Positions 1 through 64,000 of a stretch of 64,000 nucleotides of DNA are shown piece after piece. Under the pieces are notes generated by a model. The model was not told the origin of the DNA. It ran no database searches and saw only the letters and a program-made list of their open reading frames with translations. Positions within the stretch are counted from its first letter, which is position 1, and each line of letters opens with the position of its first letter. The translations under genes were made by a program, and so were the position numbers. The stretch lies in the NCBI GenBank assembly GCA_038046005.1, contig JBBSXB010000001.1:52769-116768 (forward strand), given 5' to 3'. The DNA is from Nanobdellota archaeon (lineage in GTDB: Archaea > Nanobdellota > Nanobdellia > Pacearchaeales > GW2011-AR1).

Positions 1-295
1 CTCCAATTTTTGGATTACTGCCCGCCCCAAGTCCTTGCGTTAACTCCCGGCCAATTAATATTTTTTGATCAGCGCTGGCATAAAGCAAATCTTGAGCATC
101 TGTATTAATAGCTATTAATTCTCCTCCCTTAATTCCAATTTCTTTCATTCTGCTTAGAGAATTATTTCCTCCACCTCCAACTCCCACAATTTTTGTTCTT
201 GCTGTTTGCTTTTTTATAAGCTCTGCTAACTCTTTATCAATTTCCCTAAGTTCTGGAGAAAGATCCGAATCATCTCCTTTAACCATATAACCCAT
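1..295 (-). CDS. ftsZ: Cell division GTPase FtsZ, N-terminal part (gene continues past window start)
   Basis: Reverse-strand translation from ATG at 293-295 gives MGYMVKGDD...KIVGVGGGGNNSLSRM...IAINTDAQDL...GLGAGSNPKIG, i.e. the FtsZ G-box/T1-T4 tubulin signature. ORF is open to position 1. Confidence 0.8.
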   Translation of the reverse strand, partial: MGYMVKGDDSDLSPELREIDKELAELIKKQTARTKIVGVGGGGNNSLSRMKEIGIKGGELIAINTDAQDLLYASADQKILIGRELTQGLGAGSNPKIG

Positions 296-326
296 TCACA
301 CAAAAAGAAATCTCAATTTATAAGTA

Positions 327-1007
327 TTATTGTGCTGTTTCTTCAACCTTAATCTCTTTCACTTCCTTAACTGCCAAAAGCTTTACTTCTAAATCAAGGT
401 CAAGTATTTCCCTGTATTTGTCTTTGAAAAGAACAATGAATTTTTCCAGTTCTGGCTCAACTTCTAAAGTTATCTTTTTTCCGTAGATGTCATATTTTAT
501 TTCTCTTCTAAACAAGAAGTCATTGAAAGCTTTTATTTTTTCGTTTAAATCTGTGACTTTCCTTAAAACCTTTACGTTGTAAACAACATGTTTTCCCGCT
601 AAAGGATTGTTAAAATCTACAATTACCCTCCCTCCTGAAGAAGTTATTACTTTTCCAACCCGATTATCAAAGTTAAAAACAGCTCCAGGCACAGGATTAA
701 GATTTTGTTGGATGAATATTTTTAAAGGAATAACTTGGACAAGTTTCGTGTCTCTAGGCCCAAAAGCATTTTCAGGGTCTAATGAGATTTCATACTTTCC
801 AATGTCTTTTCCAATTAAAAAATCCTCAACTCCCTTGAAAAACATTCCATGGCCTAACGCAAAAATGAACGGCTTTGCTTCAATTGGATTGTCATGGCCG
901 TGATGAAGCTTCTCAAGATCTTCTTTTATGTTGGAATCAAACACTCCTCCATCTCTTAATTTTCCCGTAAATTGCACTTCAATAAAGTCATTTTTTTGGA
1001 ATGGCAT
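327..1007 (-). CDS. FKBP-type peptidyl-prolyl cis-trans isomerase (long archaeal FKBP with IF-domain insert)
   Basis: 226 aa. N-terminal FKBP fold motifs (DGGVFDSN, FIFALGHGMFFKGVE) and a C-terminal extension, as in archaeal FKBP26/SlyD-like PPIases. Confidence 0.75.
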   Translation of the reverse strand: MPFQKNDFIEVQFTGKLRDGGVFDSNIKEDLEKLHHGHDNPIEAKPFIFALGHGMFFKGVEDFLIGKDIGKYEISLDPENAFGPRDTKLVQVIPLKIFIQQNLNPVPGAVFNFDNRVGKVITSSGGRVIVDFNNPLAGKHVVYNVKVLRKVTDLNEKIKAFNDFLFRREIKYDIYGKKITLEVEPELEKFIVLFKDKYREILDLDLEVKLLAVKEVKEIKVEETAQ

Positions 1008-1057
1008 GAAAATACCTGATTAAAAATCTTTATAAATGTATTTTTTTTAGGTAGATT

Positions 1058-1444
1058 ATGACTTTAAGAATAATCAATGCAATAGATGCCAAGACTGGAA
1101 CTAATATCATCATAGAAGGGATGGCCTATACCGTGAGAAAAATTGACATAAGCAAGACGGGAAAGCACGGAAGCTCCAAGTGCAGAATAGAAGCTGTCAG
1201 CATGATTAATGATCAAAAAAAAATAATTGCTGTTCCCGGGCATGAAAGATTTGATGTGCCGATGGTCAATAAAAACAAAGCACAAGTTCTTTCAATCGGA
1301 GACAAAGTAAGTGTCATGGATTTGGAAAATTTCGAGACTATAGAATTAGAGTGCCCTGAAGAATTAAGATCACAGATTGCAGAAAATGACAATGTTGAAT
1401 ATTGGGATATAAATGGGGAAAGAATAATAAAGAGGAAATTTTAA
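1058..1444 (+). CDS. eif5a: Translation initiation factor 5A (aIF5A) with hypusine-site motif
   Basis: 128 aa. STKTGKHGSSK matches the eIF5A hypusination loop (Lys in GKHG). OB-fold C-terminal half. Confidence 0.85.
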   Translation: MTLRIINAIDAKTGTNIIIEGMAYTVRKIDISKTGKHGSSKCRIEAVSMINDQKKIIAVPGHERFDVPMVNKNKAQVLSIGDKVSVMDLENFETIELECPEELRSQIAENDNVEYWDINGERIIKRKF

Positions 1445-1445
1445 A

Positions 1446-1733
1446 ATGATAAATCTATTAGACTTATTGAGCAGAAGAGAGGGTGATGAAAGACGAATAG
1501 AAAGAGCTAAAAGTGAAGATGGAAGCTATAATATTGTTGAGAATTATTTGCAAGAGGGAAGGTTACTAGGAATTATTCCAGTAGTTGTTGAAATTGAAAG
1601 AACATATTTTCCAGCAGGAAGAGTTTTTGCAGCAATAAATCTTGGACATAAAGAAAAAGTTAAAATTAAAACTAATTTTTCAAAAGAGTATAGGAAACAA
1701 TTAAATAAACTAAAAAGTGTAACTAATTATTAA
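1446..1733 (+). CDS. Hypothetical protein (95 aa), translationally coupled to aIF5A
   Basis: ATG 1 nt after the aIF5A stop codon. No recognisable motif. Confidence 0.4.
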   Translation: MINLLDLLSRREGDERRIERAKSEDGSYNIVENYLQEGRLLGIIPVVVEIERTYFPAGRVFAAINLGHKEKVKIKTNFSKEYRKQLNKLKSVTNY

Positions 1734-1736
1734 AAC

Positions 1737-1898
1737 ATGGCAAAAATACCTGAAGCTCAGAATAGAATGTTTAAGAATGTGTTTGTATGCAAAAGCTGCC
1801 ATACAAAAATTAGAGCGAACCCTCAAAAAATACTGAAAGGCAAAGTTAAATGCAGAAAATGTAAGAAGAGAGCATTTAGGCCTTTGAAAAGAAAGTAG
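1737..1898 (+). CDS. rpl40e: Ribosomal protein L40e
   Basis: 53 aa ORF below the track cutoff: MAKIPEAQNRMFKNVFVCKSCHTKIRANPQKILKGKVKCRKCKKRAFRPLKRK. Basic protein with a C-x2-C...C-x2-C zinc ribbon typical of archaeal L40e. Starts 3 nt after the previous stop. Confidence 0.7.
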   Translation: MAKIPEAQNRMFKNVFVCKSCHTKIRANPQKILKGKVKCRKCKKRAFRPLKRK

Positions 1899-1959
1899 CT
1901 AGATTAATAAACTTTCAATATTTGTTTTTATAAATTAGTTAAATAAAAAGAGGATAAAA

Positions 1960-3372
1960 ATGAGCTATATGATTTATGATCTTATTTTGTTGGGAATATT
2001 CATAATTGCAGTTGGAAGTTTTTTATACAGAAAAAGAGAAAATTTGAAGAAGGAAGGTTTGCTTTTTCTTTACAGAGCAGAGTGGGGAATAAAATTAATA
2101 AACAGCGTAGGGAACAAGTATAAAAAAACATTAAAATTTTTGAGTTACATTTCAGTGATATTAGGGTATCTGCTCACTGTAGGAATTCTTTATCTTACTT
2201 ACTCTATTGTTAAAATTTATATATTGCATCCTGAAGTTGTTAGTGCTATAAAAGTCCCGCCGATAACACCATTGATTCCCTACATTGACAAGGTTGTTCC
2301 TTTCTTGCCTCCTTTTTATTTCACATACTGGATAGTAATTTTAGCGATTGTCGCAATAAGCCACGAATTCGCACATGGAATTTTTGCAGTTTATAACAAA
2401 GTGAAGATAAAAAAAACAGGATTTGGATTTTTCCCATTTTTCTTGCCAGTATTTTTAGCCGCTTTTGTTGAGCTTGACGAAAAAGTTATGGTAAAAAAAT
2501 CAAATTTTGCGCAAAGAGCGATTCTTGCTGCAGGAACATTCGCTAATGTAGTTACTGCAGTTATATTCTTTATAGTTTTAGGATTATTTTTCATGGCAGC
2601 TTTTCAGCCAGCAGGAATTACTTTTGATGATTATTCTTATTCTGCTTTAAGTGTTTCATCAATACACTCAATTAATGGCGTCATAGTAGTCAACACTTCT
2701 GAAGAAGGTCTTCAAAAATTAATAAAAAATGCTTCTTTCAATGAGATTGAGGCAGGAGGGAAAAATTATGCCGGTATTAAAGGATTTTCAAGTGATGGGA
2801 AAACTATAGCTCTTTATGATGATTCTCCTGCAATAAAAGCAGGATTAAATGGTGCCATAACTGAAATTAACGGACAAAAGATAATGAGTGTAGATGCTTT
2901 GTCTCAGGAATTATCCAAACATAATCCAGGAGAAAGTGTAATCATAAAAACAGAGACAAGCAATGGAACCAAGAATTATAATATTACTTTGGGACGAAAT
3001 CCTGCTAATTCTGGGAAAGTTTGGTTGGGAGTTGGTTTTTTGACACAAGAAACGAAGGGATTTTTCAATAAGGTTTTTGCATCAATTTCTTCCTTTAAAA
3101 AACCTAATATATACTACAAGTCAGTAATCGGAGAATTTGGATGGTTCATATACCACTTGCTTTGGTGGCTCATACTAATAAGTTTCAGCGTCGCATTGGT
3201 TAACATGCTGCCAATAGGAATTTTCGATGGAGGAAGATTCTTTTATCTAACAATTTTAGCAGTTACTGGAAAAGAAGTTTGGGCCCGAAAAATCTTTAAG
3301 TGGGTAACTTGGCTTTTCATACTTCTGTTGATAGTTTTAATGGTTTTTTGGGCCTTTGCAGTTATATTCTAG
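1960..3372 (+). CDS. Site-2 protease family (M50) membrane zinc metalloprotease with PDZ domain(s)
   Basis: 470 aa polytopic membrane protein. HEFAHG zinc-binding HExxH in a TM helix. Central soluble region with PDZ-like sequence (GIKGFSSDGKTIALYDDSPAIKAGLNGAITEINGQKI). Second-TM LDG-like motif. Confidence 0.8.
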   Translation: MSYMIYDLILLGIFIIAVGSFLYRKRENLKKEGLLFLYRAEWGIKLINSVGNKYKKTLKFLSYISVILGYLLTVGILYLTYSIVKIYILHPEVVSAIKVPPITPLIPYIDKVVPFLPPFYFTYWIVILAIVAISHEFAHGIFAVYNKVKIKKTGFGFFPFFLPVFLAAFVELDEKVMVKKSNFAQRAILAAGTFANVVTAVIFFIVLGLFFMAAFQPAGITFDDYSYSALSVSSIHSINGVIVVNTSEEGLQKLIKNASFNEIEAGGKNYAGIKGFSSDGKTIALYDDSPAIKAGLNGAITEINGQKIMSVDALSQELSKHNPGESVIIKTETSNGTKNYNITLGRNPANSGKVWLGVGFLTQETKGFFNKVFASISSFKKPNIYYKSVIGEFGWFIYHLLWWLILISFSVALVNMLPIGIFDGGRFFYLTILAVTGKEVWARKIFKWVTWLFILLLIVLMVFWAFAVIF

Positions 3373-3425
3373 AAGGTTTTTTAAACTGCAAAGAATTGTT
3401 ACAACGATATAAAAAAGTGGTGAAA

Positions 3426-3737
3426 ATGGGAAAAATTTCAGAAAAACAATATACTTTTATGGTTGCAATTGTTGGGATTTTGATAGTTTTATCATTATTC
3501 TTAATCTTAAGTGACTTTATTGAATTTAGAACAGGAAACGTTGCAAAAGACGTTCAAGGAAAAAGGGAATGTTTTGTTGGGACCTGTAATACTTATTACA
3601 GATGCGGCGAAGCCGGAAGTTTACAAAAGAACACATGCACAGTAAATAAAGAAAGCGGGACTTGTGATCCCATAGAACCACCAAACACATGCCAATTTGT
3701 TGAAGAAGTTTGTAACACGAAGAAAGTTATTTGTTGA
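3426..3737 (+). CDS. Small membrane-anchored cysteine-rich protein (about 103 aa; start taken at internal Met)
   Basis: N-terminal hydrophobic anchor (FMVAIVGILIVLSLFLIL) followed by an ~65-aa domain with 10 Cys (CFVGTCNTYYRCGEAG...CTVNKESGTCDPIEPPNTCQFVEEVCNTKKVIC). The track ORF 3300.. starts within the preceding gene, so the start was moved to 3426. Confidence 0.4.
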   Translation: MGKISEKQYTFMVAIVGILIVLSLFLILSDFIEFRTGNVAKDVQGKRECFVGTCNTYYRCGEAGSLQKNTCTVNKESGTCDPIEPPNTCQFVEEVCNTKKVIC

Positions 3738-4049
3738 TTATCTAGAAGGAACATATTCTGCTTCCCAAAAAGAACCTTTACAGCCTTTCAAAGATAATAA
3801 TTTTAAGGCATTCATTAATTCAATTTGTTTTGTATTACCAAAAGTTAATTTTTCTAAACCTCTTTCTATATCTTTTATCCTGATAATTTTTCCAGAGTGA
3901 GTTTCGACATGAGGATCACGATTACTGTCTGGACCTAATGGAAAAACAGCAAAATACCCCTTTATTTCCAAGCCTATTATCAAACTTTCTCTTTCAGAAT
4001 CACTTAAATTTTGGTAAGTATCCCAATCAATTTTCATTTCACAAATCAA
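3738..4049 (-). CDS. Hypothetical protein (103 aa)
   Basis: ORF immediately downstream of two co-oriented small ORFs. No recognisable motif. Confidence 0.35.
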   Translation of the reverse strand: MICEMKIDWDTYQNLSDSERESLIIGLEIKGYFAVFPLGPDSNRDPHVETHSGKIIRIKDIERGLEKLTFGNTKQIELMNALKLLSLKGCKGSFWEAEYVPSR

Positions 4050-4095
4050 TAACTCCTTCTTCCGAAGTGTTTCACGGAGTAAACCTTCGCAGAAA

Positions 4096-4446
4096 TTATA
4101 AGTCTATGACACCCTCTTTTGTCAATGCAGCAAATCTAATTCCAACTGGAAAATTTATCAGCGCAGAAATCAAAGCCATGTGCTCTTTTCCTTCTCCAGA
4201 AGCTAAACTCAAAGCTACTTCCATGCCGCTAATTTTTCCCTTGAGTTTTTCTGAAAATTCATCTCTAAGCTCTTTTATTTTTTTGCTAAAATCTACCTTA
4301 ATAAATTCAAATGGTTTTTCATGCTTGAATTCTTTTGCAAAGTCATCTCCAAAAATAATTATCTTATCCCATTCTCCATACTTCATTAAACCAGAAACCT
4401 GCGCCCAGGTTCCCTTCCCAGTTGATAATAAAGCTACGAGTTCCAT
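4096..4446 (-). CDS. Hypothetical protein (116 aa)
   Basis: Start codon 1 nt after the stop of the upstream ORF 4448..4645 (coupled, or a frameshift-split gene). Confidence 0.4.
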   Translation of the reverse strand: MELVALLSTGKGTWAQVSGLMKYGEWDKIIIFGDDFAKEFKHEKPFEFIKVDFSKKIKELRDEFSEKLKGKISGMEVALSLASGEGKEHMALISALINFPVGIRFAALTKEGVIDL

Positions 4447-4447
4447 T

Positions 4448-4645
4448 TTAGTCTATTTTGGCTGTTTCTGTAATAAGTTTAATTAATCTAGACTGATCTG
4501 CTTCAACTTCACCTACTGTTTTTCCATCAGCTATTCTTTTTTGAGTTAGATGCGGTCTTGGATGGCCGTAATCTGGGTCGTTGCAGTATGCACAATTTGT
4601 TGGACAGGGAGTCCACTCTTGAGGATTATATTTTTGATTGTTCAT
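4448..4645 (-). CDS. Small protein with CxxxCxxC motif (65 aa)
   Basis: TPCPTNCAYCNDPDYGHP carries a C-x3-C-x2-C triad resembling a radical-SAM or Fe-S ligand spacing, but the protein is far too short for a radical-SAM fold. Confidence 0.35.
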   Translation of the reverse strand: MNNQKYNPQEWTPCPTNCAYCNDPDYGHPRPHLTQKRIADGKTVGEVEADQSRLIKLITETAKID

Positions 4646-4797
4646 TTTAAAAAGACAATAGTAGGATTTTTAAGCATTATTGTGATTTTTAAATTAGTAA
4701 TCTTTATAAACCGATTTTATCTCAAGATTTAGTCGTTTGAACCATATCGTCATGGGATATATTCTATGTTCATGGCGCATAATCTGGGAGACATACA

Positions 4798-5427
4798 ATG
4801 GAACTTGAAGAAGAACTAAAGAAAGCTCTGATAGAGCTAAGGAAAGGAAAAGAAAGAAAGTTTGATCAAACAGTTGACTTAATTGTAAATTTGCAAAAAT
4901 TCAACATAAAAAAAGATTCTGTAAATATTTTTGTTAACCTCCCCCACAAGATAAAAAATAAAAGAATAGCTGCTTTTTTAGAATCAAAGAATTCTGCCAT
5001 AGACACAATAACACAAGATGAGTTCAAAGGTTATAGTGATAAAAAATCTTTAAAAAAACTTGTGAAAAGATTTGATTTCTTTATTTCCCAAGCCAGTTTA
5101 ATGCCAAAAGTAGCCACTGTTTTTGGAAAAGTTTTGGGACCTGCTGGAAAAATGCCTTCCCCCCAACTTGGAATAATTATGAATGTTGATCAAAAAGCCC
5201 TAGAGGAATTAAAGGAAAAAATAAACAAAAGCGTAAGAATAAAGACAAAAGAAGCAAGTATAAAAATTTCAATAGGAAAACAAAGCATGGAAGATGAAAA
5301 GATAATTGATAATATAGTTACAATTTATAATTCTCTGATAAAAGCTCTTCCTAAACAAAAAGAAAACATAAAAAATGTAGAAGTTAAATTCACGATGACT
5401 AAACCCCAGAAAATAAGAATAAAATGA
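4798..5427 (+). CDS. rpl1: Ribosomal protein L1 (uL1)
   Basis: 209 aa. FDQTVDLIVNL and GPAGKMPSP motifs. GGGAGA SD-like sequence upstream. Overlaps the P0 start (ATGA). Confidence 0.9.
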   Translation: MELEEELKKALIELRKGKERKFDQTVDLIVNLQKFNIKKDSVNIFVNLPHKIKNKRIAAFLESKNSAIDTITQDEFKGYSDKKSLKKLVKRFDFFISQASLMPKVATVFGKVLGPAGKMPSPQLGIIMNVDQKALEELKEKINKSVRIKTKEASIKISIGKQSMEDEKIIDNIVTIYNSLIKALPKQKENIKNVEVKFTMTKPQKIRIK

Positions 5428-6251
5428 AATCTAAAGAAACAAAAAGAAAAATTCCAAAGAAAAAAATTGCTGAAGTTGAAAGTTTGAAAAACCTTATAAA
5501 AAGCAAGAAAACAATATTGATTGCATCTATAAAAAATATTCCCGCCTCGCAATTTCAAGAGATATCCAAAAGCCTGAGAGGAAAAGCTGTGGTTAAAGTC
5601 CCAAAAAAAAATCTAATAATAAGAGCCATAGATTCCTCTGACAAAAAAGAATTAGAAGAATTAAAAGAAAGCATAAAAGAAAATACTACAATACTATTTT
5701 CGGATCTTGATGCATTCGATCTCGCTGCTGAGCTGATAAAAAATAAGAGTTATGCTAAGGCTAAAGCCGGCCAAGAAGCGCCTGAAGACATAGAAGTCCA
5801 GGAAGGGCCGACAGAATTAATTCCCGGACCAGCTATAAGTGAACTTGGAGCTCTGGGAATACAAATCCAAATTGAAAAAGGAAAAATCCACATTAAACAA
5901 TCAAAAATTATTGCAAAAAAGGGCGAGAAGATTTCACAGCCAGCCGCTGAAGTAATGGCGAAGCTTGACATCAAACCATTTGTCATATCCTTAATCCCAC
6001 TAGCTGCTTTTGATAATACCGAAAACAAAGTTTACAAAGAGATAAATATTGACCCAGAAGGAACTTTGAATGGATTGAGAAACGCTTTCACAAGATCTTT
6101 GGCATTTGCAGTAAGTATTGCATACACTTGCCAGGGCACAATAAAATTACTTATAGCAAAAGCAGGGAGAAATGAAAAGGCTATTGAAAATTTGATGGTA
6201 AAAACTGATGTTCCGCAAGTAAATTCCGAGGAGGAAATTAAAAATGAGTAA
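5424..6251 (+). CDS. rplP0: Ribosomal stalk protein P0 (uL10). Short form lacking the conserved acidic C-terminal tail
   Basis: 275 aa. uL10 N-terminal domain (IASIKNIPASQFQEISKSLRGKAVVKVPKKNLIIRA). Ends ...VNSEEEIKNE without the EE-rich/GLSALFG tail seen in P1 downstream. Confidence 0.85.
   Translation: MKSKETKRKIPKKKIAEVESLKNLIKSKKTILIASIKNIPASQFQEISKSLRGKAVVKVPKKNLIIRAIDSSDKKELEELKESIKENTTILFSDLDAFDLAAELIKNKSYAKAKAGQEAPEDIEVQEGPTELIPGPAISELGALGIQIQIEKGKIHIKQSKIIAKKGEKISQPAAEVMAKLDIKPFVISLIPLAAFDNTENKVYKEINIDPEGTLNGLRNAFTRSLAFAVSIAYTCQGTIKLLIAKAGRNEKAIENLMVKTDVPQVNSEEEIKNE
6217..6234 (+). repeat. Direct repeat copy 1 (AAGTAAATTCCGAGGAGG) at the 3' end of P0
   Basis: Identical 18-mer recurs at 6578..6595 (3' end of the inserted ORF). 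Both copies encode VNSEE and supply the SD for the next gene. Confidence 0.7.
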
Positions 6252-6603
6252 ACAAGCGCTAGGAACATTTCCAGGATTTGATGAAGAGTTAGAAAGACTT
6301 AGAACCTTAGGACACGAAGCAATAATCTTGGGAAACAGAGAAGAAGTTCGTAGGATACTTAACGAAGATGTATATAATTTTTTATTCCAACAAGATCAAT
6401 ATCAAAGACAGCTTTATAGAACATTTAAAAACTTTGCCGAAGAGAATCCTGAACTAAAACCAATTGTAGGGGAATATTTATCAAAATTAGAACAAAGCAT
6501 CAGAAATAGGGCAGAAGCATTAAATTCTTGGAGTAATGATGTTAGGGGAAATCTAAAACTCTTTGAAGATTCAATAAAAGTAAATTCCGAGGAGGGAAAA
6601 TAA
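6244..6603 (+). CDS. Hypothetical protein (119 aa) inserted between P0 and P1
   Basis: Overlaps the P0 stop by 8 nt and the P1 start by 1 nt. Strong SD (GAGGAGG) 10 nt upstream. No recognisable family. Flanked by an 18-nt direct repeat. Confidence 0.5.
   Translation: MSKQALGTFPGFDEELERLRTLGHEAIILGNREEVRRILNEDVYNFLFQQDQYQRQLYRTFKNFAEENPELKPIVGEYLSKLEQSIRNRAEALNSWSNDVRGNLKLFEDSIKVNSEEGK
6578..6595 (+). repeat. Direct repeat copy 2 (AAGTAAATTCCGAGGAGG) at the 3' end of inserted ORF 6244..6603
   Basis: Exact 18-nt match to 6217..6234, 361 nt apart. Brackets the inserted ORF. Confidence 0.7.
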
Positions 6604-6893
6604 TGGAATATATATACGGAGCTTTATTGTTACACAAACTTGGAAAAGAAGTTAGTGAACACAATTTGAAAAGTGTTATTGCGGCTACAGGAGCGCATAC
6701 AGATGAGGGAAAAATAAAATCCCTTATTGCAAGTTTGAAGGGTGTTGACATAGATTTAGAATTAGCAAATGCTAGTTTAGTTTCGGCCGCACCTGCTCAA
6801 GGAAGTGCACCTGCACACGAAAAGCACGAAGAGAAAAAGCACGAAGAAAAGAAAGAAGCTGCTGCAGAAGGATTATCTGCTCTATTTGGTTAA
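6603..6893 (+). CDS. rpl12: Ribosomal stalk protein P1 (L12e/aP1)
   Basis: 96 aa. MEYIYGALLLH N-terminus, Ala/Glu/Lys-rich linker, C-terminal EGLSALFG tail. Confidence 0.9.
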   Translation: MEYIYGALLLHKLGKEVSEHNLKSVIAATGAHTDEGKIKSLIASLKGVDIDLELANASLVSAAPAQGSAPAHEKHEEKKHEEKKEAAAEGLSALFG

Positions 6894-6969
6894 TTTTTAT
6901 TTTAAGAGCAGGTAATCACAGACTTAGTTATAACACTATAGTAATTCTTAAAAAAGGTCGAAATTTATT

Positions 6970-7269
6970 TTGTGTATGGTTTTGATTTACAATTTGAGAT
7001 GTGGAGAGGATTTAGTCTTTAAACACGAAGGTAAAGTCACTCGATTATCTTTATTAGAGAAAAATGTTGATTGGGCCCTATTTTCACTTCAAAATGGAAG
7101 CAAGCCAGAACTTTTAGACATAGATTATAGAACTCACTACCAAATTGATGGACTTCCGCAAACCGATTTTTATCCTAAAGTAAGCCTAAAAACAAAAAAT
7201 AATAAAGTAGATATTTGGGTAAGTGTACCTCCATTTGTTCGTGTTCATGTTGAAAGAGATAGAAAATGA
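6970..7269 (+). CDS. Hypothetical protein (99 aa)
   Basis: ORF with ATGA overlap to a downstream 47-aa hydrophobic ORF. No motif. Confidence 0.3.
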   Translation: MCMVLIYNLRCGEDLVFKHEGKVTRLSLLEKNVDWALFSLQNGSKPELLDIDYRTHYQIDGLPQTDFYPKVSLKTKNNKVDIWVSVPPFVRVHVERDRK

Positions 7270-7409
7270 AAAAGCTAGATGTTTTCAAAGTCATGGCATT
7301 GCTATTTTTCATGTCAATATTGTTCACGCCTCAGCATTCTTTTGCCTGGCTTTATTTTGCAATTCCAGGATTAATATTCGGATTCTTGTGGTTTAAAAAA
7401 CTAGATTAA
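7266..7409 (+). CDS. Small hydrophobic protein (47 aa)
   Basis: MKKLDVFKVMALLFFMSILFTPQHSFAWLYFAIPGLIFGFLWFKKLD. Two predicted TM segments. ATGA-coupled to the upstream ORF. Below the track size cutoff. Confidence 0.25.
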   Translation: MKKLDVFKVMALLFFMSILFTPQHSFAWLYFAIPGLIFGFLWFKKLD

Positions 7410-7410
7410 G

Positions 7411-7420
7411 TTTATTAATA
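7411..7420 (+). promoter_or_regulatory. Putative archaeal TATA box (TTTATTAATA) for tRNA-Thr
   Basis: AT-rich TATA-like element centred about 27 nt upstream of the tRNA 5' end. Confidence 0.3.
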
Positions 7421-7442
7421 GTATTCTTTTTTGTTATTTTGT

Positions 7443-7515
7443 GCCTCTGTAGCTCAGTCAGAAGAGCAGTTGCTTCGTAAGCAAAAGGTCATGGGTGCAA
7501 ATCCCATCAGAGGCT
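7443..7515 (+). tRNA. tRNA-Thr (anticodon CGT)
   Basis: Hand-folded cloverleaf: acceptor GCCTCTG/CAGAGGC, D-stem GCTC/GAGC, anticodon loop TTCGTAA, T-arm ATGGG-TGCAAAT-CCCAT, discriminator T. One G-A mismatch at the top of the anticodon stem. Confidence 0.75.
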
Positions 7516-7521
7516 TCTAAA

Positions 7522-9465
7522 ATGTGGAGCTTATATAAAGGAGATAAATTTCTGGAACCTCTTCGTTTTTCTAATGGGAAATCTCAGGAAAATGTTGTTA
7601 GCGAAGTTCTGGAAGAGATAAAAAAAGGGACAAAGGTCATATTCATCAAAGGAGTCTGTGGAACTGGGAAAAGCGCCATAGCATTGAACATTGCTAGAAA
7701 AATTGGAAAAACTTCTATTGTTGTGCCTGGAAAAACTCTCCAAAGGCAATACAAAAAAGATTATGAAAATGAGAAATATGTTTTGAAAGATGATAAAACA
7801 AAATTAAAAATAAGTGTGATAACTGGGAGAAAGAACCATAAATGCAGATTTTTAATGGAAAACAAAGAGGCCATTCCTGTCGTAAAAAGAGAAATTAACT
7901 CTAAACTTCACGATATTTTTGCAGGGAAAAGAGAAGATATTGAAAATGAGATAAAAAAAGATGAGTCTGCAGATAATGATTCTTTGCCTTGTAAGATAGA
8001 GATAAAAGAAAGGAACTGGAACAAGTTGAAATCATATCTAAATCAAAACAAAGATGTTGACTCGAGTTCTTTCACAGAGTTAAGGGACGTAAAAAGAATT
8101 CCTGTAGCAAGTGTTTGTCCTTATTGGTCTCCGGTTTTGCCTGCAAGATTAGAACTTAAGGGAAAAATATTTGCTAACGCTAAAAAAAAGAAGTATATGG
8201 GCCTAGAAAATACTGAATTTATTTTCTATCAGAGAAAAGAAGGCTGTCCTTTTTACAGCCAGTTCAATTCTTTTATAGAGTCTGATGTTATAGTCTTTAA
8301 TTCAAGTAAATATAAAATAGAGTCTTCAATGAATAGAAAACCTTTGACAGAGGTAGAAATAATAGATGAGTGTGATGAATTCTTAGACAGTTTTTCAAAT
8401 CAAAAAAATCTTAATATAGAAAGGCTTCAAAATTCTTTGATTAATTATGTTAATGAAAATGAAAAAGATAAGAAGGAGATATCTGAGTTATTGGAAATAA
8501 TCCAGTATATTAAAAGAGATGCAAGAATAAATAATGCTATTGTTACAAAAGAAATAATCCCTCTAAAAGAAACGGGAGTTTATGATTTATTAAAAATTAT
8601 ATTAAAAAGTTCTGGAATTTTTGAAGAAGCTGATGATGAAAGCTATCTTTTTGATTGTGAGGAGATAGCAAAGACTTTCAAGGATTTTGTTAATGAAACT
8701 TACATCACTGCTGAAAAAAAAGACAAAAACATTATAATTAGTTTAGTTACGACAAATCTCGCAAAAAAGTTTAAAGAAATGGTTGATAAAAATAAAGCTA
8801 TAGTTTTAATGTCTGGAACTTTACATTCTAATCAAGTGTTAAAAGATATTTTTGGATTGGATAATTTTAAAGTTATTGAGGCTGAGGTTGAGAGCCAAGG
8901 AAGCATAATCGTGAAAAAAACAGGTTTTGAAAAAGATTTTAAATATTCTAATTTGTCCAATGGAAAACATTCAAGGGAAGAATATCTTAAAGCTTTGAAT
9001 AAATGTGTTGAGATTGCGAAAAGACCGACACTCATACATATCAATGCATTCATGGATTTGCCAAGCAATCAAGAAATTCAAGAATATGATCTGAAAAATT
9101 TGATAAGCAGAGATGAAATAAAAGATTCGCAGTCACAGAATAACGAAGTGGAGACTATAAACAAATTCAAAAATAAAGAAGTAGATGTTTTGTTCTCGAC
9201 TAAGGTTTCAAGAGGCATGGATTTTCCCGGAGATGAATGCAATAGTATTGTTTTTACAAAATACCCAAATCCAAACGTACAAGATCCTTTTTGGAAAATA
9301 TTAAACAGAACAAGACCTGAGCATTATTGGGAGTTTTACAGGGATAAAGCTAAAAGAGAATTGTGGCAGAAGATATACAGAGGCTTGAGATTTAAAGAAG
9401 ACAAAGTTGAAGTTTTAAGCCCTGATGTAAGAGTGTTGGATTTTTTTGAAAATAAAGGGAAATGA
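7522..9465 (+). CDS. Rad3/XPD-family Fe-S DNA helicase (superfamily 2)
   Basis: Walker A GVCGTGKS, DExD-like IIDECDEF, XPD-type SGTL motif (LMSGTLHS), four Cys spaced as in the XPD 4Fe-4S domain (KCRF, LPCKIE, SVCPYW, EGCPFY), C-terminal RGMDFPGDECNSIVFTKYPNP. The track ORF begins at a GTG inside the tRNA, so the start was moved to ATG 7522. Confidence 0.65.
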   Translation: MWSLYKGDKFLEPLRFSNGKSQENVVSEVLEEIKKGTKVIFIKGVCGTGKSAIALNIARKIGKTSIVVPGKTLQRQYKKDYENEKYVLKDDKTKLKISVITGRKNHKCRFLMENKEAIPVVKREINSKLHDIFAGKREDIENEIKKDESADNDSLPCKIEIKERNWNKLKSYLNQNKDVDSSSFTELRDVKRIPVASVCPYWSPVLPARLELKGKIFANAKKKKYMGLENTEFIFYQRKEGCPFYSQFNSFIESDVIVFNSSKYKIESSMNRKPLTEVEIIDECDEFLDSFSNQKNLNIERLQNSLINYVNENEKDKKEISELLEIIQYIKRDARINNAIVTKEIIPLKETGVYDLLKIILKSSGIFEEADDESYLFDCEEIAKTFKDFVNETYITAEKKDKNIIISLVTTNLAKKFKEMVDKNKAIVLMSGTLHSNQVLKDIFGLDNFKVIEAEVESQGSIIVKKTGFEKDFKYSNLSNGKHSREEYLKALNKCVEIAKRPTLIHINAFMDLPSNQEIQEYDLKNLISRDEIKDSQSQNNEVETINKFKNKEVDVLFSTKVSRGMDFPGDECNSIVFTKYPNPNVQDPFWKILNRTRPEHYWEFYRDKAKRELWQKIYRGLRFKEDKVEVLSPDVRVLDFFENKGK

Positions 9466-9759
9466 CCAGAGGAGTGTTTGTTTTTTCTTAAATTTGCAAT
9501 AGAGGAATATTATTATACTGGAAATTAAATATGAAATTAGCAAAGATAAAATTGATAAGATTAAAGGATTTACTTCTATTCTCCAAGGAGATTTACATCC
9601 ATATTTATAATATTCTTCAGGAGGAACAGTTTCATCTGGATCAACACACATAGTAGCTGTAAGCATAAATGAATAAAGAAATATTGTTATGAATAGAAAT
9701 AAAAATAAGACTACTTTTCCAACAGTTGGTTTGAAAAACTCTTTTAGTCTTTTACTCAT
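9415..9759 (-). CDS. Hypothetical small membrane protein
   Basis: Two hydrophobic segments. Overlaps the convergent helicase 3' end by about 50 nt, so possibly spurious. Confidence 0.25.
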   Translation of the reverse strand: MSKRLKEFFKPTVGKVVLFLFLFITIFLYSFMLTATMCVDPDETVPPEEYYKYGCKSPWRIEVNPLILSILSLLISYLISSIIIFLYCKFKKKQTLLWSFPFIFKKIQHSYIRA

Positions 9760-9898
9760 ACTTCTTATAATAAAAAGCAAATTTATAATCTTTACTAAAA
9801 ACCAGGTGTTTGTTTACTTTGAAGATTTCAAAGGAAAATATGTTATTTTTAATGGAGAGTAGATTATTTACTCTGATTTCATCCAAGAAAGAAGTAAA

Positions 9899-9997
9899 CG
9901 CCCCCGCCAGGAATCGAACCTGGAAGCCCAGAGGGCCTGGTTCTCTTGTCTAAATCTCAAACTCAAGACCAGTGCTCTACCATTGAGCGACGGAGGC
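9899..9997 (-). tRNA. tRNA-Ser (anticodon TGA) with 19-nt intron after position 37
   Basis: Sense strand reads GCCTCCG-TC-GCTC-AATGGTA-GAGC-A-CTGGT-CTTGAG[TTTGAGATTTAGACAAGAG]A-ACCAG, a long variable arm GCCCTCTGGGCTT, CCAGG-TTCGATT-CCTGG, CGGGGGC-G. Class II structure and G73 discriminator are consistent with Ser. Confidence 0.7.
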
Positions 9998-10019
9998 AAT
10001 ATAATTAAATTAACTGGTG

Positions 10020-10031
10020 AGTTTTAAAGGT
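10020..10031 (-). promoter_or_regulatory. Putative TATA box (CCTTTAAAAC on minus strand) for tRNA-Ser
   Basis: TTTAAAA element about 26-31 nt upstream of the tRNA-Ser 5' end. Confidence 0.35.
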
Positions 10032-10150
10032 TTTGTTATTTTGCACTTCGCTACACTCAGCGAATTGATAAAATATTAATAGAAAACAGCTAGGAATAAT
10101 CAATTATCAAAGTCCAACAAAAAATACATTAAATCTAAATTTTTAAAGAA

Positions 10151-10432
10151 TCAATCAAATCCGAGAAGTCTTCTCCACCAGGATGCTTTTACAGGCATAG
10201 AATGATCGTTTTCATCCATTATCTCATGGGTTATAACCGGCTTTTCTTTAAGAATGGGAGCCTCAGATGCAAGTTGTTTAGTGGCGTCCCTCATTGCCTC
10301 TTCTATGAATGTCCTTGAATATCCTTGATTTACCAAAGCCCACTTCAAAGATTCCATAGTGTAGCCTTTTTTCAGATTATTCTTAAAATATTCTGCAAGT
10401 CTTCTCTTTCTTTCGTTTTCTCTTTCACCCAT
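10151..10432 (-). CDS. Hypothetical protein (93 aa)
   Basis: Basic N-terminus. No recognised family. Confidence 0.35.
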   Translation of the reverse strand: MGERENERKRRLAEYFKNNLKKGYTMESLKWALVNQGYSRTFIEEAMRDATKQLASEAPILKEKPVITHEIMDENDHSMPVKASWWRRLLGFD

Positions 10433-10471
10433 AAAAAAATCATGAATTTAGAGTTTAAAAAGTTAGTTGTT

Positions 10472-11950
10472 CTAGACAATCTTTATTGGACTGTATTTTT
10501 TACAGAATCCTATTGCCTGCCTTAACCTTATTTTCGAATCAGAATAGATTGTTAGTATCTTATCTCCTTTTTTAACGCTCTCTTTAAGGTGATGGTAAAG
10601 GTATACTCCTGAAGATTTGTATGTCGGACAACCGACCGTCCTGGCAAGAGAATTTATTTTCTTATTGTCTATCTCCTTGATTCTTCCAGATTTGTATGAA
10701 AGCACATCGTGTTTGAATTTTCCAAGCTTAGGGTTTCTGACTTTTCCTTTTTGCGCTTTGATAATCTCCTTAAATTTATCGAATGCCCTTCCACAAACGA
10801 GAATCTCTTTGGCCATTGAAAAACCCTTGTCGGGTTTTGCTTTCCTGACCATTTCCAACAATTCACCGGCAAGAAATAAAGATTTATTCTCCAAGTCCAT
10901 TGGTCTGTCCTGATCCTGACGAAAAACTTTGAGTATGTCTGAGAGCTCCAACTCTGGACCTACACCATTGCCAATTGGCTGGCTACCATCAGTTAAAACA
11001 ACTTTTATTTTTTTATGGAAGTATTTTCCTATTTTTTCAAATTTTCTTTTGAGCCTTATTGCTGTTTTTTTGTCAACTTTAGCAGTTTTTCCATATGGAA
11101 TGTCTATCAAAATGTAACTGCTTCCACTGGCCAATTTTTTTGATATTATCGAAGCCAAAAGATGGGCCTCTGGGTCCAAGTTTAAAATTTTTTCAATCTG
11201 GATTATTTTTGAATCTGCAGGCACTATTCCCAAAGAGCCGCCCCAAATTATGAAGGCGTTAGTTTTTTTTATTATTTTTTTCAATTCTTTATTAGAAAAT
11301 TCAACTTTTGCAATTGTCTCTATCACATCTGCAGTTCCTGCTGCGCTTGTTATGGCCCTGGAAGAACTTTTTGGCATGATTAATCCTGCAGCGGCACAAA
11401 TTGAGACAACTAGGGGGGTTGTCCTGTTGGCAGGAATTCCACCTATGCAATGTTTATCAACAACAAGTTTGTTTCTTAAAGATAATTTTTCTCCAGTTTC
11501 TAAAATTGCTTTAATCAGATAAATTGTTTCCTTAAAGGTCATTCCTTGTTTGTATACGGCAGAAACAAAAAGTGCTAATTCCGGGCCAGACAGAGAGTTA
11601 TTAACAACATCTTCGATGATTTCTTTTATTTCTTTTTGTGACAGCCTTCCCCGATTAAGTTTTTTCTTTATTAAATCTAAACTGTCTGGGGGTTCTGAAA
11701 GTGAAACAATTATTTTTTGGCCCTTTTTTAGATTAAGCATCTTTGCTATTTCTGAAGAAACTCCAATTTCTCCCTCCCTAATGAATTTTGAAGCTATGTC
11801 AACAATTGCAGAAAGTTCTTTAGAAGTAGATGAAGACTTTAATGAAGCCCTTCCCCCTGGAGGCACACCTATTTTGTTCGCTGTTTTTTCATCAATAACC
11901 ACAACAGGAAATCCAGTAGACCAGTTTAATAACTTAACTTTTAGTTCCAT
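10472..11950 (-). CDS. deoA: AMP phosphorylase (thymidine phosphorylase/DeoA family, archaeal type)
   Basis: 492 aa, the length of archaeal AMP phosphorylases with their N-terminal extension. Pyrimidine-nucleoside phosphorylase motifs DKHCIGGIP, TSAAGTAD, and GxGxxD-like region. Confidence 0.8.
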   Translation of the reverse strand: MELKVKLLNWSTGFPVVVIDEKTANKIGVPPGGRASLKSSSTSKELSAIVDIASKFIREGEIGVSSEIAKMLNLKKGQKIIVSLSEPPDSLDLIKKKLNRGRLSQKEIKEIIEDVVNNSLSGPELALFVSAVYKQGMTFKETIYLIKAILETGEKLSLRNKLVVDKHCIGGIPANRTTPLVVSICAAAGLIMPKSSSRAITSAAGTADVIETIAKVEFSNKELKKIIKKTNAFIIWGGSLGIVPADSKIIQIEKILNLDPEAHLLASIISKKLASGSSYILIDIPYGKTAKVDKKTAIRLKRKFEKIGKYFHKKIKVVLTDGSQPIGNGVGPELELSDILKVFRQDQDRPMDLENKSLFLAGELLEMVRKAKPDKGFSMAKEILVCGRAFDKFKEIIKAQKGKVRNPKLGKFKHDVLSYKSGRIKEIDNKKINSLARTVGCPTYKSSGVYLYHHLKESVKKGDKILTIYSDSKIRLRQAIGFCKKYSPIKIV

Positions 11951-12004
11951 CTCTTTTAAAATAAGTAATTTAAATAAAAAAAGAATATTTGTTTTTATAT
12001 TTAT

Positions 12005-13042
12005 CTAATCTTTTTTTAGCAAGGTTGAATAAAAATTTTTATGGCCCCCTCTAAGCACTTCAAGAATTATGAGTAAATAAGAAAGTATCAAGGGGCCTAA
12101 CAAAAGCCCAAGGATGCCAAATACGAATATACCCCCAGTCATTCCAATTAAGATTATAGCAGAATGTATTTGTAATCTTCGTGAAACAAAAAATGATCTG
12201 TAAAAATGTTCAACATTTGAAGCAATTATTCCGAAAGCAAAAATTCCGAAAGCGTCAAAAGTACGATTGTTAATCAAGAGGTATATGACTACCGGAATCC
12301 AGACCAACATAGGTCCTAAGATAGGTAACACACCAACAACTATTGCCACTACACTTAATAACAAAGCATTAGGGACACCAAATAAGAACAAACCACTGGA
12401 CAGAACTACTCCTTGAATGAATCCTATAACAATCTGCCCGTAAAGAAGGGAGGCAGTCATGTCCTTCGAATATCTAAATATTTTTTCCTCAACTTCTTTT
12501 GAAAACGGGGAAAGACTCTTTACAAACTCAAAAATTTTGTCTTTGTCTCTAAGAGCAAAATAAAAAGTGAATAACACCACTAAGATGTGAAGCAATATAT
12601 TCGGCAGATTGAGAATAAAACTTGAAAAAGTATTTAATACGGAGTTTGCCACTTTGGGAATAAAAGATTGTATTGTGCCGGCAACCTCAGAAGAAAATTG
12701 CTCTGAAGCAAAAAAAGAAGGGGAGATTTGTCTGAGCAATCCAACAAAATCCATATTTTGAGCGGAAACATAAAATTTGAATGATTGATTTATAAGTATT
12801 GGGGTAAAAAGCCAAATTGGGATAACAATCAGCAAAAGCAAGATAATAGTGACTATCGACGCTGAAAGGTTTGGCATTTTAAAGTGTTTCAAAAGAAATT
12901 TGTATATTGGATAAAATATGAACGCAAGAATAAATCCGATTATTATATCCATGATAATTGGCCTTACAACTATAAAAGAAAGAATCAAAAGTACCACTAT
13001 AAGAATTATAGTTGAGGTTTTCCTAAATGAGTTATCTTCCAT
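12005..13042 (-). CDS. AI-2E family (UPF0118/PerM-like) membrane transporter
   Basis: About 345 aa, 7-8 TM helices. Conserved C-terminal pattern VVGVLPILGPMLVWIPVVIYLLI typical of the AI-2E family. Start taken at internal Met (MEDNSF...). Confidence 0.55.
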   Translation of the reverse strand: MEDNSFRKTSTIILIVVLLILSFIVVRPIIMDIIIGFILAFIFYPIYKFLLKHFKMPNLSASIVTIILLLLIVIPIWLFTPILINQSFKFYVSAQNMDFVGLLRQISPSFFASEQFSSEVAGTIQSFIPKVANSVLNTFSSFILNLPNILLHILVVLFTFYFALRDKDKIFEFVKSLSPFSKEVEEKIFRYSKDMTASLLYGQIVIGFIQGVVLSSGLFLFGVPNALLLSVVAIVVGVLPILGPMLVWIPVVIYLLINNRTFDAFGIFAFGIIASNVEHFYRSFFVSRRLQIHSAIILIGMTGGIFVFGILGLLLGPLILSYLLIILEVLRGGHKNFYSTLLKKD

Positions 13043-13104
13043 ATTATTATTACTAACTAGAAGTGCATGAAATTTATAAAGGTTTTTGAACAAAAATTTA
13101 GATA

Positions 13105-13812
13105 ATGAACTTCATAAAAAAGATATTTGATGGTAAAATTGATCAAAGTGTTCATCTTCAATTCCAGAAGTTTAGTAAAGGCGAGTTTAAGAGAAGAGCT
13201 TTAGTGAGAGTAAAAAATACCGGAGGAAAATTTAGCATTTCAACAAGCACAGAGTTTGCAAAAGAATTTATTAGAATATGTGCAGAAAAACTTGGGAACA
13301 ATAGAACTGGTATTACTGGAATAATTGTCTCAACCCTTGATCTTACCGGCCAACTAGAATTTAAAGATAAAAAGCAGTTTCAGGGCGTTAAAAAGTATAT
13401 TATAGACAACGAAATGTCTGGAAAAGAGATTATATCTTTATTAGAAAAGTTTCCAAAAGCTTTTTTTGCTTTAACTTTTAGCTTTGGGAATAATATTTTA
13501 AAAATAAAGCCGAAGCTTCCTAAATCTGGAAAACCTGGATCAAAAGGAGAAGATGAAATAAAACCAGATTTTTGCAAACTTGTCACAGATGATAAAGCTT
13601 TAGGGGAAAGTTTTGTTTTTGAAAGCTCCGGGTTTAAAGAAGCAGCCATAGCCCATGATTTTGTTATAACTGGCATAGTAATTTCGCCTGAATTGAAAAA
13701 GAGCAATGATTTTGCAAAAATTAGGGAAGAAGCGAAAAGAAAGGGCAAGATTGTAAGGAAAGGCAAAATTGATGGAAAAGAATTTATAAGTGAAAAAGAT
13801 TTTGAAGCTTAG
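13105..13812 (+). CDS. Hypothetical protein (235 aa)
   Basis: Two domains separated by a Lys/Pro/Gly-rich linker (KIKPKLPKSGKPGSKGEDE). No recognised family. Confidence 0.4.
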   Translation: MNFIKKIFDGKIDQSVHLQFQKFSKGEFKRRALVRVKNTGGKFSISTSTEFAKEFIRICAEKLGNNRTGITGIIVSTLDLTGQLEFKDKKQFQGVKKYIIDNEMSGKEIISLLEKFPKAFFALTFSFGNNILKIKPKLPKSGKPGSKGEDEIKPDFCKLVTDDKALGESFVFESSGFKEAAIAHDFVITGIVISPELKKSNDFAKIREEAKRKGKIVRKGKIDGKEFISEKDFEA

Positions 13813-14270
13813 TGCCCCGTTGGTTTTCTGGAACTACTACCTCTCCCATTACCTCTTTTGTGGCCGTTAGAGTAATCTATTCTCGTTGTTAATCCATTAG
13901 AACGCCCTTCTGTTTCTGAAATTATTCCATAATCGCAAAGAACTTCCTCTAACCTCTTAGGGGAAAAACCGAGAATTTTGGCCGCCATTTTTTTATTTTG
14001 GCTAACCAAACTATAAATTTTCTTAACTGTATCTTTCGGAGGTATTGAGAAACCTTTTCTGGTTGAATAATTATTTTCACTTCTTGCCAATCTAGCAAAA
14101 AAATCCTGAGGGATATATTCTTTATGTAAATGTTCATAAAGCCTGCTAGCTATCATAGGACTATTACCTGCAGCTAATAAAACAGCACGCATAGATGGTG
14201 AGTCGTATTTTGTTGAAACCATTAAAAGTCCCATGAAATTTAGTTTAAAAATGTTATCCCCCTTCATCAT
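13809..14270 (-). CDS. Hypothetical protein with probable HTH and Arg/Gly-rich C-terminal tail
   Basis: AAKILGFSPKRLEEVLCDYGI resembles a helix-turn-helix. C-terminus GHKRGNGRGSSSRKPTGH. True start uncertain (several in-frame Met). Confidence 0.3.
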   Translation of the reverse strand: MMKGDNIFKLNFMGLLMVSTKYDSPSMRAVLLAAGNSPMIASRLYEHLHKEYIPQDFFARLARSENNYSTRKGFSIPPKDTVKKIYSLVSQNKKMAAKILGFSPKRLEEVLCDYGIISETEGRSNGLTTRIDYSNGHKRGNGRGSSSRKPTGH

Positions 14271-14352
14271 AAAAAGCTTTATAAATCAACTTTTTCTCAG
14301 TAATTTATCCAGGGTAGAATTAAAATGATTTCCGCATCAACAATAGTAAGAA

Positions 14353-15300
14353 ATGCCTACAAGAAAATCACCGAGAAAGGGAAGTTTACAATATTGGCCA
14401 AGAAAAAGGGCCAGTAAGTTTTTGCCTAGTGTCAACTGGAATTCTATAAGCACTGAATCTAAAGGCCTTAAGGGAATTATAGCTTACAAAGCTGGAATGA
14501 TGTCTGCCCATGTAAAAGACAAGACCCCCGACTCCATGACTAAGGGAAAAAAGATTGCTATTCCAGTGACAATTCTTGAATGCCCAAACAACAAAATATT
14601 TTCAGTAAGGTTTTACAAAAATGGGATAGTTGTGAAAGAAGTCCTGGCCGAGAATCTTGATAAAGAATTGTCTAAAAAAATAAAACTTCCCCATAAAAAG
14701 TCTGAGAAATTAGAAGATGTTAAGGAAAATGAATATGACGACATTAGAGTTATAATTTATTCTGAGGCTAAAAAAACTGAGATAAAAAAAATTCCAGATT
14801 TAAGTGAGATTGGACTTTCTGGAGATGTGAAAGAAAAATTTGAATTTGTTAAAAACCATCTTGGAAAAGATATTTCTGTCGACGATGTTTTCAAAGCCGG
14901 AGAATTAATTGATGTTAGAGGTTTAACAAAGGGTAAAGGTCTTCAAGGGGCTGTGAGAAGATTTGGGATACAGCTTAAATCACATAAATCAGAAAAAGGA
15001 AGAAGAAGGGCTGGAAGCCTTGGACCTTGGCATCCCGCAAGAGTAACTTTTAGAGTTCCACAAGCAGGACAATTGGGAATGTTTACAAGAGTCACATACA
15101 ACAACAAAATTGTGAGTATCAAAAAAATGCAAGACAGCCCCATCAGAAATATTAAAAACTATGGAGATATAAAAACAAATTACATAGTTGTTTGTGGATC
15201 TATTCAAGGGCCATCAAAAAGACAGTTAATAATTACAAAGCCTTTAAGACCAACCAGAAAACAAGTAAAAAAAGATTATGAGCTTATGGAGCTGTTATGA
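14353..15300 (+). CDS. rpl3: Ribosomal protein L3 (uL3)
   Basis: 315 aa. N-terminal PRKGSLQYWPRKRA. Conserved uL3 core. Confidence 0.9.
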   Translation: MPTRKSPRKGSLQYWPRKRASKFLPSVNWNSISTESKGLKGIIAYKAGMMSAHVKDKTPDSMTKGKKIAIPVTILECPNNKIFSVRFYKNGIVVKEVLAENLDKELSKKIKLPHKKSEKLEDVKENEYDDIRVIIYSEAKKTEIKKIPDLSEIGLSGDVKEKFEFVKNHLGKDISVDDVFKAGELIDVRGLTKGKGLQGAVRRFGIQLKSHKSEKGRRRAGSLGPWHPARVTFRVPQAGQLGMFTRVTYNNKIVSIKKMQDSPIRNIKNYGDIKTNYIVVCGSIQGPSKRQLIITKPLRPTRKQVKKDYELMELL

Positions 15301-16127
15301 AATCAAACATTTTAGATATTGAGGGAAAGAAAGTAAAAGAAATAAACTTACCTAGTATTTTTTCTGCTCCAATAAGAGAAGACATTGTTGTTAAGGTATT
15401 AGAAGCAAAAAAGAGAAAACAGCCTTATGCTCCGTCACTTACGGGGGGAAAACATCACTCTGCCAGCGGAAAAATGAGGCATAGGAGACATGTTTGGCAA
15501 ACTCATTACGGAAAAGGAATTTCCAGAATTCCTAGAAAGGTTATGTCGCGTAGGGGAACGCAATTCAACTGGGTAGGTGCTGAAGTTGCTTCTACAAGAG
15601 GAGGAAGAAGAGCTCACCCTCCAAAAGTCATATCCATGTTCAGTATAAATAAAATAAACAAGAAAGAACTAAGGATTGCATTAATCTCGGCTTTAAGTGC
15701 TACTGCAAAAGCAGAAATTGTTGCATCAAAGTACAAAAGATTAGAAGAAAATAAAATATCACATCTTCCGTTTATTGTCGAGGGAAAAATTGCTTCCCTT
15801 AAGACAAAAGAGCTTATTTCTTCTGTTAAAAAAATACTTGGAGATGATTTATTTGAAGTTGCATTAAAAATTAAAACTCAAAGAGCAGGGATAGGAAAAA
15901 TGAGAGGAAGAAGGTACAAGAGCAATGCTGGTTTGTTGATTATTGTAGGAAATAATGAAGAGTTAAAAGCTAATGTTTTTGAAATAAAAAATTTAAACAG
16001 CTTAAGTGTGAATGATCTTGCTAAAGGGGGATTGGGCAGACTTACGCTCTACACCGAACAAGCAATTAAAGAGATTGATAATAAATTGTCTAGTAAACAA
16101 AACATCCAATCACAGGAGAATAAATGA
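15297..16127 (+). CDS. rpl4: Ribosomal protein L4 (uL4)
   Basis: 276 aa. Overlaps the L3 stop by 4 nt. Confidence 0.9.
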   Translation: MKSNILDIEGKKVKEINLPSIFSAPIREDIVVKVLEAKKRKQPYAPSLTGGKHHSASGKMRHRRHVWQTHYGKGISRIPRKVMSRRGTQFNWVGAEVASTRGGRRAHPPKVISMFSINKINKKELRIALISALSATAKAEIVASKYKRLEENKISHLPFIVEGKIASLKTKELISSVKKILGDDLFEVALKIKTQRAGIGKMRGRRYKSNAGLLIIVGNNEELKANVFEIKNLNSLSVNDLAKGGLGRLTLYTEQAIKEIDNKLSSKQNIQSQENK

Positions 16128-16399
16128 AACACGAACTAGTAGAAGATAAGGACATTATACAATTAAAACCAATAGTCACGGAAAAGGCAGTTATGTTGAT
16201 TGAATCACAAAACGTGCTAACATTTAAGGTAGACAAAAGAAAAACAAAAAAGGACATATCAAAAGAGATTGAAGAAGTTTTAGAAGTTGAGGTGGAAAAA
16301 ATAAGAACGCATATAAAGAGAAACCACAAGTATGCTTATGTCAAATTAAAACCAAAATTCCTAGCTATAGATGTAGCAACGAAGCTGGGGTTGATATAA
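16124..16399 (+). CDS. rpl23: Ribosomal protein L23 (uL23)
   Basis: 91 aa. ATGA overlap with L4. Confidence 0.9.
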   Translation: MKHELVEDKDIIQLKPIVTEKAVMLIESQNVLTFKVDKRKTKKDISKEIEEVLEVEVEKIRTHIKRNHKYAYVKLKPKFLAIDVATKLGLI

Positions 16400-16400
16400 T

Positions 16401-17096
16401 ATGGGAAAAAGAATAATTGTTCAAGCAAGAGGACATGGAAGTAATAGTTATAGAGTTAGAAGAAACGCTTTCAAATATAGAATAAAATATCCTAAAAAGT
16501 TGGAAGGAGAAGGAGTTATAATAAAATTAGTAAATTCAACTGGTCACATGGCCCCATTGGCAAAAATTAAATCTAAGGATGAAATTTTTTTCATGCCGGC
16601 ATTTAAAGGAATGATCGAAAATCAAAGTATCAAATTTGGGGGAAATGAAGTTAAAATTGGAAATGTAATGACGCTGAGGAATATTCCCGTAAAAACACAA
16701 ATTTATAATATAGAATCAAGGCCTGGAGATGGGGGAGTTTTCATAAGAACAGCAGGAACATCGGCTGAAATCAGCAAAGTTGTTGGAGAAAATATTTTTG
16801 TTGTAATGCCTTCAAAAAAAGAACGTGTATTCCATGGAAATTGCAGAGCAACAATTGGATCAATCGCCGGTTCTGGAAGACTTGAAAAACCAATTGTAAA
16901 AGCTGGGAAGAATTTTTATATTCGAAAGTCAAGAAATAAATTGTGGCCTAGAACTTCTGCAGTCAAGATGAACGTCATAGATCATCCTTTCGGTTCTGGT
17001 AGAGGGAAAAGAATCAAAAGTAAGATTGCAAAGAGAAATGCCCCGCCTGGTGCAAAGGTTGGGTTAATAAGGCCTAGAAGAACAGGTAAGCCTTAA
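16401..17096 (+). CDS. rpl2: Ribosomal protein L2 (uL2)
   Basis: 231 aa. GRNAxGxxxxxHxGGG-like C-terminal region (KMNVIDHPFGSGRGKR). Confidence 0.9.
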   Translation: MGKRIIVQARGHGSNSYRVRRNAFKYRIKYPKKLEGEGVIIKLVNSTGHMAPLAKIKSKDEIFFMPAFKGMIENQSIKFGGNEVKIGNVMTLRNIPVKTQIYNIESRPGDGGVFIRTAGTSAEISKVVGENIFVVMPSKKERVFHGNCRATIGSIAGSGRLEKPIVKAGKNFYIRKSRNKLWPRTSAVKMNVIDHPFGSGRGKRIKSKIAKRNAPPGAKVGLIRPRRTGKP

Positions 17097-17103
17097 AATT
17101 AAA

Positions 17104-17487
17104 ATGAAAAATAAAGTAGAAAATAAAATCAAACGAATTGTATCAAGAAGAGACATAGCAACTTTAACAGAAGGAGGTATTGTTTCAGTAAAATTAAAAC
17201 ACTTTTATCCAAGTGTTAGCATTTATACAACAACAGAAGAAGGATTATTTATGGTTGCGGGGAATTACATGACAACTACAAAATTAATAGCCCCTTTAAG
17301 AAATAGTTTGTTCAATCCAGAAGGGAGAATAATGGAACTCGTCGGTTTTACTAGAAATATGGAGTTTGAAAATGGGGCTTTGATTTTATATGATAAGGCT
17401 ATAGGAAAAAAATGTTTGCTCCCAGAGAGTGGAACTCCTTACAATTATTATAAAGACAGATTATCAGTAGAGGGATTAATAAATTAA
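17104..17487 (+). CDS. Hypothetical protein (127 aa) inserted between L2 and S19
   Basis: Starts 8 nt after the L2 stop. S19 starts 2 nt after its stop. No recognisable family. Not a known ribosomal protein at this conserved junction. Confidence 0.5.
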   Translation: MKNKVENKIKRIVSRRDIATLTEGGIVSVKLKHFYPSVSIYTTTEEGLFMVAGNYMTTTKLIAPLRNSLFNPEGRIMELVGFTRNMEFENGALILYDKAIGKKCLLPESGTPYNYYKDRLSVEGLIN

Positions 17488-17488
17488 A

Positions 17489-17881
17489 ATGGACAAGAAA
17501 AAAGATTTCACATACAGGGGAAAAAATATTGAAGAATTAAAAAAGCTTGAAGTTAGAGAATTTGCAAAATATATTAAATCAAGAGCAAGAAGGGCTGTAT
17601 TGAGAAATTTCCAGAGTATTGAAAAATTCCTAATTCGAGCAAAAGAAAAAATTGAAAAAAATAAGCAGATTAAAACTCACTTAAGAGATTTAGTTATTGT
17701 TCCAGAGATGATTGGAATGAAAATTAATGTGTACAATGGCCATAGTTTTATTCCTGTGGAAATAAGTGGAGAAATGCTTGGCCATAGGATGGGTGAATTT
17801 GCGCTTACTAGAGGAAAAGTAAAGCATGGTAGTGCTGGAATAGGTGCCACAAAAGGAAGTAAACACAAAGCTAAAAAGTAA
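17489..17881 (+). CDS. rps19: Ribosomal protein S19 (uS19)
   Basis: 130 aa. THLRDLVIVPEMIG...YNGHSFIPVEI...GHRMGEFALTRGKVKHG. Confidence 0.9.
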   Translation: MDKKKDFTYRGKNIEELKKLEVREFAKYIKSRARRAVLRNFQSIEKFLIRAKEKIEKNKQIKTHLRDLVIVPEMIGMKINVYNGHSFIPVEISGEMLGHRMGEFALTRGKVKHGSAGIGATKGSKHKAKK

Positions 17882-17883
17882 AC

Positions 17884-18459
17884 ATGACAGAAAATAAAAA
17901 ACAGACTAAAGAAGAAAAAGTAGATAACAAAGAATTAGAAAGCACCCCTAGTGAAAAACCCATCTCTAATGAAAGTGAAGTTAAGGAAGAGAAAAAAGAG
18001 ATTAAAGAAAAACCAAAAAAGGAAATAAAAAAGAAAACAAGTGCCGTTGTTAATGGAATTAATCTTCACATGTCAACAAAACAAGCCGCTGCAATTTGCA
18101 GGTTCATTAAATGGAAAGAAATAAAAAAAGCTGTTCAAGAATTAAAGGAAGTTTCTCAATTGAGGAGGGCGATACCTATGAAAGGCGAAATACCACATAG
18201 GAAAAATATTGGTCCTGGAAGATATCCTCAAAAAGCGTCTAAGGCGTTTGTTGAATTGTTAAACACTCTTTCGGCAAACGCTGAAACTAATGGATTAGAA
18301 AATCCAATAATAGCTAAAGCTGTTGCTAACATTGCATCAAGGCCTTATGGGAAATTTGGGGCTGTTAGGAAAAAAAGAAGTCATGTTGAAATAACTGCTA
18401 TTGATAAAAAAGAAAAAACACATTCAGACAAAAAAGCAATGGAGGGTAAAAAAAACTGA
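17884..18459 (+). CDS. rpl22: Ribosomal protein L22 (uL22) with ~55-aa Lys/Glu-rich N-terminal extension
   Basis: 191 aa. uL22 core from about residue 56. Low-complexity K/E-rich N-terminus. Confidence 0.85.
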   Translation: MTENKKQTKEEKVDNKELESTPSEKPISNESEVKEEKKEIKEKPKKEIKKKTSAVVNGINLHMSTKQAAAICRFIKWKEIKKAVQELKEVSQLRRAIPMKGEIPHRKNIGPGRYPQKASKAFVELLNTLSANAETNGLENPIIAKAVANIASRPYGKFGAVRKKRSHVEITAIDKKEKTHSDKKAMEGKKN

Positions 18460-18512
18460 AATTCTTTTAGGATTTCATCAAATCCGTTCATCAACGGAGG
18501 TTAAAACATATA

Positions 18513-19181
18513 ATGGAAGAAAAAAAGATTATTGATTTGAAAAAAGCAGAATTTGTTTTAAGAGAGTACATCAAAACTTCTCTAGGAAAAGGAAAAGTAA
18601 GCCGGGTAAAAATAGAGTATACTCCTGTTGGCGAAAAAATAATTATTTCAACAAATAAACCAGGATTAATAATCGGGAAGAGAGGAGAAAGAATTGATGA
18701 GTTGACCAGAACTGTAAAAACTAGATTCAAATTAGAAAATCCACAGATAGAAATAGATGAAATAATGGACCCAGAGTTTGATGCACAAATTGTCGCTGAT
18801 GAAATAGCTTTGGGTTTAGAAAGATTTGGCCCAATTAAGTTTAAAGTGATAGCATATAAATCACTTCAGAGAATAATGAACGCTGGGGCTCTTGGAACAG
18901 AAATAAGATTAAGTGGAAAACTCCCAGGTGCCAGAGCAAAAACTTGGAGATTTGCACAAGGATATCTCAAAAAAACAGGAGACAGTGCAAAGGTTGTAGA
19001 CCGAGCCCAATCAAGAGCCGAACCTAAAACAGGCACAATTGGAATAAAAGTCAGCATTCTTTCACCATATGTTTTATTGAAAGACAGGATAAACGTCAAT
19101 GAAGAACTTTTAAATAAATTAAGGGTGAATGATGGTTTAATAGAAAGCAACAGCGGAGGAAAGAAAGTTAAGAAAAAATAA
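18513..19181 (+). CDS. rps3: Ribosomal protein S3 (uS3)
   Basis: 222 aa. KH domain (GLIIGKRGERIDEL) and uS3 C-domain. Confidence 0.9.
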   Translation: MEEKKIIDLKKAEFVLREYIKTSLGKGKVSRVKIEYTPVGEKIIISTNKPGLIIGKRGERIDELTRTVKTRFKLENPQIEIDEIMDPEFDAQIVADEIALGLERFGPIKFKVIAYKSLQRIMNAGALGTEIRLSGKLPGARAKTWRFAQGYLKKTGDSAKVVDRAQSRAEPKTGTIGIKVSILSPYVLLKDRINVNEELLNKLRVNDGLIESNSGGKKVKKK

Positions 19182-19182
19182 A

Positions 19183-19386
19183 ATGGCAATATTAAAATCA
19201 AAAGAAATAGCAAAAATGAAAAATGAAGAATTGAATAAAAAACTTAAAGAGCTTAAGTTGGAATTAATAAAAGCGAAGGCTGGGGCTTCTAAGGCTGGCA
19301 CATCAAAGATTAAAGAAATTAAAAAGACTATGTCTAGGATATTAACAATCAACAAATCCAATGAGGAGGCGTTGAAACACAAATAA
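19183..19386 (+). CDS. rpl29: Ribosomal protein L29 (uL29)
   Basis: 67 aa coiled-coil protein in the canonical position after S3. Confidence 0.85.
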   Translation: MAILKSKEIAKMKNEELNKKLKELKLELIKAKAGASKAGTSKIKEIKKTMSRILTINKSNEEALKHK

Positions 19387-19388
19387 CT

Positions 19389-19685
19389 ATGGAAATATGT
19401 CCAAAGTGTGGATTACCCAAAGAAGCCTGTGTATGTGAACAGATAGCAAAAATTTCACAAAAGATAACTGTAACGACAGACAAGAAAACATACGGAAAGA
19501 TAGTAACTGTCGTCACAGGGTTCGGCGATGGAGTGGATGTGAAAAAAACCGCAAAAGCTCTAAAAAACGAACTGGCTTGTGGAGGCACCTACAAAGATCG
19601 TATGATCGAGCTTCAAGGAGATCATACCAAAAGAATAAAAGGTGTCTTGGTCAAGTTGGGTTTTGATGAAGAATCCATAAATTAG
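19389..19685 (+). CDS. sui1: Translation initiation factor 1 (aSUI1/eIF1) with N-terminal zinc ribbon
   Basis: 98 aa. CPKCG...CVC followed by the SUI1 domain (KITVTTDKKTYGKIVTVVTGF...LACGGT). Confidence 0.85.
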   Translation: MEICPKCGLPKEACVCEQIAKISQKITVTTDKKTYGKIVTVVTGFGDGVDVKKTAKALKNELACGGTYKDRMIELQGDHTKRIKGVLVKLGFDEESIN

Positions 19686-19698
19686 AAATACGCGAAAA

Positions 19699-20091
19699 AT
19701 GACAAAGAAGGAAACCAAAGTAAAAGAAGAAGGAATGCTAAAAATAGCTGGTGCTTTATGCAGTGATAGGAACTGCCATGTCCATGGCGGATTAAAGACA
19801 AGAGGAAGAATCTTTGATGGATTGGTCATAAAAAAATTCCCGAAAAGAGTCGCAATAGAATTTGACAGGATGACATATGTAAAAAAATATGAAAGGTATA
19901 AAAAATCAAACACAAAGATTCATGCCAGGCTTCCTGACTGCATGAGTGACAAAATCAATGTTGGAGACTACATTAGGGTGCAGGAATGCAGACCTTTAAG
20001 TAAGATAATACACTTCGCGGTTTTAAACAAAATCAAAAATAAAGAAGAAGCAACAAAGATTTTGAACAAACAGGAGACTAACTTAAAATGA
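19699..20091 (+). CDS. rps17: Ribosomal protein S17 (uS17)
   Basis: 130 aa. CSDRNCHVHGGLKTRGRIF...VGDYIRVQECRPLSK. Confidence 0.85.
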   Translation: MTKKETKVKEEGMLKIAGALCSDRNCHVHGGLKTRGRIFDGLVIKKFPKRVAIEFDRMTYVKKYERYKKSNTKIHARLPDCMSDKINVGDYIRVQECRPLSKIIHFAVLNKIKNKEEATKILNKQETNLK

Positions 20092-20432
20092 AAAGAGCAA
20101 TTATTTTAACAGGAAGAGAAGGAAACTCTGAGTTTTACAGTTTATTATTAGAACTAAATTCTAATGCTGTTTTTTACACTCATCGGTTTAAAGAAGGAAA
20201 TCATCAAGCTTTTTTAGACGAAGTTGCTTCAGATTTTGCAGAAAAAATTGCTGAATATAATAAATCTGGAATTTTAGAAGTAGGAAGATTAAATGGTTAT
20301 AATATAATAGATGGAAAACCTATTGAGGTAGATAAAATAGACACAACTTCGTTTGAAAGAAGATTAGAAAAATTGTTAAAAAATTTAAAGGGAGTAACTG
20401 CAGTAGAAAATATTGCAAGTTTAAACAACTAA
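20088..20432 (+). CDS. Hypothetical protein (114 aa) inserted between S17 and L14
   Basis: ATGA overlap with the S17 stop. L14 starts 2 nt after. AGGAG 14 nt upstream. No recognisable family. Confidence 0.5.
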   Translation: MKRAIILTGREGNSEFYSLLLELNSNAVFYTHRFKEGNHQAFLDEVASDFAEKIAEYNKSGILEVGRLNGYNIIDGKPIEVDKIDTTSFERRLEKLLKNLKGVTAVENIASLNN

Positions 20433-20433
20433 A

Positions 20434-20835
20434 ATGAAAGCAATAAGTGCACGAGGAACAGAAGGAATGAATTTAGGAGCCTATGCCGTGGCTGCTGATA
20501 ATAGCGGTGCTAAAATTGTAAAAATCGTCGGTGTTAAAGGAAGCAAGGCAAAAAAAGGAAAACAAACAGCTGCAAAAATAGCAGATTGGGTTAAGGTCAG
20601 CGTAAGAAAAGGTTTGCCAGATATGAGGGGAAAAGTATTTGATGCTGTTGTTGTAAGACAAAAAAAACCATATAGAAGGCTTAGCGGGGAAAGAATTGCT
20701 TTCGAAGATAATGCAGTCGCTATACTAAAAGATGAAAAAGGAAATCCAAAAGGGACACAAATTAAAGGTCCAGTAGCAAGGGAGGTTATGGAGAGATGGC
20801 AGCAAGTTGCTAAAATCGCTTCACTAGTCTATTAA
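20434..20835 (+). CDS. rpl14: Ribosomal protein L14 (uL14)
   Basis: 133 aa. Canonical uL14 sequence. Confidence 0.9.
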   Translation: MKAISARGTEGMNLGAYAVAADNSGAKIVKIVGVKGSKAKKGKQTAAKIADWVKVSVRKGLPDMRGKVFDAVVVRQKKPYRRLSGERIAFEDNAVAILKDEKGNPKGTQIKGPVAREVMERWQQVAKIASLVY

Positions 20836-20836
20836 A

Positions 20837-21262
20837 ATGAAAAATAAATTTTATAAAAATTGGAAAGCATCAAAGAATCCAAAAAAGCAGAGAAAATATT
20901 CAGCTAATGCTCCAATCCATTTAATAAAAAAAATGATAAGTGTAAATCTTTCAAAGGAATTAAGGAAAAAGTATGGAAAAAGAAATGTTCCAATTAGAAA
21001 AGGCGATACTGTAAGAATCATGGTAGGGAAATTAAGAAATAAAGAAGGGAAAGTAAGCAAGGTAAAGAGAAATGACTTGAAGGTTTATATTGAAGGTGTG
21101 CAGGTAAAAAAAAGAGATGGGTCTAAAGCAGATATTCCCACCAGGCCTTCAAATTTAAAAATAATTGAGTTGATTTTGGATGATAAAAAAAGAATAAAGT
21201 CTATTGAAAGAAAAGCAAACATTCACAAAGAAGAAAGTAAAAACAATAAGGAGAAAAAATAA
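20837..21262 (+). CDS. rpl24: Ribosomal protein L24 (uL24)
   Basis: 141 aa. KOW motif (IRKGDTVRIMVGKLRNKEGKV). Confidence 0.85.
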   Translation: MKNKFYKNWKASKNPKKQRKYSANAPIHLIKKMISVNLSKELRKKYGKRNVPIRKGDTVRIMVGKLRNKEGKVSKVKRNDLKVYIEGVQVKKRDGSKADIPTRPSNLKIIELILDDKKRIKSIERKANIHKEESKNNKEKK

Positions 21263-21263
21263 A

Positions 21264-21911
21264 ATGCATTTGAAAAGACATAAGTCGCCAAAAAAATGGC
21301 CAATAAAGAGAAAGGGAACAAAGTATATAGTTAAACCAAACTTTAGCACTAACCAAGGGGTTCCAGTATTAATTGCATTAAGAGACATGTTAGAGCTTGC
21401 AAAAAACAGAAAAGAAGTAAAAAAAGCTATTCGTGAAAAACAGGTTTTGCTCAATGATAGAAAAATAAAAGACGAAAAAAATAATGTCTTACTCTTTGAT
21501 GTTATATCAATAGTTCCGACAAACAAAAATTATAAGTTGCAATTATCAAATTTCGGAAAGTTTATGTTTGAAGAAGTTAAAGACGCAAAGTGGCAGCAAA
21601 AAATAGTCAAAGTAGTAGATAAAAAAATCCTTAATGGTAAAAAAGTGCAGATTAATTTAAACGATGGCCATAATTTCTTATATAATGGCCAATTAAATAT
21701 TAATGATTCTGTTGTTTTCGGCTTCAAAGAAAAAAAGATAATAAAAGTCCTTCAATTAAAAGAGAAAGCAAAAGCTATTGTTTACGCTGGAAAACACGCA
21801 GGTAAAGAAGGAGTTATTGAATCACTAGACAATAATAAAAAAATGATTGAATTAGATGTGGGTGGCAGCAAAATTAATGTTTTAATTAAACAGATTATGG
21901 TGGTAGAATAA
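21264..21911 (+). CDS. rps4e: Ribosomal protein S4e
   Basis: MHLKRHKSPKKWPIKRKGTKYIVKP N-terminus typical of S4e. Start placed at the ATG about 60 nt downstream of the TTG-initiated track ORF 21204. Confidence 0.85.
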   Translation: MHLKRHKSPKKWPIKRKGTKYIVKPNFSTNQGVPVLIALRDMLELAKNRKEVKKAIREKQVLLNDRKIKDEKNNVLLFDVISIVPTNKNYKLQLSNFGKFMFEEVKDAKWQQKIVKVVDKKILNGKKVQINLNDGHNFLYNGQLNINDSVVFGFKEKKIIKVLQLKEKAKAIVYAGKHAGKEGVIESLDNNKKMIELDVGGSKINVLIKQIMVVE

Positions 21912-21912
21912 A

Positions 21913-22422
21913 ATGACTAATAAAAAAGAAAATATTATGAGAGAAATAAAAATAGAAAAAGTTGTCTTTAATGTCGGAGGAATGGGAGAAACCTTAGAAA
22001 AGGGTTTTAGGTTATTAAAATTCCTAACAGAAAAAAATCCTGCCAGGATGAAATCAAATAAAAGAATTCCAACTTGGGATATAAGGCCTAATTTGGCTGT
22101 TGGGGCAGTAGTAACTGTAAGAAAAGACTTGGATAAAATTTTGAAAAGAATGCTTACTACAATTGATAACACCTTAAAAAGAAAGCAGATTAGCGAGAAT
22201 AATTTTTCTTTTGGAATAAAAGAATATATCGAAATTCCAGGAGTGGAATATCAAAGAGATATTGGGATTATGGGATTGGACGTCACTGTTGTTTTTAAAA
22301 GAGCTGGTAGAAGAGTTGGGATAAAAAAAATCAAAAAAGGAAAAATTCCGAAAAAACAAACCATATCTAAAGAGGAAATAATTAAATTTATGGAAGAAAA
22401 ATTCCAGACACAATTTATTTAA
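21913..22422 (+). CDS. rpl5: Ribosomal protein L5 (uL5)
   Basis: 169 aa. Canonical uL5. Confidence 0.9.
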   Translation: MTNKKENIMREIKIEKVVFNVGGMGETLEKGFRLLKFLTEKNPARMKSNKRIPTWDIRPNLAVGAVVTVRKDLDKILKRMLTTIDNTLKRKQISENNFSFGIKEYIEIPGVEYQRDIGIMGLDVTVVFKRAGRRVGIKKIKKGKIPKKQTISKEEIIKFMEEKFQTQFI

Positions 22423-22475
22423 AATGAAGTTAAATACAAAATTTTTAATCAAAGTAAATAAGGAGATAAATTTAA

Positions 22476-22706
22476 ATGACAGCAAGTGATTGGAAAAAAA
22501 TACTCAAACAATTAAAAAATAAGCCAGCAGTAATGGAGAAATTTATTAAGCACTGCAAACCTAAAGAAAGAAAAACGGGTATAGCTTCAAGAAAGTGTGA
22601 GAGATGTGGAAGGTTTGGAGCACATATAGGTTCTTACGGTTTGAATTTGTGCAGACATTGCTTCAGAGAAATTGCTCAAGAAATAGGCTTTACAAAATAT
22701 TCATAG
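22476..22706 (+). CDS. rps14: Ribosomal protein S14 (uS14, zinc-binding type)
   Basis: 76 aa. CERCGR...CRHCFRE zinc ribbon. GGAG SD 8 nt upstream. Confidence 0.85.
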   Translation: MTASDWKKILKQLKNKPAVMEKFIKHCKPKERKTGIASRKCERCGRFGAHIGSYGLNLCRHCFREIAQEIGFTKYS

Positions 22707-22713
22707 GAGAAAA

Positions 22714-23094
22714 ATGAGTCACGATATTGTTGCAGATGCACTAAACATGATAAATAATTCCCATAAGGCGGGAAAAGAAAATGTAAAGGTAAAGATAATT
22801 TCAAATCTTTTAATCGAAGTTCTAAAGATAATGAAGAAGAAAGGAGCTATAAAGAAATACAAAATCGAAAGTAAAGAAAAGTCTCTAGAAGTTTCTATAG
22901 GTGATTTAACAGAATGCAAAGCAGTAAAACCAAGATTTACCGTTAACAGAGATCAATTAGAAAAATACAGAAGAAGATACCTCCCATCAAGAGATATGGG
23001 GACATTAATAGTCTCAACTAATAAAGGCCTTATGACGCACGAAGAGGCTGAAGAAGAGAAAATAGGAGGTTGCATAATAGCATTCTTTTATTAA
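22714..23094 (+). CDS. rps8: Ribosomal protein S8 (uS8)
   Basis: 126 aa. Canonical uS8. Confidence 0.9.
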   Translation: MSHDIVADALNMINNSHKAGKENVKVKIISNLLIEVLKIMKKKGAIKKYKIESKEKSLEVSIGDLTECKAVKPRFTVNRDQLEKYRRRYLPSRDMGTLIVSTNKGLMTHEEAEEEKIGGCIIAFFY

Positions 23095-23095
23095 A

Positions 23096-23638
23096 ATGAA
23101 AAAAGAAATATTCAAAGAAATGGTTATTCCTGAGGGAGTTAATGCAAAGGTAGATGGAAATGTACTAAATATCAGTGGTAAAAATGGAGAGATTACAAGA
23201 AAAATGAATTTAAATAAATTAGAGTTCAAAATTTTTGATGGAAAAATTATTATTGGAAGAAAAAAGGCAACAAAAAACGAGAAGAAAATAATTAATACAA
23301 TGGCAGCACATATAAAAAATATGATTGATGGAGTGCAGAAAAAATTTGAGTATCAATTGAAAATATGCTTTAGTCACTTTCCATTCACTGTAGAAACAAA
23401 AGGTAATGAAGTGTTAATAAAGAACTTTCTTGGAGAAAAAGTCCCTAGAAAAGTAAATATGCTAAAAGATGTTGAAATAAAAATAGACAAACAGAATATT
23501 ACAATAAAGTCTGCAGATAAGGAATTAGCGGGACAAGCAGCAGCTAACCTTGAAGAGGTTACAAAGGTTAAAAACAGAGACAGAAGAGTGTTTCAAGATG
23601 GCATTTATATAACAAGCAAAGCTGGGAGAGAAATATAA
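23096..23638 (+). CDS. rpl6: Ribosomal protein L6 (uL6)
   Basis: 180 aa. Two-domain uL6. Confidence 0.9.
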   Translation: MKKEIFKEMVIPEGVNAKVDGNVLNISGKNGEITRKMNLNKLEFKIFDGKIIIGRKKATKNEKKIINTMAAHIKNMIDGVQKKFEYQLKICFSHFPFTVETKGNEVLIKNFLGEKVPRKVNMLKDVEIKIDKQNITIKSADKELAGQAAANLEEVTKVKNRDRRVFQDGIYITSKAGREI

Positions 23639-24012
23639 TGACAAAATTTTTAAGAAGAAATTCTGATAAGTTTTCAAAGCTAGGATTAAGGAAAAAGAAA
23701 AAGCAAGTGTGGAGAAGCCCTAAGGGAAGACATAACAAAATGAGGAAAAAAAGGAAAGGGTATCCTGCAGTTGTTAGTATTGGCTACGCAACAAATAGAA
23801 AAACAAGAGGAAAGATTGATAACAAAAATCAAATTGAGGTTAATAATATCAAAGAATTGGCCGGATTAAAAAATAATGATATTGTCTTGATTGGAAAAAT
23901 TGGAAAAAGGAAAAAGATAGAAATAGTAAAAAAGCTTAAAGAAATGAAAATTTCTGTTTCCAACCTCAATATAAACAAATTCCTAAAGAAGAATATGGGG
24001 GAGAAAAAATGA
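23638..24012 (+). CDS. rpl32e: Ribosomal protein L32e
   Basis: 124 aa. WRSPKGRHNKMRKKRKG motif. Confidence 0.85.
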   Translation: MTKFLRRNSDKFSKLGLRKKKKQVWRSPKGRHNKMRKKRKGYPAVVSIGYATNRKTRGKIDNKNQIEVNNIKELAGLKNNDIVLIGKIGKRKKIEIVKKLKEMKISVSNLNINKFLKKNMGEKK

Positions 24013-24413
24013 ACTTAAAAAAGAAAAAAGCATTGGCTGCAAAAACTCTTGGAGTTGGAAAGGGAAGAATCGTTTTCTTAGTGCCAAGATTAGATGAAAT
24101 AAAGGAAGCAATAACAAAACAAGATATGAGAGATCTTCATAAAGAGGGAGCAATACTAATAAAAACAATAAAAGGAAGAAAAACAAAAAAGAAAAGCGGA
24201 AGAAGAGGTTATGGGAAAGTGAAAATAATTGTTAACACAAGGAAAAAAGATTATATTGTACTAACTAGAAAATTCAGAGGAATGGTTAAAGATCTCTTGA
24301 ATAAAGGAATAATTTCAAAAGAAAACTCTTTAGAATTGAGGAAAAAAATAAAGAATAAGCAGTTTAAAAGTAAATCGCATTTTAATGAACAATTAAAAGT
24401 AAAGGAGTATTAA
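24009..24413 (+). CDS. rpl19e: Ribosomal protein L19e
   Basis: 134 aa. LKKKKALAAKTLGVGKGRI N-terminus. Confidence 0.85.
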   Translation: MNLKKKKALAAKTLGVGKGRIVFLVPRLDEIKEAITKQDMRDLHKEGAILIKTIKGRKTKKKSGRRGYGKVKIIVNTRKKDYIVLTRKFRGMVKDLLNKGIISKENSLELRKKIKNKQFKSKSHFNEQLKVKEY

Positions 24414-24887
24414 ATGGAAAAAGAAAAAGCACTAAAAGATTTTGAAGAAGGGTTCGGCAGATTAAAGCAAGAACTTAAGTTTAAAACTAATTTGGATGAA
24501 ATTGATGAAATTTTCTTTATTAGAGATGTTATACTTCAAGATGGATTTGTAAGCAAAAATTTATTCAGGCAAATGGCCTACAGGATTGCAGAATTTTATC
24601 TAAGATGGAATGATTATTTGCATGGTTTAATAATGCCAAACCCTCAAAATATTTTAAGTTTAAGCGAAAGTAAGATTTTTAACCAAGAAGAGAAAAAGAT
24701 TATAACAAACATGATAAAAAAGATAATGGAATTGAACAGCAAGAATATTCTTATAACTTTGACTAGGGATAAAGCAGAAGAAGGGAAGTTTATTGATTAC
24801 AGTGTTAATATGTGGAAAAGTGAATTACAACCAGAGATAATAAAATTAATTAAAAAAATAAATAAAGAATGGGGAGAAAACAAATGA
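24414..24887 (+). CDS. Hypothetical protein (157 aa) inserted between L19e and L18
   Basis: Starts 1 nt after the L19e stop (AGGAG 7 nt upstream). Its stop overlaps the L18 ATG (ATGA). No recognisable family. Confidence 0.5.
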   Translation: MEKEKALKDFEEGFGRLKQELKFKTNLDEIDEIFFIRDVILQDGFVSKNLFRQMAYRIAEFYLRWNDYLHGLIMPNPQNILSLSESKIFNQEEKKIITNMIKKIMELNSKNILITLTRDKAEEGKFIDYSVNMWKSELQPEIIKLIKKINKEWGENK

Positions 24888-25369
24888 GAATCCAGAAGAA
24901 AAGAAGAAAAGAATTCAAAACAAACTATTTGAAAAGACTAGAAATGCTCAAAAGCGGAATACCAAGAGTTGTCTTTAGAAAAACAAACAGATATTTGATT
25001 TCACAATATGTTGAAAGTAAAGAAGCACAAGACAAAATAATATTTGGAATTGATTCAAGAAAAATTTTAAATTACGGCTGGCCAAAAAATCTAGAAGGAA
25101 GTTTAAAGGGCGTTACTGCTGCTTATTTTTTAGGATTATTGACTGGAAAAAAGATTATCAAAGACAAACTTAAAACACCAATAATTGATTTTGGGCTTTA
25201 TAGAGTATTACCTAAGACCAAACTGCATTCTTTTGTTAAGGGAATGATTGATGCTGGAGTTAAGATTAAAGACAAAAAAGAAAATTTTCCGGAGGAAGAT
25301 AGGGAAAAGGGGAAACATATAACAAGTCTTAAATTTGAAGAGATTAAATCAAAAATAGAAAAATCGTAA
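24884..25369 (+). CDS. rpl18: Ribosomal protein L18 (uL18)
   Basis: Start placed at ATG 24884 (GGGGAG upstream, ATGA overlap with the preceding ORF). The track ORF starts 15 nt earlier. Canonical uL18. Confidence 0.85.
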   Translation: MRIQKKRRKEFKTNYLKRLEMLKSGIPRVVFRKTNRYLISQYVESKEAQDKIIFGIDSRKILNYGWPKNLEGSLKGVTAAYFLGLLTGKKIIKDKLKTPIIDFGLYRVLPKTKLHSFVKGMIDAGVKIKDKKENFPEEDREKGKHITSLKFEEIKSKIEKS

Positions 25370-25370
25370 G

Positions 25371-26219
25371 ATGAAAAAAACAGATAAAAAACAAGTATTT
25401 GAAGATGTAAAGAAAACTGTAGAGGCCTATGGGGCATTTTCAGAAGAAGAAGCAATCAAGAGTGCAAAAAATCCAGAGGAGATTACTGTAAAGTTGATTG
25501 ATGAAGACATCAAGGATAAAAAAGTTGAAGAGATAATTGAAGAGACAGAAAAAAAGGTTATTGGAGAAAAGATTAGAGAAGAAATTGCTGGATGGAGACC
25601 AAAGACAAAGCTTGGAAGAGAAACAAGAGAGGGAAAAATAAAAAATATAGACGAAATATTAGAAAATAATAGAAAAATATTGGAAGAAGAAATTGTTGAT
25701 TATCTGCTTGGTTTAAAGTCCGACTTAATTTCTATTGGACAATCAAAGGGAAAGTTTGGTGGAGGAAAAAGAAGGGCTTGGAGACAAACACAAAGAAAGA
25801 CCGAAGAAGGTAATGTGCCAACTTTTTCCACAATGGCTGTTGTTGGAGACGAAAATGGGCATGTTGGAGTTGGAATGGGGGAAGCAAAAGAAACTCTTCC
25901 TGCAAGAGACAAAGCAATAAGAAAGGCTAAGCTTAACATCATGAAAGTCGGGAGAGGGTGCTCGGCATTTGACTGTAATTGCAACGAACTCCACACTATT
26001 CCATTTAAAGTTGAGGGAAAAACTGGAAGTGTGAGAATTATTTTAATTCCGGCTCCACAGGGCACTGGTTTAGTTGTGGGAAAAGAAATAAAGAAGGTTT
26101 TAAAATTAGCTGGAATTAAAGACGTTTATAGCAAAACTTTTGGACAAAAAAGAACCTCATTCAATCTTGTCAAAGCGTGTGTTAATGCTCTTGAAAAAAC
26201 AATGGTGAAGAAAAAATGA
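25371..26219 (+). CDS. rps5: Ribosomal protein S5 (uS5) with ~80-aa acidic N-terminal extension
   Basis: 282 aa. dsRBD-like and uS5 C-domain (GKTGSVRIILIPAPQGTGLV). Glu/Lys-rich N-terminus. Confidence 0.9.
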   Translation: MKKTDKKQVFEDVKKTVEAYGAFSEEEAIKSAKNPEEITVKLIDEDIKDKKVEEIIEETEKKVIGEKIREEIAGWRPKTKLGRETREGKIKNIDEILENNRKILEEEIVDYLLGLKSDLISIGQSKGKFGGGKRRAWRQTQRKTEEGNVPTFSTMAVVGDENGHVGVGMGEAKETLPARDKAIRKAKLNIMKVGRGCSAFDCNCNELHTIPFKVEGKTGSVRIILIPAPQGTGLVVGKEIKKVLKLAGIKDVYSKTFGQKRTSFNLVKACVNALEKTMVKKK

Positions 26220-26268
26220 AAGCAAATCAAAGATTTTCATTCATTCGAAATTATAGGAGATTATTCAA

Positions 26269-26691
26269 ATGATTGTAGCAATAAGAATCAAAGGAGATGT
26301 AAACATAGACCCTAGAATAAAGGAAACACTTTACAGAATCAGGCTTAGAAGAAAATATTCTTGTGTGGTCATTAAACCAGATCCCGTTAGCCTAGGGGTC
26401 ATAAAAAAACTAACAAGTTTTATTGCATATGGAGAGATAAATGAAGAAACTTTGCACAATTTAATTGAAAAGCGAGGAAAACCGATTGACAAAAAAAAGA
26501 AAATAGATGTAAAAAAAGTTGTTGAAGAAATTAAAAAAGGGAAAAAATTTGAAGATTTAAACTTGAAACCATTTTTCAGGCTTCATCCTCCAAGAGGAGG
26601 AATAGACAGTGGAAAACACTTTGGAGTCAAAAAAGGAGTTTTGGGAAATAACAGAGAACATATTAATAAATTAATAGAGAGAATGTTGTAA
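26269..26691 (+). CDS. rpl30: Ribosomal protein L30 (uL30)
   Basis: 140 aa. Canonical position after S5. Confidence 0.85.
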   Translation: MIVAIRIKGDVNIDPRIKETLYRIRLRRKYSCVVIKPDPVSLGVIKKLTSFIAYGEINEETLHNLIEKRGKPIDKKKKIDVKKVVEEIKKGKKFEDLNLKPFFRLHPPRGGIDSGKHFGVKKGVLGNNREHINKLIERML

Positions 26692-26692
26692 T

Positions 26693-27157
26693 ATGAAAAC
26701 AAAAAAACGTAAAAAGTCGTCAAGAATGCACGGCAGAGGAATGGGCAGCAATGGAAGAGGATTTAGAAAGAAAGGAAAGGGTAAGGGTCATCGAGGAGGA
26801 AAAGGGATGGCTGGAACAGGAAAAAGAGCTGACCAAAAAAAAACTCTCGTACAAAAGCTTTATGGTCACGAATATTTCGGAAAACAAGGAATAACGAGCA
26901 GAGGAACAAGAAGAGATAAAAGAAAGAAAATAAATTTGAGGGACATATCAAATAACCTGAATAAATATGGGAAGAAAAGCGGAGATAAATGGGAGATAAA
27001 TTTAAGCGAATACAAAATACTTGGTGAAGGGGAAGTCACTCACAAACTTGTAATCAAGGCAAAAGAAGCTTCACAATCTGCAATTGAAAAAGTTGAAAAT
27101 GCTGGCGGTTCTATAATCCTTTCCGGAAAAAAAGAAAAGATTGAAAAAGAAGGGTGA
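26693..27157 (+). CDS. rpl15: Ribosomal protein L15 (uL15)
   Basis: 154 aa. Gly/Arg/Lys-rich N-terminal region. Confidence 0.85.
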   Translation: MKTKKRKKSSRMHGRGMGSNGRGFRKKGKGKGHRGGKGMAGTGKRADQKKTLVQKLYGHEYFGKQGITSRGTRRDKRKKINLRDISNNLNKYGKKSGDKWEINLSEYKILGEGEVTHKLVIKAKEASQSAIEKVENAGGSIILSGKKEKIEKEG

Positions 27158-27175
27158 ATTTAAGAGTGGATTAAA

Positions 27176-28609
27176 ATGAACTTTAAGCAGATATTTAATT
27201 ACATACCTGAGGTGAAAAAACCTGAGGAAAAAAAGCTCAGCTTTAATGTGAAGCTTAAGTGGACTCTTATTATTCTTGCAGCTTTTTTCGTTTTGGCAAA
27301 TATTTCTCTTTTTGGATTAAGCCAAAATTCACTTTCCAGGTTTGAATATCTTGCAATAATTCTTGGAACAGATTTTGGAAGCATAATATCGTTAGGAATA
27401 GGTCCGATAGTTATGGCTTCGATTATTTTGCAATTATTAGCTGGGTCGGGAATTTTGAATATTGACCAGACTACAGAAGAAGGGAAAAAATTTTTCCAAG
27501 GAATACAAACACTTATGGTGTTTTTCTTCATAATATTCGAGGCATTAATATACGTAATAATGCAAGGTCTTCAGGCGGCGCCAGGACTGACGGAAGTCGT
27601 TATATTTCAACTGATTCTTGGAGGATTAGCTATATTCTATATGGATCAGGTGACCACAAAATGGGGATTTGGAAGCGGAGTTAGTTTGTTTATTGCTGCA
27701 GGAGTCTCATGGAGGCTTATGACTGGAGGATTTCAGTTCATAAATCAGCAAGGAAGAAATTGTCTTTTAGATTTCAACAACACTCCTTGTGCGGGAAAAG
27801 TTCTTGTTTTACTCCAATCAATTGTAAATAGAGCCCCTATTGAGTTGACATCTGCTTTATCTGCAATACTTGCTACTATAGCAATAACATTGCTTGTTGT
27901 CTGGGCTCAATCTCTTAAAGTTGAAATTCCACTCTCGTTTGGCAGAATAAGAGGATATACTGTAAAATGGCCTCTTGCATTCTTTTACGCATCAAATATT
28001 CCAGTAATTCTTACAGCTGCCTTGGTTGCAAATATGCAGCTCTTTGGGGGGTTAATTGAAAACGCTGCTACAAGCTGTGCTCAAGGAACTTGTTCTGCGT
28101 TAGCAGGTTTTGCGTCACATTTAACATTTTTAGGAACTTTCATTAATGGACAACCGGTGTCAGGATTAGCATTTTGGGTCGGCTCAAATAATATTTTAGA
28201 CTTAATAATCAGAGGCGGACTTTTACCTAGATACTTGCTTCAAGGACTTACACATATAGTGTTTTTTATGGGTTTATCAATGATATTCTCTGTTTTTTGG
28301 GTTAAAACATCTGGGATGGACGCAAAGGCCCAAGCACATAAAATTTCTGCTTCAGGATTACAAGTTTCTGGTTTCAGACAGGATGAAAGAATTCTTGAAT
28401 CTATATTGTCTAGGTATATAATGCCTTTAACTGTGATGGGGGGAGCTGCTGTCGGACTCTTAGCTGCAACAACAGATTTGCTTGGGGCTTTAGTTTCAGG
28501 AACAGCAATATTATTAGTCGTAATGATAATGTTCCAGTTCTATCAGAGCATTGCGCAGCAACATCAGACAGACATGAATCCTGCAATAAGAAAATTCATG
28601 GGTAGCTAA
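27176..28609 (+). CDS. secY: Preprotein translocase subunit SecY
   Basis: 477 aa, 10 TM. Canonical position at the end of the spc-like operon. Confidence 0.9.
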   Translation: MNFKQIFNYIPEVKKPEEKKLSFNVKLKWTLIILAAFFVLANISLFGLSQNSLSRFEYLAIILGTDFGSIISLGIGPIVMASIILQLLAGSGILNIDQTTEEGKKFFQGIQTLMVFFFIIFEALIYVIMQGLQAAPGLTEVVIFQLILGGLAIFYMDQVTTKWGFGSGVSLFIAAGVSWRLMTGGFQFINQQGRNCLLDFNNTPCAGKVLVLLQSIVNRAPIELTSALSAILATIAITLLVVWAQSLKVEIPLSFGRIRGYTVKWPLAFFYASNIPVILTAALVANMQLFGGLIENAATSCAQGTCSALAGFASHLTFLGTFINGQPVSGLAFWVGSNNILDLIIRGGLLPRYLLQGLTHIVFFMGLSMIFSVFWVKTSGMDAKAQAHKISASGLQVSGFRQDERILESILSRYIMPLTVMGGAAVGLLAATTDLLGALVSGTAILLVVMIMFQFYQSIAQQHQTDMNPAIRKFMGS

Positions 28610-28683
28610 GCTTTAAAAAAGAGATTCTCTTAACACTAAAATGAACAAAATAAAAAAGGGAGTAAATTCCTTTTCTAAATAAA

Positions 28684-29220
28684 ATGAATAAAGAAGGAAG
28701 TTTCAAACCTGTAGTCATAGTATTGGTGATTTCTATGCTCATCGCTTTTTTTTGGAATAGTTTGACTTTTCTTAAAGATGGAGTGCATGCAGTCTTAAAC
28801 CCCACTCTTGGTGCTTTGATAAATTGGAATGTTAACATTGGAATGTCAATTGTAGTTTTGTTGATAACTGTTGTCACAACTGTGGTTCAAAAGTATACAA
28901 CAGATCAAGAAGCCTTAAAAGATTTGAAAAAGCAGCAAAAAGAAATGAATGAAAAGGCCAAACAGCACAGAAGCGACCCGCAAAAAATGCTCGAGATACA
29001 GAAAGAAATGGCTCCTTTAAGCATAAAGATGATGAAGCTTAGCATGAGGGCATTTGTATTTACCGCAATTCCTTTGCTTTTGTTCATCAGATGGTTTGTG
29101 GACTTCTTCACAAGCATAGGAAATCCAAAGATATTCGGATTTTTCAGCTGGCTTTGGTTTTACATATTGTTCAGCCTTATTGTAAGTGCAATCCTTAGAA
29201 AGATTATGAAAATTGTCTAA
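28684..29220 (+). CDS. DUF106 family membrane protein (archaeal YidC/Oxa1/EMC3-like insertase)
   Basis: 178 aa: TM, coiled-coil (KDLKKQQKEMNEKAKQ...MLEIQKEMAP), then two TM segments. Matches the architecture of archaeal DUF106 proteins, which commonly follow secY. Confidence 0.55.
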   Translation: MNKEGSFKPVVIVLVISMLIAFFWNSLTFLKDGVHAVLNPTLGALINWNVNIGMSIVVLLITVVTTVVQKYTTDQEALKDLKKQQKEMNEKAKQHRSDPQKMLEIQKEMAPLSIKMMKLSMRAFVFTAIPLLLFIRWFVDFFTSIGNPKIFGFFSWLWFYILFSLIVSAILRKIMKIV

Positions 29221-29248
29221 GGGACTTTGTTTACAAAGTGATTTCTGT

Positions 29249-30019
29249 TTAAAAAGTTGCTAGATAATTTTCATATTGGATTTTTATTAATTTGTAACCA
29301 TACTTTTTAAAAAATTGAATTACTTCTTTATAACAATTGTCATTTATCTCAATAATCACATTTTTTATTCTTTTTTTTGAGAAAAGATTTATTCCACCCT
29401 TTAAAATATTAAATTCTGAACCATCAACATCTATTTTAATCAAATCAATTTCCTTATTCTTAAAAAGATTATCCAATGTGTCTGTTTTAACTATTTCGAA
29501 TCCCTCACGTAGCCAATTATTAAACTTCTCTCTGCCTTTTCTGTTGCTTAATCCTACCCTAATTGGATAAACATTCTTGAGATTATTTAGGGATATGTTT
29601 TTATTCAATGTAATAAAATTCTTCTTATCAACTTCTATCGGAAACACCTCTGCATTAGGATTAACTTTACTAGCAAGAATAGTATATTTTCCTATATGTG
29701 CCCCCACATCTACAATAACTTTACTTTTCTTTGCAATTTTTTCAAAAACTTTTCCAGTTTCAAACTCATAAGAACCTGAAACAATATGCAGGTCAAGGCA
29801 TTTCTCCTTGCATAAAAATAAACCATAACCATTGTCTATTATTGTGGGTTTCATTAAAGTGTCTCCCATTGAAAATCTATCTTTCTTAAGAATCAACTTT
29901 TCAATTAGCCTACAAAACAAATATTTTAACTTTTCTTTTTGAACCGAAACATTATCTAAGAAACTGTTGCCCTTTAATTTAATAAATGATTGTAATTTGT
30001 TCATCTTTTCTATATGCAT
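29249..30019 (-). CDS. FkbM-family SAM-dependent methyltransferase
   Basis: 256 aa. DVGAHIGKYT and the IEVDKKNF...L.NV-like FkbM signature. Confidence 0.7.
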   Translation of the reverse strand: MHIEKMNKLQSFIKLKGNSFLDNVSVQKEKLKYLFCRLIEKLILKKDRFSMGDTLMKPTIIDNGYGLFLCKEKCLDLHIVSGSYEFETGKVFEKIAKKSKVIVDVGAHIGKYTILASKVNPNAEVFPIEVDKKNFITLNKNISLNNLKNVYPIRVGLSNRKGREKFNNWLREGFEIVKTDTLDNLFKNKEIDLIKIDVDGSEFNILKGGINLFSKKRIKNVIIEINDNCYKEVIQFFKKYGYKLIKIQYENYLATF

Positions 30020-30064
30020 AATTGTGCAGAAGTGATATTTAAAATTATCGGTATAATTAAACCT

Positions 30065-30283
30065 ATGTCAAGAGATAGTATTTTGGACATTACGGAAAAA
30101 ATATTAAAAAGGCTCTCTAACAAGAAAGAGCATACAATAAACAATATTTCAAATGAATTAAAGATTCAATGGAGAACTTCTGTTAAAGTTTTGGAATTTC
30201 TTGAAAGGATAGGTTTAGCTAAAGAAAGAAGGGGTAAAATAACTTACAAACAAGAGAGGTTGTTTAGTATTAGGAAGAAATAG
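30065..30283 (+). CDS. Small winged-helix DNA-binding protein (putative regulator)
   Basis: About 72 aa from the internal Met. ILKRLSNKKEHTINNISNELKIQWRTSVKVLEFLERIGLAKERRGKITY resembles wHTH. Divergent from the FkbM gene. Confidence 0.35.
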   Translation: MSRDSILDITEKILKRLSNKKEHTINNISNELKIQWRTSVKVLEFLERIGLAKERRGKITYKQERLFSIRKK

Positions 30284-30384
30284 TTTTTATATAAATTCTT
30301 AGACATTTCTGTTTAATAAACCAAGCTTTTAAATAAAATCTTGTCTAAGGAAAGTTTTATAATCTCTTATTTCTCTTTTCGATT

Positions 30385-30780
30385 ATGGAAAACCCCGAAC
30401 AGGAATTAATGTTCAAATTAAGTTACTTTGAACAGCAGATTAAGCTATTGCAGAATCAACTGGAGGCTGTTGAGCAAGCCTTGTTTGAGCTGTCCAATCT
30501 GAGCGACGGGCTGAATGAAATGAAAAATGGAAAGGACAGAGAAATTTTAGCGAGTGTTGGAAGAGGCATATTCGCAAAAGCAAAACTTTTATCTGACGAG
30601 CTTATTGTAGATGTTGGCGGAAAGAATTTTGTGAAGAAAAGCATTCCAGATACACAGAATATTATTGAAGCTCAATCTGAAAAATTAGAAATGATAAGGA
30701 AAGAGCTGGAAGATAATTTGGAAAAGGTTAATGAAGAAGTCACCAAAACTTTTGAAGAGGCTCAGAATAAGAGTGGATAA
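30385..30780 (+). CDS. pfdA: Prefoldin alpha subunit
   Basis: 131 aa. Coiled coil, two beta-hairpins (ILASVGRGIFAKAKLLSDELIVDVGGKNFVKKSI), coiled coil. Confidence 0.7.
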   Translation: MENPEQELMFKLSYFEQQIKLLQNQLEAVEQALFELSNLSDGLNEMKNGKDREILASVGRGIFAKAKLLSDELIVDVGGKNFVKKSIPDTQNIIEAQSEKLEMIRKELEDNLEKVNEEVTKTFEEAQNKSG

Positions 30781-30787
30781 AAAAAGG

Positions 30788-31603
30788 CTACTTAGCTTTT
30801 CTCACAAACTCACTATAGCTTAATATTCCAAGCTCACTAATTATCTTTGTTATATATTTTTTAGGCACAAATTCAAATGCAGGATTTTTTATCTTTACAT
30901 TTCTTGGCACTTTATCCCAAACTTCATTCAAAGATCTTTGTTCAATTGGAATCTTGTTTTTTGAGAACTTCCAAGAATCAGCGATGATATAAACAGGGAC
31001 TTTATGGTCATATGCTATTTCTGCAAACATCCCACTTCCAATTTTGTTTATTATTCCATTTTTTAATAATGCGTCTGCCCCAAGAAATACTTTATCAACT
31101 TGAGTGTTTCCCTTTCCTCTGATGATAGCAATTCTTGCCCCAGAGTCAGCATATTGTGTAACTTTTATCCCAGCTTTTGCAAGTTCTTTAGCGGTTTTTC
31201 TACCTTGATACAAAGGACGAGTTTCAGTATTATAAACCTCAAAATTTTTTCCTTTCTTTTTTGTATAAATCAAAGAATTGACTACGTTAGTTGAATGGCA
31301 ATGTGTAAAAATTTTGTCCTTGTTTTTTATAATTTTCAGAACATTGTTATTAATTTCATTTTGTGCCTTATCAAAGTGGAGAACAATTTCATCGTAAGAT
31401 GATTTTTTGGATAAATCAAGAACCTTAGACAGCATTGGTTCTGTTGGTCTTGCTAAAAGAAGTTTTTTCTTTGAATTTAAGTTTGGAAGTAAAGAATAAG
31501 CTTTCAAAGCAGCTTTTGCAATGTTTCGGGCTCCTTGAATTTTGACTGATTTTATATCATTTATGATTTTATTAAGAAATCTCTTTTTTGTTAGCAAATC
31601 CAT
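30788..31603 (-). CDS. eIF-2B alpha/beta/delta (e2b2) family protein, putative ribose-1,5-bisphosphate isomerase
   Basis: 271 aa. THCHS (catalytic-Cys position) and GADALLKNG (catalytic-Asp position) as in isomerases of this family. Confidence 0.6.
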   Translation of the reverse strand: MDLLTKKRFLNKIINDIKSVKIQGARNIAKAALKAYSLLPNLNSKKKLLLARPTEPMLSKVLDLSKKSSYDEIVLHFDKAQNEINNNVLKIIKNKDKIFTHCHSTNVVNSLIYTKKKGKNFEVYNTETRPLYQGRKTAKELAKAGIKVTQYADSGARIAIIRGKGNTQVDKVFLGADALLKNGIINKIGSGMFAEIAYDHKVPVYIIADSWKFSKNKIPIEQRSLNEVWDKVPRNVKIKNPAFEFVPKKYITKIISELGILSYSEFVRKAK

Positions 31604-31663
31604 TTTTTAATAATGCAAAAAGAATATAAAAAGGTTTTTAAAAGTAATCAATGTCAAGTTTAA

Positions 31664-32443
31664 ATGCACTATAAAGAGATAATGCTCCATAGACTTAGAG
31701 ACTTAGACTCAATTTTAAGAGCTAAAAAGAAAACTAAACTGTTTTTGTATGTATTTCTAAGACAAGTTTTTAAGTTAATTGGAATAAATGAAGAAAGAAT
31801 AAAATCTTTGATTGAAAAAAACGAGTCTAAAGTTTTTGGAAATATTTTTTATGTTAGAGAAAAAACTTTAGACTTTCTGTTTGTATCAAAGTATTACGAA
31901 CCAGAAACAACTAATTTTATAAGAAAAACAAAAGGCGATGTTTTTATTGATGTTGGAGCGCACATTGGAAGATATGCTGTTTTGAGTTCTGAAAGTTATA
32001 AAAAAGTTTATGCCATAGAACCTCATCCAGGGAATTTTAAATCTCTTAATAAAAATGTAAAACGCAATAATTTGAAAAACGTTTTTTGTTTAAATTTTGC
32101 TGCTTCTAATTTTGAAAAAACACTTTTTTTGGAAGATTTAAACATAAATACTGGAACAGTGAAAATTGATCCAGATGGTAAAATTAAGGTTAAGGCGAAA
32201 AAACTAGACAACTTGATTAAAAAAAATTCTATAAACGTCAGAGATTTGGGTTTGGTGCTCATTGACGTAGAGGGTCATGAGATTGAGGTCTTAAATGGTG
32301 CAAAGAACATGTTAAAGATAGGCAAGGCAAAACTTATAGTAGAAACTTTTGACTTAGAAAAATTGACCAGATTTCTTGAAAAGTATGGTTACAAAAAAAG
32401 AAGAATTTTCGATTACTACAATTATTTATTCGTAAAAGAATAA
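31664..32443 (+). CDS. FkbM-family SAM-dependent methyltransferase (second copy)
   Basis: 259 aa. DVGAHIGRYAV and the FkbM core. Paralogous to 29249..30019. Confidence 0.7.
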   Translation: MHYKEIMLHRLRDLDSILRAKKKTKLFLYVFLRQVFKLIGINEERIKSLIEKNESKVFGNIFYVREKTLDFLFVSKYYEPETTNFIRKTKGDVFIDVGAHIGRYAVLSSESYKKVYAIEPHPGNFKSLNKNVKRNNLKNVFCLNFAASNFEKTLFLEDLNINTGTVKIDPDGKIKVKAKKLDNLIKKNSINVRDLGLVLIDVEGHEIEVLNGAKNMLKIGKAKLIVETFDLEKLTRFLEKYGYKKRRIFDYYNYLFVKE

Positions 32444-32481
32444 TTACGAAACTTTAAAAATTCTTCCTGCGTGCTAGAGAA

Positions 32482-33342
32482 ATGCTTGAGTCTATTATAA
32501 ATCCAAAGAATGTTGAAAAGGGATCGTGGAAAATGCTTTTTATAGGTTTAATATACGGTTCTCTTTCATTATTGTTGGTTAAATGGTTTTTTGGAGGAGA
32601 TGTCGTCCTTTCAAAATTTTCAGGAATGATAACTGTGACTTTTTGTGTCATGTTTTCTCTGCCATTTATGTATTACCTAATAAAACAAGAAGAGGAAGAA
32701 GATGAGGAGATTGAAGGATTTTTTAGTGTATGGAAAATGCACAAAAATGCAGTGTACTCATTCATGTGGCTTTTTTTGGGATTTATAATCTCTTTCGCAT
32801 TGTGGTATATGATTTTGCATGACTCTAATTTGTTCAATGCTCAGGTAGAAACATATTGTTTGATAAATAGCCCGGGAAACATAGAAGGGTGTGTCGCGAG
32901 GTATAATATAGAGAATACTGTTTCGACGACAGGAGCCGCAACTAAAGAGCTAAGACTTCTTTCAATTATAGAGAATAATGTCTATGTTATGATATTCACC
33001 CTTATCTTCTCTCTTATTTTTGGTGCTGGAGCAATATTTGTTTTGGCTTGGAATGCAAGCGTCATATCTGCTGCAATTGGAATCTTTACAAATTATAAGA
33101 TTAGTGAGATTCCATTTGGACTTCTGAGATATATGATTCATGGGTTCCCTGAAATAACTGCTTATTTTATAACTGCTTTGGCTGGGGGAATATTTGGTGT
33201 TGGGATAATAAGGAATGGGGTAAAAAGCCCCAAATTTTTAAGAATAGTTGAAAATGTAGTTGTTTTACTTTTTATAGCAATACTTATCTTAATTGTTGCA
33301 GGAATTATTGAAGTGTATTTCACCCCCATACTCTTTAATTGA
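32482..33342 (+). CDS. SpoIIM/DUF95-like integral membrane protein
   Basis: 286 aa, about 6 TM. HGFPEITAYFITALAGGIFG resembles the DUF95 HGxxElxA motif. Confidence 0.5.
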   Translation: MLESIINPKNVEKGSWKMLFIGLIYGSLSLLLVKWFFGGDVVLSKFSGMITVTFCVMFSLPFMYYLIKQEEEEDEEIEGFFSVWKMHKNAVYSFMWLFLGFIISFALWYMILHDSNLFNAQVETYCLINSPGNIEGCVARYNIENTVSTTGAATKELRLLSIIENNVYVMIFTLIFSLIFGAGAIFVLAWNASVISAAIGIFTNYKISEIPFGLLRYMIHGFPEITAYFITALAGGIFGVGIIRNGVKSPKFLRIVENVVVLLFIAILILIVAGIIEVYFTPILFN

Positions 33343-33389
33343 TAGGACAAATAAGTAATCTTTAAAAATAATCTTTTAATTTTATATTA

Positions 33390-34388
33390 ATGGAGATGCT
33401 TTTGATTCTTACAATTTTTATAAGTTTTAGTGTTACGTTTCTGATAATCCCGTACTGGATAAGAAAAGCTAGAGAAAATGGAATGGTTGCAAGAGACATG
33501 CACAAAAATGGAAAAGATGGTGTTGCAGAACATGGAGGAATTCCTGTTTTGTTTGGGTTGACAATCGGAATTTTGTCTTATATTGCTTTGAAAACATTTT
33601 ATTTCAAATCAGATGGTGAAACGATTTTTATTTTTGCATTGCTAAGTTCTGTTTTGATTAGTTCTATTGTTGGCCTTATGGACGATCTTCTCGGTTGGAA
33701 AAAAGGATTATCTAAAAAAATAAGACTTATTGCCATAGCTTTTGCAGCAATACCACTAATGGTAGTAAATGCGGGAGTAGATTCAGTTAGTTTACCTATT
33801 ATTGGAGGGGTTAACTTTGGATTATTATTCCCTCTAGTGATTATACCTTTAGGGATTGTTGGAGCTACAACAACTTTTAATTTTTTAGCAGGTTATAATG
33901 GATTGGAATCGAGCCAAGGAATTTTAATTCTAGGGGCTTTAGCTCTGGCAACATACATTACTGGAAGCAGTTGGGTGACTATTATTTGTTTATGTGGTGT
34001 AGCCTCACTTAGTGCCTTTTACATATTTAACAAACATCCTGCAGACATATTTCCAGGAAATATTTTAACTTATCTCACTGGAACTATGATTGCAGCAGTA
34101 GCGATTATAGGTAATGTAGAAAAAATAGCAATAATTTTCTTTATCCCTTACATTATTCAGACTGTATTGAAAGTAAGAGGAGGATTAAAAAAAGAGAGTT
34201 TTGCTGGTTTAAACAAAGATGGAAGTTTAGAAATGCCATATGACAAAGTATATGGATTAGAACATATAGCAATAGTAGTGTTAAAAAAAATAAGACCAAG
34301 CAAAAAAGTTTATGAAAAAGACGTTGTTTATTTGATAAACATTTTCCAGATTATATTTATTGCAATTGGATTTTTGACAATCTTATGA
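33390..34388 (+). CDS. aglH: Dolichyl-phosphate (UDP-)HexNAc-1-phosphate transferase (AglH/MraY/WecA family, GT4-like)
   Basis: 332 aa, about 10 TM. MDDLLG and NFLAGYNGLE motifs (the NxxxGxDGL of the MraY/WecA family). Confidence 0.8.
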   Translation: MEMLLILTIFISFSVTFLIIPYWIRKARENGMVARDMHKNGKDGVAEHGGIPVLFGLTIGILSYIALKTFYFKSDGETIFIFALLSSVLISSIVGLMDDLLGWKKGLSKKIRLIAIAFAAIPLMVVNAGVDSVSLPIIGGVNFGLLFPLVIIPLGIVGATTTFNFLAGYNGLESSQGILILGALALATYITGSSWVTIICLCGVASLSAFYIFNKHPADIFPGNILTYLTGTMIAAVAIIGNVEKIAIIFFIPYIIQTVLKVRGGLKKESFAGLNKDGSLEMPYDKVYGLEHIAIVVLKKIRPSKKVYEKDVVYLINIFQIIFIAIGFLTIL

Positions 34389-34456
34389 TTATTGTTCTGT
34401 GAATTATACCTTACAAAATCCATAAACCTTTAAAATGCCTTATTCTTAATGTCTAA

Positions 34457-37420
34457 ATGACCGACGAAGAAAATAATGTTGGAAAAGAAAGCGAGAAAAA
34501 AGAATTTAATGAACATGTTCACCACAAAAAAAGCAGTGATGAAATTGATTTTTCCAAGTTTGTTAATGTGGTAAATAAAAATAATTATGTTTTAGTTTTT
34601 TCTATGCTTTCTCTTTTAGCACTAATAGTCAGCATTTTAAGTCTTGCAAAAGCAAATGTTGGAATCAGCGTTGTTAACAATCTGATTAATTTATTTCCTA
34701 CTTGGATTTTTTTGTTTCTTTTTGCAATGCTGATTTTATCATCTATATGTGCTTACTTTGAAAAATATGCAATAATGTTTTTGCCATTGTTGATATGGAT
34801 TATGTTTACAACTGCTTATGTAAGAACATCAAATTTAAGCCAGCTCAAAGATATAACTACTGGAGGCTATACTCTTGGACCAGATTTAGATCCATTCTTA
34901 TACTTAAGAAATGCTCAAGAAATTCTGAGAGGAACTCTCCAAAATCCTGACCCCATGAGATATGTCCCGCTTGGTTCACAAAACTACGCATTTGGTAATT
35001 TAATGCCTTGGGCACTTGTTTTTGTGTTTAAGATATTTTCTATATTTAGCAAAGTATCTCTAGAATATGCGGCAAACGTAACGCCCGTAATTTTCTTTTT
35101 AATATCGATGGTTGGGTTTTTTCTATTTAATAGAAGCATTTTTTCAATAAAATTTTCAAAAAACTTCGCAACAGCCGTAGCTATATTAGCTAGCGCCATT
35201 TATGCATTTTTGCCACAAATGCTCCATAGAACAACTGGTGGAATCCCTGAAATTGAAAGTTTAGGAATGGTTTGGTTTTGGTTTGCGTTGCTATTTTTTA
35301 CACTTGCTTGGAAAAATAAAGATAAGAAAAACTGGATAATTTACGGTGCTATAGCCGGAATCTTCACAGGATTAATGTCTTGGACTTGGGGAGGGTATAG
35401 ATATTTGTATATGGCCATAAGTGCAACTTCGTTTGTGTTCTTTTTATTTGAAAAAAATAGAAAAAAGAATTTTTACATATTCTTATCATGGGCAATTCCT
35501 GCCTTAATTCTAGAATTTTTAAGACTTAAAAGTTTATCAGCAATGATAATTAAAGTGAGTGATACTGGCTCGGCTATATTTATACTGTCCATATTCCTTG
35601 TTGATGTTTTAGTTGTAAAGACAAAACTAAAAGAAAGATTCTTCAAAAAGATACCTTTAAATGGAAGTCTGTTAAGTATAGCTATAGATGTTTTGCTCAT
35701 AATAATATTCTTATTAGTGCTTAATCCTAGTTTCTTGATAAATTCTACTTCAGGATTGATCCAAGGATTACTTTATCCATTTGGAAGAGGAAGAGTGGGA
35801 GTGACTGTTGCAGAAAACAAAGTCCCATATTTTTCAGAGATATTGGGCAATTTTGGAAACTTATTTTGGATTTTCCTCTTAGGAAATTTAGTAATATTTT
35901 GGGAATCTGCAAAAGAACTGAATAAAAAGAAAAGAATAACTCTCACAGCATTCTTTGTGTTATTACTTGCAGGATTATCTTTTTCTAGAATTTCGACAAG
36001 CAATTTATTGAATGGAAATAATCTCTTTTCAGATGTTTTTTACTTAAGTGGAATTATTTTATTTGGTGGTGCCATGGTTTATACTTGTTATAAAGCAAAA
36101 AGATTGAATGATGAGAGCACTTTGGATGGGTTAAAAAAAATAGGAGTTGCTGAAGTTTTAATTTTAGCACTTTCATTTTTTGCATTAGTCTCTACACGTG
36201 GGGCGATTAGATTATTTTTTATAATAGCCCCATTAATTACAATAGTTGTTGCATACATTCCTGTTAGGATAACCAAATCAATAAAAGACAACAGAGAAAA
36301 AGGGAAAAAGAATAATCTTGTTCTTTGGATTTTGTTTTTCGTATCAATACTAGCAATCCTAGGAGTTGGTATAAATAATGCAAACAGCACTTATGCCGAA
36401 GCAAGGTCTACAGTTCCAGGCATTTATGAACAATACTGGCAAAACGCAATGGCTTGGGTTAGAGAAAATACTACTGAAGGAAGTGTATTTGTTCATTGGT
36501 GGGACTATGGGTATTGGGTGCAAACTATTGGAGAACGACCGACAGTAACAGATGGGGGGCACTACATTGATTATTGGGATCATTTAATTGGAAGATATGT
36601 TTTAACTACTCCTTACCCAGAAACAGCACTTAGTTTCATGAAAACACATAATGTATCTTATTTGTTGATAGATGAGACTGATTTGGGAAAATACTCTGCA
36701 TACTCTAGCATAGGAAATGATCAAGACAATAATGACAGAATGTCCTGGATCTCGATGATGTTGCTAGACCAAAAACAAACTCAAGAAACTAGCAATTCCA
36801 CAATAATGGTTTATGCTGGAGGAAGCGCACTTGATGAAGACTTAATCTACAACCAAGGGGATAAAGAAATTTTTCTTCCTGAAGGAAAAGCAGGTTTAGC
36901 CGCGGTGATAATTGAAAACAAAAAATCAAATGAAAGCAGCCAGATTGGACAGCCAGTAGGAATTTTTGTGTATAATGGGCAACAGTTCAGAATTCCGATA
37001 AAAAGAATTTTCTTGAACAATAAGCTGATTAATTTTGATGAAGGAATAAATGCCACTGTCTTTTTGATTCCAACACTAGAGAACGCTCAAAATGGGGGTT
37101 TAAGAATAAACAATCTTGGGGGAATTATTTATTTGTCTAGAAAGGTGCAAGATGGTCTTTTTGCACAGCTTTATCTTATGGATGACCCTTCAAAAGAGTA
37201 TCCAACTCTAAGCTTAGCCCATGTTGAACCAGATCCATTAATAGGCAACATTAAGTCACGTGGAGCGGCAGATTTAGGGGATTTTATATATTACCAAGGA
37301 TTTAGGGGTCCAATGAAAATCTGGAAAGTCAGTTACCCAGATAGCATAATTAGCCGAGAGGAATTCTTGAGAACTGATGGATTATTTGGAGAATTTGATA
37401 ACCTGACTTTTACAAAATAA
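34457..37420 (+). CDS. aglB: Archaeal oligosaccharyltransferase AglB (STT3 family)
   Basis: 987 aa. N-terminal 13-TM region and WWDYGYW motif (VFVHWWDYGYWVQTIG) diagnostic for STT3/AglB. C-terminal periplasmic domain. Confidence 0.85.
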   Translation: MTDEENNVGKESEKKEFNEHVHHKKSSDEIDFSKFVNVVNKNNYVLVFSMLSLLALIVSILSLAKANVGISVVNNLINLFPTWIFLFLFAMLILSSICAYFEKYAIMFLPLLIWIMFTTAYVRTSNLSQLKDITTGGYTLGPDLDPFLYLRNAQEILRGTLQNPDPMRYVPLGSQNYAFGNLMPWALVFVFKIFSIFSKVSLEYAANVTPVIFFLISMVGFFLFNRSIFSIKFSKNFATAVAILASAIYAFLPQMLHRTTGGIPEIESLGMVWFWFALLFFTLAWKNKDKKNWIIYGAIAGIFTGLMSWTWGGYRYLYMAISATSFVFFLFEKNRKKNFYIFLSWAIPALILEFLRLKSLSAMIIKVSDTGSAIFILSIFLVDVLVVKTKLKERFFKKIPLNGSLLSIAIDVLLIIIFLLVLNPSFLINSTSGLIQGLLYPFGRGRVGVTVAENKVPYFSEILGNFGNLFWIFLLGNLVIFWESAKELNKKKRITLTAFFVLLLAGLSFSRISTSNLLNGNNLFSDVFYLSGIILFGGAMVYTCYKAKRLNDESTLDGLKKIGVAEVLILALSFFALVSTRGAIRLFFIIAPLITIVVAYIPVRITKSIKDNREKGKKNNLVLWILFFVSILAILGVGINNANSTYAEARSTVPGIYEQYWQNAMAWVRENTTEGSVFVHWWDYGYWVQTIGERPTVTDGGHYIDYWDHLIGRYVLTTPYPETALSFMKTHNVSYLLIDETDLGKYSAYSSIGNDQDNNDRMSWISMMLLDQKQTQETSNSTIMVYAGGSALDEDLIYNQGDKEIFLPEGKAGLAAVIIENKKSNESSQIGQPVGIFVYNGQQFRIPIKRIFLNNKLINFDEGINATVFLIPTLENAQNGGLRINNLGGIIYLSRKVQDGLFAQLYLMDDPSKEYPTLSLAHVEPDPLIGNIKSRGAADLGDFIYYQGFRGPMKIWKVSYPDSIISREEFLRTDGLFGEFDNLTFTK

Positions 37421-37468
37421 CTTTCTTAGATACATAAAGCTTTAAAATGAGTTTAGTTAAATTTTAAT

Positions 37469-38581
37469 ATGCAAACGAATCATTCTAGAATAGCTGTTGT
37501 AATTGGCACAAAAGCTGAGTTGATTAAATGTATGCCCATAATGGTAGAACTGCAAAAGCAAAAGAAGGATTACTTTTTTATACATACTGGCCAACATCCA
37601 CTAGGCAAGATATGCAAAGACTTTGGAATAAAAAAACCAGATTTTGTATTGAGTCCCGAGCCCAAAATAAGCACAAAATTTTGGTCAAAAATTAACAGAA
37701 TTTCTTTTTTGTGGTTTTTTTCAATGATTTTCAAGATTAAAGAGGTTATAAAAAAGATAAATCCAAAATATGTTGTTTACCATGGCGACACTATGAGCAC
37801 TGCTGCAGCTGCAATAGGGTCCAGTAAAATTATTAATCCTTTAAAAAAATGGACAAACGTACATCTGGAAGCTGGCTTAAGATCAGGCTCATTGTTTGAG
37901 CCTTTTCCTGAGGAAATATCAAGAAGAATTTCAGACTCTTTTTCTGATATCCTCTTAGCAGTATCAGATCTTACAGAAGATAACCTAAGAAAAAGCTATG
38001 GGAATAAAAAAATAATCTTAAAGACTGGCAATACTATTATTGATTCATCTTTGTATACTTACAAAAAAATAGAAAAAAAATTTAAAAAAGAAAAAGAAGG
38101 GTATGTGTTGATCAATATTCACAGACATGAACATCTAAGAAATAAAGAGAATTTAAGAAAAATTGTAGAGGTCATTAACTCTATAAAAACAAAGGGAATC
38201 TGGCCGCTTCATGATAATACAGAATATTATCTTAAAAAGTATGGTCTTTTTGAAAAAATTAATAGAAAAAAAATTTTGATAACACCTTTAAAGACTTATG
38301 AAGAGTTTATTTTTCTTCTTGCAAATTGCAAATATCTCATTGCTGATGGTGGCTCAATCCAAGAAGAAAGCCTTGTTTTTAAAAAACCTTGTTTAGTTCT
38401 AAGAAATAGAACTGAAAGACAAGAAGGACTTAAAACGGGAATTAATTTTCTCACAATGGATGTAAAAAAAGCAAAGGAAATAATAAAAAGTTTAGACAAC
38501 AACAAGATAAAGATTAAACCTTTCAAAAATCCGTACGGAGAACCGGGCTTAAGTAAAAAAATAATTGAAATACTAAGATGA
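37469..38581 (+). CDS. wecB: UDP-N-acetylglucosamine 2-epimerase (non-hydrolysing, WecB family)
   Basis: 370 aa. N-terminal IAVVIGTKAELIKCMPI...HTGQH signature. Confidence 0.8.
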   Translation: MQTNHSRIAVVIGTKAELIKCMPIMVELQKQKKDYFFIHTGQHPLGKICKDFGIKKPDFVLSPEPKISTKFWSKINRISFLWFFSMIFKIKEVIKKINPKYVVYHGDTMSTAAAAIGSSKIINPLKKWTNVHLEAGLRSGSLFEPFPEEISRRISDSFSDILLAVSDLTEDNLRKSYGNKKIILKTGNTIIDSSLYTYKKIEKKFKKEKEGYVLINIHRHEHLRNKENLRKIVEVINSIKTKGIWPLHDNTEYYLKKYGLFEKINRKKILITPLKTYEEFIFLLANCKYLIADGGSIQEESLVFKKPCLVLRNRTERQEGLKTGINFLTMDVKKAKEIIKSLDNNKIKIKPFKNPYGEPGLSKKIIEILR

Positions 38582-39678
38582 AAAAAATTAAGGTATACCT
38601 CCAATTTCCATGGAATATTTCTGATTCACAATATTACAAAAGTTTGATAGAAAATCCCCCAGAAGGAGTAGAATACAAAAACACCACATCAAGAATTGGC
38701 ATGATATCTTCGGGGAAAAAATTAGCCTGGTTTAATTTTTTGAAAAGACAAATAAGAAGCTGGACCAAAAAATTTGGAATGGTTATTGTTAATTCCCACC
38801 TCACAAAAACAAATGGAGATTTTGATTTAATACATTGTGCTCATTGTCTTAGTAAAAATTTAGACAAACCTTGGGTGGCAGATTTTGAATCATGGTGGCA
38901 AATGTGGATTTCTGGGAGAGACAGCATAAGAGGAAGAGACAAAGTTTTAGAAATTTTAAAGAGAAAAGAATGTAAAAAGATACTAACCTGGACTCCGGCT
39001 GCAAAAGTCGAGATAGAAAAAAAATTTCCAGAAATTAAAAATAAGTTAGAAGTGGTAACTTTTGCTATGCCTTTTAGAAAAATAAAAAAGAAAAATAAAA
39101 AAGAAAAAGTTCTTTTATTTGTGTCAAGGTATTTCTTCCATAAGGGAGGATTGCATGCACTAGAGGTTTTTGATAGAATAACCAAACAAGAAAAAAATGT
39201 TAGGGCTATATTGGTCTCAGATGTCCCAGAAAACATAAAAGAAAAATATTCGCTCAATAAAAAAATACAGATACATGGACTAATGTCTAGTTCTAAGATA
39301 ATAAAAGAAATTTTTCCTATGGCAGACATATTTGTTTATCCGGGTTATAGTGACACATTTGGGTTTGTTTTTGTAGAAGCATTATCTTTTGGCTTGCCAA
39401 TTGTGACCGTGGAAGGTTTTTCTAGAAATTTTATTGTCAAAGATGGTGAAACAGGATTTATAATAAAAAAAGACGCAGAGATTGAAATAGAGGCTTTAGG
39501 GAAAAAAGAAGAAATTATTGTTCAGAGGATGGTTGAAAAAACATTAACAATATTAAAAGATGAAAAACTGAGAAGGAAAATGTCACAAAATTGTATAGAA
39601 GAAGTTAAAAATGGTAAATTCTCTATAAAAGAAAGAAATAGTAAGCTGAAAAAAATTTATGAGGGAGCTATAATATAG
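38578..39678 (+). CDS. Glycosyltransferase family 1/4
   Basis: 366 aa. C-terminal E-x7-E-type motif (FVEALSFGLPIV). Confidence 0.75.
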   Translation: MKKIKVYLQFPWNISDSQYYKSLIENPPEGVEYKNTTSRIGMISSGKKLAWFNFLKRQIRSWTKKFGMVIVNSHLTKTNGDFDLIHCAHCLSKNLDKPWVADFESWWQMWISGRDSIRGRDKVLEILKRKECKKILTWTPAAKVEIEKKFPEIKNKLEVVTFAMPFRKIKKKNKKEKVLLFVSRYFFHKGGLHALEVFDRITKQEKNVRAILVSDVPENIKEKYSLNKKIQIHGLMSSSKIIKEIFPMADIFVYPGYSDTFGFVFVEALSFGLPIVTVEGFSRNFIVKDGETGFIIKKDAEIEIEALGKKEEIIVQRMVEKTLTILKDEKLRRKMSQNCIEEVKNGKFSIKERNSKLKKIYEGAII

Positions 39679-39682
39679 CAAA

Positions 39683-40942
39683 ATGGACAATACAATTGAA
39701 GCTGTTAAAAATTGCAGAGCTTGTGGAGCAAATAATTTTGTGCCGATACTATCTTTAGGAAATCAATTTATTACTAACTTTGTTTCGTCAGAAAAGGAAC
39801 AAGGAGAAAAAGTCCCATTGGATTTGATTTTGTGCAATGATTGTAAAGTTATGCAGCTGAGACATAGTGCTCCTCCAGAAGCCATGTGGGGGGATCAATA
39901 TTGGTATAAATCTGGAATTAGCAGCACTATAAAAGCAGATTTAAAAGATATTGCTGAAAAAGCCCAACAATTGGCCAAGTTAAATAATAATGATATTGTT
40001 ATTGACATTGGATGCAATGACGGAACTATGCTAGATTTTTACAAGGGGAAAAATCTTAGTTTAGTAGGATTTGAGCCGTCTAAAAATGTTGCAAGAGAAG
40101 CTTCAGCAAAGGGACATAAAGTTATAAATGATTTTTTTAACGCTGAGAGTTTTAAAAAGGAGTTTGGCAATAAAAAAGCAAAAATAATAACAGCTATCTC
40201 CATGTTTTATGATCTTGAAGATCCAAACAAATTTTTAAAAGACATAGTATCTGTGATGGACAAAGAGGGGATATTTATAATACAACAAAATTATTTGCTT
40301 ACCATGTTAGAACAAAACGCTTTTGATAATATTTGCCATGAACACAGAGAGTATTATTCTGTTTACTCACTAAAGAAACTCTTGAATAAACACAACTTAG
40401 AGATATTTGATGCCGAACAGAATAGCATAAATGGTGGAAGTGTAAGAACCTACATAAGACTGAAAAATAATAAAAATGTTAATGGATTTTCTGGAGCAGA
40501 AGAAAGGTTAAAAAAAATAGAAGAAGCTGAAATGAAAGCTAAATTAGACTCTGAACTCCCATACAGAAAATTTGCATCTAGGGTTGATGGTATAAAAAAT
40601 AAGTTAATGGATTTTTTAAAAGAGGAAAAGAAAAAAGGGAAAAAGATATGGATCTACGGGGCTTCCACAAGAGGAAATGTTATACTACAATACTTTGGCC
40701 TTGGACCAAACCTAATTGATTGCATAGCCGACATGAACCCAGACAAATGGGGTAAAAAAACCGTTGGCTCTTTAATCCCAATTGATTCTCCAAAAAAAAT
40801 GAGAGAAGCAAATCCAGATTTTTTAGTAGTGAACACTTGGCATTTTTTGGATGAGATAGTTAATCAAGAAAAAGAATATTTTAACAAAGGGGGTAAATTT
40901 GTCGTCGCTCTCCCAGATTTCAAGACCATTGATAAGACTTAG
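39683..40942 (+). CDS. SAM-dependent methyltransferase with N-terminal zinc ribbon and C-terminal C-methyltransferase-like domain (NDP-hexose C-methyltransferase-like)
   Basis: 419 aa. CRACG...CNDCKVMQL Cys4 ribbon, class I MTase core (VIDIGCNDGTML), long C-terminal domain. Architecture matches TylCIII-type sugar C-methyltransferases. Confidence 0.55.
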   Translation: MDNTIEAVKNCRACGANNFVPILSLGNQFITNFVSSEKEQGEKVPLDLILCNDCKVMQLRHSAPPEAMWGDQYWYKSGISSTIKADLKDIAEKAQQLAKLNNNDIVIDIGCNDGTMLDFYKGKNLSLVGFEPSKNVAREASAKGHKVINDFFNAESFKKEFGNKKAKIITAISMFYDLEDPNKFLKDIVSVMDKEGIFIIQQNYLLTMLEQNAFDNICHEHREYYSVYSLKKLLNKHNLEIFDAEQNSINGGSVRTYIRLKNNKNVNGFSGAEERLKKIEEAEMKAKLDSELPYRKFASRVDGIKNKLMDFLKEEKKKGKKIWIYGASTRGNVILQYFGLGPNLIDCIADMNPDKWGKKTVGSLIPIDSPKKMREANPDFLVVNTWHFLDEIVNQEKEYFNKGGKFVVALPDFKTIDKT

Positions 40943-41784
40943 TTCTCAATCAATCTTTTCTTAATCACACTTAATCCCTTTTCGAAAGTAGTAAACTTTA
41001 TTCCTAGACCATTCATCTTAGCAGTGTTTAAAGTTGCATTTTCCGGAATCTTTATCGCAACTGGCTGTGATTTATTTATTTTTATTAAAGAATTTTCTCT
41101 AACAATTGACTCAAGATTTCCTAGCAACTCAATTATTTCCATTTTATCCGGACCTGCTAAATGGAAAATCCCTTTTTTATTTCTTTTTACCAGTTCCATC
41201 ATTAATCTCGGAACATCATCCACAAAAATAGGTTGCCTGAGTTGATGAGGTTCCCGTAATTCTATAAAATTACCAGACAAAACTGTATCAAAAACCCCAT
41301 TTTTTTTATCTTTTCCATTATACCCATACATAATATCTACTCTAAGGATAATTCCTTTTGGGTTTTTCAAGATTTCTTTTTCGGCCATAATTTTTGTTCT
41401 TGCATACTCATTTATTGGGCTGGTTTTATCATCTTCATTATAATTGCCAGTTTTCCCATCGAATAAATAAGAAGAAGACATAAAAACCATCCAGGCTCCA
41501 ATTTCATTAGCGACCTCTGAGATATTCTTGGCCGTTTTATAGTTTAGGTCTTCGGCGAGGCGAGGATTATTCTCGCACTTAGTTGAGCTCGTCAAGGCAA
41601 CTGTGTCTAAAATGACTTCTGGTTTATACTTTAATAGGAATTTTCTTACCTCAGAAATGTTCAAAACATCCAATTTATTTTCTGAAGAATTTTTTCCAGC
41701 TTTCACCACTTCATTGTTTTTTGATAAAATTTCTGCTGCTTTCGTTCCCAAAAAGCCATCTGCGCCGATTATGGCTACTTTCAT
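40939..41784 (-). CDS. rmlD: dTDP-4-dehydrorhamnose reductase-like NAD(P)-dependent reductase (RmlD family)
   Basis: 281 aa. VAIIGADGFLG Rossmann motif and YARTK (YxxxK). Confidence 0.7.
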   Translation of the reverse strand: MKVAIIGADGFLGTKAAEILSKNNEVVKAGKNSSENKLDVLNISEVRKFLLKYKPEVILDTVALTSSTKCENNPRLAEDLNYKTAKNISEVANEIGAWMVFMSSSYLFDGKTGNYNEDDKTSPINEYARTKIMAEKEILKNPKGIILRVDIMYGYNGKDKKNGVFDTVLSGNFIELREPHQLRQPIFVDDVPRLMMELVKRNKKGIFHLAGPDKMEIIELLGNLESIVRENSLIKINKSQPVAIKIPENATLNTAKMNGLGIKFTTFEKGLSVIKKRLIEN

Positions 41785-42878
41785 TTTAAAGCGTGATAAA
41801 TTTTTTTGTATTTTCTGGCAATTGCAGACAATCCATTTTCCTTAAGGTAGTTAACACATTCTTGTTCCATTCTTTTAAGGTTTCGTGGTTTTATTGAATC
41901 TTTTATAACTCTTGGATAATCTTCGTCATCTTTAGCTATAGCAATTCCCTTAAAATGTCTTGACGCCTCATTAAAGAATTTTATATTGCTTACAATTATT
42001 GGCCTCTTTGCAGCTATTGAATGTGCAAAGATTCCACTCCCAATTCCCCCCCTATATGGAAGAAGAACTAAATCTGCTGCTGCAAAATATTTCCACCATA
42101 AAGGGTTCTTATCAGTTATGTCAAAAATATCAAAACGCACAAACTTTTCTAATTTTTTTTGTTTAACAATCTGTTTATTTTCCTCAATATAATCTCTTAC
42201 TCGGTCCGTATTTCTATCATTTACAGAACCTGGATTTGCAACAACAAGGGTTGTTCCACCTATTTTATCAGCTTGGTTGATGATAATATCATGGCCGTGA
42301 TCAGGCACCATACTCCCCATGAATAAATAAACTGGGCCAGATAATTTTAATTCCTTTTTTGTTTTTAATTTGTCATAAGAAGGCACATTCTCTATTATTC
42401 CTTGTGGAAGAACAGCTATTTTTGAAGGAGAAAAATTATACTCCTTGACTAATATATCCTTAAAAAACTCTGCATGAACAACAACCATATCTGAACACCA
42501 ATTTATAACTCTATTTTGAGTGAAATACAGAAATTTTCTAAAAAACGTCTTTAGTTTGCTACCTTTAAATTTTTCTTTTTTGGATAAAACTGTATGCATT
42601 GTCGTAATAACCCTACATTTACAAAAAGAAAACAAGAAATAAAGGGCAAAAAATGGAAGGCCATAACCTCCGAGCAAGTTATATTCGTGTTGTATATGAA
42701 CAACATCATATTTTTTTATTTCCTTAAATTTTTTGAATATATTGAATGGAGAACCGGCAGTATAATTTATGTTACTAATATCTTCTCCCTGTTGTTTAAT
42801 ACTATCAACAAGAGTTACAGAATAACCTGAAATCGCTTTTTCAGATTCTCTCGTTGGAAAAACCATTGCTATTTTCAT
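41781..42878 (-). CDS. Glycosyltransferase family 1/4
   Basis: 365 aa. GT-B fold. Overlaps the rmlD-like gene by 4 nt. Confidence 0.7.
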   Translation of the reverse strand: MKIAMVFPTRESEKAISGYSVTLVDSIKQQGEDISNINYTAGSPFNIFKKFKEIKKYDVVHIQHEYNLLGGYGLPFFALYFLFSFCKCRVITTMHTVLSKKEKFKGSKLKTFFRKFLYFTQNRVINWCSDMVVVHAEFFKDILVKEYNFSPSKIAVLPQGIIENVPSYDKLKTKKELKLSGPVYLFMGSMVPDHGHDIIINQADKIGGTTLVVANPGSVNDRNTDRVRDYIEENKQIVKQKKLEKFVRFDIFDITDKNPLWWKYFAAADLVLLPYRGGIGSGIFAHSIAAKRPIIVSNIKFFNEASRHFKGIAIAKDDEDYPRVIKDSIKPRNLKRMEQECVNYLKENGLSAIARKYKKIYHALK

Positions 42879-42901
42879 TTTGTTATTAGAGTTAATATCG
42901 T

Positions 42902-43888
42902 TTAATGAATATTACTTTTTGAGTGTTGAATTTTTATTTTCCAGTAATCAATTGTTTTTTTTAATCCTTCCTCTGGTGAGACTGTCTGTTCCCAATGCAG
43001 GATTTTTTTTGCTTGCGTACTATCCAGAACTAAATAAGGCTGGTCTGACGCCAATGGTCTATTTGGGTATCCTGGAGGGAATTCCCTCAAGTGCAATTTG
43101 CTTTCAGGAAATCCTATAAGTTTAGCAATTTTCAGCGCCCACTCTTTATTTGTAATTCCTTTTCCCCCAGAGATATTAAACGCGCTTCCTTGAATGTTTT
43201 TGGTTTTCATGGCTAAAAGGTAAGAATTAACATGATCCTCAACATACATGTAGTCTCTTATGGAATCTGGAGCACCTATGTAGATATCTTTTCCTTTGAT
43301 CATCTCTGTTATGAGGTACTCGGTAAAAAAACCCGGATCGTATTTTCTTCCAAACGTGTTGCTATTTCTTAAAATGACCACATTGAAATTATAAACTTTA
43401 TTTAGCATCCTCATGTAAATATCCATTGCTGCTTTGCTTACAGCGTATGGACTTGAGGCTTCTAATGACATATCTTCTGTGAAAGGAGTAAACTCTTTTA
43501 TCCCATAAACTTCTGCTGTTGAGGCTACTACTAGCCTAACTTTTTCAGGGCCATAAAGCTCAAGAATAGCCTCAGCCATATTCACTGACCCGAGATAATT
43601 TACTTTCTGGTATGCAATAGGATGTTCAAAGCTTAATCTTACTGGGGATAAGGCTGCAAGATGAAAAACAACATCAGGATTAACTTTTTGAAGAGAGTTT
43701 TTTATGGAGGTATAATCTACAATGTCGCATACGATTATTTTTATTTTGTCTTTAATGTCTTCTATGCTTTCTAAATTTCTTCCGATTACATGCCTAACAA
43801 TTCCGAAAACTTCATGGCCTTCATTCACTAATTTATGGGCCAATTCGCTTCCTATAAAACCAGTGATTCCAGTAATCATAACTCTCAT
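42902..43888 (-). CDS. NAD-dependent NDP-sugar 4,6-dehydratase/epimerase (GDP-mannose 4,6-dehydratase-like)
   Basis: 328 aa. ITGITGFIGSELAHKLVNEGHEVFGIVR closely resembles the GMD N-terminus. YAVSKAA catalytic YxxxK. Confidence 0.65.
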   Translation of the reverse strand: MRVMITGITGFIGSELAHKLVNEGHEVFGIVRHVIGRNLESIEDIKDKIKIIVCDIVDYTSIKNSLQKVNPDVVFHLAALSPVRLSFEHPIAYQKVNYLGSVNMAEAILELYGPEKVRLVVASTAEVYGIKEFTPFTEDMSLEASSPYAVSKAAMDIYMRMLNKVYNFNVVILRNSNTFGRKYDPGFFTEYLITEMIKGKDIYIGAPDSIRDYMYVEDHVNSYLLAMKTKNIQGSAFNISGGKGITNKEWALKIAKLIGFPESKLHLREFPPGYPNRPLASDQPYLVLDSTQAKKILHWEQTVSPEEGLKKTIDYWKIKIQHSKSNIH

Positions 43889-43928
43889 GAGATTGAGTAA
43901 GACTTATGATTTATAAGCTTTATTGACA

Positions 43929-44408
43929 TCAAGTAATGTTTAACCTAGACAGCAAATTATCAAGATATTTTTTTGATCCTTCTATGTCAGATTCTAATGG
44001 GGCCCACGGGGCGAATTCTTTGTAGATTTTAGGGTCGTATGGGCCTTGGGTTATTTCCAAAATCACTGCAGGATTATCAATAACAACTAATGAGTGGAAA
44101 TTTTTTTCCGGGATGTAGACTAAAGATGATACATCCCTAGAAGATTCCGAGACAATTTCGTAGTTTTTTATATCTCCTTCGTCTGTGAAATAGATCGGAG
44201 CAAGCTTACCTCTGAGAACTAACCAGTATTCATCTAATCTTTCACCATGCCTATGGGGCCTGACGTAAGTTCCTGGAAGCATTGCATTTAGTAAAGGTCT
44301 TACTCCCGTGTAATCTGCTGGTTTCAAAGCTTTAGCCTTCCTTAACCGAGGGTCTTTTCTAGCTTCTTCTAACAAATCATCAATAATTTTTTGGTTGACT
44401 GATTCCAT
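43929..44408 (-). CDS. Cupin-fold protein, WbuC-like (found in O-antigen/LPS clusters)
   Basis: 159 aa. RPHRHG metal-binding-like motif in a small beta-barrel sized protein. Assignment tentative. Confidence 0.45.
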   Translation of the reverse strand: MESVNQKIIDDLLEEARKDPRLRKAKALKPADYTGVRPLLNAMLPGTYVRPHRHGERLDEYWLVLRGKLAPIYFTDEGDIKNYEIVSESSRDVSSLVYIPEKNFHSLVVIDNPAVILEITQGPYDPKIYKEFAPWAPLESDIEGSKKYLDNLLSRLNIT

Positions 44409-44504
44409 AAAAAGTCCTACAAAAATGAGTTTTTAAAGATTTGGACTTCTAAGAGTATATTCTAATTACACAATCTTTTTAAAGAATTATTAGTAAGGTA
44501 ATTT

Positions 44505-45215
44505 ATGATATTTAAAACAGCAGTGATTATTGCTGGGGGGAAAGGAGAAAGACTGGGAGATATTGGAGAAGGACTACCAAAACCACTTGTAAAAGTTGAA
44601 GGAAAACCAATTTTAGAAAGAATAATCTTGTGGTTGAAAAAGAATGGTGTGGAAAAAATTGTGATAGGGGTTGCCTACAAAAAAGAAATGATTAAAGATT
44701 ATTTTGGTAATGGTAATAGACTTGGTGTAAAAATAATTTACACAGAACATGATGAGAATGGGGGAACTGAAGACGCTTTTAGGACTGCAATAGAAAAGTC
44801 TAAGATTGATGATGAAAATTTTTACGCATTGAATGGTGATCAAATCACAGATCTTCAACTTGAAGGGGTTACAAATAAACATTTAGTTTCACACGCAACA
44901 GTAACCATGATTACCACTAATCTAAGGACCAACTTTGGAATTGTGCAGATTGATGACAAGAATAGAATTGCTAACCTAAAAGAGAAGGGAGAAGTGAAAG
45001 GATTGCTCATCAATACCGGAATTTATGTTTTCAATAAAAAAATAAAAAATTATTTGGTCGGGGGAAACATAGAAGAAAAGGCTTTTAGAAAGCTGATAGA
45101 GGAAAAAAACATGATTTCATTTTACTATGACGGGCTGTGGACCAGCTTTAATGACAAAAAAGAACTCGCAGTAGCTGAAAAAGCAATTAGGGAATTTAGC
45201 GGACTGATTGATTAA
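44505..45215 (+). CDS. Sugar-1-phosphate nucleotidyltransferase
   Basis: 236 aa. N-terminal AVIIAGGKGERLGD...GLPKPLV signature of NTP-transferase (RmlA/GlmU-N-like). Confidence 0.8.
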   Translation: MIFKTAVIIAGGKGERLGDIGEGLPKPLVKVEGKPILERIILWLKKNGVEKIVIGVAYKKEMIKDYFGNGNRLGVKIIYTEHDENGGTEDAFRTAIEKSKIDDENFYALNGDQITDLQLEGVTNKHLVSHATVTMITTNLRTNFGIVQIDDKNRIANLKEKGEVKGLLINTGIYVFNKKIKNYLVGGNIEEKAFRKLIEEKNMISFYYDGLWTSFNDKKELAVAEKAIREFSGLID

Positions 45216-46332
45216 AATGAAAATCGGAATTGTGGCAGACGGCCCAAAAATATCGGGAAGCATGAAGTATATATTACAGCTTTATTCTAGAATTAGAAAA
45301 AAAGAAAAAACTTCACTTTTACATTTGGCATATGAGGGCAGATTAGATTTAAAAGGCTTAGACGTTGAAGAATTAAAACCTATAAAACTACCTTTTTTTA
45401 GTTATTTTTTTAACTTTGGAATTTATTATCCGATAAAAACTTGCTTTAAGTCACTGTCAAATTCTTTTGATATTATTCACTTTTCAAGGCACTATCCATT
45501 TTTTATCCTTTGGCATAAAATTCTAACAAAAAAAAAGATAGTTATTACATCGCATGATCTTTGGAAGTTAAACCATAGATATTTATTATTTTTAACAAAA
45601 ATTCTTAAAAGAGTGGACAAAATAATTACTGTCTCCAATGCAACAAAAAAAGAGCTGGTAGATTTGGGGCTAAATGAAGAAAATATTGAAGTAATTTATC
45701 ATGGGGTTGATAAAACAATTTTTAAGCCAATAGGTAGAGATAAAGCATTTAATCTTTTAACTAAAACAAAACTTCATGACAAGGTAAAAATTTTAAAAAA
45801 TGCAAGTAAAATATTTTTAAGTGTGAGTAATGATACTGAAAGAAAAAATACATCTAGGGTGTACGAAGCATTTTCAAAATACCTCAAGAAGGATGATAAA
45901 GCATTACTAGTAAGAGTGGTCTCGGCCACTAACAAGAAAATTATAGAATCTCAGACTAAAAGATTCAGCAGTAATGTATTATTTTTGCAGGGATTGTCTG
46001 AGGAAGAAATTAGTTTGATGTACAATATTTCGGATTTGTTCGTTTTTCCATCAATTTGTGAAGGGTTCGGTATGCCTTTACTGGAAAGTATAAGCTGTGG
46101 AACCCCTTGTGTTACATCAAACTTCCAGCCGATGACCGAAGTTGTCGGTGAATCTGGGATTTTAGTGGATCCTTACGATGTTGATTCCATTTATCAAGGT
46201 CTAATTTTGTGCCTAAAGAACAGAGATGTTCTTTCAAAAAAATCTTTAAAAAGGGCAGAACTATTTTCATTAGATAAAACTTTTCTTAAAACGTACGAGG
46301 TTTACAAAGATTTACAACAGGCCACAAAATAA
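45208..46332 (+). CDS. Glycosyltransferase family 1/4
   Basis: 374 aa. FVFPSICEGFGMPLLESISCGTPCV E-x7-E region. Confidence 0.75.
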   Translation: MIKMKIGIVADGPKISGSMKYILQLYSRIRKKEKTSLLHLAYEGRLDLKGLDVEELKPIKLPFFSYFFNFGIYYPIKTCFKSLSNSFDIIHFSRHYPFFILWHKILTKKKIVITSHDLWKLNHRYLLFLTKILKRVDKIITVSNATKKELVDLGLNEENIEVIYHGVDKTIFKPIGRDKAFNLLTKTKLHDKVKILKNASKIFLSVSNDTERKNTSRVYEAFSKYLKKDDKALLVRVVSATNKKIIESQTKRFSSNVLFLQGLSEEEISLMYNISDLFVFPSICEGFGMPLLESISCGTPCVTSNFQPMTEVVGESGILVDPYDVDSIYQGLILCLKNRDVLSKKSLKRAELFSLDKTFLKTYEVYKDLQQATK

Positions 46333-46333
46333 A

Positions 46334-47389
46334 ATGAAAATTCTTATGATTGCTACATATTACTTGCCCCGAGTTGGGGGTGGAGAGGATACTATAAAAA
46401 ATTATTGCAGGATTTTTAAGAAAAAAGGGCATTATGTAGAGGTAATAACAAAAAAATATGATATGTCGCTTAAAGACACTGAAATAATTGAAGGTGTCAA
46501 GATTCATAGAGTCCCTTACCACAGAAGTAACAAGCTAGGATTGGTTAAATTTTGGAGATGGATGTGGAAAAATAGAGCGAAGTTTAAGGATTTTGATGTA
46601 GTCATGTACAATGATTTTTCAACTTTTTATTGGTATTTACCACTTAAATTTTATTTTAAAAAACCAGATGTTATTTTGTACTACGGGTATGAGGGTTTTC
46701 CGATAAAAATAAAACACAAAATATTAAGAAGAATTGCAAAAGAGTTTACAAAGAAAAGCATTAATGGAGGAAGATATCTTGATAAGTATTACGGATTTAA
46801 AACTGATGATTATATTTATGAAGGTGTAGGGGATATAGAAAAAGTTCCAGTTAGTAAGAAAAAAAATAAGGCGGTTTTTATAGGCGGTCTTAGAAAAGAC
46901 ACATCTATATTGGAATATTTGAAATTCTTGAAGATTTTGAAGCAAAATCATGGCATTAACCTTGGCTTAGATGTCTATGGTGGAGGAGATTTGGATAAAC
47001 TGGCAAAAACATATGCCAAAAATAATAAATTAAATGTTATTTTTCATGGAGTTGTTCCAAATGCAAAGAGGTTCATTCCAATGTATAAATACGGATTTGC
47101 AACTCAATGGGGTTCAATAATGGACTGCATGAGGTCTAGAACATTGATCTTTGCGCTTTGTAAACTTCCAATTACATTAGACTATGACAGAGAGATTCTT
47201 GATGAAGGGCGATATGGAATAATCAGTACAGATCCTGGGGAAATGGTTGATAAGTTTATTAAGTGTTACAAAAATGAAAAACTGTTTAAAGACATAACAG
47301 CTCAAGCTTATGACCACTCAAAAACAAGAACATGGAATAAAATAGCTGGAAAGATACTAACCATATTGGAGCAAGCCATCAAGAGTTAA
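46334..47389 (+). CDS. Glycosyltransferase-like protein (GT4 N-domain, divergent C-domain)
   Basis: 351 aa. N-terminal MKILMIATYYLPRVGGGEDTIKNY resembles the Glyco_trans_4 N-terminus. Confidence 0.45.
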   Translation: MKILMIATYYLPRVGGGEDTIKNYCRIFKKKGHYVEVITKKYDMSLKDTEIIEGVKIHRVPYHRSNKLGLVKFWRWMWKNRAKFKDFDVVMYNDFSTFYWYLPLKFYFKKPDVILYYGYEGFPIKIKHKILRRIAKEFTKKSINGGRYLDKYYGFKTDDYIYEGVGDIEKVPVSKKKNKAVFIGGLRKDTSILEYLKFLKILKQNHGINLGLDVYGGGDLDKLAKTYAKNNKLNVIFHGVVPNAKRFIPMYKYGFATQWGSIMDCMRSRTLIFALCKLPITLDYDREILDEGRYGIISTDPGEMVDKFIKCYKNEKLFKDITAQAYDHSKTRTWNKIAGKILTILEQAIKS

Positions 47390-47420
47390 TTTAAAACATT
47401 TTTAAGCGTTAAGATTTTAA

Positions 47421-48527
47421 TCAATCAGTTTTGTTAAAAAAATCATCCAAACAACCACACACTCTTTTCTGATCATCCAGAGTTAACTCACCATGAAGAG
47501 GTAGAGAAAGAAGATTGTTGAATAGTAAGCTAGAATTTGTTAGCCCCCCCATATTTTTCAGATTTGCAAACGCTGGTTGAGTATGAAGCGCAAACGTTCC
47601 TATTTGGGATTCTATACCCTCACTGTGCAGATAGGAAATCACAGAGTCTCGTATTCCGTTTTCTTTTAGGAGCACAGTATAGGATTGAAAATTATGTTTA
47701 TTCCCTTCTGAAACATATGGTATTGTAAGGTAGCCTTTTTCCTTTAAAAGTTGGTTATATGAAAACGCTTTTTCTATTCTTCCGGTCACAATTTTTTCTA
47801 ATTTTTTTAATTGTTCCAAACCTATTGCTCCAAGGATGTTGCTAAACTTATAATTTGATCCCAAGGTTACAAATCGACCTTCTTCCATCCCAAAATGTTT
47901 GAAAGAATGCATTTTATTGTAAAGAATCAAATTGTCGGTGGTTATCATCCCCCCTTCACCAGTAGTAATTACCTTCCTGGGATGAAGACTAAAACAGGTA
48001 AGATCAGCAAGCGAACCCACCTTACACCCATCCAATTCTGACCCAAGGCTACATGCAGCATCTTCAATCAAAGGGATCCCAGCATTTTTTGCAAAGTCAT
48101 AGATTTCTTTGTCTAAAGGATTTCCCCCCCATGATACTGGCATAATTGCTTTTATTTTTGGAGTAATAGCTTCCTTTATTGCTTCGAGGGTTACGTTTCG
48201 TGATTTGACATCAACGTCAACAAGAATTGAATCGGCTCCAACAAGCATTACAGCTTCTGCTGTTGCAGGGTAGGTAAAATCTGGCATTACTACTTCATCT
48301 CCAGGGCCAATATTAAGAACTCTTAATGCTAGTTCAAGAGCAATGGTACAATTTGGAACCGCCACAGCATATTTTGCACCGACACTTTTTGCAAATTCTT
48401 CTTCAAATTTTTTAGTCACAACACCTTCAGTCAAAAATTTAGAGTCAAAAACTGCCTTTACTGCATTCAACTCTTCATCCCCCATTGTGGGTCTTGATAA
48501 GTGTATGTATTTTTGATTCTGTCCCAT
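47421..48527 (-). CDS. DegT/DnrJ/EryC1/StrS-family PLP-dependent sugar aminotransferase
   Basis: 368 aa. Characteristic family sequence, including the SxHxxK-like Lys region. Confidence 0.85.
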   Translation of the reverse strand: MGQNQKYIHLSRPTMGDEELNAVKAVFDSKFLTEGVVTKKFEEEFAKSVGAKYAVAVPNCTIALELALRVLNIGPGDEVVMPDFTYPATAEAVMLVGADSILVDVDVKSRNVTLEAIKEAITPKIKAIMPVSWGGNPLDKEIYDFAKNAGIPLIEDAACSLGSELDGCKVGSLADLTCFSLHPRKVITTGEGGMITTDNLILYNKMHSFKHFGMEEGRFVTLGSNYKFSNILGAIGLEQLKKLEKIVTGRIEKAFSYNQLLKEKGYLTIPYVSEGNKHNFQSYTVLLKENGIRDSVISYLHSEGIESQIGTFALHTQPAFANLKNMGGLTNSSLLFNNLLSLPLHGELTLDDQKRVCGCLDDFFNKTD

Positions 48528-48589
48528 TGGTTCTTTAAAAGACTACTATTTAAAAGGATATCTGTTTTGAGGACACAAATGTTTAAAAT

Positions 48590-49366
48590 ATGTATAATCT
48601 ACAAAAAATAATGAAGAATAACCCTTCAAATCTCAAGCAGGTATGGGAAGAATATTACGAAGAGGAAAGTGACACTGCAATAAAAGATAAGCCTTTTTTC
48701 TTGCTGGAAACAGAAACGATAGAAAAAGAAGTTGGAAAAATTGCAGAGAATAAAAAAAAGTTGAGTATCTTGGAGTTAGGATGTGGAACTGGCTTTTTAG
48801 CAAAAAGATTGATAAAAACTGTCTTCAAAAATCAAGAGTACACTTACACTGGAGTAGACATATCAAATAAGGCAATTGATAAAGCAAAAAAAAGAAAAAT
48901 ACCCAAGACTTTTTTCATGGAAGCTGATTTTTTTAATTTTTTTGAGAAAAGCACAAAAAAATATGATTTAATAATCTCCCAGAGATCCATAATGGCATTA
49001 TTAAAAAAGGAAGAGCAACTAAAACTTTTAGGTTTAATTAACTCTAGGCTGACAGATAAGGGCATCGGACTGTTTACAGAGTGTCTACATGAAGCTTCTG
49101 AAGAAATAAATGATTATCGAAAACAATTAGGGATTGAGCCATTTAAAAAAGTTTGGCACAGTAGATACCTGAGAATTGACGAAATAAAACAAATTTTTGA
49201 AAAATACAAGATTGTTGACTTTTGCTCTACTTACTGGCTAATAACAAGAATTATCTACCCTTATTTTAAAGAACCAAAACATAACACCCGTTTGTCTAAA
49301 GTTGTAGCAGAGTTCCCAGAGTCGGGAAAATATGGGCTGGTTAAACTAATAATTGTTCAAAAATGA
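48590..49366 (+). CDS. Class I SAM-dependent methyltransferase
   Basis: 258 aa. LELGCGTGFLAKRL motif I. Confidence 0.7.
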   Translation: MYNLQKIMKNNPSNLKQVWEEYYEEESDTAIKDKPFFLLETETIEKEVGKIAENKKKLSILELGCGTGFLAKRLIKTVFKNQEYTYTGVDISNKAIDKAKKRKIPKTFFMEADFFNFFEKSTKKYDLIISQRSIMALLKKEEQLKLLGLINSRLTDKGIGLFTECLHEASEEINDYRKQLGIEPFKKVWHSRYLRIDEIKQIFEKYKIVDFCSTYWLITRIIYPYFKEPKHNTRLSKVVAEFPESGKYGLVKLIIVQK

Positions 49367-50244
49367 AATCTATTTTGATAACTGGCGGAAGCGGTTTAGT
49401 TGGAAGTAATGTTGCTAAATTTTTTAATAATAAAGGTTATAAAATTTTTACGGTTGATTTGAAAGAAAGTTCATTTAACAACCATATTGTGTGTGACTTG
49501 AGCAAAAAAGAAAATTTAGTAAAGCTGCCAGAGAAAGTTGATTATGTTTTTCATTTTGCGGCGCATGTGGATGAGAAAGATGAAAATAAGGAGTATTTAC
49601 TAAGAAATAACGTACTTTCTACATTAAATGTATTAGAATATGCTCTTAAAAATAAGGTTGAAAAAGTTGTTTATTCCTCAAGCAGTGCAGTCTATGGAAA
49701 GACTGAAGAGTACCCAATAAAAGAAGATTTCTCAAAAAAGCCCCAGTCAATTTACGGAATATCAAAATATTTTGGAGAAGAACTTTGTAATCTCTATCGG
49801 AAAAGAGGGTTGCAAATAATATCATTCAGATTAGGTTATGTTTTGGCTCCAGTAATCCCAGAAAGGTATTTTATTTACAGAATTATGAAAAAACTAAACA
49901 ATAATGAGTGTATCACAATCACAAATGGAGTCAAGAATAGCATGTCATTTGTTGATGTGGAAGACATAGGGGCTTTTTGTGAGGAAGGGTTGAATAAAGA
50001 CCTAACTGGGAATTTTAATCTGACAGGCCAAAGAGAAGTGAATTCAAAAGAGGTCATAGATCTTCTAGTTAAAATGTTTAAAGAATATTCTGGAGAAATT
50101 AAAGAGGAAGAAAATAATTCAATCATGAGAAATTGTTTTTCCAATGAGAGACTTTACTCGACGTTTAATCAGAGGTATAGGCTCGGTATTGAGGATTCTT
50201 TAAACAGAATAGTCGCTAGTTTTAAAGACGGTCTAACGGAGTAA
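49363..50244 (+). CDS. NAD-dependent epimerase/dehydratase family protein
   Basis: 293 aa. ITGGSGLVGSNV and YGISKYFGE (YxxxK). Confidence 0.75.
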   Translation: MKSILITGGSGLVGSNVAKFFNNKGYKIFTVDLKESSFNNHIVCDLSKKENLVKLPEKVDYVFHFAAHVDEKDENKEYLLRNNVLSTLNVLEYALKNKVEKVVYSSSSAVYGKTEEYPIKEDFSKKPQSIYGISKYFGEELCNLYRKRGLQIISFRLGYVLAPVIPERYFIYRIMKKLNNNECITITNGVKNSMSFVDVEDIGAFCEEGLNKDLTGNFNLTGQREVNSKEVIDLLVKMFKEYSGEIKEEENNSIMRNCFSNERLYSTFNQRYRLGIEDSLNRIVASFKDGLTE

Positions 50245-51277
50245 ATCTTGCTTTTAAAGGAACCATATATTTCATGAATATAACTTCTGCAGGAGTTTTC
50301 ATCTTTGTATAGAGTTTGTCTGTAAGTGAAAAATGGGTGACTCTGTTCCCAAACTTAACACTACTTGCATTTGCTACAGTGATCAAAAGAACATCTGAAG
50401 AAGAGCCTTCGATATTTGAGATTACAGTTTTTGGATCTTGTGTTAATAAGATTTTGAATTGATAGTCTCTTGTGGACAGAACATCTTCCCTCGAAGAAGC
50501 ATCTTGTCTTGTGTCAATAGTATAACCACTGTATTTATTAAGATCACGACCAAATTCTCCTAAAAAGTTGGACATCAAGTTTAATTTTTCTTGTATATCC
50601 AGATTTTTATAAGAAGAAAAACCTTCAACCACTTTTGCAGGATTACCTCTAGCAAGCGAGTTTGGGAGGACATCTTTTGTCACATTACTCTGGAAAAGAA
50701 CAATTGCCCTATCTCCGATGGTTACTCCAGGAGAAACATAAACCGAACCTGTAAGCCAAACATCATTTCCTATAGTGACGGGCGCAATAGAATTAACAAC
50801 GCATCCTTCCAATAGTTCTCCATGGTATCCATGAGAGTATATCTCTGAGCGAGCCCCAATACCAACATTATTACCAATTGTTAACCCTCCAGATGAATTA
50901 AGAATAGCATCGCTACCTACCCAGAAATTATGGCCTATTGAAAGAGGTAAGTGACCTTGAAATCTAACTCCGTCCTGGACTGTCGCATAATCACCAATAG
51001 ATAATTTAGGAAGGTAAATCTTACAATTTTCCCACACATCACAAAAATCCCCAAGACTCAATGATTCAAGGTTAATTTTTCTAGAAGAAACAACATTAAC
51101 TCCTCTCCTGATTCTGGTCCCATCACCAACATAAATTTTCTCTCCAGCTAGTGAAACTCCATCTTCAATTATGACATCTTTTCCAATGTATAAATTGGCT
51201 GCTTCAATGTAAGCTCGCTTAGACACTTTTGCAGAATTATCAACGTATGAATTCGTTGCCTTTATATTTTGGGGCAT
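50222..51277 (-). CDS. Left-handed beta-helix (hexapeptide-repeat) acyl/acetyltransferase with ~120-aa C-terminal extension of unknown function
   Basis: 351 aa. Many [LIV]-G-x4 hexapeptide repeats in residues about 20-230. C-terminus has no recognisable motif. Confidence 0.6.
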   Translation of the reverse strand: MPQNIKATNSYVDNSAKVSKRAYIEAANLYIGKDVIIEDGVSLAGEKIYVGDGTRIRRGVNVVSSRKINLESLSLGDFCDVWENCKIYLPKLSIGDYATVQDGVRFQGHLPLSIGHNFWVGSDAILNSSGGLTIGNNVGIGARSEIYSHGYHGELLEGCVVNSIAPVTIGNDVWLTGSVYVSPGVTIGDRAIVLFQSNVTKDVLPNSLARGNPAKVVEGFSSYKNLDIQEKLNLMSNFLGEFGRDLNKYSGYTIDTRQDASSREDVLSTRDYQFKILLTQDPKTVISNIEGSSSDVLLITVANASSVKFGNRVTHFSLTDKLYTKMKTPAEVIFMKYMVPLKARFTPLDRL

Positions 51278-51331
51278 AGATTAAAAGGAGTAACGGCATT
51301 TAAAAAATTATGTGTTTTTAAAAATGGTTAA

Positions 51332-52330
51332 TTAAGAATTTTTCGATTCATCTCTCCATTGAATTAATTTTGTTAAACCATAAGGTAAACTGTATACTGG
51401 TTTGAACCCCAACATTTCTTCAGTTTTTTTAGTACTACCAATCCTGTTTTTCACAAGAAGTCTTGCGTCACCTTCACTATAGGGGTTAAATTTAACAGTC
51501 AAATCTGAATTCTTCAATTTAAGTATTAGGTTGCATAATTCTCTAATTGTTGTTTGAACACCCGTACCAACATTAAAAAATTCATCGGATAAAGGTGATT
51601 TAAGCGCAACAATATTGTACCTGGCAACATCTTCAACATAAACAAAATCGTAAGCCTGGGTGCCATCTCCATTTATAATTGGTTGTTCATTTGCATCTAT
51701 TTTGTTAAGCATTATAGGCACAACTCCAGAATAAACCGAGTCTTGATTTTGTCCTGGGCCATAAACATTCATGTACCTTAACCCAACATAATCTAAACCA
51801 AACCTATCATGAAAAGCTCTGCACATTGCTTCACCAGAAATTTTAGTAGCCCCATAAAAATTCCTATTGTTGAAAGGATGATTTTCACTCATTGGAATTT
51901 CAACTGCATCACCATAAACAGAAGCGGAAGAAGAGTAAATAAGTTTACTTATCTTATTTTTTACACAAGATTCAAGAACATTAAACGTTCCTTCTGTATT
52001 TACCTTAAAGGCAGTTCGCGGAAAATCTTTGCAGTGAAGAAGCCACATAGCCGCCAAATGAAAAACATAGTCTACCCCTATCATTGCATCATCGAGGGTG
52101 TCTAGATCATTTATGTTGCCACCATTAGGGTATATAACGCAACGTGAATCCAACAATAATTTTTCTAGATTTTCCATTTTGCCTCTAGAAAAATTATCAT
52201 AGACTACTACTTTGCCAACATTCTCTTTAAGAAGTTCAGAAACAACATGTGAACCAATGAAACCAGCACCACCAGTGACCAAGATTTTTGCCCCATTCAG
52301 ATTGTTTTCCATTTTAGTGAGATTAAACAC
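51332..52330 (-). CDS. UDP-sugar 4-epimerase-like NAD-dependent epimerase (GalE/WbpP family)
   Basis: 332 aa. VTGGAGFIGSHV and YGATKISGE (YxxxK). The alternative start at Met7 (52312) is also plausible. Confidence 0.8.
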   Translation of the reverse strand: MFNLTKMENNLNGAKILVTGGAGFIGSHVVSELLKENVGKVVVYDNFSRGKMENLEKLLLDSRCVIYPNGGNINDLDTLDDAMIGVDYVFHLAAMWLLHCKDFPRTAFKVNTEGTFNVLESCVKNKISKLIYSSSASVYGDAVEIPMSENHPFNNRNFYGATKISGEAMCRAFHDRFGLDYVGLRYMNVYGPGQNQDSVYSGVVPIMLNKIDANEQPIINGDGTQAYDFVYVEDVARYNIVALKSPLSDEFFNVGTGVQTTIRELCNLILKLKNSDLTVKFNPYSEGDARLLVKNRIGSTKKTEEMLGFKPVYSLPYGLTKLIQWRDESKNS

Positions 52331-52388
52331 TTTGCCTAGTAAAAAAAGAATGTTTAAAAGATTTTCGGTATAAAAACGAATGTATTAG

Positions 52389-54278
52389 CTAAATGTTAGT
52401 TGTAGAAACATTCATCTCTTTATACACTCCATTATCAATATAAAGATTATGCCAAACTTCAAAACAGAGCATGTTCCAAATGAGGTTGTATTTTCTTGTT
52501 AATTTTGGAGAAGGTGGAGAAGAAAGTATTTTTTTTATGTAATCTTGATTGATCATTCCCTTTTTAACTAAAACTCCATCAATCAATTTTTGTTGTGCTA
52601 AATCCCTCACTTCACTTATATAAGTTTCAAAATTAGTTGGACCAAAACCTTGTTTAGGTCGATTGATGGAATTTAACCCGATTTTTTCCCGCATAACTTT
52701 TTTTAGAAGATATTTTCCCACACCTCCATTGATTTTTAATGAATGGGGAATCGAAAAAGCAAAATTTATTAAAGTTTTGTTTAAAAAAGGTACTCTGGAT
52801 TCTAGAGAATTAGCCATAGATGTAACATCGTCAACGAATAGGAAATCATCAACCATCTTGACCTTAAAGTCTGCTTTTAACATTTGAGTTAAAACATCAT
52901 TATTGCCCTTGAAAAATTGCTGGTATTTTGATGTTAAATTACTCCATGTAAAATTTTTAAGGGTTTTTCCATATATATCTGAGTATTCTTCTGGAAAGAT
53001 TTTGTCTAGCGACTTTGAAAGCAAGTAGAAATCCGCCTTTTTATTTTGTTTGAGTAGAGAAGACAAAACTTGGCCCAATTCTGCAAAAGAAAGATCATCG
53101 GAACTATTTTTTATTTTGGAAATAAGCAGATCAAATTGCTCTTTAGAAAGAATAACCTTTTGGTCGTTGTTCAAAGCATATAAATACTTGTGATAGTATC
53201 CTGCAAAAAGTTCGTCAGAACCAAGTCCACTCAATACAACTTTAACATGCTTAGATGCTTCCTTTGCAATATAATAAGGATATAAGTTTCTTTTAGGAGT
53301 ATCAGCATACCAAATAAGCTTAGGAAGTTCTTCCAAAAAATTGTCTGAGATTATTATGTTTCGATGATCCACATTTAACTTTGACGCCATTTCTTGTGCA
53401 TGCTTAAATTCATCATTATCTTCGTTGAAACCCATACAAAAAGTTTTTATTTTGTGGGATGAAAATTTAGAAGCATAATAAGTTATTGTACTACTATCTA
53501 TCCCACCAGAAAGGTAGACACCAATTGGTACGTCACTTATTAAATGGGATCTTACTGATTCTTCTAAAAGTTTGGACATATTTTTTTCATAATAAGAAAA
53601 ATCGTAGTTTGTTTCCTTAACTTTTAAATCCCAATATTTAACTATTTTTACCCCATTCTCGGAAATTTTTATAAAGTGGCCCGGAAGTAATTTTTTTATT
53701 CCTTTAAAAAGTGTTCCCTCGAAGGGGATAAATCTGAAGTTCAAAAATTCGTGTGCCGCATTAAGGTCCACTTCCCTTTTTATTTCATCATTTTGTAATA
53801 TTGCTTTAATTTCTGAAGCAAAAAATAACTTGTTATTTTGCAGGATATAGAACAGAGGTTTGATCCCAACAGGATCTCTTACTAGGTATAAATTTTTTTT
53901 GCTGGTGTCCCATAATGCAATAGCAAACATTCCTTCAAAAAGATCAAAGCAGTTCTCCCCATATTGCTCATAAGCATGCACTATTGTTTCCGTATCGGAA
54001 TGAGTTTTGAAAATATGGCCTTTCTTTTCCAATTCCCATTTTAATTTCAAAAAATTATAAATTTCTCCATTATACACTACCCAGATTGTACCATTCTCAT
54101 TAGAGATGGGTTGTTTTCCATTAGAAAGATCGATAATACTCAATCTTCTGTTACCCAGTCCAACAATTTTATCAGAATAATATCCGTAATCATCTGGCCC
54201 CCTGTGAACTAGGGAGTTGGTCATTTTTTTAAGAAGAGGCATATCTTCTGTCCCATAAAAACCAGCAATTCCGCACAT
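52389..54278 (-). CDS. asnB: Asparagine synthase (glutamine-hydrolysing) family amidotransferase
   Basis: 629 aa. N-terminal MCGIAGF Ntn-Cys and SGGIDSS PP-loop motif. Confidence 0.85.
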   Translation of the reverse strand: MCGIAGFYGTEDMPLLKKMTNSLVHRGPDDYGYYSDKIVGLGNRRLSIIDLSNGKQPISNENGTIWVVYNGEIYNFLKLKWELEKKGHIFKTHSDTETIVHAYEQYGENCFDLFEGMFAIALWDTSKKNLYLVRDPVGIKPLFYILQNNKLFFASEIKAILQNDEIKREVDLNAAHEFLNFRFIPFEGTLFKGIKKLLPGHFIKISENGVKIVKYWDLKVKETNYDFSYYEKNMSKLLEESVRSHLISDVPIGVYLSGGIDSSTITYYASKFSSHKIKTFCMGFNEDNDEFKHAQEMASKLNVDHRNIIISDNFLEELPKLIWYADTPKRNLYPYYIAKEASKHVKVVLSGLGSDELFAGYYHKYLYALNNDQKVILSKEQFDLLISKIKNSSDDLSFAELGQVLSSLLKQNKKADFYLLSKSLDKIFPEEYSDIYGKTLKNFTWSNLTSKYQQFFKGNNDVLTQMLKADFKVKMVDDFLFVDDVTSMANSLESRVPFLNKTLINFAFSIPHSLKINGGVGKYLLKKVMREKIGLNSINRPKQGFGPTNFETYISEVRDLAQQKLIDGVLVKKGMINQDYIKKILSSPPSPKLTRKYNLIWNMLCFEVWHNLYIDNGVYKEMNVSTTNI

Positions 54279-54329
54279 TGAAATGAGAATCCTAAAGGCT
54301 TTTTAAAGTATGTTATTACTAAACGCCAC

Positions 54330-55691
54330 CTAATTAAAAGGCAGCTGATATTTTTTAAACCGCGACCATAGAACTAACATTCCCAAATAAAAAAGATTGC
54401 TGATTACTGTAGAGACAGTAACTCCATACACTTTGGCTAGGCTTCCAGAAGAAGCTAAAAGAAAAATAGCTGCTATGTTTAGTAAGATATTTAAGATTAT
54501 TGAAAAGACTAGTGAAAAAATAACTTTTCGCAGTTTTCCCTGTGAAATGTAAAGAGAAGAATAAAGTGAGATTATCGGGGATATCAACAGCACGACAGAG
54601 AATATTCTAAGAATGTTTGCTGATGAAATGTATTCTTCGCCAAAAATGATTTTTACTAAAAGAGGAGAAAAAACTAAAGTGAATAAAAATGCGAATATTC
54701 CAAGCAAAATGGTAATATTACGAGCTTTTTGAAACCCTTTATATAATCTTTTGCCTTTCAATTTTATAAATAGGGGAAAAAGAACACTTGAGAATGTTAA
54801 CAGAGGGATAGCAGAAGTAATCAAACTCAAAGCTGCCCTGTAGTAGGCAATAAATTCTGCGTCAACGAATCTCCCGAGAATTATTATGTCTATATAACCA
54901 AACAAAAGCCCAGAGAGAGTTAAAGCAGATAAAGATATGATAAATTTGTTAACAATACTCTTTTCATTTTTTTTCAATCCATCATTTCTTTTTTTTAGAA
55001 AGTTAATTTCTTTTTTGGCACTAAAAAAAATATACAAAAACACAGTCAAATAGGAAAAAGAAAGTCCAAGGATTACTGAGGCTATCAAAATATCCGAAGA
55101 AAGACGTGATATAAAAAGTAGTATTAGTAATGGCACTATGATAAGACGTAAAACTTGAAAAATAATTTCTTGGAAAAGACCTTTTTTAAAATTGTTTAAA
55201 GCCGGAAAAAGGCTTGCAAAAAGAGAATTCAGAGAATTAAAAGCGATATAAAAGCTTCCAGCAATTAAAGCATAAAATATGGGTTTTTCATAGTAATAAT
55301 TTGCTATAAAATATGATAATAAGATCATAATGAGGATTAATGAGGAGGTTAGAATAACTTTAGTTTTTAATAAGTAAGAAAAATATGCTTTAGACTTTTT
55401 TTCAGCCCTTGATGAAACGACGAATTTTATTAAAGTTTGCCCAATACCGAGATCAGAAAATAATGCAAAAAGAGATATTGTTGAAAGTGCTAAAGAATAC
55501 AACCCAAAAAGTTCAGGCATTAACAATCTTGCAGTAATTATCGTAAATATCAGAGAGCCTATTTTAGAAACTAAAATTGTTGCGGTGGTCCAGCCTGAAT
55601 TTTTAATTGCCTGGCCGGTATTGCCAGAAAAATTTCGCTTCTTTATCCTTATCAACACATCTTGCAAAAAAAAAGGTGTTTTTTTTAACAT
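54330..55691 (-). CDS. Polysaccharide/oligosaccharide flippase (MOP superfamily, Wzx-like)
   Basis: 453 aa, about 12-14 TM, no soluble domains. Confidence 0.6.
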   Translation of the reverse strand: MLKKTPFFLQDVLIRIKKRNFSGNTGQAIKNSGWTTATILVSKIGSLIFTIITARLLMPELFGLYSLALSTISLFALFSDLGIGQTLIKFVVSSRAEKKSKAYFSYLLKTKVILTSSLILIMILLSYFIANYYYEKPIFYALIAGSFYIAFNSLNSLFASLFPALNNFKKGLFQEIIFQVLRLIIVPLLILLFISRLSSDILIASVILGLSFSYLTVFLYIFFSAKKEINFLKKRNDGLKKNEKSIVNKFIISLSALTLSGLLFGYIDIIILGRFVDAEFIAYYRAALSLITSAIPLLTFSSVLFPLFIKLKGKRLYKGFQKARNITILLGIFAFLFTLVFSPLLVKIIFGEEYISSANILRIFSVVLLISPIISLYSSLYISQGKLRKVIFSLVFSIILNILLNIAAIFLLASSGSLAKVYGVTVSTVISNLFYLGMLVLWSRFKKYQLPFN

Positions 55692-55756
55692 AATTTAAAC
55701 AAAAGCTTAACACTTTAAAAAATGATCTTATTATAAATAATGTTTTTTTCTATATT

Positions 55757-56551
55757 TCACTCTTCAATTTTTCTTATAAGGTCTGTAAATGCAGGTCTTG
55801 TGATTAAGACACCTGCGGTGATTCCTATTAATGTTGTAACTGCAAAACCTTTAAGCAAGCCTGCTCCAGCCCACAATAAAGGCAACAATGAAACAAAAAC
55901 AGTGAAATAAGAACCGAGTATAATTGCAAATGCTCTCTTCATTTTTTCTTTAAGACTAAGGACCTTTCCATGTTTAGCCTCATCTATGACCACAATTTGC
56001 TGATCGACTCCAGTACCAATAGTTGCAAGTATTCCTGCAATTCCGGGAAGGTCAATATTCCATTTTATCAAAGCAGCAATTCCCAGAATTATTATCACTT
56101 CAGAAAAGCTTGTCAACAACAATGCAAGAGAAGTTTTGATTTTTTTGTATCTTACAAAGATTATTATAGAGACTGCCAAGAAAGAGGCGATGCCTGTAAT
56201 AAAAATGGCCCGTGTAAAATCCTTTCCATCATTATCTCCTTGGTACATACATCCGCTGCCAAGATGAACAAAGTAAATTCTTCTTAGTGCACATTCTGTG
56301 GATAAGTTTATCGCAGCGCTTACATTTGACTGTAGAGTTTCCTCTTTATGTTTTTCACACCAGTCAATGTTGGGTTTACCAGTTTTGCCAATAGCATTTA
56401 TAACAACTGATGGTTTTGTTTCATCTAAGAAAGAGGCTAGATCTTTAATATTCGTTGGATCGACAATTTCTCGGTCAACTATTTCATAACCTAAACTGCT
56501 AGAAATTCTCGTACCCAAAAATCCTTTGCCAAAAACAATTTGTTCATCCAT
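55757..56551 (-). pseudogene. Chimeric ORF: N-terminal ~110 aa of an RmlD-type reductase fused in frame to a diverged copy of the last ~150 aa of SecD
   Basis: Residues 1-110 align with the RmlD N-terminus (IVFGKGFLG...PSVVINA...). Residues about 113-264 are about 60% identical to the SecD C-terminus encoded at 57654..58150. The junction lies at GK(D/E)FT, shared by both parents. Confidence 0.6.
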
Positions 56552-57573
56552 CTTTCAAAGGTCTCCACCAAGATTCATTTTCTCTATACCATTCCACTAA
56601 ATTTTTTAAACCTGTGTTAAAATCTGAATGTTTTGGCTCAAAACCTAGCCCTCTAAATTTTGAATCATCTATAGAATATCTAAAATCATGACCCTTTCTG
56701 TGATCTACTCTTTGCACCATTTCTTCACCAACCCCAAATATATCGAGAAGTGTTTTAGTAACGTCAGTATTTGTTCTCTCATTTCTTCCCGCAATGTTAT
56801 AAATTTCTCCAGGTTTTCCTTTTTGGGATAGATGTCATATTGCTCTACAGTTATCCTTTACATCCAGCCAATCTCTAACATTTAATCCAGGATTTTCTAG
56901 AGACCACATCAAGGGAACTTTCTTTCCATCAATAAGATGTGTTATAAACAAAGGTAAAAATTTTTCAGGAAATTGAAAAGGGCCGTAGTTGTTTGCACTT
57001 CTTGTCACAATTACTGGAAGGCCATGAGTATAAAAATAAGATCTTGCAAGATGCTCCGCTGCTGCCTTTGTTGCAGAATAAGGGCTTCTAAGGTTTAGCA
57101 CATCACCTTCTTTTGAAGATGGGCTAAACTCATCTAGACTTCCATACACTTCGTCTGTTGAAACTTGTAAAAAAAGACTAACATTACTTTTCAAAGAAGC
57201 TTCTAATAGATTACGCGTACCCCTAACATTTGTTTCAACAAAAGAAGAAGAATCACCAATACATCTGTCAACATGAGTTTCTGCCGCAAAATGAAAAACT
57301 ATATTAGGTTTATATTCATTAAAAATTTCAGACACTTCTGGTGAACAAATGTCTACTTGCTTGAATTTATATCTTGATCGCTTCCCAGTCCCAAGGCCTA
57401 ATATGCATGCACTCTAAATTTCTTCCCTGCCCCGCGTATGTTAGATTATCAACATTGCAAACTTGGTTTTCTTCTTTAAATTCTGGGTCGTGAAGTAAAT
57501 ACTCAATAAAGTTGCTCCCTATAAACCCGCTTCCGCCTGTGACTAGAATTCTTGGCATTTTAAAAGCCAACAA
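56544..57573 (-). pseudogene. rmlB: dTDP-glucose 4,6-dehydratase (rmlB) disrupted by one frameshift and one in-frame TGA
   Basis: N-terminal piece (ILVTGGSGFIGSNF...NVDNLTYAG) at 57367..57573. Central piece (HFAAETHVDR...STDEVYG...YSATKAA...NNYGP) at 56835..57335. In-frame TGA at 56835..56837, after which the C-terminus (KPGEIYNIAGRNE...DHRKGHDFRYSID...WW) continues in the same frame to 56544. A +1 shift sits in a G-run near 57384..57394. Confidence 0.7.
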
Positions 57574-57653
57574 AAAAAACTATTTAAAGTATTATGTAGC
57601 AGGAATATATATTATTCACTTCTAGATTTTATTCTACAAAATCAGCTATTTTT

Positions 57654-59174
57654 CTATTCGTGTATCCTTCTAACAATATCTGCAAATGCGGGCCTCGTGA
57701 TCAATATTCCAACAGTAACACTTAGTATAGTTGTTAAAGCAAATCCTTTTAACATTCCTGCCCCTGCCCAAAATAAAGGGAGCATTGCTGCTATAATTGT
57801 GAAGAAAGCTCCAAAAATAATGAACAGGGCCCTTTTTATCCTTTCTTTTGCACTTAAATGTTTATTAGAAGTAGCTTCATCTAGTATAACAATTTGGTCG
57901 TTTACCCCCGTTCCCATTCCAGCTATTATTCCCGCGATACTTGGAGCGTCTAAATTCCAGCCTATTAAAGCAGCAATTCCCAAAGTTATGAATGCTTCTG
58001 AGAACATTGTTAAGATTACAGAAAGGGTTAATTTTATTTTCCTGTATCTAACAAATAAAATAATTGAGATTATTACAAATACTAAAATTCCCAAAAAGAT
58101 TATGTTCTTGGTAAACTCTTTCCCAAGATTAGGAGATAAAGTGTCCAGCTTGACAATTTCCAGTTTATAAGGAAGACTCCCAGTTATCAGTATAGTTTGA
58201 AGATTATGCATTGATTCTTCAGCAGCAGTATAAGCATCTTCTTCTGTTGCACCAGAGCCAGAACCAGAAATAGATATTTGTGTTGTGACTCTTCCCTTAA
58301 GGCTGTCCCCAATTAAAAGAGTGTCAACAAGATTGTCATCTAGATAAAGGTCTAAATTTTTAGACAAATAACTTCCCTGCGCAGTTAAGTTTACGCTAAG
58401 ATTTTTTGTTAAGTCAGCATGTCTTTGTGCTGCTTGTTCACTTAGATAAACTGAAAATCTGAAACTACAGAAAAATCCTCCAGATTGCGAGGGAAAACAG
58501 CTTTCCACTCCTGCACAAGTTGCATCATTTCTGCAAACAGAGGTTATGTCTTTGTCTCCGCCTACAAAAGCGGTGTCGTTCCCTATTTTAGCTTCAAATT
58601 TCCCTTGTTGGGAAATAAGAGTTTCCAAATCTTTAGGTGTTGCACCAGCTATTTCAATTAATACAAAATTATTTCCGCTCAAATCTGAAACTGGAGCAAT
58701 AACCACATCCGCAATTCCATAAACATTAAACCTATTACTGATTACATCCACAAGATCTGTCATTTCTGAAGAAGTAAGATCTTTCTCCTTGGCTTTTATC
58801 AAAGCCCTAGACCCTCCAGAGAGATCAAGTCCCGTCTTGATATTTGTTTTAGGGATAGAAGAGACTGTTAAACCCAAAGATTGATTAGAGTAAACAATAA
58901 ACTCTCCCTCATTTGTTGTTATTATTGTTTTTAAATATTGATTTGAATAATTTTTAGCGCCGACAATTTTGGAAAAATCTTCTACACTAGAAATTTTTTC
59001 ACCATCAATAAAAGTAATAACCTGGCCCTGCCTAAGCCCCTCCGATAATTCTGTGGAATTTCTTTCAACACTTGTTATCACAACCCCCTTTTCTAAAGAC
59101 TTCCAAGGAGCGATTATTAAAAAGGCCAAAAGTAAAACAGTTAGCAAAATCCAAATCCTAAGCCCTAATTTCAT
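57654..59174 (-). CDS. secD: Protein-export membrane protein SecD
   Basis: 506 aa. N-terminal TM, large periplasmic domain, C-terminal 5-TM region with GTGVNDQIVILDE-type motif. Confidence 0.85.
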   Translation of the reverse strand: MKLGLRIWILLTVLLLAFLIIAPWKSLEKGVVITSVERNSTELSEGLRQGQVITFIDGEKISSVEDFSKIVGAKNYSNQYLKTIITTNEGEFIVYSNQSLGLTVSSIPKTNIKTGLDLSGGSRALIKAKEKDLTSSEMTDLVDVISNRFNVYGIADVVIAPVSDLSGNNFVLIEIAGATPKDLETLISQQGKFEAKIGNDTAFVGGDKDITSVCRNDATCAGVESCFPSQSGGFFCSFRFSVYLSEQAAQRHADLTKNLSVNLTAQGSYLSKNLDLYLDDNLVDTLLIGDSLKGRVTTQISISGSGSGATEEDAYTAAEESMHNLQTILITGSLPYKLEIVKLDTLSPNLGKEFTKNIIFLGILVFVIISIILFVRYRKIKLTLSVILTMFSEAFITLGIAALIGWNLDAPSIAGIIAGMGTGVNDQIVILDEATSNKHLSAKERIKRALFIIFGAFFTIIAAMLPLFWAGAGMLKGFALTTILSVTVGILITRPAFADIVRRIHE

Positions 59175-60124
59175 TTTATTCCTCTTTTGTCACAGTACCA
59201 TTTAATTATACTGGCGTTTGTGAGCCATGTGTTGAAGATATCTGCGCATAAACCGATAGCCAGTATTAAAAAAATCTGCCTAAATGAATCTGGAAGACCG
59301 GTGACTAGGAAAAAAGCAGGAAGTACGGCTGCCAAGGCAGTTAAAGTCATTAATATACCTGTTTTGAATGCACCGTAAATTCTTTTGTTCAAAGAATCTT
59401 CATGAGATTTTAATGCCCTAGATGTTAGCAATATGTCTGTATCAACAGAATAACCTATAAGCATTAAGAAAGCTGCAATTCCTGCGGCAGATATTTTTAC
59501 CTCGAAAAAGTTTAATACTGCTAAAGGCATAACTATGTCTGCAAAGACTGCAAATATGACTGCAATGCTTGGAATAAATGTTCTAAAAAGAAATAATATA
59601 ACAAAAGACATTAAGATAAATGATATTATAAGAGCCATTATTAATTGCTTGTAAAAACCTTGACTCAAAGTTGATCCGGTAAACTCTATTGTAGAATTTG
59701 CATCTGTTAATTCATAACCAAGTACTTTTTCAATTTCTAGTTTTAATGTTTGTGGTTCTGCCGAGCTTTCAATTATTAGTGCAATTTGTTTTTGGGATGT
59801 AATATCACTAAGACTTGTGAATGATACATCTGGAAATTTTGTTTTTAGTCCTGTTTCTAAGACTTCCCTGTTTATGTTTCCTTGCAATGTTATGGATGAC
59901 CCACCTGAGAGAGAAACATCTTTGTAAATGAAATCGCCATGATTTTGATAGAATATAACTAAATAGACCAGACATAAAGCCAGGACAATTAGAGGAATTA
60001 AAAGCAGAGTCTTATGGTGTTTGTCATACCAATGTTTATGTTCTTTGAATGTTTTATGTTTTTGCTCTTGCGCATGCTCTTTTTTTTCTTCTGTTTTTTC
60101 CGCGTGTTGCTCGCTGTTTTCCAT
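59171..60124 (-). CDS. secF: Protein-export membrane protein SecF
   Basis: 317 aa. ATGA-overlapped with secD (archaeal secF-secD order). Confidence 0.85.
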   Translation of the reverse strand: MENSEQHAEKTEEKKEHAQEQKHKTFKEHKHWYDKHHKTLLLIPLIVLALCLVYLVIFYQNHGDFIYKDVSLSGGSSITLQGNINREVLETGLKTKFPDVSFTSLSDITSQKQIALIIESSAEPQTLKLEIEKVLGYELTDANSTIEFTGSTLSQGFYKQLIMALIISFILMSFVILFLFRTFIPSIAVIFAVFADIVMPLAVLNFFEVKISAAGIAAFLMLIGYSVDTDILLTSRALKSHEDSLNKRIYGAFKTGILMTLTALAAVLPAFFLVTGLPDSFRQIFLILAIGLCADIFNTWLTNASIIKWYCDKRGIK

Positions 60125-60152
60125 TTTTTAATATAATAAATTGCCTTATTAA

Positions 60153-60223
60153 ATGCGCCGGCCGGGAGTCGAACCCGGGCAATTTGCTTGGAAGGCAAAT
60201 GTCATACCGTTAGACCACCAGCG
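60153..60223 (-). tRNA. tRNA-Gly (anticodon TCC)
   Basis: Cloverleaf folded by hand: acceptor GCGCTGG/CCGGCGC, anticodon arm TTTGC-CTTCCAA-GCAAA, T-arm CCGGG-TTCGACT-CCCGG, discriminator A. Confidence 0.85.
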
Positions 60224-60278
60224 CGAGTAAATTACAAATATAGCAGCGAAAAACAAGTTTTAAAGGTTTTCTGTAAAG

Positions 60279-60707
60279 TTAAAGAATATTGTGCTTCTTG
60301 AGAAATTCCAGATGAGTGGGAATTATATTATTTATTTCATTTTTTGTAAGAATTAACTCGCTCGCCTCATCATTAAGGAAAATTTTTCCGGGTTTTAATC
60401 CACAAAGAAAAACCAGTGAAATTGCATGCTGACCGCCCCTTTTCCAATCATCAAATTCCATAAATCCTAAAAATTTTTTAACATCTAAACCAATTCCTAA
60501 CTCTCTGCCTGAAATTCTTTGAATTGATTCTTGGACAATTTCACCAAACAAGACAGTTCCTCCAGGAAGATGCCATTTTCCTAAGTAGGGAGGGATTGAC
60601 CTTTTAGTTAGTAAAATTCCTTCTTTGCTTTTTATAATTAGATCAACACAAAGTCTGGGAACCTTTGAGTAAATTTCCTTAAATTCTTCAGGCGAAAGTT
60701 TTTTCAT
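60279..60707 (-). CDS. NUDIX hydrolase
   Basis: 142 aa. Nudix box GGTVLFGEIVQESIQRISGRELGI (Gx5Ex7REUxEExGU). Confidence 0.8.
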   Translation of the reverse strand: MKKLSPEEFKEIYSKVPRLCVDLIIKSKEGILLTKRSIPPYLGKWHLPGGTVLFGEIVQESIQRISGRELGIGLDVKKFLGFMEFDDWKRGGQHAISLVFLCGLKPGKIFLNDEASELILTKNEINNIIPTHLEFLKKHNIL

Positions 60708-60740
60708 TCTACGAAGATGAAAATTTATTTTAAATAATTA

Positions 60741-60815
60741 TGCCCGAGACAGGAGTTGAACCTGCGACCCCAAGGTTAGGAACCTTGTGCTCTATCCAGG
60801 CTGAGCTACCCGGGC
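60741..60815 (-). tRNA. tRNA-Arg (anticodon CCT)
   Basis: Acceptor GCCCGGG/CTCGGGC, D-arm GCTC-AGCCTGGAT-AGAGC, anticodon arm CAAGG-TTCCTAA-CCTTG, T-arm GCAGG-TTCAACT-CCTGT. Confidence 0.85.
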
Positions 60816-60825
60816 TTAAACTAAA

Positions 60826-60909
60826 TGCGGAGTACAGGATTTGAACCTGCGCAGGCACTAAGCCAATGGAGCCTTAATCCATCCCATTTGACCACTCTGG
60901 CAACTCCGC
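60826..60909 (-). tRNA. tRNA-Leu, class II (anticodon loop reads TTAAGGC, so anticodon AAG as folded)
   Basis: 84 nt. Acceptor GCGGAGT/ACTCCGC, 3-bp D-stem, anticodon arm ATGGA-TTAAGGC-TCCAT, 15-nt variable arm, T-arm GCAGG-TTCAAAT-CCTGT, discriminator A. Confidence 0.7.
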
Positions 60910-60940
60910 GTAAAAACCTACGGTTTTTTATCCCTCAAGC

Positions 60941-60970
60941 AACTTCCTCTCTTTGCCTCCAAAGGAAGTT
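60941..60970. other. Perfect 7-bp inverted repeat (AACTTCC-N16-GGAAGTT) between the divergent tRNA-Leu and 5S rRNA genes
   Basis: Seen directly: AACTTCCtctctttgcctccaaaGGAAGTT. Could be a hairpin or regulatory element in the shared promoter region. Confidence 0.4.
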
Positions 60971-61004
60971 TTAACAAAATTATCAAATATTAGCTGTATA
61001 AAAA

Positions 61005-61016
61005 GCTTTATAAATG
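61005..61016 (+). promoter_or_regulatory. Putative TATA box (TTTATAAAT) for 5S rRNA
   Basis: Located about 21-30 nt upstream of the predicted 5S 5' end. Confidence 0.35.
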
Positions 61017-61035
61017 CTATAAATCATAAACTTTT

Positions 61036-61150
61036 GGAGACGGCCATAGTAGATTGGAAACACCTGGTCTCTTTCCGAACCCAGAAGTTAAGCTTTCTAC
61101 GCCGTTGGTGTTAGTGGCCGAAAAGCTGCGAAGCTTCGGTGCTGTCTCTC
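61036..61150 (+). rRNA. rrf: 5S ribosomal RNA (unlinked to 16S/23S in this window)
   Basis: GGAGACGGCCATAG...CCTGGTCTC.TTCCGAACCCAGAAGTTAAGC...GCTGTCTC matches the conserved 5S helix I/loop A/helix II-III pattern. The 5' and 3' ends pair as helix I. Confidence 0.8.
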
Positions 61151-61205
61151 ATTTTTTTTCTTAAGTTTTCGCAAAGAATATAAAATAGTTTTAATTGATA
61201 TAATA

Positions 61206-61517
61206 ATGAAGAAAAAAATAACAAAAAAAGAAGCTGAGAAACAAGTAGAAGAATTCTTCCATAATATTCATGAAAAAAGTTCTAAGGATGTCAAAAAAAT
61301 AAAAAGACTTGCAATGTCATACAATATAAAACTTGGAGAAAAAAGAAAATTATTCTGCAAAGAGTGCTTTACCCCTTACAAAGAACCAAGTGTTAGAATC
61401 AAAAATGATTTTATAACAATAACCTGCGACAAGTGTGAGCATAAAAACAGATGGAAATTTGAAGGGGAATTAGACCTTAGCTCAATGACTCATGAAGAAG
61501 ATGAATGTGAGTGTTGA
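61206..61517 (+). CDS. rnp4: RNase P protein component 4 (Rpp21/RNP4)
   Basis: 103 aa. FCKECFTPYKEPSVRIKNDFITITCDKCEHKNRWKF zinc ribbon with the conserved R and spacing of archaeal Rpp21. Confidence 0.7.
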   Translation: MKKKITKKEAEKQVEEFFHNIHEKSSKDVKKIKRLAMSYNIKLGEKRKLFCKECFTPYKEPSVRIKNDFITITCDKCEHKNRWKFEGELDLSSMTHEEDECEC

Positions 61518-61718
61518 CTAACTCTTCTTGAATTTTCCAATCAATTCTATGTAATCAGCTTGTCCTAGCAACATTGATCTGCAGCAATATCTTTCAATTC
61601 CGAGTTCTTCGAAAACTTTTTGAGCAGACTCTCCGTTTTCATTAACTCTTTTCTTGAATTCTTCCCATAAATGTCCTATGGGTTTACCGCATGAAAAGCA
61701 TCTGACTGGAACTATCAT
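61518..61718 (-). CDS. rpoN: DNA-directed RNA polymerase subunit N (RpoN/Rpb10)
   Basis: 66 aa. MIVPVRCFSCGKPIG...YCCRSMLL metal-binding motif. Confidence 0.85.
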   Translation of the reverse strand: MIVPVRCFSCGKPIGHLWEEFKKRVNENGESAQKVFEELGIERYCCRSMLLGQADYIELIGKFKKS

Positions 61719-61792
61719 AATAATAAACCTGGATGTTGGTTTTTAAAGTTTACTATAGATAACTTTAAATAAAATGAGTGAAAAATAATATC

Positions 61793-62535
61793 ATGACTCC
61801 AGACAAGTTAATAGAACTAAAAAATGTTGCAAAGTATTATGAGATGGGCTAGGCGACAGTCAAGGCTCTTGACTCCATTAATTTAGTAATAGAAAAGGGG
61901 ATTTTGTCGCAATTATGGGGCCCAGCGGATCTGGAAAAAGCACAGCAATGAATCTAACAGGAAGTCTTGATTTGGCGACGAAAGGAGATATTTTTCTTTC
62001 CAATGAAAACATTGAAGATATGACTGAATCTGAACTGGCACAGCTGCGCGGGAAAAAAATAGGATTGATTTTTCAGCAATTTAACCTTATCCCAAATTTA
62101 ACTGCGAAAGAAAATATAATGCTGCCAATGTTATTCCAGGGCATTAGCAAAGACGAAAGAGAAAGAAAAGCTAAAGAACTTTTGAAGCTTGTAGAATTGA
62201 CCGACAGAGAAGAACATTACCCAAACCAGCTTTCCGGAGGGCAGCAACAAAGAGTGGCGATTGCTCGTTCTTTGGCTAATGATCCAGAGATAATTTTAGC
62301 AGATGAGCCCACGGGAAATTTAGACAGCAAGACCGGTAAAAAAGTCATGGAATTTCTAAAAAAACTTAATGAAAAAGATAGAACAATAATAATTGTGACG
62401 CACGATCCAAATTTAGCTAGAGAGTATGCAAAAACAATTTATTCTCTAAGAGATGGAGTAATTGAGTCAGTTGAGAGAAAAACAAAAAATTCTTGGAAAA
62501 AAATAAGGGAAGAGAAAAACAAAAAAGGGGGATAA
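61793..62535 (+). pseudogene. ABC transporter ATP-binding protein (MacB/LolD-like) disrupted by an in-frame TAG and a -1 frameshift
   Basis: MTPDKLIELKNVAKYYEMG-TAG(61850..61852)-ATVKALDSINLVIEKG, then a 4-G run (61897..61900) where 5 Gs would be needed to stay in frame. The intact remainder begins at MGPSGSGKST (61915). Walker A/B, signature LSGGQQQR and H-loop are present. Confidence 0.7.
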
Positions 62536-62570
62536 ACTGTCAAAATTGATTCTGGCTTTTAATTTTTACA

Positions 62571-63789
62571 ATGATTAAAGATTATTTTACACTTGCTTTT
62601 GGGAGTGTCAGGCATAGGGGGTTAAGAAGTTGGCTCACGATGCTTGGGGTTTTTATTGGAATCGCTGCAGTTGTTTCATTAATCTCCATGGGCCAAGGAT
62701 TGAAAACAGCCGTTACTGGCCAATTTGGAGCTTTATCAGTTGACAAATTAACTATCCAGAACAAAGGAACAGCATTTGGGCCTCCTGGAAGCACTGTTGT
62801 TGAAAAATTAAATGACGGGGATGTAAGAATAATAACAGAGGCTAGGGGGGTTGATAAAGTGGTCACGAGGCTGATAAGAGTTGTAAATTTAGAGTATAAT
62901 AAAGTTGCAGAGTTTACGTATATGGGAGACATTCCCAATACTCAAGAAGGAGCAAATTTGGTTTATACAAGTCTTAATGTTGGCGCAAAAGAAGGCAGAC
63001 TTTTAAAACCTGATGACAGTGGAAAAGTCTTATTGGGAAATAATTTTGAAAACAACCAAAATTTTGGGAAGAAAGTTCAAGTTGGGAAAACAATAAAATT
63101 AAACGGAAAAGATTTTGAGATTGTTGGAATTCTTGAGAAAAGCAGCAGTTTACAAATTAATGGAGTAGCTTTAACCACAACTAAAGATTTGGAAGATTTG
63201 CTCAATATAAAAAATGAGTATGATTTGATTATTGCACAGGTAACAGATCAAAATGAGATAGAAAGTGTTGCAGCAGATATTGAGAACAGACTAAGAAAAG
63301 CTCGGAATGAAAAAGTTGGGGAAGAAAGTTTTAGTGTACAAACGCCCATTGAGGCATTGGGTTCTGTCACAACTATACTAGATATTGTCAACATAGTGGT
63401 TGTGGGTATTGCAATGATTTCATTGCTCGTCGGAGGAATTGGAATTGCAAACACAATGTACACAAGTGTAATTGAGAGGAGAAAACAAATAGGCGTAATG
63501 AAAGCTGTTGGAGCAAGAAATAAAGATATTTTACATATTTTTGATTGAGTCTGGGCTTTTGGGTTTCACTGGAGCAGCTATGGGGGTTTTATTGGGATTT
63601 TTAGCGAGCAAAATGATAGAGTACATTGCAATTAATATGTTAAAAACAAATTTGCTTCAAGTTGCCGCGCCAGTTTACCTTATTTTAGGGTGTTTAACTT
63701 TTGGTTTTTTAATTGGGGCTATATCTGGGACTTTCCCAGCAATAAGAGCGTCAAAAGTTAACATTGTTGATGCTTTGCGTTACGAATAA
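62571..63789 (+). pseudogene. ABC transporter permease (FtsX/MacB-type) interrupted by a +1 frameshift in a T5 run
   Basis: Track ORFs 62571..63548 and 63508..63789 are consecutive parts of one FtsX-domain permease (ends PAIRASKVNIVDALRYE). The frame changes at the T-run 63538..63542. One fewer T would restore ...KDILHILIESGLLGF... Confidence 0.65.
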
Positions 63790-63876
63790 TTAAAAAATAT
63801 TAACAAACAGTGAACACAAATCTTTATAAATAGGATTTTACTTTGAAAGACTAATAAAAAGAAGTTGGAAAATAAA

Positions 63877-64000
63877 ATGAAAAAGTGTATTTATTGCAGT
63901 GCCGAAATTCCTTCTGAGAGTGTAATTGATTTCTGCCACAGATGTGGTGTTGGTGTTTGGGGAGAAAAAATGTTCAAAGCAATACTTCAAAATATGGAGG
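63877..64000 (+). CDS. Partial ORF, putative zinc-ribbon protein (runs off the window end)
   Basis: [33 protein letters not shown]... with C-x2-C...C-x2-C. Incomplete. Confidence 0.25.

Follow-up and report, generated by a model that had tools for sequence, protein, structure and literature searches.

The DNA analysed here, referred to below as the window, is a 64-kb stretch of an archaeal contig with a G+C content of 33%, and the gene with which we are concerned is a small cysteine-rich gene located immediately 3' of, and on the same strand as, a gene encoding an M50 (site-2) protease (Table 1). The genes near this pair encode an FKBP, aIF5A and the proteins of the L1/L10/P1 operon, and further along the window are found a large ribosomal protein cluster, SecY, a YidC-like DUF106 protein, AglB, a glycosylation cluster and SecD/F. 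The M50 gene product carries the motifs HEFAH and NMLPIGIFDGG, with both HExxH and DG intact. The predicted product of the small gene (full sequence of 103 residues, MGKISEKQYTFMVAIVGILIVLSLFLILSDFIEFRTGNVAKDVQGKRECFVGTCNTYYRCGEAGSLQKNTCTVNKESGTCDPIEPPNTCQFVEEVCNTKKVIC) is identical to a protein from an NCBI metagenome-assembled genome (MAG) entry, where it is annotated as 'hypothetical protein AABW51_00425, Nanoarchaeota archaeon'.

Table 1. Features of the window discussed in the text (residue numbers refer to the cysteine-rich protein)
Feature	Position (nt)	Strand	Remarks
M50 (site-2 protease) gene	1960-3372	+	470 aa; separate 5' neighbour; Pfam PF02163, E=2.5e-26; weak PDZ matches
TATA-box-like element, TTTTTTAAA	3377-3385	+	Putative promoter; directly after the M50 stop, ~45 nt upstream of the ATG
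Shine-Dalgarno-like motif, GGTGA	3419-3423	+	2 nt between motif and ATG; read directly from the sequence
Small cysteine-rich membrane protein CDS	3426-3737	+	103 aa and TGA stop; start ATG
N-terminal tail, residues 1-8, MGKISEKQ	3426-3449	+	Predicted cytoplasmic; translated (codon differences mostly synonymous)
Hydrophobic segment, residues 9-29, YTFMVAIVGILIVLSLFLILS	3450-3512	+	Putative signal-anchor/transmembrane helix by hydropathy; helix 6-35 in full-length AF2 model
Juxtamembrane motif TGNVAK, residues 36-41	3531-3548	+	Family consensus [TS]GxV[AS]K, from alignments
Cysteine-rich C-terminal module, residues 49-103	3570-3734	+	Predicted extracytoplasmic and disulfide-bonded
Small convergent gene	3738-4049	-	99-103 aa; stop abuts that of the cysteine-rich gene
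Gene for conserved protein, MELVALLSTGKGTWAQVSGLMKYGEWDK...GKEHMALISALINFPVGIRFAALTKEGVIDL	4096-4446	-	116 aa; no Pfam match
ORF with CPTNCAYC	4448-4645	-	65 aa; no Pfam match
Two adjacent ORFs	55757-57335	-	Resemble pieces of an NAD-dependent epimerase/dehydratase

An earlier sequence-only reading of this DNA had placed an ORF of about 100 residues at 3426-3737, and in this it was exact, the strand (+) and the peptide it quoted both being correct. The ORF is almost certainly a real gene. It is under purifying selection, with Nei-Gojobori dN/dS ratios of 0.055 against the 83% identical orthologue in locus L001 and 0.25 against the 63% identical orthologue in locus L004, synonymous sites being near saturation in both comparisons; these ratios, together with the invariance of all eight cysteines in the two orthologues, rule out a spurious ORF. 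Two findings that the same reading had said would count against it, namely that the ORF is part of the protease frame or that it is conserved nowhere, were not borne out. The M50 gene (1960-3372) ends in another frame, at the TAG at 3370-3372, the orthologues share the position of the ATG with the window gene, and the mechanically called 'ORF 3300' is nothing more than an in-frame extension of the cysteine-rich ORF up to a GTG; the protein is, moreover, conserved in related archaea under purifying selection. Over codons 1-11 most of the differences among the three close orthologues are synonymous and fall at third positions, the exceptions being a G2E replacement and the in-frame deletion of a single codon, and the start codon is regarded as confirmed because these differences are mostly synonymous. 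The GGTGA motif preceding the ATG is kept in L001 and is not evident in L004.

Searches for relatives covered ~15 billion proteins in all, and included three word-index searches (5.8 billion clusters) and an exhaustive HMMER search (1.84 billion representatives). Six other distinct members were recovered and no more, all of them from one clade of Pacearchaeota/Woesearchaeota-like Nanoarchaeota. Two are close to the window protein, P0002 (83% identical) and P0003 (63% identical), each with 8 Cys; the remaining four, P0004 (93 aa, 6 Cys), P0006 (109 aa, 6 Cys), P0007 (115 aa, 8 Cys) and P0008 (110 aa, 6 Cys), share 22-29% identity with it in BLASTP local alignments. Global alignments, which covered P0006, P0007 and P0008, gave 25-28% identity to the window protein for these three, and 23-35% over all pairs of a subfamily A with a subfamily B member, the subfamilies being defined below. 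The HMMER search returned only P0003 and P0004, besides an 827-aa actinobacterial repeat protein (P0005, E=1e-3) that was judged spurious, and P0006, P0007 and P0008 were contributed by the word-index searches. A DNA-pattern scan of metagenomes found a single match, which was another copy of the P0002 locus, and the same kind of scan of viral contigs found no family member. The search for paralogues that the earlier reading had proposed yielded none in the 64-kb window, whether by tblastn, by a scan for cysteine-rich ORFs or by a motif scan. The family is extremely narrow and previously undescribed, and no relevant literature on cysteine-rich membrane proteins of DPANN archaea was found; small cysteine-rich surface proteins with a single membrane pass are, as a kind, nothing new in these organisms.

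For all seven members the M50 gene is the immediate 5' neighbour, encoded on the same strand and ending 32-53 nt away, and two subfamilies can be told apart by what follows the small gene. In subfamily A (the window, L001-5 and L004) the downstream genes are small convergent genes, among them the 116-aa gene, and the L1/L10/P1 operon, whereas in subfamily B (L011 and L085-L089) the downstream gene is Taw1, a wyosine radical-SAM gene. Directly after the M50 stop, all seven family-bearing loci carry a TTTTTAAA box, in the variants AAGGTTTTTTAAA or AAGTTTTTAAAT, and the box is absent from L006-L010, where the next gene is convergent. In archaeal promoters the TATA box lies ~26 nt upstream of the start site, and from this geometry and the position of the box we therefore take it to be the putative promoter of the downstream gene. 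On this assignment the mRNA of the window subfamily would have a leader of ~19 nt containing the GGTGA motif, while that of subfamily B would be leaderless. The cysteine-rich gene is probably its own transcription unit, although read-through transcription from the M50 gene may also occur. Where Taw1 itself lies 3' of the M50 gene, a similar TTTAAA box is found ~25-30 nt before the Taw1 ATG; boxes of this type before Taw1 were seen in L016, L053, L055, L058, L060, L061, L077 and L080. The distance of these boxes from the Taw1 ATG suggests that mRNAs with no leader and with the canonical TATA spacing are the rule in these genomes, a regularity that can help in calling start codons in such MAGs.

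All members share one layout, consisting of an N-terminal tail of 7-9 residues with a net charge of 0 to +4, a hydrophobic core of 21-28 residues, a short conserved motif, a polar linker of variable length and a cysteine-rich C-terminal module. In the window protein the 19-residue Kyte-Doolittle mean over residues 9-29 reaches 3.0, in agreement with the single N-terminal hydrophobic anchor described earlier. A compact cysteine-rich module had also been described, with ten cysteines; a C-terminal module of this nature is indeed present in the independently encoded protein, but the number of cysteines is eight (residues 49, 54, 60, 71, 80, 89, 96 and 103), with the spacing C-x4-C-x5-C-x10-C-x8-C-x8-C-x6-C-x6-C. 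Even at eight the content is far above chance: cysteine makes up 0.73% of the long ORFs of the window, the binomial probability of at least eight in 55 residues is 7e-9, and the module is enriched ~20-fold relative to the local proteome. The spacings are 4, 5, 10, 8, 8, 6 and 6 in subfamily A and 3, 16, 9, 1 and 16 in subfamily B, and the counts over the seven members are 8, 8, 8, 6, 6, 8 and 6, even every time. In a six-member alignment made without P0008, both subfamilies are invariant at M1, F25, T36, G37, V39, K41, G52, C54, Y58, C71, P85 and C89; in P0008, Ser replaces T36.

The best-conserved feature of the family apart from the cysteines is the motif [TS]GxV[AS]K, which stands just after the hydrophobic core, is matched by seven members out of seven and was not found in other ORFs with an N-terminal transmembrane segment in 770 kb of related loci. 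A more general 'TGxV' export motif following N-terminal transmembrane segments was considered and rejected, its three loose non-family matches in the 770 kb being about what was estimated for chance. The fixed distance of the conserved motif from the end of the hydrophobic core is what would be expected if it marked a processing site. The hydrophobic segment would then be a cleavable signal peptide, the motif would lie at or just after the cut, and the mature protein would be set free as a disulfide-rich peptide of ~65 residues with, for example, a signalling, antimicrobial or toxin-like function. Inspection by eye shows small residues ahead of the motif in the distant members (SIS-TTG in P0004, VSS-PTG in P0006 and IDS-PTG in P0007), as such a site would have it. 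However, in the window subfamily the corresponding residues are EF-R or YFN-P, a poor fit at -3/-1, a signal peptide that is cleaved would be expected to have a shorter hydrophobic core than the 21-28 residues seen here, and no toxin or bacteriocin family was matched, so that we consider release of a free peptide unlikely.

The window protein had been thought to belong to no housekeeping family, and comparison with known proteins agrees: there was no match in Pfam (E<=1, and also E<=10), NCBIfam or PADLOC, the PHROG matches were weak (E values of at least 0.039) and confined to the transmembrane segment, and a profile search against PDB sequences gave designed transmembrane helices only (E values of at least 1.1). 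The suggested likeness to disulfide-knotted adhesins or toxins found no support from sequence or fold. Neither a knottin/ICK family HMM nor the six-Cys cystine-knot fold was matched, the best hit being Toxin_35 for one member at E=1.7, and comparison of the predicted structure with PDB and viral folds gave no significant match. The module does resemble knottin/ICK toxins, defensins and EGF-like domains in its 50-60 residues, its six to eight cysteines in even number and the scarcity of other conservation, and the C-x-C pair of subfamily B is reminiscent of EGF-like domains, but its cysteine spacing fits none of these groups and it is predicted to be membrane-tethered rather than free. The AF2 model of the protein is unreliable. 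Among five full-length models built from a three-sequence alignment one reached a pLDDT of 73.6 and the other four ~48-54, and a model of the ectodomain only, from six sequences, reached 38.5.

The higher-confidence model has the shape of a 'lollipop', in which a long N-terminal helix (6-35) is followed by three beta strands (48-60, 65-72 and 89-102). A short charged N-terminus, a long hydrophobic helix and a small beta-rich domain are also the attributes of archaeal type IV pilin-like proteins, and the protein could on this likeness be one of them, with a class III signal peptide cut by prepilin peptidase, a helix that packs into a fibre and a cysteine-rich beta head. Directly before the hydrophobic stretch, subfamily B has RG and P0004 has DG (DGALLL). 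The [KR][GA] site that defines such proteins is nevertheless missing from the window protein, as it is from both close orthologues (...EKQ-YTFM...), and the pattern fails in six members out of seven; the broader FlaFind-type prepilin-peptidase pattern [KRDE][GA] is found in P0004 only, the window protein, P0002, P0003, P0006, P0007 and P0008 being without it. The Pfam and NCBIfam HMMs for archaeal pilin and archaellin N-termini or class III signals gave no match even at E<=10, and no pilus assembly genes occur among the window ORFs scanned. A pilin-like nature for the window protein thus appears largely refuted, and we rate this reading as extremely improbable.

The cysteine-rich module probably lies outside the cell. 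Its export would be by type II signal-anchor insertion, machinery for which is encoded in the same window (SecY, the YidC-like DUF106 protein and SecD/F). The distribution of charge around the helix differs between members: the net charge of the N-terminal tail is +3 in P0004 and +4 in P0006, where the bias clearly favours an N-in orientation, and +1 in the window protein, where, as in P0007, the bias is weak. Within the window subfamily the values are +1/0/0 on the N side of the helix against -1/-1/0 on the C side, P0002 and P0003 being neutral, and in P0008 the bias is reversed. Although the window encodes AglB, no N-x-S/T sequon is present in the ectodomain of any family member.

We also think it likely, with rather less assurance than its location, that the module is disulfide-bonded. 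Disulfides are preferred to metal sites because the cysteine counts are even, because cysteines are lost together in P0004, and because the module of the window protein lacks both CxxC pairs and His. The cysteines absent from P0004 are exactly the last two, and their joint absence suggests that these two, C96 and C103 in the window protein, pair with each other. No CxxC pair is present in any of the seven members, and His is rare across the family. Against disulfides must be set the anoxic or low-oxygen groundwater that the source organisms inhabit; no disulfide-forming enzyme was found among the ~35 window ORFs scanned. The near-neutral charge bias of the window subfamily, and the +2 after the helix against +1 before it in P0008, would also suit an inverted topology, in which the N-terminal tail is outside and the cysteine-rich part is cytoplasmic and binds zinc or another metal. 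One member gives a very weak match to the treble-clef family DUF2116 (E=1.1). The paired CxxC/CxxH knuckles of zinc ribbons and treble clefs are, however, absent from the window protein, where the spacings are x4, x5, x10, x8, x8, x6 and x6, its module has no His, the cysteines number from six to eight and are always even, and the N-terminal tails of P0004 and P0006 are strongly basic (+3 and +4), all of which makes a cytoplasmic metal-binding module very unlikely.

The distribution of the gene is much narrower than that of its neighbour. Eighty loci from GTDB species representatives, each with a related M50 protein (49-89% identity), were compared, and a local hmmsearch found the family in two only, L005 and L011. 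In a neighbour-joining tree of the M50 proteins the family-bearing loci stand at two ends of one clade, between which are the intermediates L006-L010 without the gene, and loss is therefore implied. When the same pairs of genomes are compared, the small protein is 23-35% identical, M50 61-65% and aIF5A 66-69%; the cysteine-rich protein diverges far faster than its neighbours. Fast divergence is typical of exposed proteins. The best-supported reading of the distribution is that the gene would be accessory and dispensable. Two loci, L043 and L072, hold an archaeal-type M50 locus 51-58% identical to that of the window and were deposited as Candidatus Dojkabacteria and Omnitrophota MAGs; this bacterial assignment is probably the result of binning contamination.

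The constant position of the gene, directly 3' of M50 and on the same strand in seven cases out of seven despite differing downstream neighbours, raises the question of a functional link. The protein might be a cognate substrate of the adjacent M50/PDZ protease, or a regulator or inhibitor of it, the two forming a minimal pair for regulated intramembrane proteolysis. As a rule, the substrates of site-2 proteases (S2Ps) cross the membrane once with type II topology, and small membrane proteins of ~50-160 aa are degraded by RseP (PMC10470546). With its predicted single-pass type II architecture and small size the cysteine-rich protein is comparable with RseP substrates such as HokB, sharing a length of ~50-160 aa, one transmembrane segment, an N-in/C-out orientation (here predicted) and the presence of an S2P-family protease (PMC10470546), and in the neighbouring M50 protein the HExxH and DG motifs are intact and a PDZ domain is present. 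It has no sequence similarity to the RseP substrates, however; those of Escherichia coli lack a cysteine-rich ectodomain and are not encoded beside rseP, and cleavage in the present case is only a candidate reaction. A precedent for inhibitors encoded alongside an S2P is provided by BofA and SpoIVFA, small membrane proteins genetically linked to the S2P-family protease SpoIVFB which they can inhibit (PMC9042235). Their topology, size and sequence differ from those of the protein described here, the gene for which appears to have its own promoter.

Several observations weaken the case for such a pair. That apparent promoter is one; another is that ~78 of the 80 related species keep the M50 gene without the small gene, including L006-L010 in the same clade. 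Synteny is weak evidence in small genomes, since the adjacency of aIF5A and M50 is equally conserved without any known functional link, and since the family is monophyletic and narrow its constant position may simply be inherited. A cytoplasmic tail of 7-9 residues is also too short for sequestering a regulator. A substrate or regulator/inhibitor role seems quite unlikely, and we hold it to be less probable again that the protein is a dedicated substrate or an extracellular sensor/regulator of the adjacent S2P in a minimal archaeal pair.

Other small genes lie around M50 in these genomes, and the interval from M50 to L1 has the look of a short, variable stretch occupied by lineage-specific genes. 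The gene that converges on the cysteine-rich gene in the window has a homologue in L007, and the cysteine-rich gene of L001 has the 116-aa gene immediately after it instead, with a 99-aa ORF further on. The 116-aa protein is highly conserved and its gene adjoins M50 in most of the 80 Pacearchaeota/Woesearchaeota loci; it is probably both more widespread and more interesting than the cysteine-rich gene. In the neighbouring 65-aa ORF, C-x3-C-x2-C has a radical-SAM-like spacing, and other assemblies of the genome (L091) also have a gene call for it. In other lineages, unrelated small cysteine-rich ORFs for secreted or membrane proteins occur no more than a few kb from M50, and those of L071 and L077 have no profile similarity to the family: in L071 (5407-5730, - strand) a small ORF of 107 aa with 8 Cys lies a few kb from M50, and in L077 (1-540, - strand) and L080 (1-512, - strand) ORFs of ~170-180 aa near M50 combine a signal peptide, a cysteine-rich part and an N/Q-rich tail. 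Towards the other end of the window, one of the two adjacent epimerase/dehydratase-like ORFs is fused to a SecD/SecF-like C-terminal match, and the pair, beside SecD/SecF, may reflect a frameshift, a pseudogene or an assembly problem.

Our working hypothesis, which we advance tentatively and to which we give a little less than even weight, is that the product of the gene is a dispensable surface protein restricted to this lineage, anchored in the membrane with type II topology, with an ectodomain stabilized by disulfides and a role in binding or recognition. The gene would be transcribed from its own TATA-type promoter just 3' of the M50 gene, and the product would be inserted in the cytoplasmic membrane in the type II signal-anchor manner, the short basic N-terminal tail staying inside, one helix crossing the membrane and the C-terminus lying outside. 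A short polar linker, starting with [TS]GxV[AS]K, would keep a compact module of ~55 residues close to the membrane on its outer side, where it would be cross-linked by four disulfides, or three in some relatives. Such a small, rigid and fast-evolving ectodomain could then serve as a surface module for binding or recognition, its target being a host cell, a partner cell or a component of the envelope. We infer the topology, the disulfide bonding, the retention of the anchor and the binding role alike, and of these the binding role, taken by itself, is possible but rather doubtful. It is unlikely that the protein is an enzyme.

DPANN archaea rely on contact with other cells, and their surface proteins are mostly uncharacterized orphans. 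A role in interaction with the host is plausible for a fast-evolving surface protein of such an organism, purely as something we infer, and the gene described here is a clean example of a DPANN orphan surface protein, found in seven closely related lineages among billions of sequences. As the evidence stands, it encodes an ordinary 'conserved hypothetical' surface protein whose value is mainly that of a catalogued candidate. The natural targets of archaeal site-2 proteases are listed as unknown (PMC9263693), and if the protein were after all a client of the adjacent protease it would be the first candidate natural partner, and a testable substrate, of an archaeal enzyme of this type (PMC9263693). 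Alternatively, if it is involved in partner recognition, it would offer a handle on host specificity in Pacearchaeota-like organisms.

What the first reader, a model, noticed from the sequence alone, without database searches (positions are those of the whole stretch)
6217..6603. Unrecognisable ORF inserted between the stalk proteins P0 and P1, bracketed by an 18-nt direct repeat
Seen in sequence: the 119-aa ORF 6244..6603 is wedged into the universally conserved L10(P0)-L12(P1) junction. It overlaps the P0 stop by 8 nt and the P1 start by 1 nt. The exact 18-mer AAGTAAATTCCGAGGAGG occurs at the 3' end of P0 (6217..6234) and again at the 3' end of the inserted ORF (6578..6595). Both copies encode VNSEE and provide the Shine-Dalgarno for the next gene. 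This looks like the scar of an insertion or duplication event that carried a new gene into the stalk operon. Because the gene is translationally coupled to the stalk proteins, a ribosome-associated function is plausible.
Basis: partly seen in the sequence, partly recalled or inferred. Interest (0 to 1): 0.8.

Follow-up and report, generated by a model that had tools for sequence, protein, structure and literature searches.

The report
Small orphan gene inserted between P0 and P1
A real but uncharacterised 119-residue helical protein gene has been cleanly inserted between the two ribosomal stalk genes of a tiny DPANN archaeon by duplicating the ribosome-binding region of P1, and the same junction carries unrelated small genes in about a quarter of related species.

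Summary
In detail: ORF 6244-6603 lies between P0 and P1. The 18-mer AAGTAAATTCCGAGGAGG occurs exactly twice, at the 3' ends of P0 and of the ORF.

- **Real sequence.** The same sequence was assembled on 13 independent contigs.
- **Clean insertion.** The nearest relatives (P0 90% and 84% identical) have P0 abutting P1, with one copy of the repeat. The window therefore carries a clean 361-nt insertion that duplicated P1's Shine-Dalgarno region.
- **Real gene.** Six distant homologues (28-41% identical in the family alignment) exist. Five of them also sit directly upstream of P1. AlphaFold gives a confident four-helix bundle. No known family, fold or P0/P1 relationship was detected.
- **Junction hot spot.** 20 of 78 related species carry a coupled small ORF at this junction, from at least three unrelated families plus singletons.

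The position may therefore reflect a permissive, highly expressed hot spot rather than a proven ribosomal role. Function is unknown, and expression was not tested. Whether the gene was gained recently (favoured) or retained while its sisters lost it is not fully settled. Moderately interesting.

The parts
4798..5427 (+). Ribosomal protein L1 gene, first gene of the L1-P0-X-P1 chain. Its stop overlaps the P0 start (ATGA).
   Evidence: Pfam PF00687, E 8.7e-34; ORF list.
5424..6251 (+). Stalk protein P0 (L10), 275 aa. It ends ...VPQVNSEEEIKNE and lacks the canonical GLxxLFG factor-binding tail.
   Evidence: Pfam PF00466 plus PF17777; 90% identical to P0003; tail comparison.
6217..6237 (+). Direct-repeat copy 1 (18 nt exact, 20/21 nt extended). 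It encodes VNSEE of P0 and carries GGAGG (6230-6234), 9 nt before the ATG of the inserted ORF.
6236..6596 (+). The 361-nt segment absent from the closest relatives. Its boundaries can slide within the repeat, so 6217-6577 or 6235-6595 are equivalent descriptions.
   Evidence: Alignment with L087 and L092; sliding identity.
6244..6603 (+). Inserted gene X, 119 aa (NCBI MEK6917401.1, 'hypothetical protein AABW51_00455'). It is a predicted four-helix bundle whose last ~5 residues are modelled with low confidence.
   Evidence: Homologues; AF2 pLDDT 85.8, pTM 0.76; no Pfam, PHROG, NCBIfam, PADLOC or PDB match.
6578..6598 (+). Direct-repeat copy 2. It encodes VNSEE at the C-terminus of X and carries GGAGG (6591-6595), 7 nt before the P1 ATG. 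It corresponds to the single native copy in the relative L087.
6603..6893 (+). Stalk protein P1 (L12), 96 aa, with the canonical AAAEGLSALFG tail. Its ATG shares one base with the stop of X (TAATG).
   Evidence: Pfam PF00428.

Best explanation
**What it is.** ORF 6244-6603 is a genuine protein-coding gene, called X here. It belongs to a very small, unannotated family of roughly 107-143-residue soluble four-helix-bundle proteins. The family is known only from Pacearchaeota/Woesearchaeota-type DPANN archaea.

**How it got there.** In this lineage X sits on a clean 361-nt insertion placed exactly in the translation-initiation region of P1. The last ~20 nt of the ancestral P0 (VNSEE codons plus the GGAGG Shine-Dalgarno) are now present twice.

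**How it is expressed (inferred).**
- Copy 1 stays at the end of P0 and drives X. The SD lies 9 nt from the ATG, which is embedded in ATGAGTAA and overlaps the P0 stop.
- Copy 2 forms the unstructured C-terminal tail of X and drives P1 (TAATG), as in insert-free relatives.
- X is therefore translated as a coupled link in the L1-P0-X-P1 relay, probably at stalk-protein-like levels, without disturbing P1 initiation.

**When (favoured).** The event most likely happened after the split from the 90%-identical sister lineage. The likely route is recombination at the short P1 initiation-region homology, for example a single crossover of a DNA circle carrying X plus one copy of that region. The mechanism is inferred, not shown.

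**Why this site.** The P0-P1 junction in this clade is a recurrent site where unrelated small genes are gained, lost and replaced. The location is best read as a permissive, highly expressed slot.

**What it does.** Biochemical function is unknown. My best guess, about 0.3, is an accessory protein acting on or near the translation apparatus. The alternative is a passenger gene with an unrelated cytosolic role.

**What the confidence covers.** The confidence value applies to the structural and evolutionary account: a real gene, a clean insertion with a duplicated initiation region, coupled expression, and a hot-spot junction. It does not apply to the functional guess.
For: **Insertion**
- L087 (P0 90% identical) has ...CAAGTAAACTCCGAGGAGGAAAAATAATGG, with the P0 stop overlapping the P1 ATG and no insert. 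L092 (84%) also lacks the insert.
- Nucleotide identity to L087 is about 85% in L1/P0 and 90-100% in P1, right up to both insert edges.

**Recency**
- The window's flanking repeat scores 38, against a non-cognate mean of 15.4. None of 46 non-cognate junction pairs reach it. Only L023, among the 23 other insert-bearing loci, has a comparable locus-specific repeat (32; 1 of 46 non-cognate pairs reach it).

**Real sequence and real gene**
- 13 contigs encode the identical protein.
- phmmer against 1.8 billion representatives found 5 homologues, E 1e-18 to 3e-6. A profile search and a local HMM added a sixth.
- Conserved motifs are PGFDEE, GNREE, LFxQDQY, YLSKLE and LNSWxND.
- AF2 with 6 sequences gave pLDDT 85.8 and pTM 0.76: four helices with a low-confidence C-terminal tail.
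- dN/dS is about 0.4 between the two closest family members, against 0.02 for their P1 genes.

**Conserved position**
- L094, L097 and L018 are P0-X-P1. L093 and L099 are X-P1, with the contig cut upstream.

**Coupling signals**
- Both junctions carry the SD and an overlapping stop/start.
- Both junction RNAs fold less stably than shuffled controls, z +1.2 to +1.5.

**Hot spot**
- 20 of 78 species-representative loci have a 194-456-nt P0-P1 gap.
- In 20 of 23 gap-bearing loci tested, the gap is at least 97% open on the + strand. None is open on the - strand, and shuffles reach the observed value in 1% of trials or fewer.
- The ORFs fall into at least three families plus singletons, with no profile-profile similarity between them.
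- Carriers are scattered on a P0 tree, and sister taxa differ in content.
- The neighbouring L1-P0 junction is filled in only 3 of 80 loci (4 show a gap over 250 nt, but L047 is an artefact of masked N's).
Against: - No donor is identified. The nearest X homologue is only 45% identical.
- X has the host's G+C (32.8% against 33.0%), so nothing marks it compositionally as foreign.
- The perfect repeat could come from gene conversion or from selection on two functional initiation regions rather than from recency. Deletion between the repeats would produce exactly the L087 junction, so loss in the sisters is not excluded.
- No expression data were available, and there is no sequence variation within the population to test selection.
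- dN/dS of about 0.4 in relatives, together with a frameshifted C-terminus in L094, indicates weak constraint.
- Locus-specific flanking repeats are absent from most other insert-bearing loci. A common repeat-generating mechanism is therefore not demonstrated.
- The hot-spot claim rests on one control junction only.
Confidence: 0.7

Rival explanations
1. X is ancestral at the P0-P1 junction of this group. It was retained here and lost in the sister lineages by deletion between the two initiation-region repeats. The perfect 18-mer is maintained by selection or gene conversion.
For: - X homologues occupy the same junction in lineages whose P0 is 63-68% identical, including L094 in the neighbouring clade.
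- Recombination between the repeats would give exactly the L087 junction.
- X has host-like G+C.
Against: - It needs at least two independent losses (L087 and L092) plus many more across the tree.
- Old insert-bearing loci, including the X carriers L094 and L097, share only 9-10 identical nt between their junctions. The window shares 18-20 nt, including synonymous positions.
Confidence: 0.2
2. X is a dedicated ribosome-stalk partner, for example a P0/P1 assembly factor, a stalk-bound regulator or a hibernation-type factor. Its position reflects a need for stoichiometric co-expression with P0 and P1.
For: - Six of seven family members lie immediately upstream of P1, and the seventh neighbours the S8e gene.
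- Translational coupling is tight.
- Conserved motifs lie in or next to the H1-H2 and H3-H4 loops, which by helix topology (inference) sit at one end of the bundle and would suit a binding surface.
- Neighbourhood with ribosomal protein genes is a recognised predictor of translation-related function in archaea (general knowledge).
Against: - The family is extremely rare: 7 clusters among 5.8 billion proteins. It is absent from the closest relatives.
- Unrelated families fill the same slot in other species.
- The S8e-adjacent member has its own AT-rich upstream region and is not coupled.
- There is no similarity to any ribosomal or translation factor fold.
- Evolution is fast, with dN/dS about 0.4.
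Confidence: 0.3
3. X is one cassette of a dedicated exchange system. Small genes carrying a copy of the P1 initiation region circulate as circles or by transfer and integrate site-specifically in front of P1, in an integron-like way.
For: - Many unrelated ORFs lie at one junction with rapid turnover.
- The window's insert is flanked by a direct repeat of the target.
- L023 carries four initiation-region copies separating one ORF and two mini-ORFs.
- L014 looks like two units fused.
- An identical 23-nt 5' junction, GGAGGAAATTAAAAATGAGTAAA, occurs in the window and in L023 although their P0 proteins are only 63% identical.
Against: - No recombinase or integrase lies in the neighbourhood.
- There is no palindromic attC-like site, and the junction RNA/DNA is unstructured.
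- Cognate flanking repeats are no better than non-cognate pairs in 22 of 24 loci.
- Members of the 'Y' family also occur as ordinary stand-alone genes.
- There are no viral or plasmid-like hits.
Confidence: 0.1
4. The ORF is not a functional gene. It is a chance open frame in junk DNA, a piece of P0 split off by a frameshift or misassembly, or a degenerate P1 duplicate.
For: - Only a self-hit appeared in the first word-indexed search.
- There is no Pfam domain.
- Close relatives lack the ORF.
Against: - 13 independent contigs carry it.
- It has six homologues with conserved motifs and a confident predicted fold.
- The gap is 99% open on the + strand, against 36% in shuffles.
- The X profile finds nothing in 120 P0 homologues, including long ones.
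- hhalign of X against P1 gives probability 0.1%.
Confidence: 0.03

Closest known systems
Archaeal L1-L10(P0)-L12(P1) stalk operon with translational coupling
   Same: Gene order L1-P0-...-P1, overlapping stop/start codons (ATGA, TAATG), and SD sequences embedded in the end of the upstream gene.
   Different: An extra, non-ribosomal ORF is interposed, and the P1 initiation region is duplicated. P0 here also lacks the canonical C-terminal GLxxLFG tail.
Non-ribosomal genes embedded in archaeal ribosomal-protein operons, e.g. RNase P protein subunits, adenylate kinase, SecY (general knowledge, not tested here)
   Same: A non-ribosomal-protein gene is co-transcribed and co-translated with ribosomal protein genes.
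   Different: Those genes are broadly conserved and have known functions. X is confined to 7 protein clusters, is absent from sister species, and shares its slot with unrelated ORFs.
Phage 'morons' and integron gene cassettes: small independent genes added at recurrent junctions between conserved genes
   Same: Diverse, unrelated small ORFs occur at one conserved junction with patchy distribution and rapid turnover. In the window a direct repeat flanks the insert.
   Different: There is no own promoter or terminator, since expression relies on coupling. There is no integrase or attC-like palindrome, and no viral context.
Target-site duplications of transposable elements and MITEs
   Same: A direct repeat of target sequence brackets an insertion that is absent from relatives.
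   Different: The 18-21 nt repeat is longer than usual target-site duplications. There are no terminal inverted repeats at the insert ends, no transposase, and only a single copy in the 64 kb window.
Generic and de novo-designed four-helix bundles (best structural neighbours)
   Different: Sequence identity is only 12-14%, no functional family emerges, and Foldseek finds nothing with E below 0.001 in PDB or BFVD.

Membership tests
Ribosomal stalk protein P1/P2 (PF00428, Ribosomal_60s) paralogue | Sequence or profile similarity to the P1 N-terminal dimerisation domain | tested here: not met
   No PF00428 hit at E up to 0.1. hhalign of the X profile against an 86-sequence P1 alignment: probability 0.1%, 1 aligned column.
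Ribosomal stalk protein P1/P2 (PF00428, Ribosomal_60s) paralogue | Conserved C-terminal factor-binding tail (…GLxxLFG) | tested here: not met
   X ends ...SIKVNSEEGK, whereas P1 ends ...AAEGLSALFG.
P0 (L10) C-terminal segment split off | Similarity to the region beyond residue ~260 of longer P0 proteins; a relative in which the two ORFs are fused | tested here: not met
   The X HMM against 120 P0 homologues (up to 432 aa) gave a best E of 0.42. The sister P0 (272 aa) ends at the same point without the insert.
Insertion sequence / MITE | Terminal inverted repeats at the element ends | tested here: not met
   The inverted-repeat scan of 5400-6950 found no pair positioned at the insert ends.
Insertion sequence / MITE | Transposase gene, or multiple dispersed copies | tested here: not met
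   tblastn of X and the 18-mer search found only the one copy in the window. X has no transposase domain. The rest of the genome was not available.
Integron-type gene cassette | Adjacent tyrosine-recombinase integrase and an attC-like imperfect palindrome at the cassette end | tested here: not met
   Neighbouring genes have no integrase Pfam family. There is no palindrome at the boundaries. The junctions fold less stably than shuffles.
Free-standing homing endonuclease gene | LAGLIDADG, HNH, GIY-YIG or PD-(D/E)xK domain | tested here: not met
   No Pfam, NCBIfam or PHROG hit. The predicted fold is an all-alpha four-helix bundle.
Apolipophorin-III (PF07464), the only Pfam hit listed | Score at or above Pfam's gathering threshold (36.3 bits) | tested here: not met
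   14.0 bits, E 0.055, 40 residues.
Anti-phage defence or phage protein families | Match to a PADLOC or PHROG model, or to viral contigs or structures | tested here: not met
   PADLOC: no family for X, and only isolated weak hits for single relatives. PHROGs best E 0.059. No relative in IMG/VR. BFVD best E 0.67.
New 'X' family (this gene plus P0122-P0127) | Significant sequence similarity over the full length and shared motifs (PGFDEE, GNREE, LFxQDQY, YLSKLE, LNSWxND) | tested here: met
   phmmer E 1.3e-18 to 2.7e-6; profile search; alignments A2 and A4.
New 'X' family (this gene plus P0122-P0127) | Location immediately upstream of P1 | tested here: met
   Window, L094, L097, L018, L093 and L099 meet it. 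P0125/L098 is the exception, a stand-alone gene next to S8e.
Ribosome-associated protein (functional class) | Physical association with ribosomes or stalk proteins | not testable with these tools

The most novel reading that the evidence does not exclude
In Pacearchaeota/Woesearchaeota-type DPANN archaea, the P1 translation-initiation region acts as a capture site. Small genes are gained, swapped and lost there through recombination at the short initiation-region sequence. This produces a hypervariable set of very highly expressed small proteins wired into the stalk operon, and some of them, including X, are lineage-specific partners or modulators of the ribosomal stalk.
Probability: 0.15. Interest if true: 0.85.

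Novelty: new variant of a known kind. Interest (0 to 1): 0.58.

Why it matters
The L10(P0)-L12(P1) junction is among the most conserved gene adjacencies in cellular life. This clade of ultra-small, host-dependent archaea breaks it repeatedly. About a quarter of species carry a coupled small gene there, drawn from unrelated and wholly uncharacterised families.

If these proteins act on the stalk, they would be new lineage-specific translation factors in organisms with otherwise minimal ribosomes. That would be notable because most P0 proteins in this clade have also lost the canonical factor-binding tail.

If they are passengers, the locus is a natural example of how new genes gain instant high expression by copying a neighbour's ribosome-binding region. 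The window's perfect 18-21-nt duplication looks like a fresh snapshot of that step. Either way, the case defines a concrete and testable set of 'dark matter' proteins.

Tried and rejected
1. **Word-indexed protein search of X.** It returned only itself. The exhaustive phmmer search was needed to find relatives.
2. **Family libraries.** Pfam, PHROGs, NCBIfam, PADLOC and PDB sequence searches gave nothing above threshold.
4. **X as a diverged P1 or a P0 C-terminal fragment.** Rejected.
5. **Metagenome scan with the full family alignment.** It failed for lack of a conserved stretch. A 3-sequence alignment refound only the L094 contig plus three short matches of 35 residues. The one inspected, L102, is a clearly unrelated contig.
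6. **Flanking direct repeats as a general hallmark of all P0-P1 inserts.** Rejected. Cognate junction pairs are no more similar than non-cognate pairs (permutation p = 0.22; 0.56 without the window). Only the window and L023 stand out.
7. **A conserved nucleotide element upstream of P1 beyond the SD.** ACTC is enriched (39 of 82 loci against 4% background), but the ungapped profile is weak outside the SD and the A-rich spacer. This is most simply homologous P0-tail codons. I make no claim of a regulatory RNA.
8. **SD-sequestering hairpins at the junctions.** Not supported.
9. **X, Y, Z and the singleton inserts as one fast-evolving superfamily.** No profile-profile signal.
10. **Within-population polymorphism.** None in X, and no insert-free allele among contigs with the identical P1.
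11. **Literature.** No paper found linking Pacearchaeota to the ribosomal stalk or describing ORFs in this junction.
Full report
**1. Observation**

- L1 is 4798-5427, P0 is 5424-6251, a 119-aa ORF is 6244-6603, and P1 is 6603-6893. All lie on the + strand.
- Pfam confirms L1, P0 (L10 plus the archaeal/eukaryotic insertion domain) and P1. It gives nothing significant for the 119-aa ORF.
- The ORF's ATG sits in ATGAGTAA and overlaps the P0 stop by 8 nt. Its TAA shares one base with the P1 ATG.
- AAGTAAATTCCGAGGAGG occurs at 6217-6234 and 6578-6595 and nowhere else in the window, even with 3 mismatches. Shuffles expect 0.1 matches, and 0 of 100 shuffles gave 2. The repeat extends to 20 of 21 nt.
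- Both copies encode VNSEE. Each supplies a GGAGG 9 nt and 7 nt upstream of the next start codon.

**2. Not an artefact**

The organism is an uncultivated 'Nanoarchaeota archaeon' MAG. The protein is NCBI MEK6917401.1, a hypothetical protein. The identical protein is encoded on 13 contigs from several independent runs, and these match the window at 99.87-100% nucleotide identity. The only differences lie outside the ORF. All 8 contigs encoding the identical P1 carry the ORF upstream, so it is fixed in the sampled population.

**3. It is an insertion relative to the closest relatives**

A P0-based scan of one genome per GTDB species, plus protein look-ups, recovered two near relatives. One has P0 90% identical (L007/L087-L091, same groundwater site) and the other 84% (L092).
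- In both, synteny is conserved on both sides and P0 (272 aa) is followed directly by P1.
- L087 reads ...CAAGTAAACTCCGAGGAGGAAAAATAATGGAATAC. That is one copy of the repeat, with the P0 stop overlapping the P1 ATG.
- The window differs by a clean 361-nt block.
- Identity to L087 is about 85% through L1/P0 and 90-100% through P1, right up to both edges. No foreign flanks were imported.
- The insert's G+C (32.8%) equals the window average of 33.0%.

**4. The ORF is a real gene of a small new family ('X')**

The word-indexed search saw only a self-hit. An exhaustive phmmer search of 1.8 billion representatives found five relatives at 31-45% identity, with E from 1e-18 to 3e-6. A local HMM and a profile search added a sixth, P0127 in L018.
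- The family shares the motifs PGFDEE, GNREE, LFxQDQY, YLSKLE and LNSWxND.
- AlphaFold2 with this 6-sequence alignment gives pLDDT 85.8 and pTM 0.76. The model has four helices (12-28, 32-67, 69-94, 100-115). The last five residues (115-119), at the end of the repeat-encoded VNSEEGK tail, are modelled with low confidence.
- Between the two closest members, dN/dS is about 0.4 at dS 0.44. Their P1 genes give 0.02. X is constrained but evolves fast.
- X is not a diverged P1 (hhalign probability 0.1%). It is not a detached P0 C-terminus.

**5. Position is conserved in the family**

| Locus | Arrangement |
|---|---|
| L094, L097, L018 | L1-P0-X-P1 |
| L093, L099 | X-P1, contig cut upstream (L099 shows an acidic P0-like tail) |
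| L098 (P0125, most divergent) | stand-alone gene with its own AT-rich upstream region, next to S8e |

The stand-alone member lacks the SD-encoded tail. This agrees with the tail being operon context rather than part of the fold.

**6. The unexpected context: the P0-P1 junction is a hot spot**

Among 78 species-representative loci with both genes, 46 have P0 and P1 within 5 nt, 12 have a 6-120-nt spacer, and 20 (26%) have a 194-456-nt gap.
- Each large gap holds a + strand ORF of 63-154 aa. It starts at or overlapping the P0 stop and usually ends within 5 nt of the P1 ATG.
- In 20 of 23 gap-bearing loci tested (the 20 above plus the window, L094 and L097), the gap is at least 97% open on the + strand. 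None is open on the - strand, and shuffles reach the observed value in 1% of trials or fewer.
- The ORFs fall into the X family, a 'Y' family with an N-terminal KY[DE][IF]PxxG motif in seven loci, a 'Z' pair, and about ten singletons. None has a Pfam domain. There is no detectable profile-profile similarity between the groups.
- Y paralogues also occur as ordinary stand-alone genes near the operon.
- On a P0 tree the carriers are scattered and sister taxa differ in content. This is a single-protein NJ tree and should be treated as indicative only.
- The adjacent L1-P0 junction shows a gap over 250 nt in 4 of 80 loci. Three of these (L012, L025, L053) are filled by an ORF, and L047 is an artefact of masked N's.

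**7. What the repeat means**

In all these genomes, whatever ORF precedes P1 ends with an SD-bearing, A-rich tail (…SEENK*, …GGNK*). That tail is the P1 translation-initiation region. Inserted ORFs are likewise preceded by an SD in the P0 tail, often with an ATGA(R)TAA overlap.

A cognate versus non-cognate test shows this similarity is generic. Only the window (score 38, 0 of 46 non-cognate pairs as good) and L023 (32, 1 of 46) have locus-specific junction repeats. The window's perfect 18-21-mer is therefore special. It points to a recent duplication of the native P1 initiation region that accompanied the insertion.

L023 carries four such copies separating one ORF and two mini-ORFs. This suggests recombination among these copies.

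**8. Mechanism**

*Shown:*
- a clean insertion with duplication of the initiation region;
- both junctions keep the SD, the spacing and the overlapping stop/start;
- both junction RNAs are less structured than shuffles.

*Inferred:*
- X is translated by coupling or re-initiation after P0, and P1 after X. X is therefore made at stalk-protein-like levels and P1 expression is preserved.
- The insertion arose by recombination at the short initiation-region homology, for example Campbell-type integration of a circle carrying X plus one copy. Other microhomology-mediated routes fit equally well.
- The gain postdates the split from L087. The alternative, ancestral presence with repeat-mediated loss in the sisters, keeps about 0.2 probability.

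Function is unknown. Position conservation and the ribosomal neighbourhood suggest a translation-related accessory role, which I put at about 0.3. Against that stand the rarity of the family, its absence from sister species, and the occupation of the same slot by unrelated ORFs. These fit a passenger in a permissive, highly expressed slot.

**9. Comparison with known systems and novelty**

The operon and its coupling are classical. Non-ribosomal genes inside archaeal ribosomal operons are known (general knowledge). X meets none of the defining features tested for P1/P2 paralogues, P0 fragments, IS/MITE elements, integron cassettes, homing endonucleases or defence proteins; the membership table gives the detail.

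I found no literature on ORFs in this junction in DPANN archaea. I rate the finding a new variant of a known kind: an accessory gene embedded in a ribosomal operon, but at a recurrently re-used junction and caught with a fresh duplication of the neighbour's ribosome-binding region. Interest is moderate to fairly high at 0.58. The hot-spot phenomenon and the P0-tail loss would surprise a specialist, but no function is established.

Noticed in passing
L008, L013, L014, L018, L019, L023, L034, L040, L041, L044, L046, L047, L048, L050, L053, L060, L073, L074, L079, L082 (between P0 stop and P1 ATG; coordinates): 20 of 78 related species carry a coupled 63-154-aa ORF in the P0-P1 junction. They belong to at least three unrelated families (X; 'Y' with N-terminal KY[DE][IF]PxxG; 'Z') plus about ten singletons. 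None has a Pfam domain.
   Followed up: yes
window 5424-6251; loci L007-L086: P0 lacks the canonical C-terminal factor-binding tail (GLxxLFG) in the window and in 65 of 78 related species. All 13 P0 proteins that keep the tail are separated from P1 by a spacer or an inserted ORF. Loss of the P0 tail in this clade may itself be worth study.
   Followed up: partly
L012 ~2643-3000, L025 ~2731-2982, L053 ~360-658: The L1-P0 junction is also filled by an 81-120-aa + strand ORF in 3 of 80 loci. These ORFs are unrelated to the P0-P1 inserts.
   Followed up: partly
L023 1354-1732: There are four tandemly spaced copies of the P1 initiation-region motif (GGAGGAAATTAAAA(T)AAAATG). They separate a 79-aa ORF and two mini-ORFs of 14 and 20 codons before P1. 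The first junction is identical over 23 nt to the window's P0/X junction.
   Followed up: partly
L014 3947-4411: The 154-aa junction ORF contains an internal ...LTQTSEENK tail-like motif followed by a new M-G-K start. It looks like two units fused by loss of a stop codon.
   Followed up: no
L073 1110-1448 (-), L028 1864-2214 (-), and a further copy in L034: Stand-alone paralogues of the 'Y' junction family lie upstream of the L1 operon on the opposite strand, next to a conserved 116-aa gene that is homologous to window 4096-4446.
   Followed up: partly
L094 5001-5432 (also L095, L096): This X homologue has a frameshifted C-terminus relative to its 69%-identical relative P0123. It reads about 50 nt into P1 in another frame, and three independent contigs agree.
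   Followed up: partly
L098 78-425: The most divergent X homologue (P0125) is a stand-alone gene with an AT-rich promoter-like upstream region. The S8e call that overlaps its end is probably an over-extended N-terminus.
   Followed up: partly
window ~6656-6662: Three short-read contigs (L001, L003, L006) end about 55 nt into P1. The likely cause is that a co-occurring 90%-related species shares the near-identical P1 5' sequence and breaks the assembly graph there.
   Followed up: no
window 9899-9997 (-): Rfam reports a 99-nt tRNA match (48.7 bits) that ARAGORN does not list. It may be an intron-containing archaeal tRNA.
   Followed up: no
window 7443-7515 and 7495-9465: The mechanical GTG start of the 656-aa helicase ORF overlaps tRNA-Thr. 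Gene calls on matching contigs give 647 aa, so the true start is probably downstream of the tRNA.
   Followed up: no
L092 4819-4836; L027, L070: In a few relatives P1 is preceded by an A-rich spacer with no recognisable SD, e.g. L092 TAAATAAAACAAAAATACAATG. P1 initiation signals are therefore not uniform in the clade.
   Followed up: no
window 60154-61150: A tRNA-Gly, tRNA-Arg and tRNA-Leu cluster on the - strand lies next to a 5S rRNA gene (61036-61150, + strand).
   Followed up: no

Follow-up and report, generated by a model that had tools for sequence, protein, structure and literature searches.

In DPANN and CPR organisms of minimal metabolism, the deoA and e2b2 genes, with or without that of RuBisCO, constitute the textbook route by which the ribose of scavenged nucleotides is brought into lower glycolysis. 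A 64-kb stretch of DNA (the window) from a Pacearchaeota-type DPANN archaeon, belonging to an NCBI metagenome-assembled genome with locus-tag prefix AABW51 and showing a GC content of 0.32, raises the question of whether a deoA-type and an e2b2-type gene found in it encode the first two enzymes of that route, and whether their joint occurrence signals that the genome also has a type III RuBisCO pathway, as a preliminary description of the sequence had proposed. The host is a groundwater archaeon with a tiny genome. The two genes lie ~19 kb apart, with the archaeal ribosomal-protein operon and SecY in between, and the features considered are the following:

10151..10432, minus strand: conserved 93-aa open reading frame (orf93), immediately downstream of the phosphorylase gene, without family match
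10472..11950, minus strand: AMP/NMP phosphorylase homologue of the deoA type, 492 aa, ATG start (MEK6917407.1)
12005..13093, minus strand: permease of the AI-2E/PerM family, next gene upstream of that of the phosphorylase (PF01594, 151.9 bits)
30788..31603, minus strand: compact ribose-1,5-bisphosphate isomerase homologue of the e2b2 / IF-2B family, 271 aa, ATG start (MEK6917442.1, AABW51_00670)

Both the 492-aa and the 271-aa reading frame were recovered where the preliminary description had placed them, and the e2b2 motifs that it had quoted are found in the translation ('IFTHCHSTNV' and 'FLGADALLKNG'). No further open reading frame of the IF-2B or phosphorylase families was found in the 64-kb window. 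Judging from family homology, catalytic and substrate-contact residues, the synteny kept among relatives and a tree position beside homologues from RuBisCO clusters, the window likely encodes divergent versions of the two enzymes with which the archaeal AMP / pentose-bisphosphate salvage route begins, a reading to which we assign an overall probability of about 0.78. The finding is real, was correctly identified and is already known for Pacearchaeota, among the DPANN lineages in which the deoA/e2b2/RuBisCO pathway has been described (PMC6389311, PMC8407392).

The phosphorylase and its permease neighbour

Profile searches against NCBIfam gave the 492-aa protein scores of 544.8 for NF003338 (cutoff 434; 1.5e-163) and 523.5 for TIGR02645 (cutoff 434.6; 4e-157), together with 499.1 for TIGR03327 (AMP_phos; 1e-149), the latter being under the equivalog cutoff of 535. 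On the contrary, models for thymidine (TP) and pyrimidine nucleoside (PyNP) phosphorylases scored 129 (T_phosphoryl) and 220 (Y_phosphoryl), compared with the 499-545 of the archaeal models. The best PDB match was the Thermococcus kodakarensis AMP phosphorylase (Tk-AMPpase) structure 4ga5 (1.9e-101), versus 1.8e-38 for the best PyNP. Residues 1-100 of the protein align with residues 1-100 of 4ga5, while with TP/PyNP structures the alignment starts no earlier than residue ~85-92, indicating that the AMPpase-specific N-terminal domain is present. Such a domain, of ~84 residues, sets AMPpases apart and is absent from thymidine phosphorylases (PMC8376864).

Identity to homologues adjacent to RuBisCO in other DPANN archaea is 37-46%, and these homologues score 511-607 on TIGR03327, so that the 499 of the window protein falls just under a continuous range. 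The homologue of locus L050, which sits in an e2b2-RuBisCO-AMPpase cluster, is also under the cutoff (511.5, from a C-terminally cut stretch of 474 aa) and the remaining RuBisCO-adjacent ones reach 537-607; the TIGR03327 cutoff thus provides no clean separation in the DPANN lineage. Altogether, as judged by sequence, the 492-aa protein is a member of the archaeal AMPpase-type clade rather than one of the TP/PyNP of bacteria and eukaryotes, and it would convert nucleoside 5'-monophosphates into the free base and ribose-1,5-bisphosphate (R15P).

The permease and phosphorylase genes share a strand, the former coming first, with 54 bp between them. A permease homologue occupies the same upstream, same-strand position in 41/45 phosphorylase loci of relatives, at a median distance of 45 bp (<=143 bp in 38/41), and the pairing is also seen in the RuBisCO-containing loci L050/L055, L077 and L080. 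This near-constant association of the phosphorylase with an AI-2E-family permease is a small new point. The permease is probably its operon partner, with both genes presumably co-transcribed, and the pairing makes it a tangible candidate for the transporter of a pathway that, in symbionts, has no explained source of substrate. On the other side of the phosphorylase gene, orf93 is conserved in 27/45 loci of relatives, and searches of Pfam and NCBIfam returned no match for it.

The compact e2b2 protein

The 271-aa protein matched the Pfam IF-2B family with 160.6 bits (6e-47) and the e2b2 model TIGR00511 with 141.6, its equivalog cutoff being 314.1; the generic eIF-2B_rel model scored nearly the same, 136. 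DPANN e2b2 proteins adjacent to RuBisCO gave 141-241 bits on TIGR00511 and 8/8 of them were under the cutoff, which makes this model too narrow for DPANN. Sub-cutoff NCBIfam scores were considered as evidence against family membership and set aside as uninformative, since RuBisCO-adjacent DPANN homologues fail too. As the equivalog models miss this lineage, and PGAP names the two products 'hypothetical protein' (e2b2) and 'thymidine phosphorylase', pathway surveys based on PGAP names can be expected to undercount the route.

The best PDB matches of the e2b2 protein were the R15P isomerases (R15Pi) 5yfj (8e-32) and 3a11. Its Cys102 ('THCHS') and Asp177 ('GAD') align with the catalytic residues mutated in 5yfs (C135S) and 5yft (D204N), the equivalent pair in the T. 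kodakarensis isomerase being Cys133/Asp202. Regarding the Pyrococcus horikoshii enzyme PH0208, C102, S104, Q133 and D177 correspond to C135, S137, Q166 and D204, and N186, K187, K212 and R52 to N214, K215, K240 and R65. In PH0208, the 1-phosphate is contacted by Arg22, Arg65, Gln166 and Lys215, the 5-phosphate by Ser137 and Lys240, and the sugar by Asn214 and Lys215 (PMC5789824). The catalytic Cys/Asp and 8/9 substrate-contact residues are kept, and they are invariant among 40 clade members; the sole exception among the mappable contacts for R15P or ribulose-1,5-bisphosphate (RuBP), Arg22 to Gln23, is common to all DPANN e2b2 proteins, RuBisCO-adjacent ones included. With these residues, the protein is predicted to convert R15P into RuBP by means of Cys102 and Asp177.

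The AMP-activator site of PH0208 comprises Arg124, Arg190, Lys194, Asn209, Arg229, Trp231 and Asp290, and it is a regulatory rather than a catalytic site. In the e2b2 protein only Arg190 and Asn209 are kept, the changes being R124 to I91, K194 to T167 (next to a 6-residue insertion), R229 to K201, W231 to P203 and D290 to T252, and these positions vary across the clade. This lack of conservation suggests that AMP activation is probably absent. As far as the aligned residues tell, the e2b2 protein is a compact form without the AMP-activator site, which is a further small new point.

In a neighbour-joining tree rooted on MtnA (methylthioribose-1-phosphate isomerase; 188 columns), the e2b2 clade of the window grouped with the e2b2 proteins of L050, L058 and L080, loci that hold e2b2, RuBisCO and AMPpase genes together, with 94% bootstrap, while two bacterial MtnA fell outside all e2b2 with 100%; the node joining PH0208 obtained 73.5%. 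Most e2b2 proteins that directly adjoin a DPANN RuBisCO belong to a long lineage (~310 aa), 38-42% identical to the window protein. For the e2b2 protein, this tree gives a tentative answer to the phylogenetic placement called for in the preliminary description, its scope being e2b2 proteins and bacterial MtnA; as for the Cys-less aIF2B proteins, with which clustering would have contradicted an isomerase, it is the presence of the Cys that sets the window protein apart. No discriminating motifs are given in PMC6423476.

Two other identities have to be weighed against this isomerase assignment. It is very unlikely that the 271-aa protein is a non-catalytic protein of aIF2B type with a role in translation, despite its compact length (271 aa, versus 275 for the aIF2B-type PH0440, PDB 1VB5), its conserved genomic position next to SecY, prefoldin and the ribosomal-protein operon, the loss of the AMP-activator site and the lack of a PGAP name. 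Its AF2 model (pLDDT 88) has R15Pi as top fold matches (TMq 0.85), although 1vb5 follows nearly equal (TMq 0.83, TMt 0.82, rmsd 2.4) and target coverage is 0.82 for 1vb5 versus 0.72 for R15Pi. Sequence, on the contrary, favours R15Pi over 1vb5 (114 versus 76 bits, identity to the latter being 25-26%) and ranks the e2b2 model above that of aIF2B-alpha (141.6 versus 101.8), and a sister lineage of the clade lies in RuBisCO clusters. Moreover, most catalytic residues are reported to be lost in proteins of aIF2B type (PMC4787765), whereas those of the window protein are all retained, for which reason it is not filed under aIF2B. Most improbable is that the 271-aa protein is the MtnA of methionine salvage, that the 492-aa one is a plain thymidine/pyrimidine nucleoside phosphorylase, or both. 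The subfamily model TIGR00524, related to MtnA, does come close (136 versus 141.6 for e2b2) and the PGAP name of the phosphorylase points the same way, but MtnA equivalog models score 75-109 bits for cutoffs of 271-528, identity is 32-34% to bacterial MtnA versus 41-49% to R15Pi-type proteins, and no mtnK or other salvage genes were found nearby; TP/PyNP, in turn, are without the N-terminal domain. The gene identities initially proposed, an AMPpase-type phosphorylase and an e2b2 protein, hold on family profiles, N-terminal domain, catalytic and R15P-binding residues and tree grouping.

RuBisCO and the fate of ribulose-1,5-bisphosphate

The RuBP so formed may be converted into two 3-phosphoglycerate by a type III RuBisCO whose gene would lie in another part of the genome, for which we see an even chance or slightly better, or else enter some RuBisCO-independent sink. 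A six-frame scan for the motifs KPK[LMIV]G and GxD[FLIMV]xKxDE gave no match to a RuBisCO large subunit in the 64-kb window, in agreement with the earlier remark that it has no RuBisCO; the same scan found the RuBisCO of L050, hence it works. Nor was RuBisCO found in ~14 kb of flanks (~5 kb to the left and ~9 kb to the right), reached by extension from the edge genes. The RuBisCOs of L050 and L134 were also used as probes, matches being compared by NCBI accession block (MEK69173xx-8xxx) and sample origin. None of the 240 top matches, the best 120 of >7,500 clusters per probe, was assigned to AABW51, and no RuBisCO from runs SRR32696707-14 appeared among the same best 120 per probe; being drawn from that fraction of the clusters, these absences are weak evidence. 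In addition, inspection of long contigs from three relatives showed no RuBisCO closer than 10 kb to an e2b2 gene of the window type, and 11 named genomes with short e2b2 and 13 named genomes with RuBisCO, compared by accession block, share no genome.

These results make it a serious possibility, if somewhat short of even odds, that both enzymes are real in a genome without RuBisCO, where RuBP or R15P would be used by another route, e.g., phosphatase/aldolase, or where the pair would be a vertically inherited remnant awaiting a lateral RuBisCO. Inheritance fits, deoA and e2b2 being vertical in CPR/DPANN and RuBisCO sparse and laterally transferred (PMC6389311), yet the same study finds that Pacearchaeota frequently encode RuBisCO, and L134, a fairly close relative (SecY 71% identical) and the nearest one seen with RuBisCO, does carry it. 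The DNA inspected amounts, besides, to ~78 kb of a genome of probably 0.5-1 Mb. A HAD-IA hydrolase gene 41 bp upstream of the short e2b2 (73% identical to that of the window) in L145/L146 would suit a phosphatase route; however, homologues of the L145 protein adjoin RuBisCO itself in L068 and L081, and none is encoded in the window. The L145 hydrolase was considered as a RuBP phosphatase and is kept as a lead only, its match to the model being 38.6 bits for a cutoff of 330. The window, its flanks and the top matches thus lend no support to the claim that the phosphorylase/e2b2 pair marks this genome as having a type III RuBisCO pathway, and the pair alone is no proof of RuBisCO presence.

Returning to the divergent salvage enzymes that we favour, a wider scheme can be drawn, which we regard as speculative and rather unlikely: Pacearchaeota in which the permease-AMPpase operon occurs together with an AMP-insensitive e2b2 of compact form, at its conserved position, might often be without RuBisCO. 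They would hold a transporter-coupled NMP-to-RuBP module with a non-carboxylating sink (e.g., a HAD phosphatase such as that of L145/L146, where its gene and e2b2 form an apparent operon), RuBisCO being an optional lateral add-on and the permease providing the uptake or base export that is so far missing from nucleotide scavenging in these symbionts.

Comparison with known systems

The closest characterized counterpart of the phosphorylase is Tk-AMPpase, which we take to be the protein of PDB entries 4GA4, 4GA5 and 4GA6 (Sato 2007, Aono 2012, Nishitani 2013). The two can be aligned from end to end (1-491 versus 1-492) with 39.7% identity, share the ~85-residue N-terminal domain and keep the core motif '...GGIP.N.T...PK.SSRAITSAAGTADV.E'. 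The window protein differs in its sub-cutoff TIGR03327 score, in its mesophilic, low-GC DPANN host and in the pairing of its gene with an AI-2E permease. The e2b2 protein finds its best sequence and fold matches in the R15Pi of P. horikoshii (PH0208, 5YFJ) and T. kodakarensis (3A11/3VM6), with equivalents of the catalytic Cys/Asp and of Arg65, Gln166, Lys215, Ser137, Lys240 and Asn214 of the former. In contrast to these enzymes of 322-324 aa, to which it is 31-41% identical, it is ~33 residues shorter in the N-terminal helical domain and its C-terminal helix is also shorter.

[quoted passage not shown] In haloarchaea, however, guanosine is the source of R15P, by the successive action of a nucleoside phosphorylase and a ribose-1-phosphate kinase, whereas an NMP phosphorylase is encoded in the window, and the haloarchaeal RuBP phosphatase has no counterpart of the L145 HAD type there. 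The haloarchaeal pathway also includes a Ru1P aldolase.

As the deoA/e2b2 route is already the textbook explanation, one more Pacearchaeota genome changes little, and the practical by-products are that the NCBI models miss this lineage, that the pair must be read with caution as a marker of RuBisCO, and that a near-universal permease pairing nominates a transporter. In comparison with the DPANN/CPR deoA-e2b2-RuBisCO set (Wrighton 2016; Jaffe 2019, PMC6389311; PMC8407392), no RuBisCO was tied to the AABW51 genome in the DNA and matches surveyed, and the window genes are dispersed, 19 kb apart and each at a conserved syntenic position, while in L050/L055 e2b2, RuBisCO, permease and AMPpase genes are contiguous. 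Nonetheless, the lineage (Pacearchaeota/Woesearchaeota) and the two protein families are the same, and the e2b2 clade of the window is sister to the e2b2 of precisely such contiguous e2b2-RuBisCO-(permease)-AMPpase clusters (L050/L055, L058 and L080).

Gene identities

Both open reading frames lie exactly where the preliminary description had placed them, with the e2b2 motifs that it quoted, ~19 kb apart in a window of 0.32 GC, with SecY and the ribosomal-protein operon of archaeal type lying between them:

10472..11950, minus strand: AMP/NMP phosphorylase homologue (deoA-type), 492 aa
30788..31603, minus strand: e2b2, an IF-2B-family ribose-1,5-bisphosphate (R15P) isomerase homologue, 271 aa, with 'THCHS' and 'GADALLKNG'

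These two identities are supported, with a probability of about 0.8. The phosphorylase passes the archaeal phosphorylase models NF003338 (544.8) and TIGR02645 (523.5), and scores 499.1 against the AMP-phosphorylase equivalog TIGR03327, under the cutoff of 535, hence its PGAP name 'thymidine phosphorylase'. RuBisCO-adjoining DPANN phosphorylases from other contigs, 37-46% identical to it, score 511-607, and that of the three-gene cluster at locus L050 likewise falls under the cutoff; the sub-threshold score thus reflects a narrow model rather than another function. The crystallised T. kodakarensis AMPpase (4ga5) matches end to end (1.9e-101, 39.7% identity), its N-terminal domain of ~85 residues included, which sets AMPpase apart from thymidine phosphorylases (PMC8376864). 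Matches to TP/PyNP structures begin only at residue 85-92.

The e2b2 protein matches Pfam IF-2B strongly and scores 141.6 against the R15P-isomerase equivalog TIGR00511 (cutoff 314), closely followed by the generic eIF-2B_rel model (136); all RuBisCO-adjoining DPANN e2b2 proteins tested fail the same cutoff. PGAP names it 'hypothetical', as it does 10/10 other NCBI-annotated clade members looked up, while 'ribose 1,5-bisphosphate isomerase' is the JGI pipeline label of some members. Relative to characterised R15P isomerases it is ~50 residues shorter, mainly through ~33 residues absent from the N-terminal helical domain.

An aIF2B-type protein is the alternative to be weighed here. The AF2 model is confident (pLDDT 88) and best matches R15P isomerases (TMq 0.85), but the compact aIF2B structure 1vb5 fits almost equally (TMq 0.83), so that fold cannot tell the two apart. 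Among PDB sequences, R15P isomerases rank highest (P. horikoshii 114 bits, T. kodakarensis 107 bits), above aIF2B-type PH0440 (76 bits) and MtnA (~70 bits). Catalytic Cys135/Asp204 of the P. horikoshii isomerase PH0208, marked by PDB mutant entries, correspond to Cys102/Asp177, and mapping of the ligand contacts from PMC5789824 indicates that those with the 1-phosphate (Arg65, Gln166, Lys215), the 5-phosphate (Ser137, Lys240) and the sugar (Asn214) are kept, the mapped residues being invariant in 40 clade members. Arg22 is replaced by Gln here and in every DPANN e2b2, RuBisCO-adjoining ones included. Since aIF2B-type proteins are reported to have lost most catalytic residues (PMC4787765), the aIF2B reading is disfavoured. 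The AMP-activator site is not kept (R124->I, W231->P, D290->T, insertion at K194).

Lineages and surroundings of the isomerase homologue

Most e2b2 genes near RuBisCO, among 80 RuBisCO-centred loci, fall in a lineage of long proteins (~310 aa) that share only 38-42% identity with the window protein, which raised the possibility that the latter is another paralogue. Phylogenetic placement of e2b2, one of the two placements for which the preliminary description had called, speaks against this: in an MtnA-rooted NJ tree, with neither aIF2B nor archaeal M1Pi references, the window clade joins the e2b2 sequences from L050, L058 and L080 at 94% bootstrap, and MtnA stands apart from all e2b2 at 100%. 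The gene clusters of L050 and L058 are compact; L080 holds e2b2, RuBisCO and phosphorylase within ~11 kb. The long form (310-316 aa, reading 'TETQPRLQGR') is the usual RuBisCO-adjoining one, lies directly downstream of RuBisCO and convergent to it in L074, L079, L083, L092, L096, L098, L109, L116, L118, L119 and L122, and partly keeps activator residues Arg124, Arg190 and Asp290. The R15Pi-like proteins of DPANN therefore fall into two lineages at the least, and probably into three.

The slot of the short e2b2 is conserved in Pacearchaeota (window 27176-37420; L145, L147, L149), in the order ribosomal-protein operon, SecY, EMC3/TMCO1-like, prefoldin, e2b2 (convergent), SpoIIM, GT4 and STT3/AglB; a large glycosylation gene cluster follows, up to ~56 kb in the window. 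Two Methyltransf_21 (FkbM-type) paralogues, 35% identical and oppositely oriented, flank the HTH-prefoldin-e2b2 segment and do not occur at the equivalent position in three relatives examined:

29249-30019, minus strand: Methyltransf_21 paralogue 1
31664-32443, plus strand: Methyltransf_21 paralogue 2

In two other loci a HAD-IA hydrolase (L145 9315-9959, plus strand; L146 47-673) precedes a co-oriented window-type short e2b2 (73% identical) by 41 bp, and homologues of the hydrolase directly precede RuBisCO in two further contigs (L081 9270-9977; L068 5016-5720). The hydrolase has generic NCBIfam matches only, with a weak 38.6-bit match to a haloarchaeal RuBP 5-phosphatase model, and no homologue in the window.

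RuBisCO and the phosphorylase neighbourhood

As previously described, the window contains no RuBisCO large subunit, according to a six-frame scan for two signature motifs that did detect RuBisCO in a related locus; none was found in ~5 kb to its left or ~9 kb to its right. Pacearchaeota relatives (L134, L137, L138) carry RuBisCO in a CysRS-RuBisCO-NFACT-R-YhbY-S19e-L31e block, followed by TruB, that is not in the window. In L134, whose SecY is 71% identical to the window's, this block comes directly after SecY, and a Nudix-type enzyme could be an NMP source:

L134 7226-8503: RuBisCO
L134 8511-8969: Nudix hydrolase, immediately after RuBisCO

No RuBisCO lies within 10 kb of the short e2b2 slot in three relatives, no accession block is common to any of 11 named short-e2b2 genomes and any of 13 named genomes with RuBisCO, and two DPANN RuBisCO probes found no match in the NCBI accession block of the window's own MAG among the best 120 of >7,500 clusters each. 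Sampling being sparse, these searches do not show absence from the genome, for which we put the chances of an encoded RuBisCO at roughly even. Of the pentose-bisphosphate pathway signature initially proposed, both gene identities are supported, while a RuBisCO pathway in this genome does not follow from window, flanks or listed matches; that the pair implies it is unproven.

RuBisCO and e2b2 are near the phosphorylase in only 1/45 phosphorylase-centred loci of reference genomes, L050 (e2b2-RuBisCO-permease-phosphorylase). Within 10 kb of RuBisCO in the 80 metagenome loci, e2b2 occurs in 21 and phosphorylase in 13. The genes beside the phosphorylase are:

12005-13093, minus strand: AI-2E/PerM-family permease, 54 bp upstream of the phosphorylase, same strand
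10151-10432, minus strand: conserved 93-aa ORF, following the phosphorylase in 27 loci, no Pfam/NCBIfam match

In 41/45 relatives' loci a co-oriented permease homologue precedes the phosphorylase with operon-like spacing (median gap 45 bp), and even the loci that have diverged furthest, with no other synteny left, keep the pairing. The relatives carry the labels Pacearchaeota, Woesearchaeota or Nanoarchaeota; the closest of them, MAG H41-bin116_1 (phosphorylase 90% identical), has an isolate name that suggests Hainich groundwater wells. A tRNA-Thr (CGT, 7443-7515) overlaps the listed GTG start of a 656-aa XPD-like helicase ORF (7495-9465), whose true start is probably downstream because the gene caller gives 647 aa. 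In L144 a Resolvase (serine recombinase) gene (8484-9263), ~6 kb past the right edge of the window, breaks a run of ribosomal-protein and RNA-polymerase genes.

Comparison with published systems

Nucleotide salvage through deoA, e2b2 and RuBisCO is published for DPANN, Pacearchaeota expressly included (PMC6389311; PMC8407392), and JGI labels exist, so the finding is correct but ordinary. In CPR/DPANN, deoA and e2b2 are largely vertical, RuBisCO being sparse and lateral, although Pacearchaeota nonetheless frequently encode it (PMC6389311); haloarchaea have a RuBisCO-independent pathway with R15P isomerase (PMC9700705). Neighbours of DPANN AMP phosphorylases are described as not conserved (PMC8407392), and a full-text literature search found, among the papers covered, none naming both AI-2E and AMP phosphorylase. 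The permease directly upstream of the phosphorylase in 41/45 loci may be a new point, as may the compact form of the Pacearchaeota isomerase, which does not keep the AMP-activator site.
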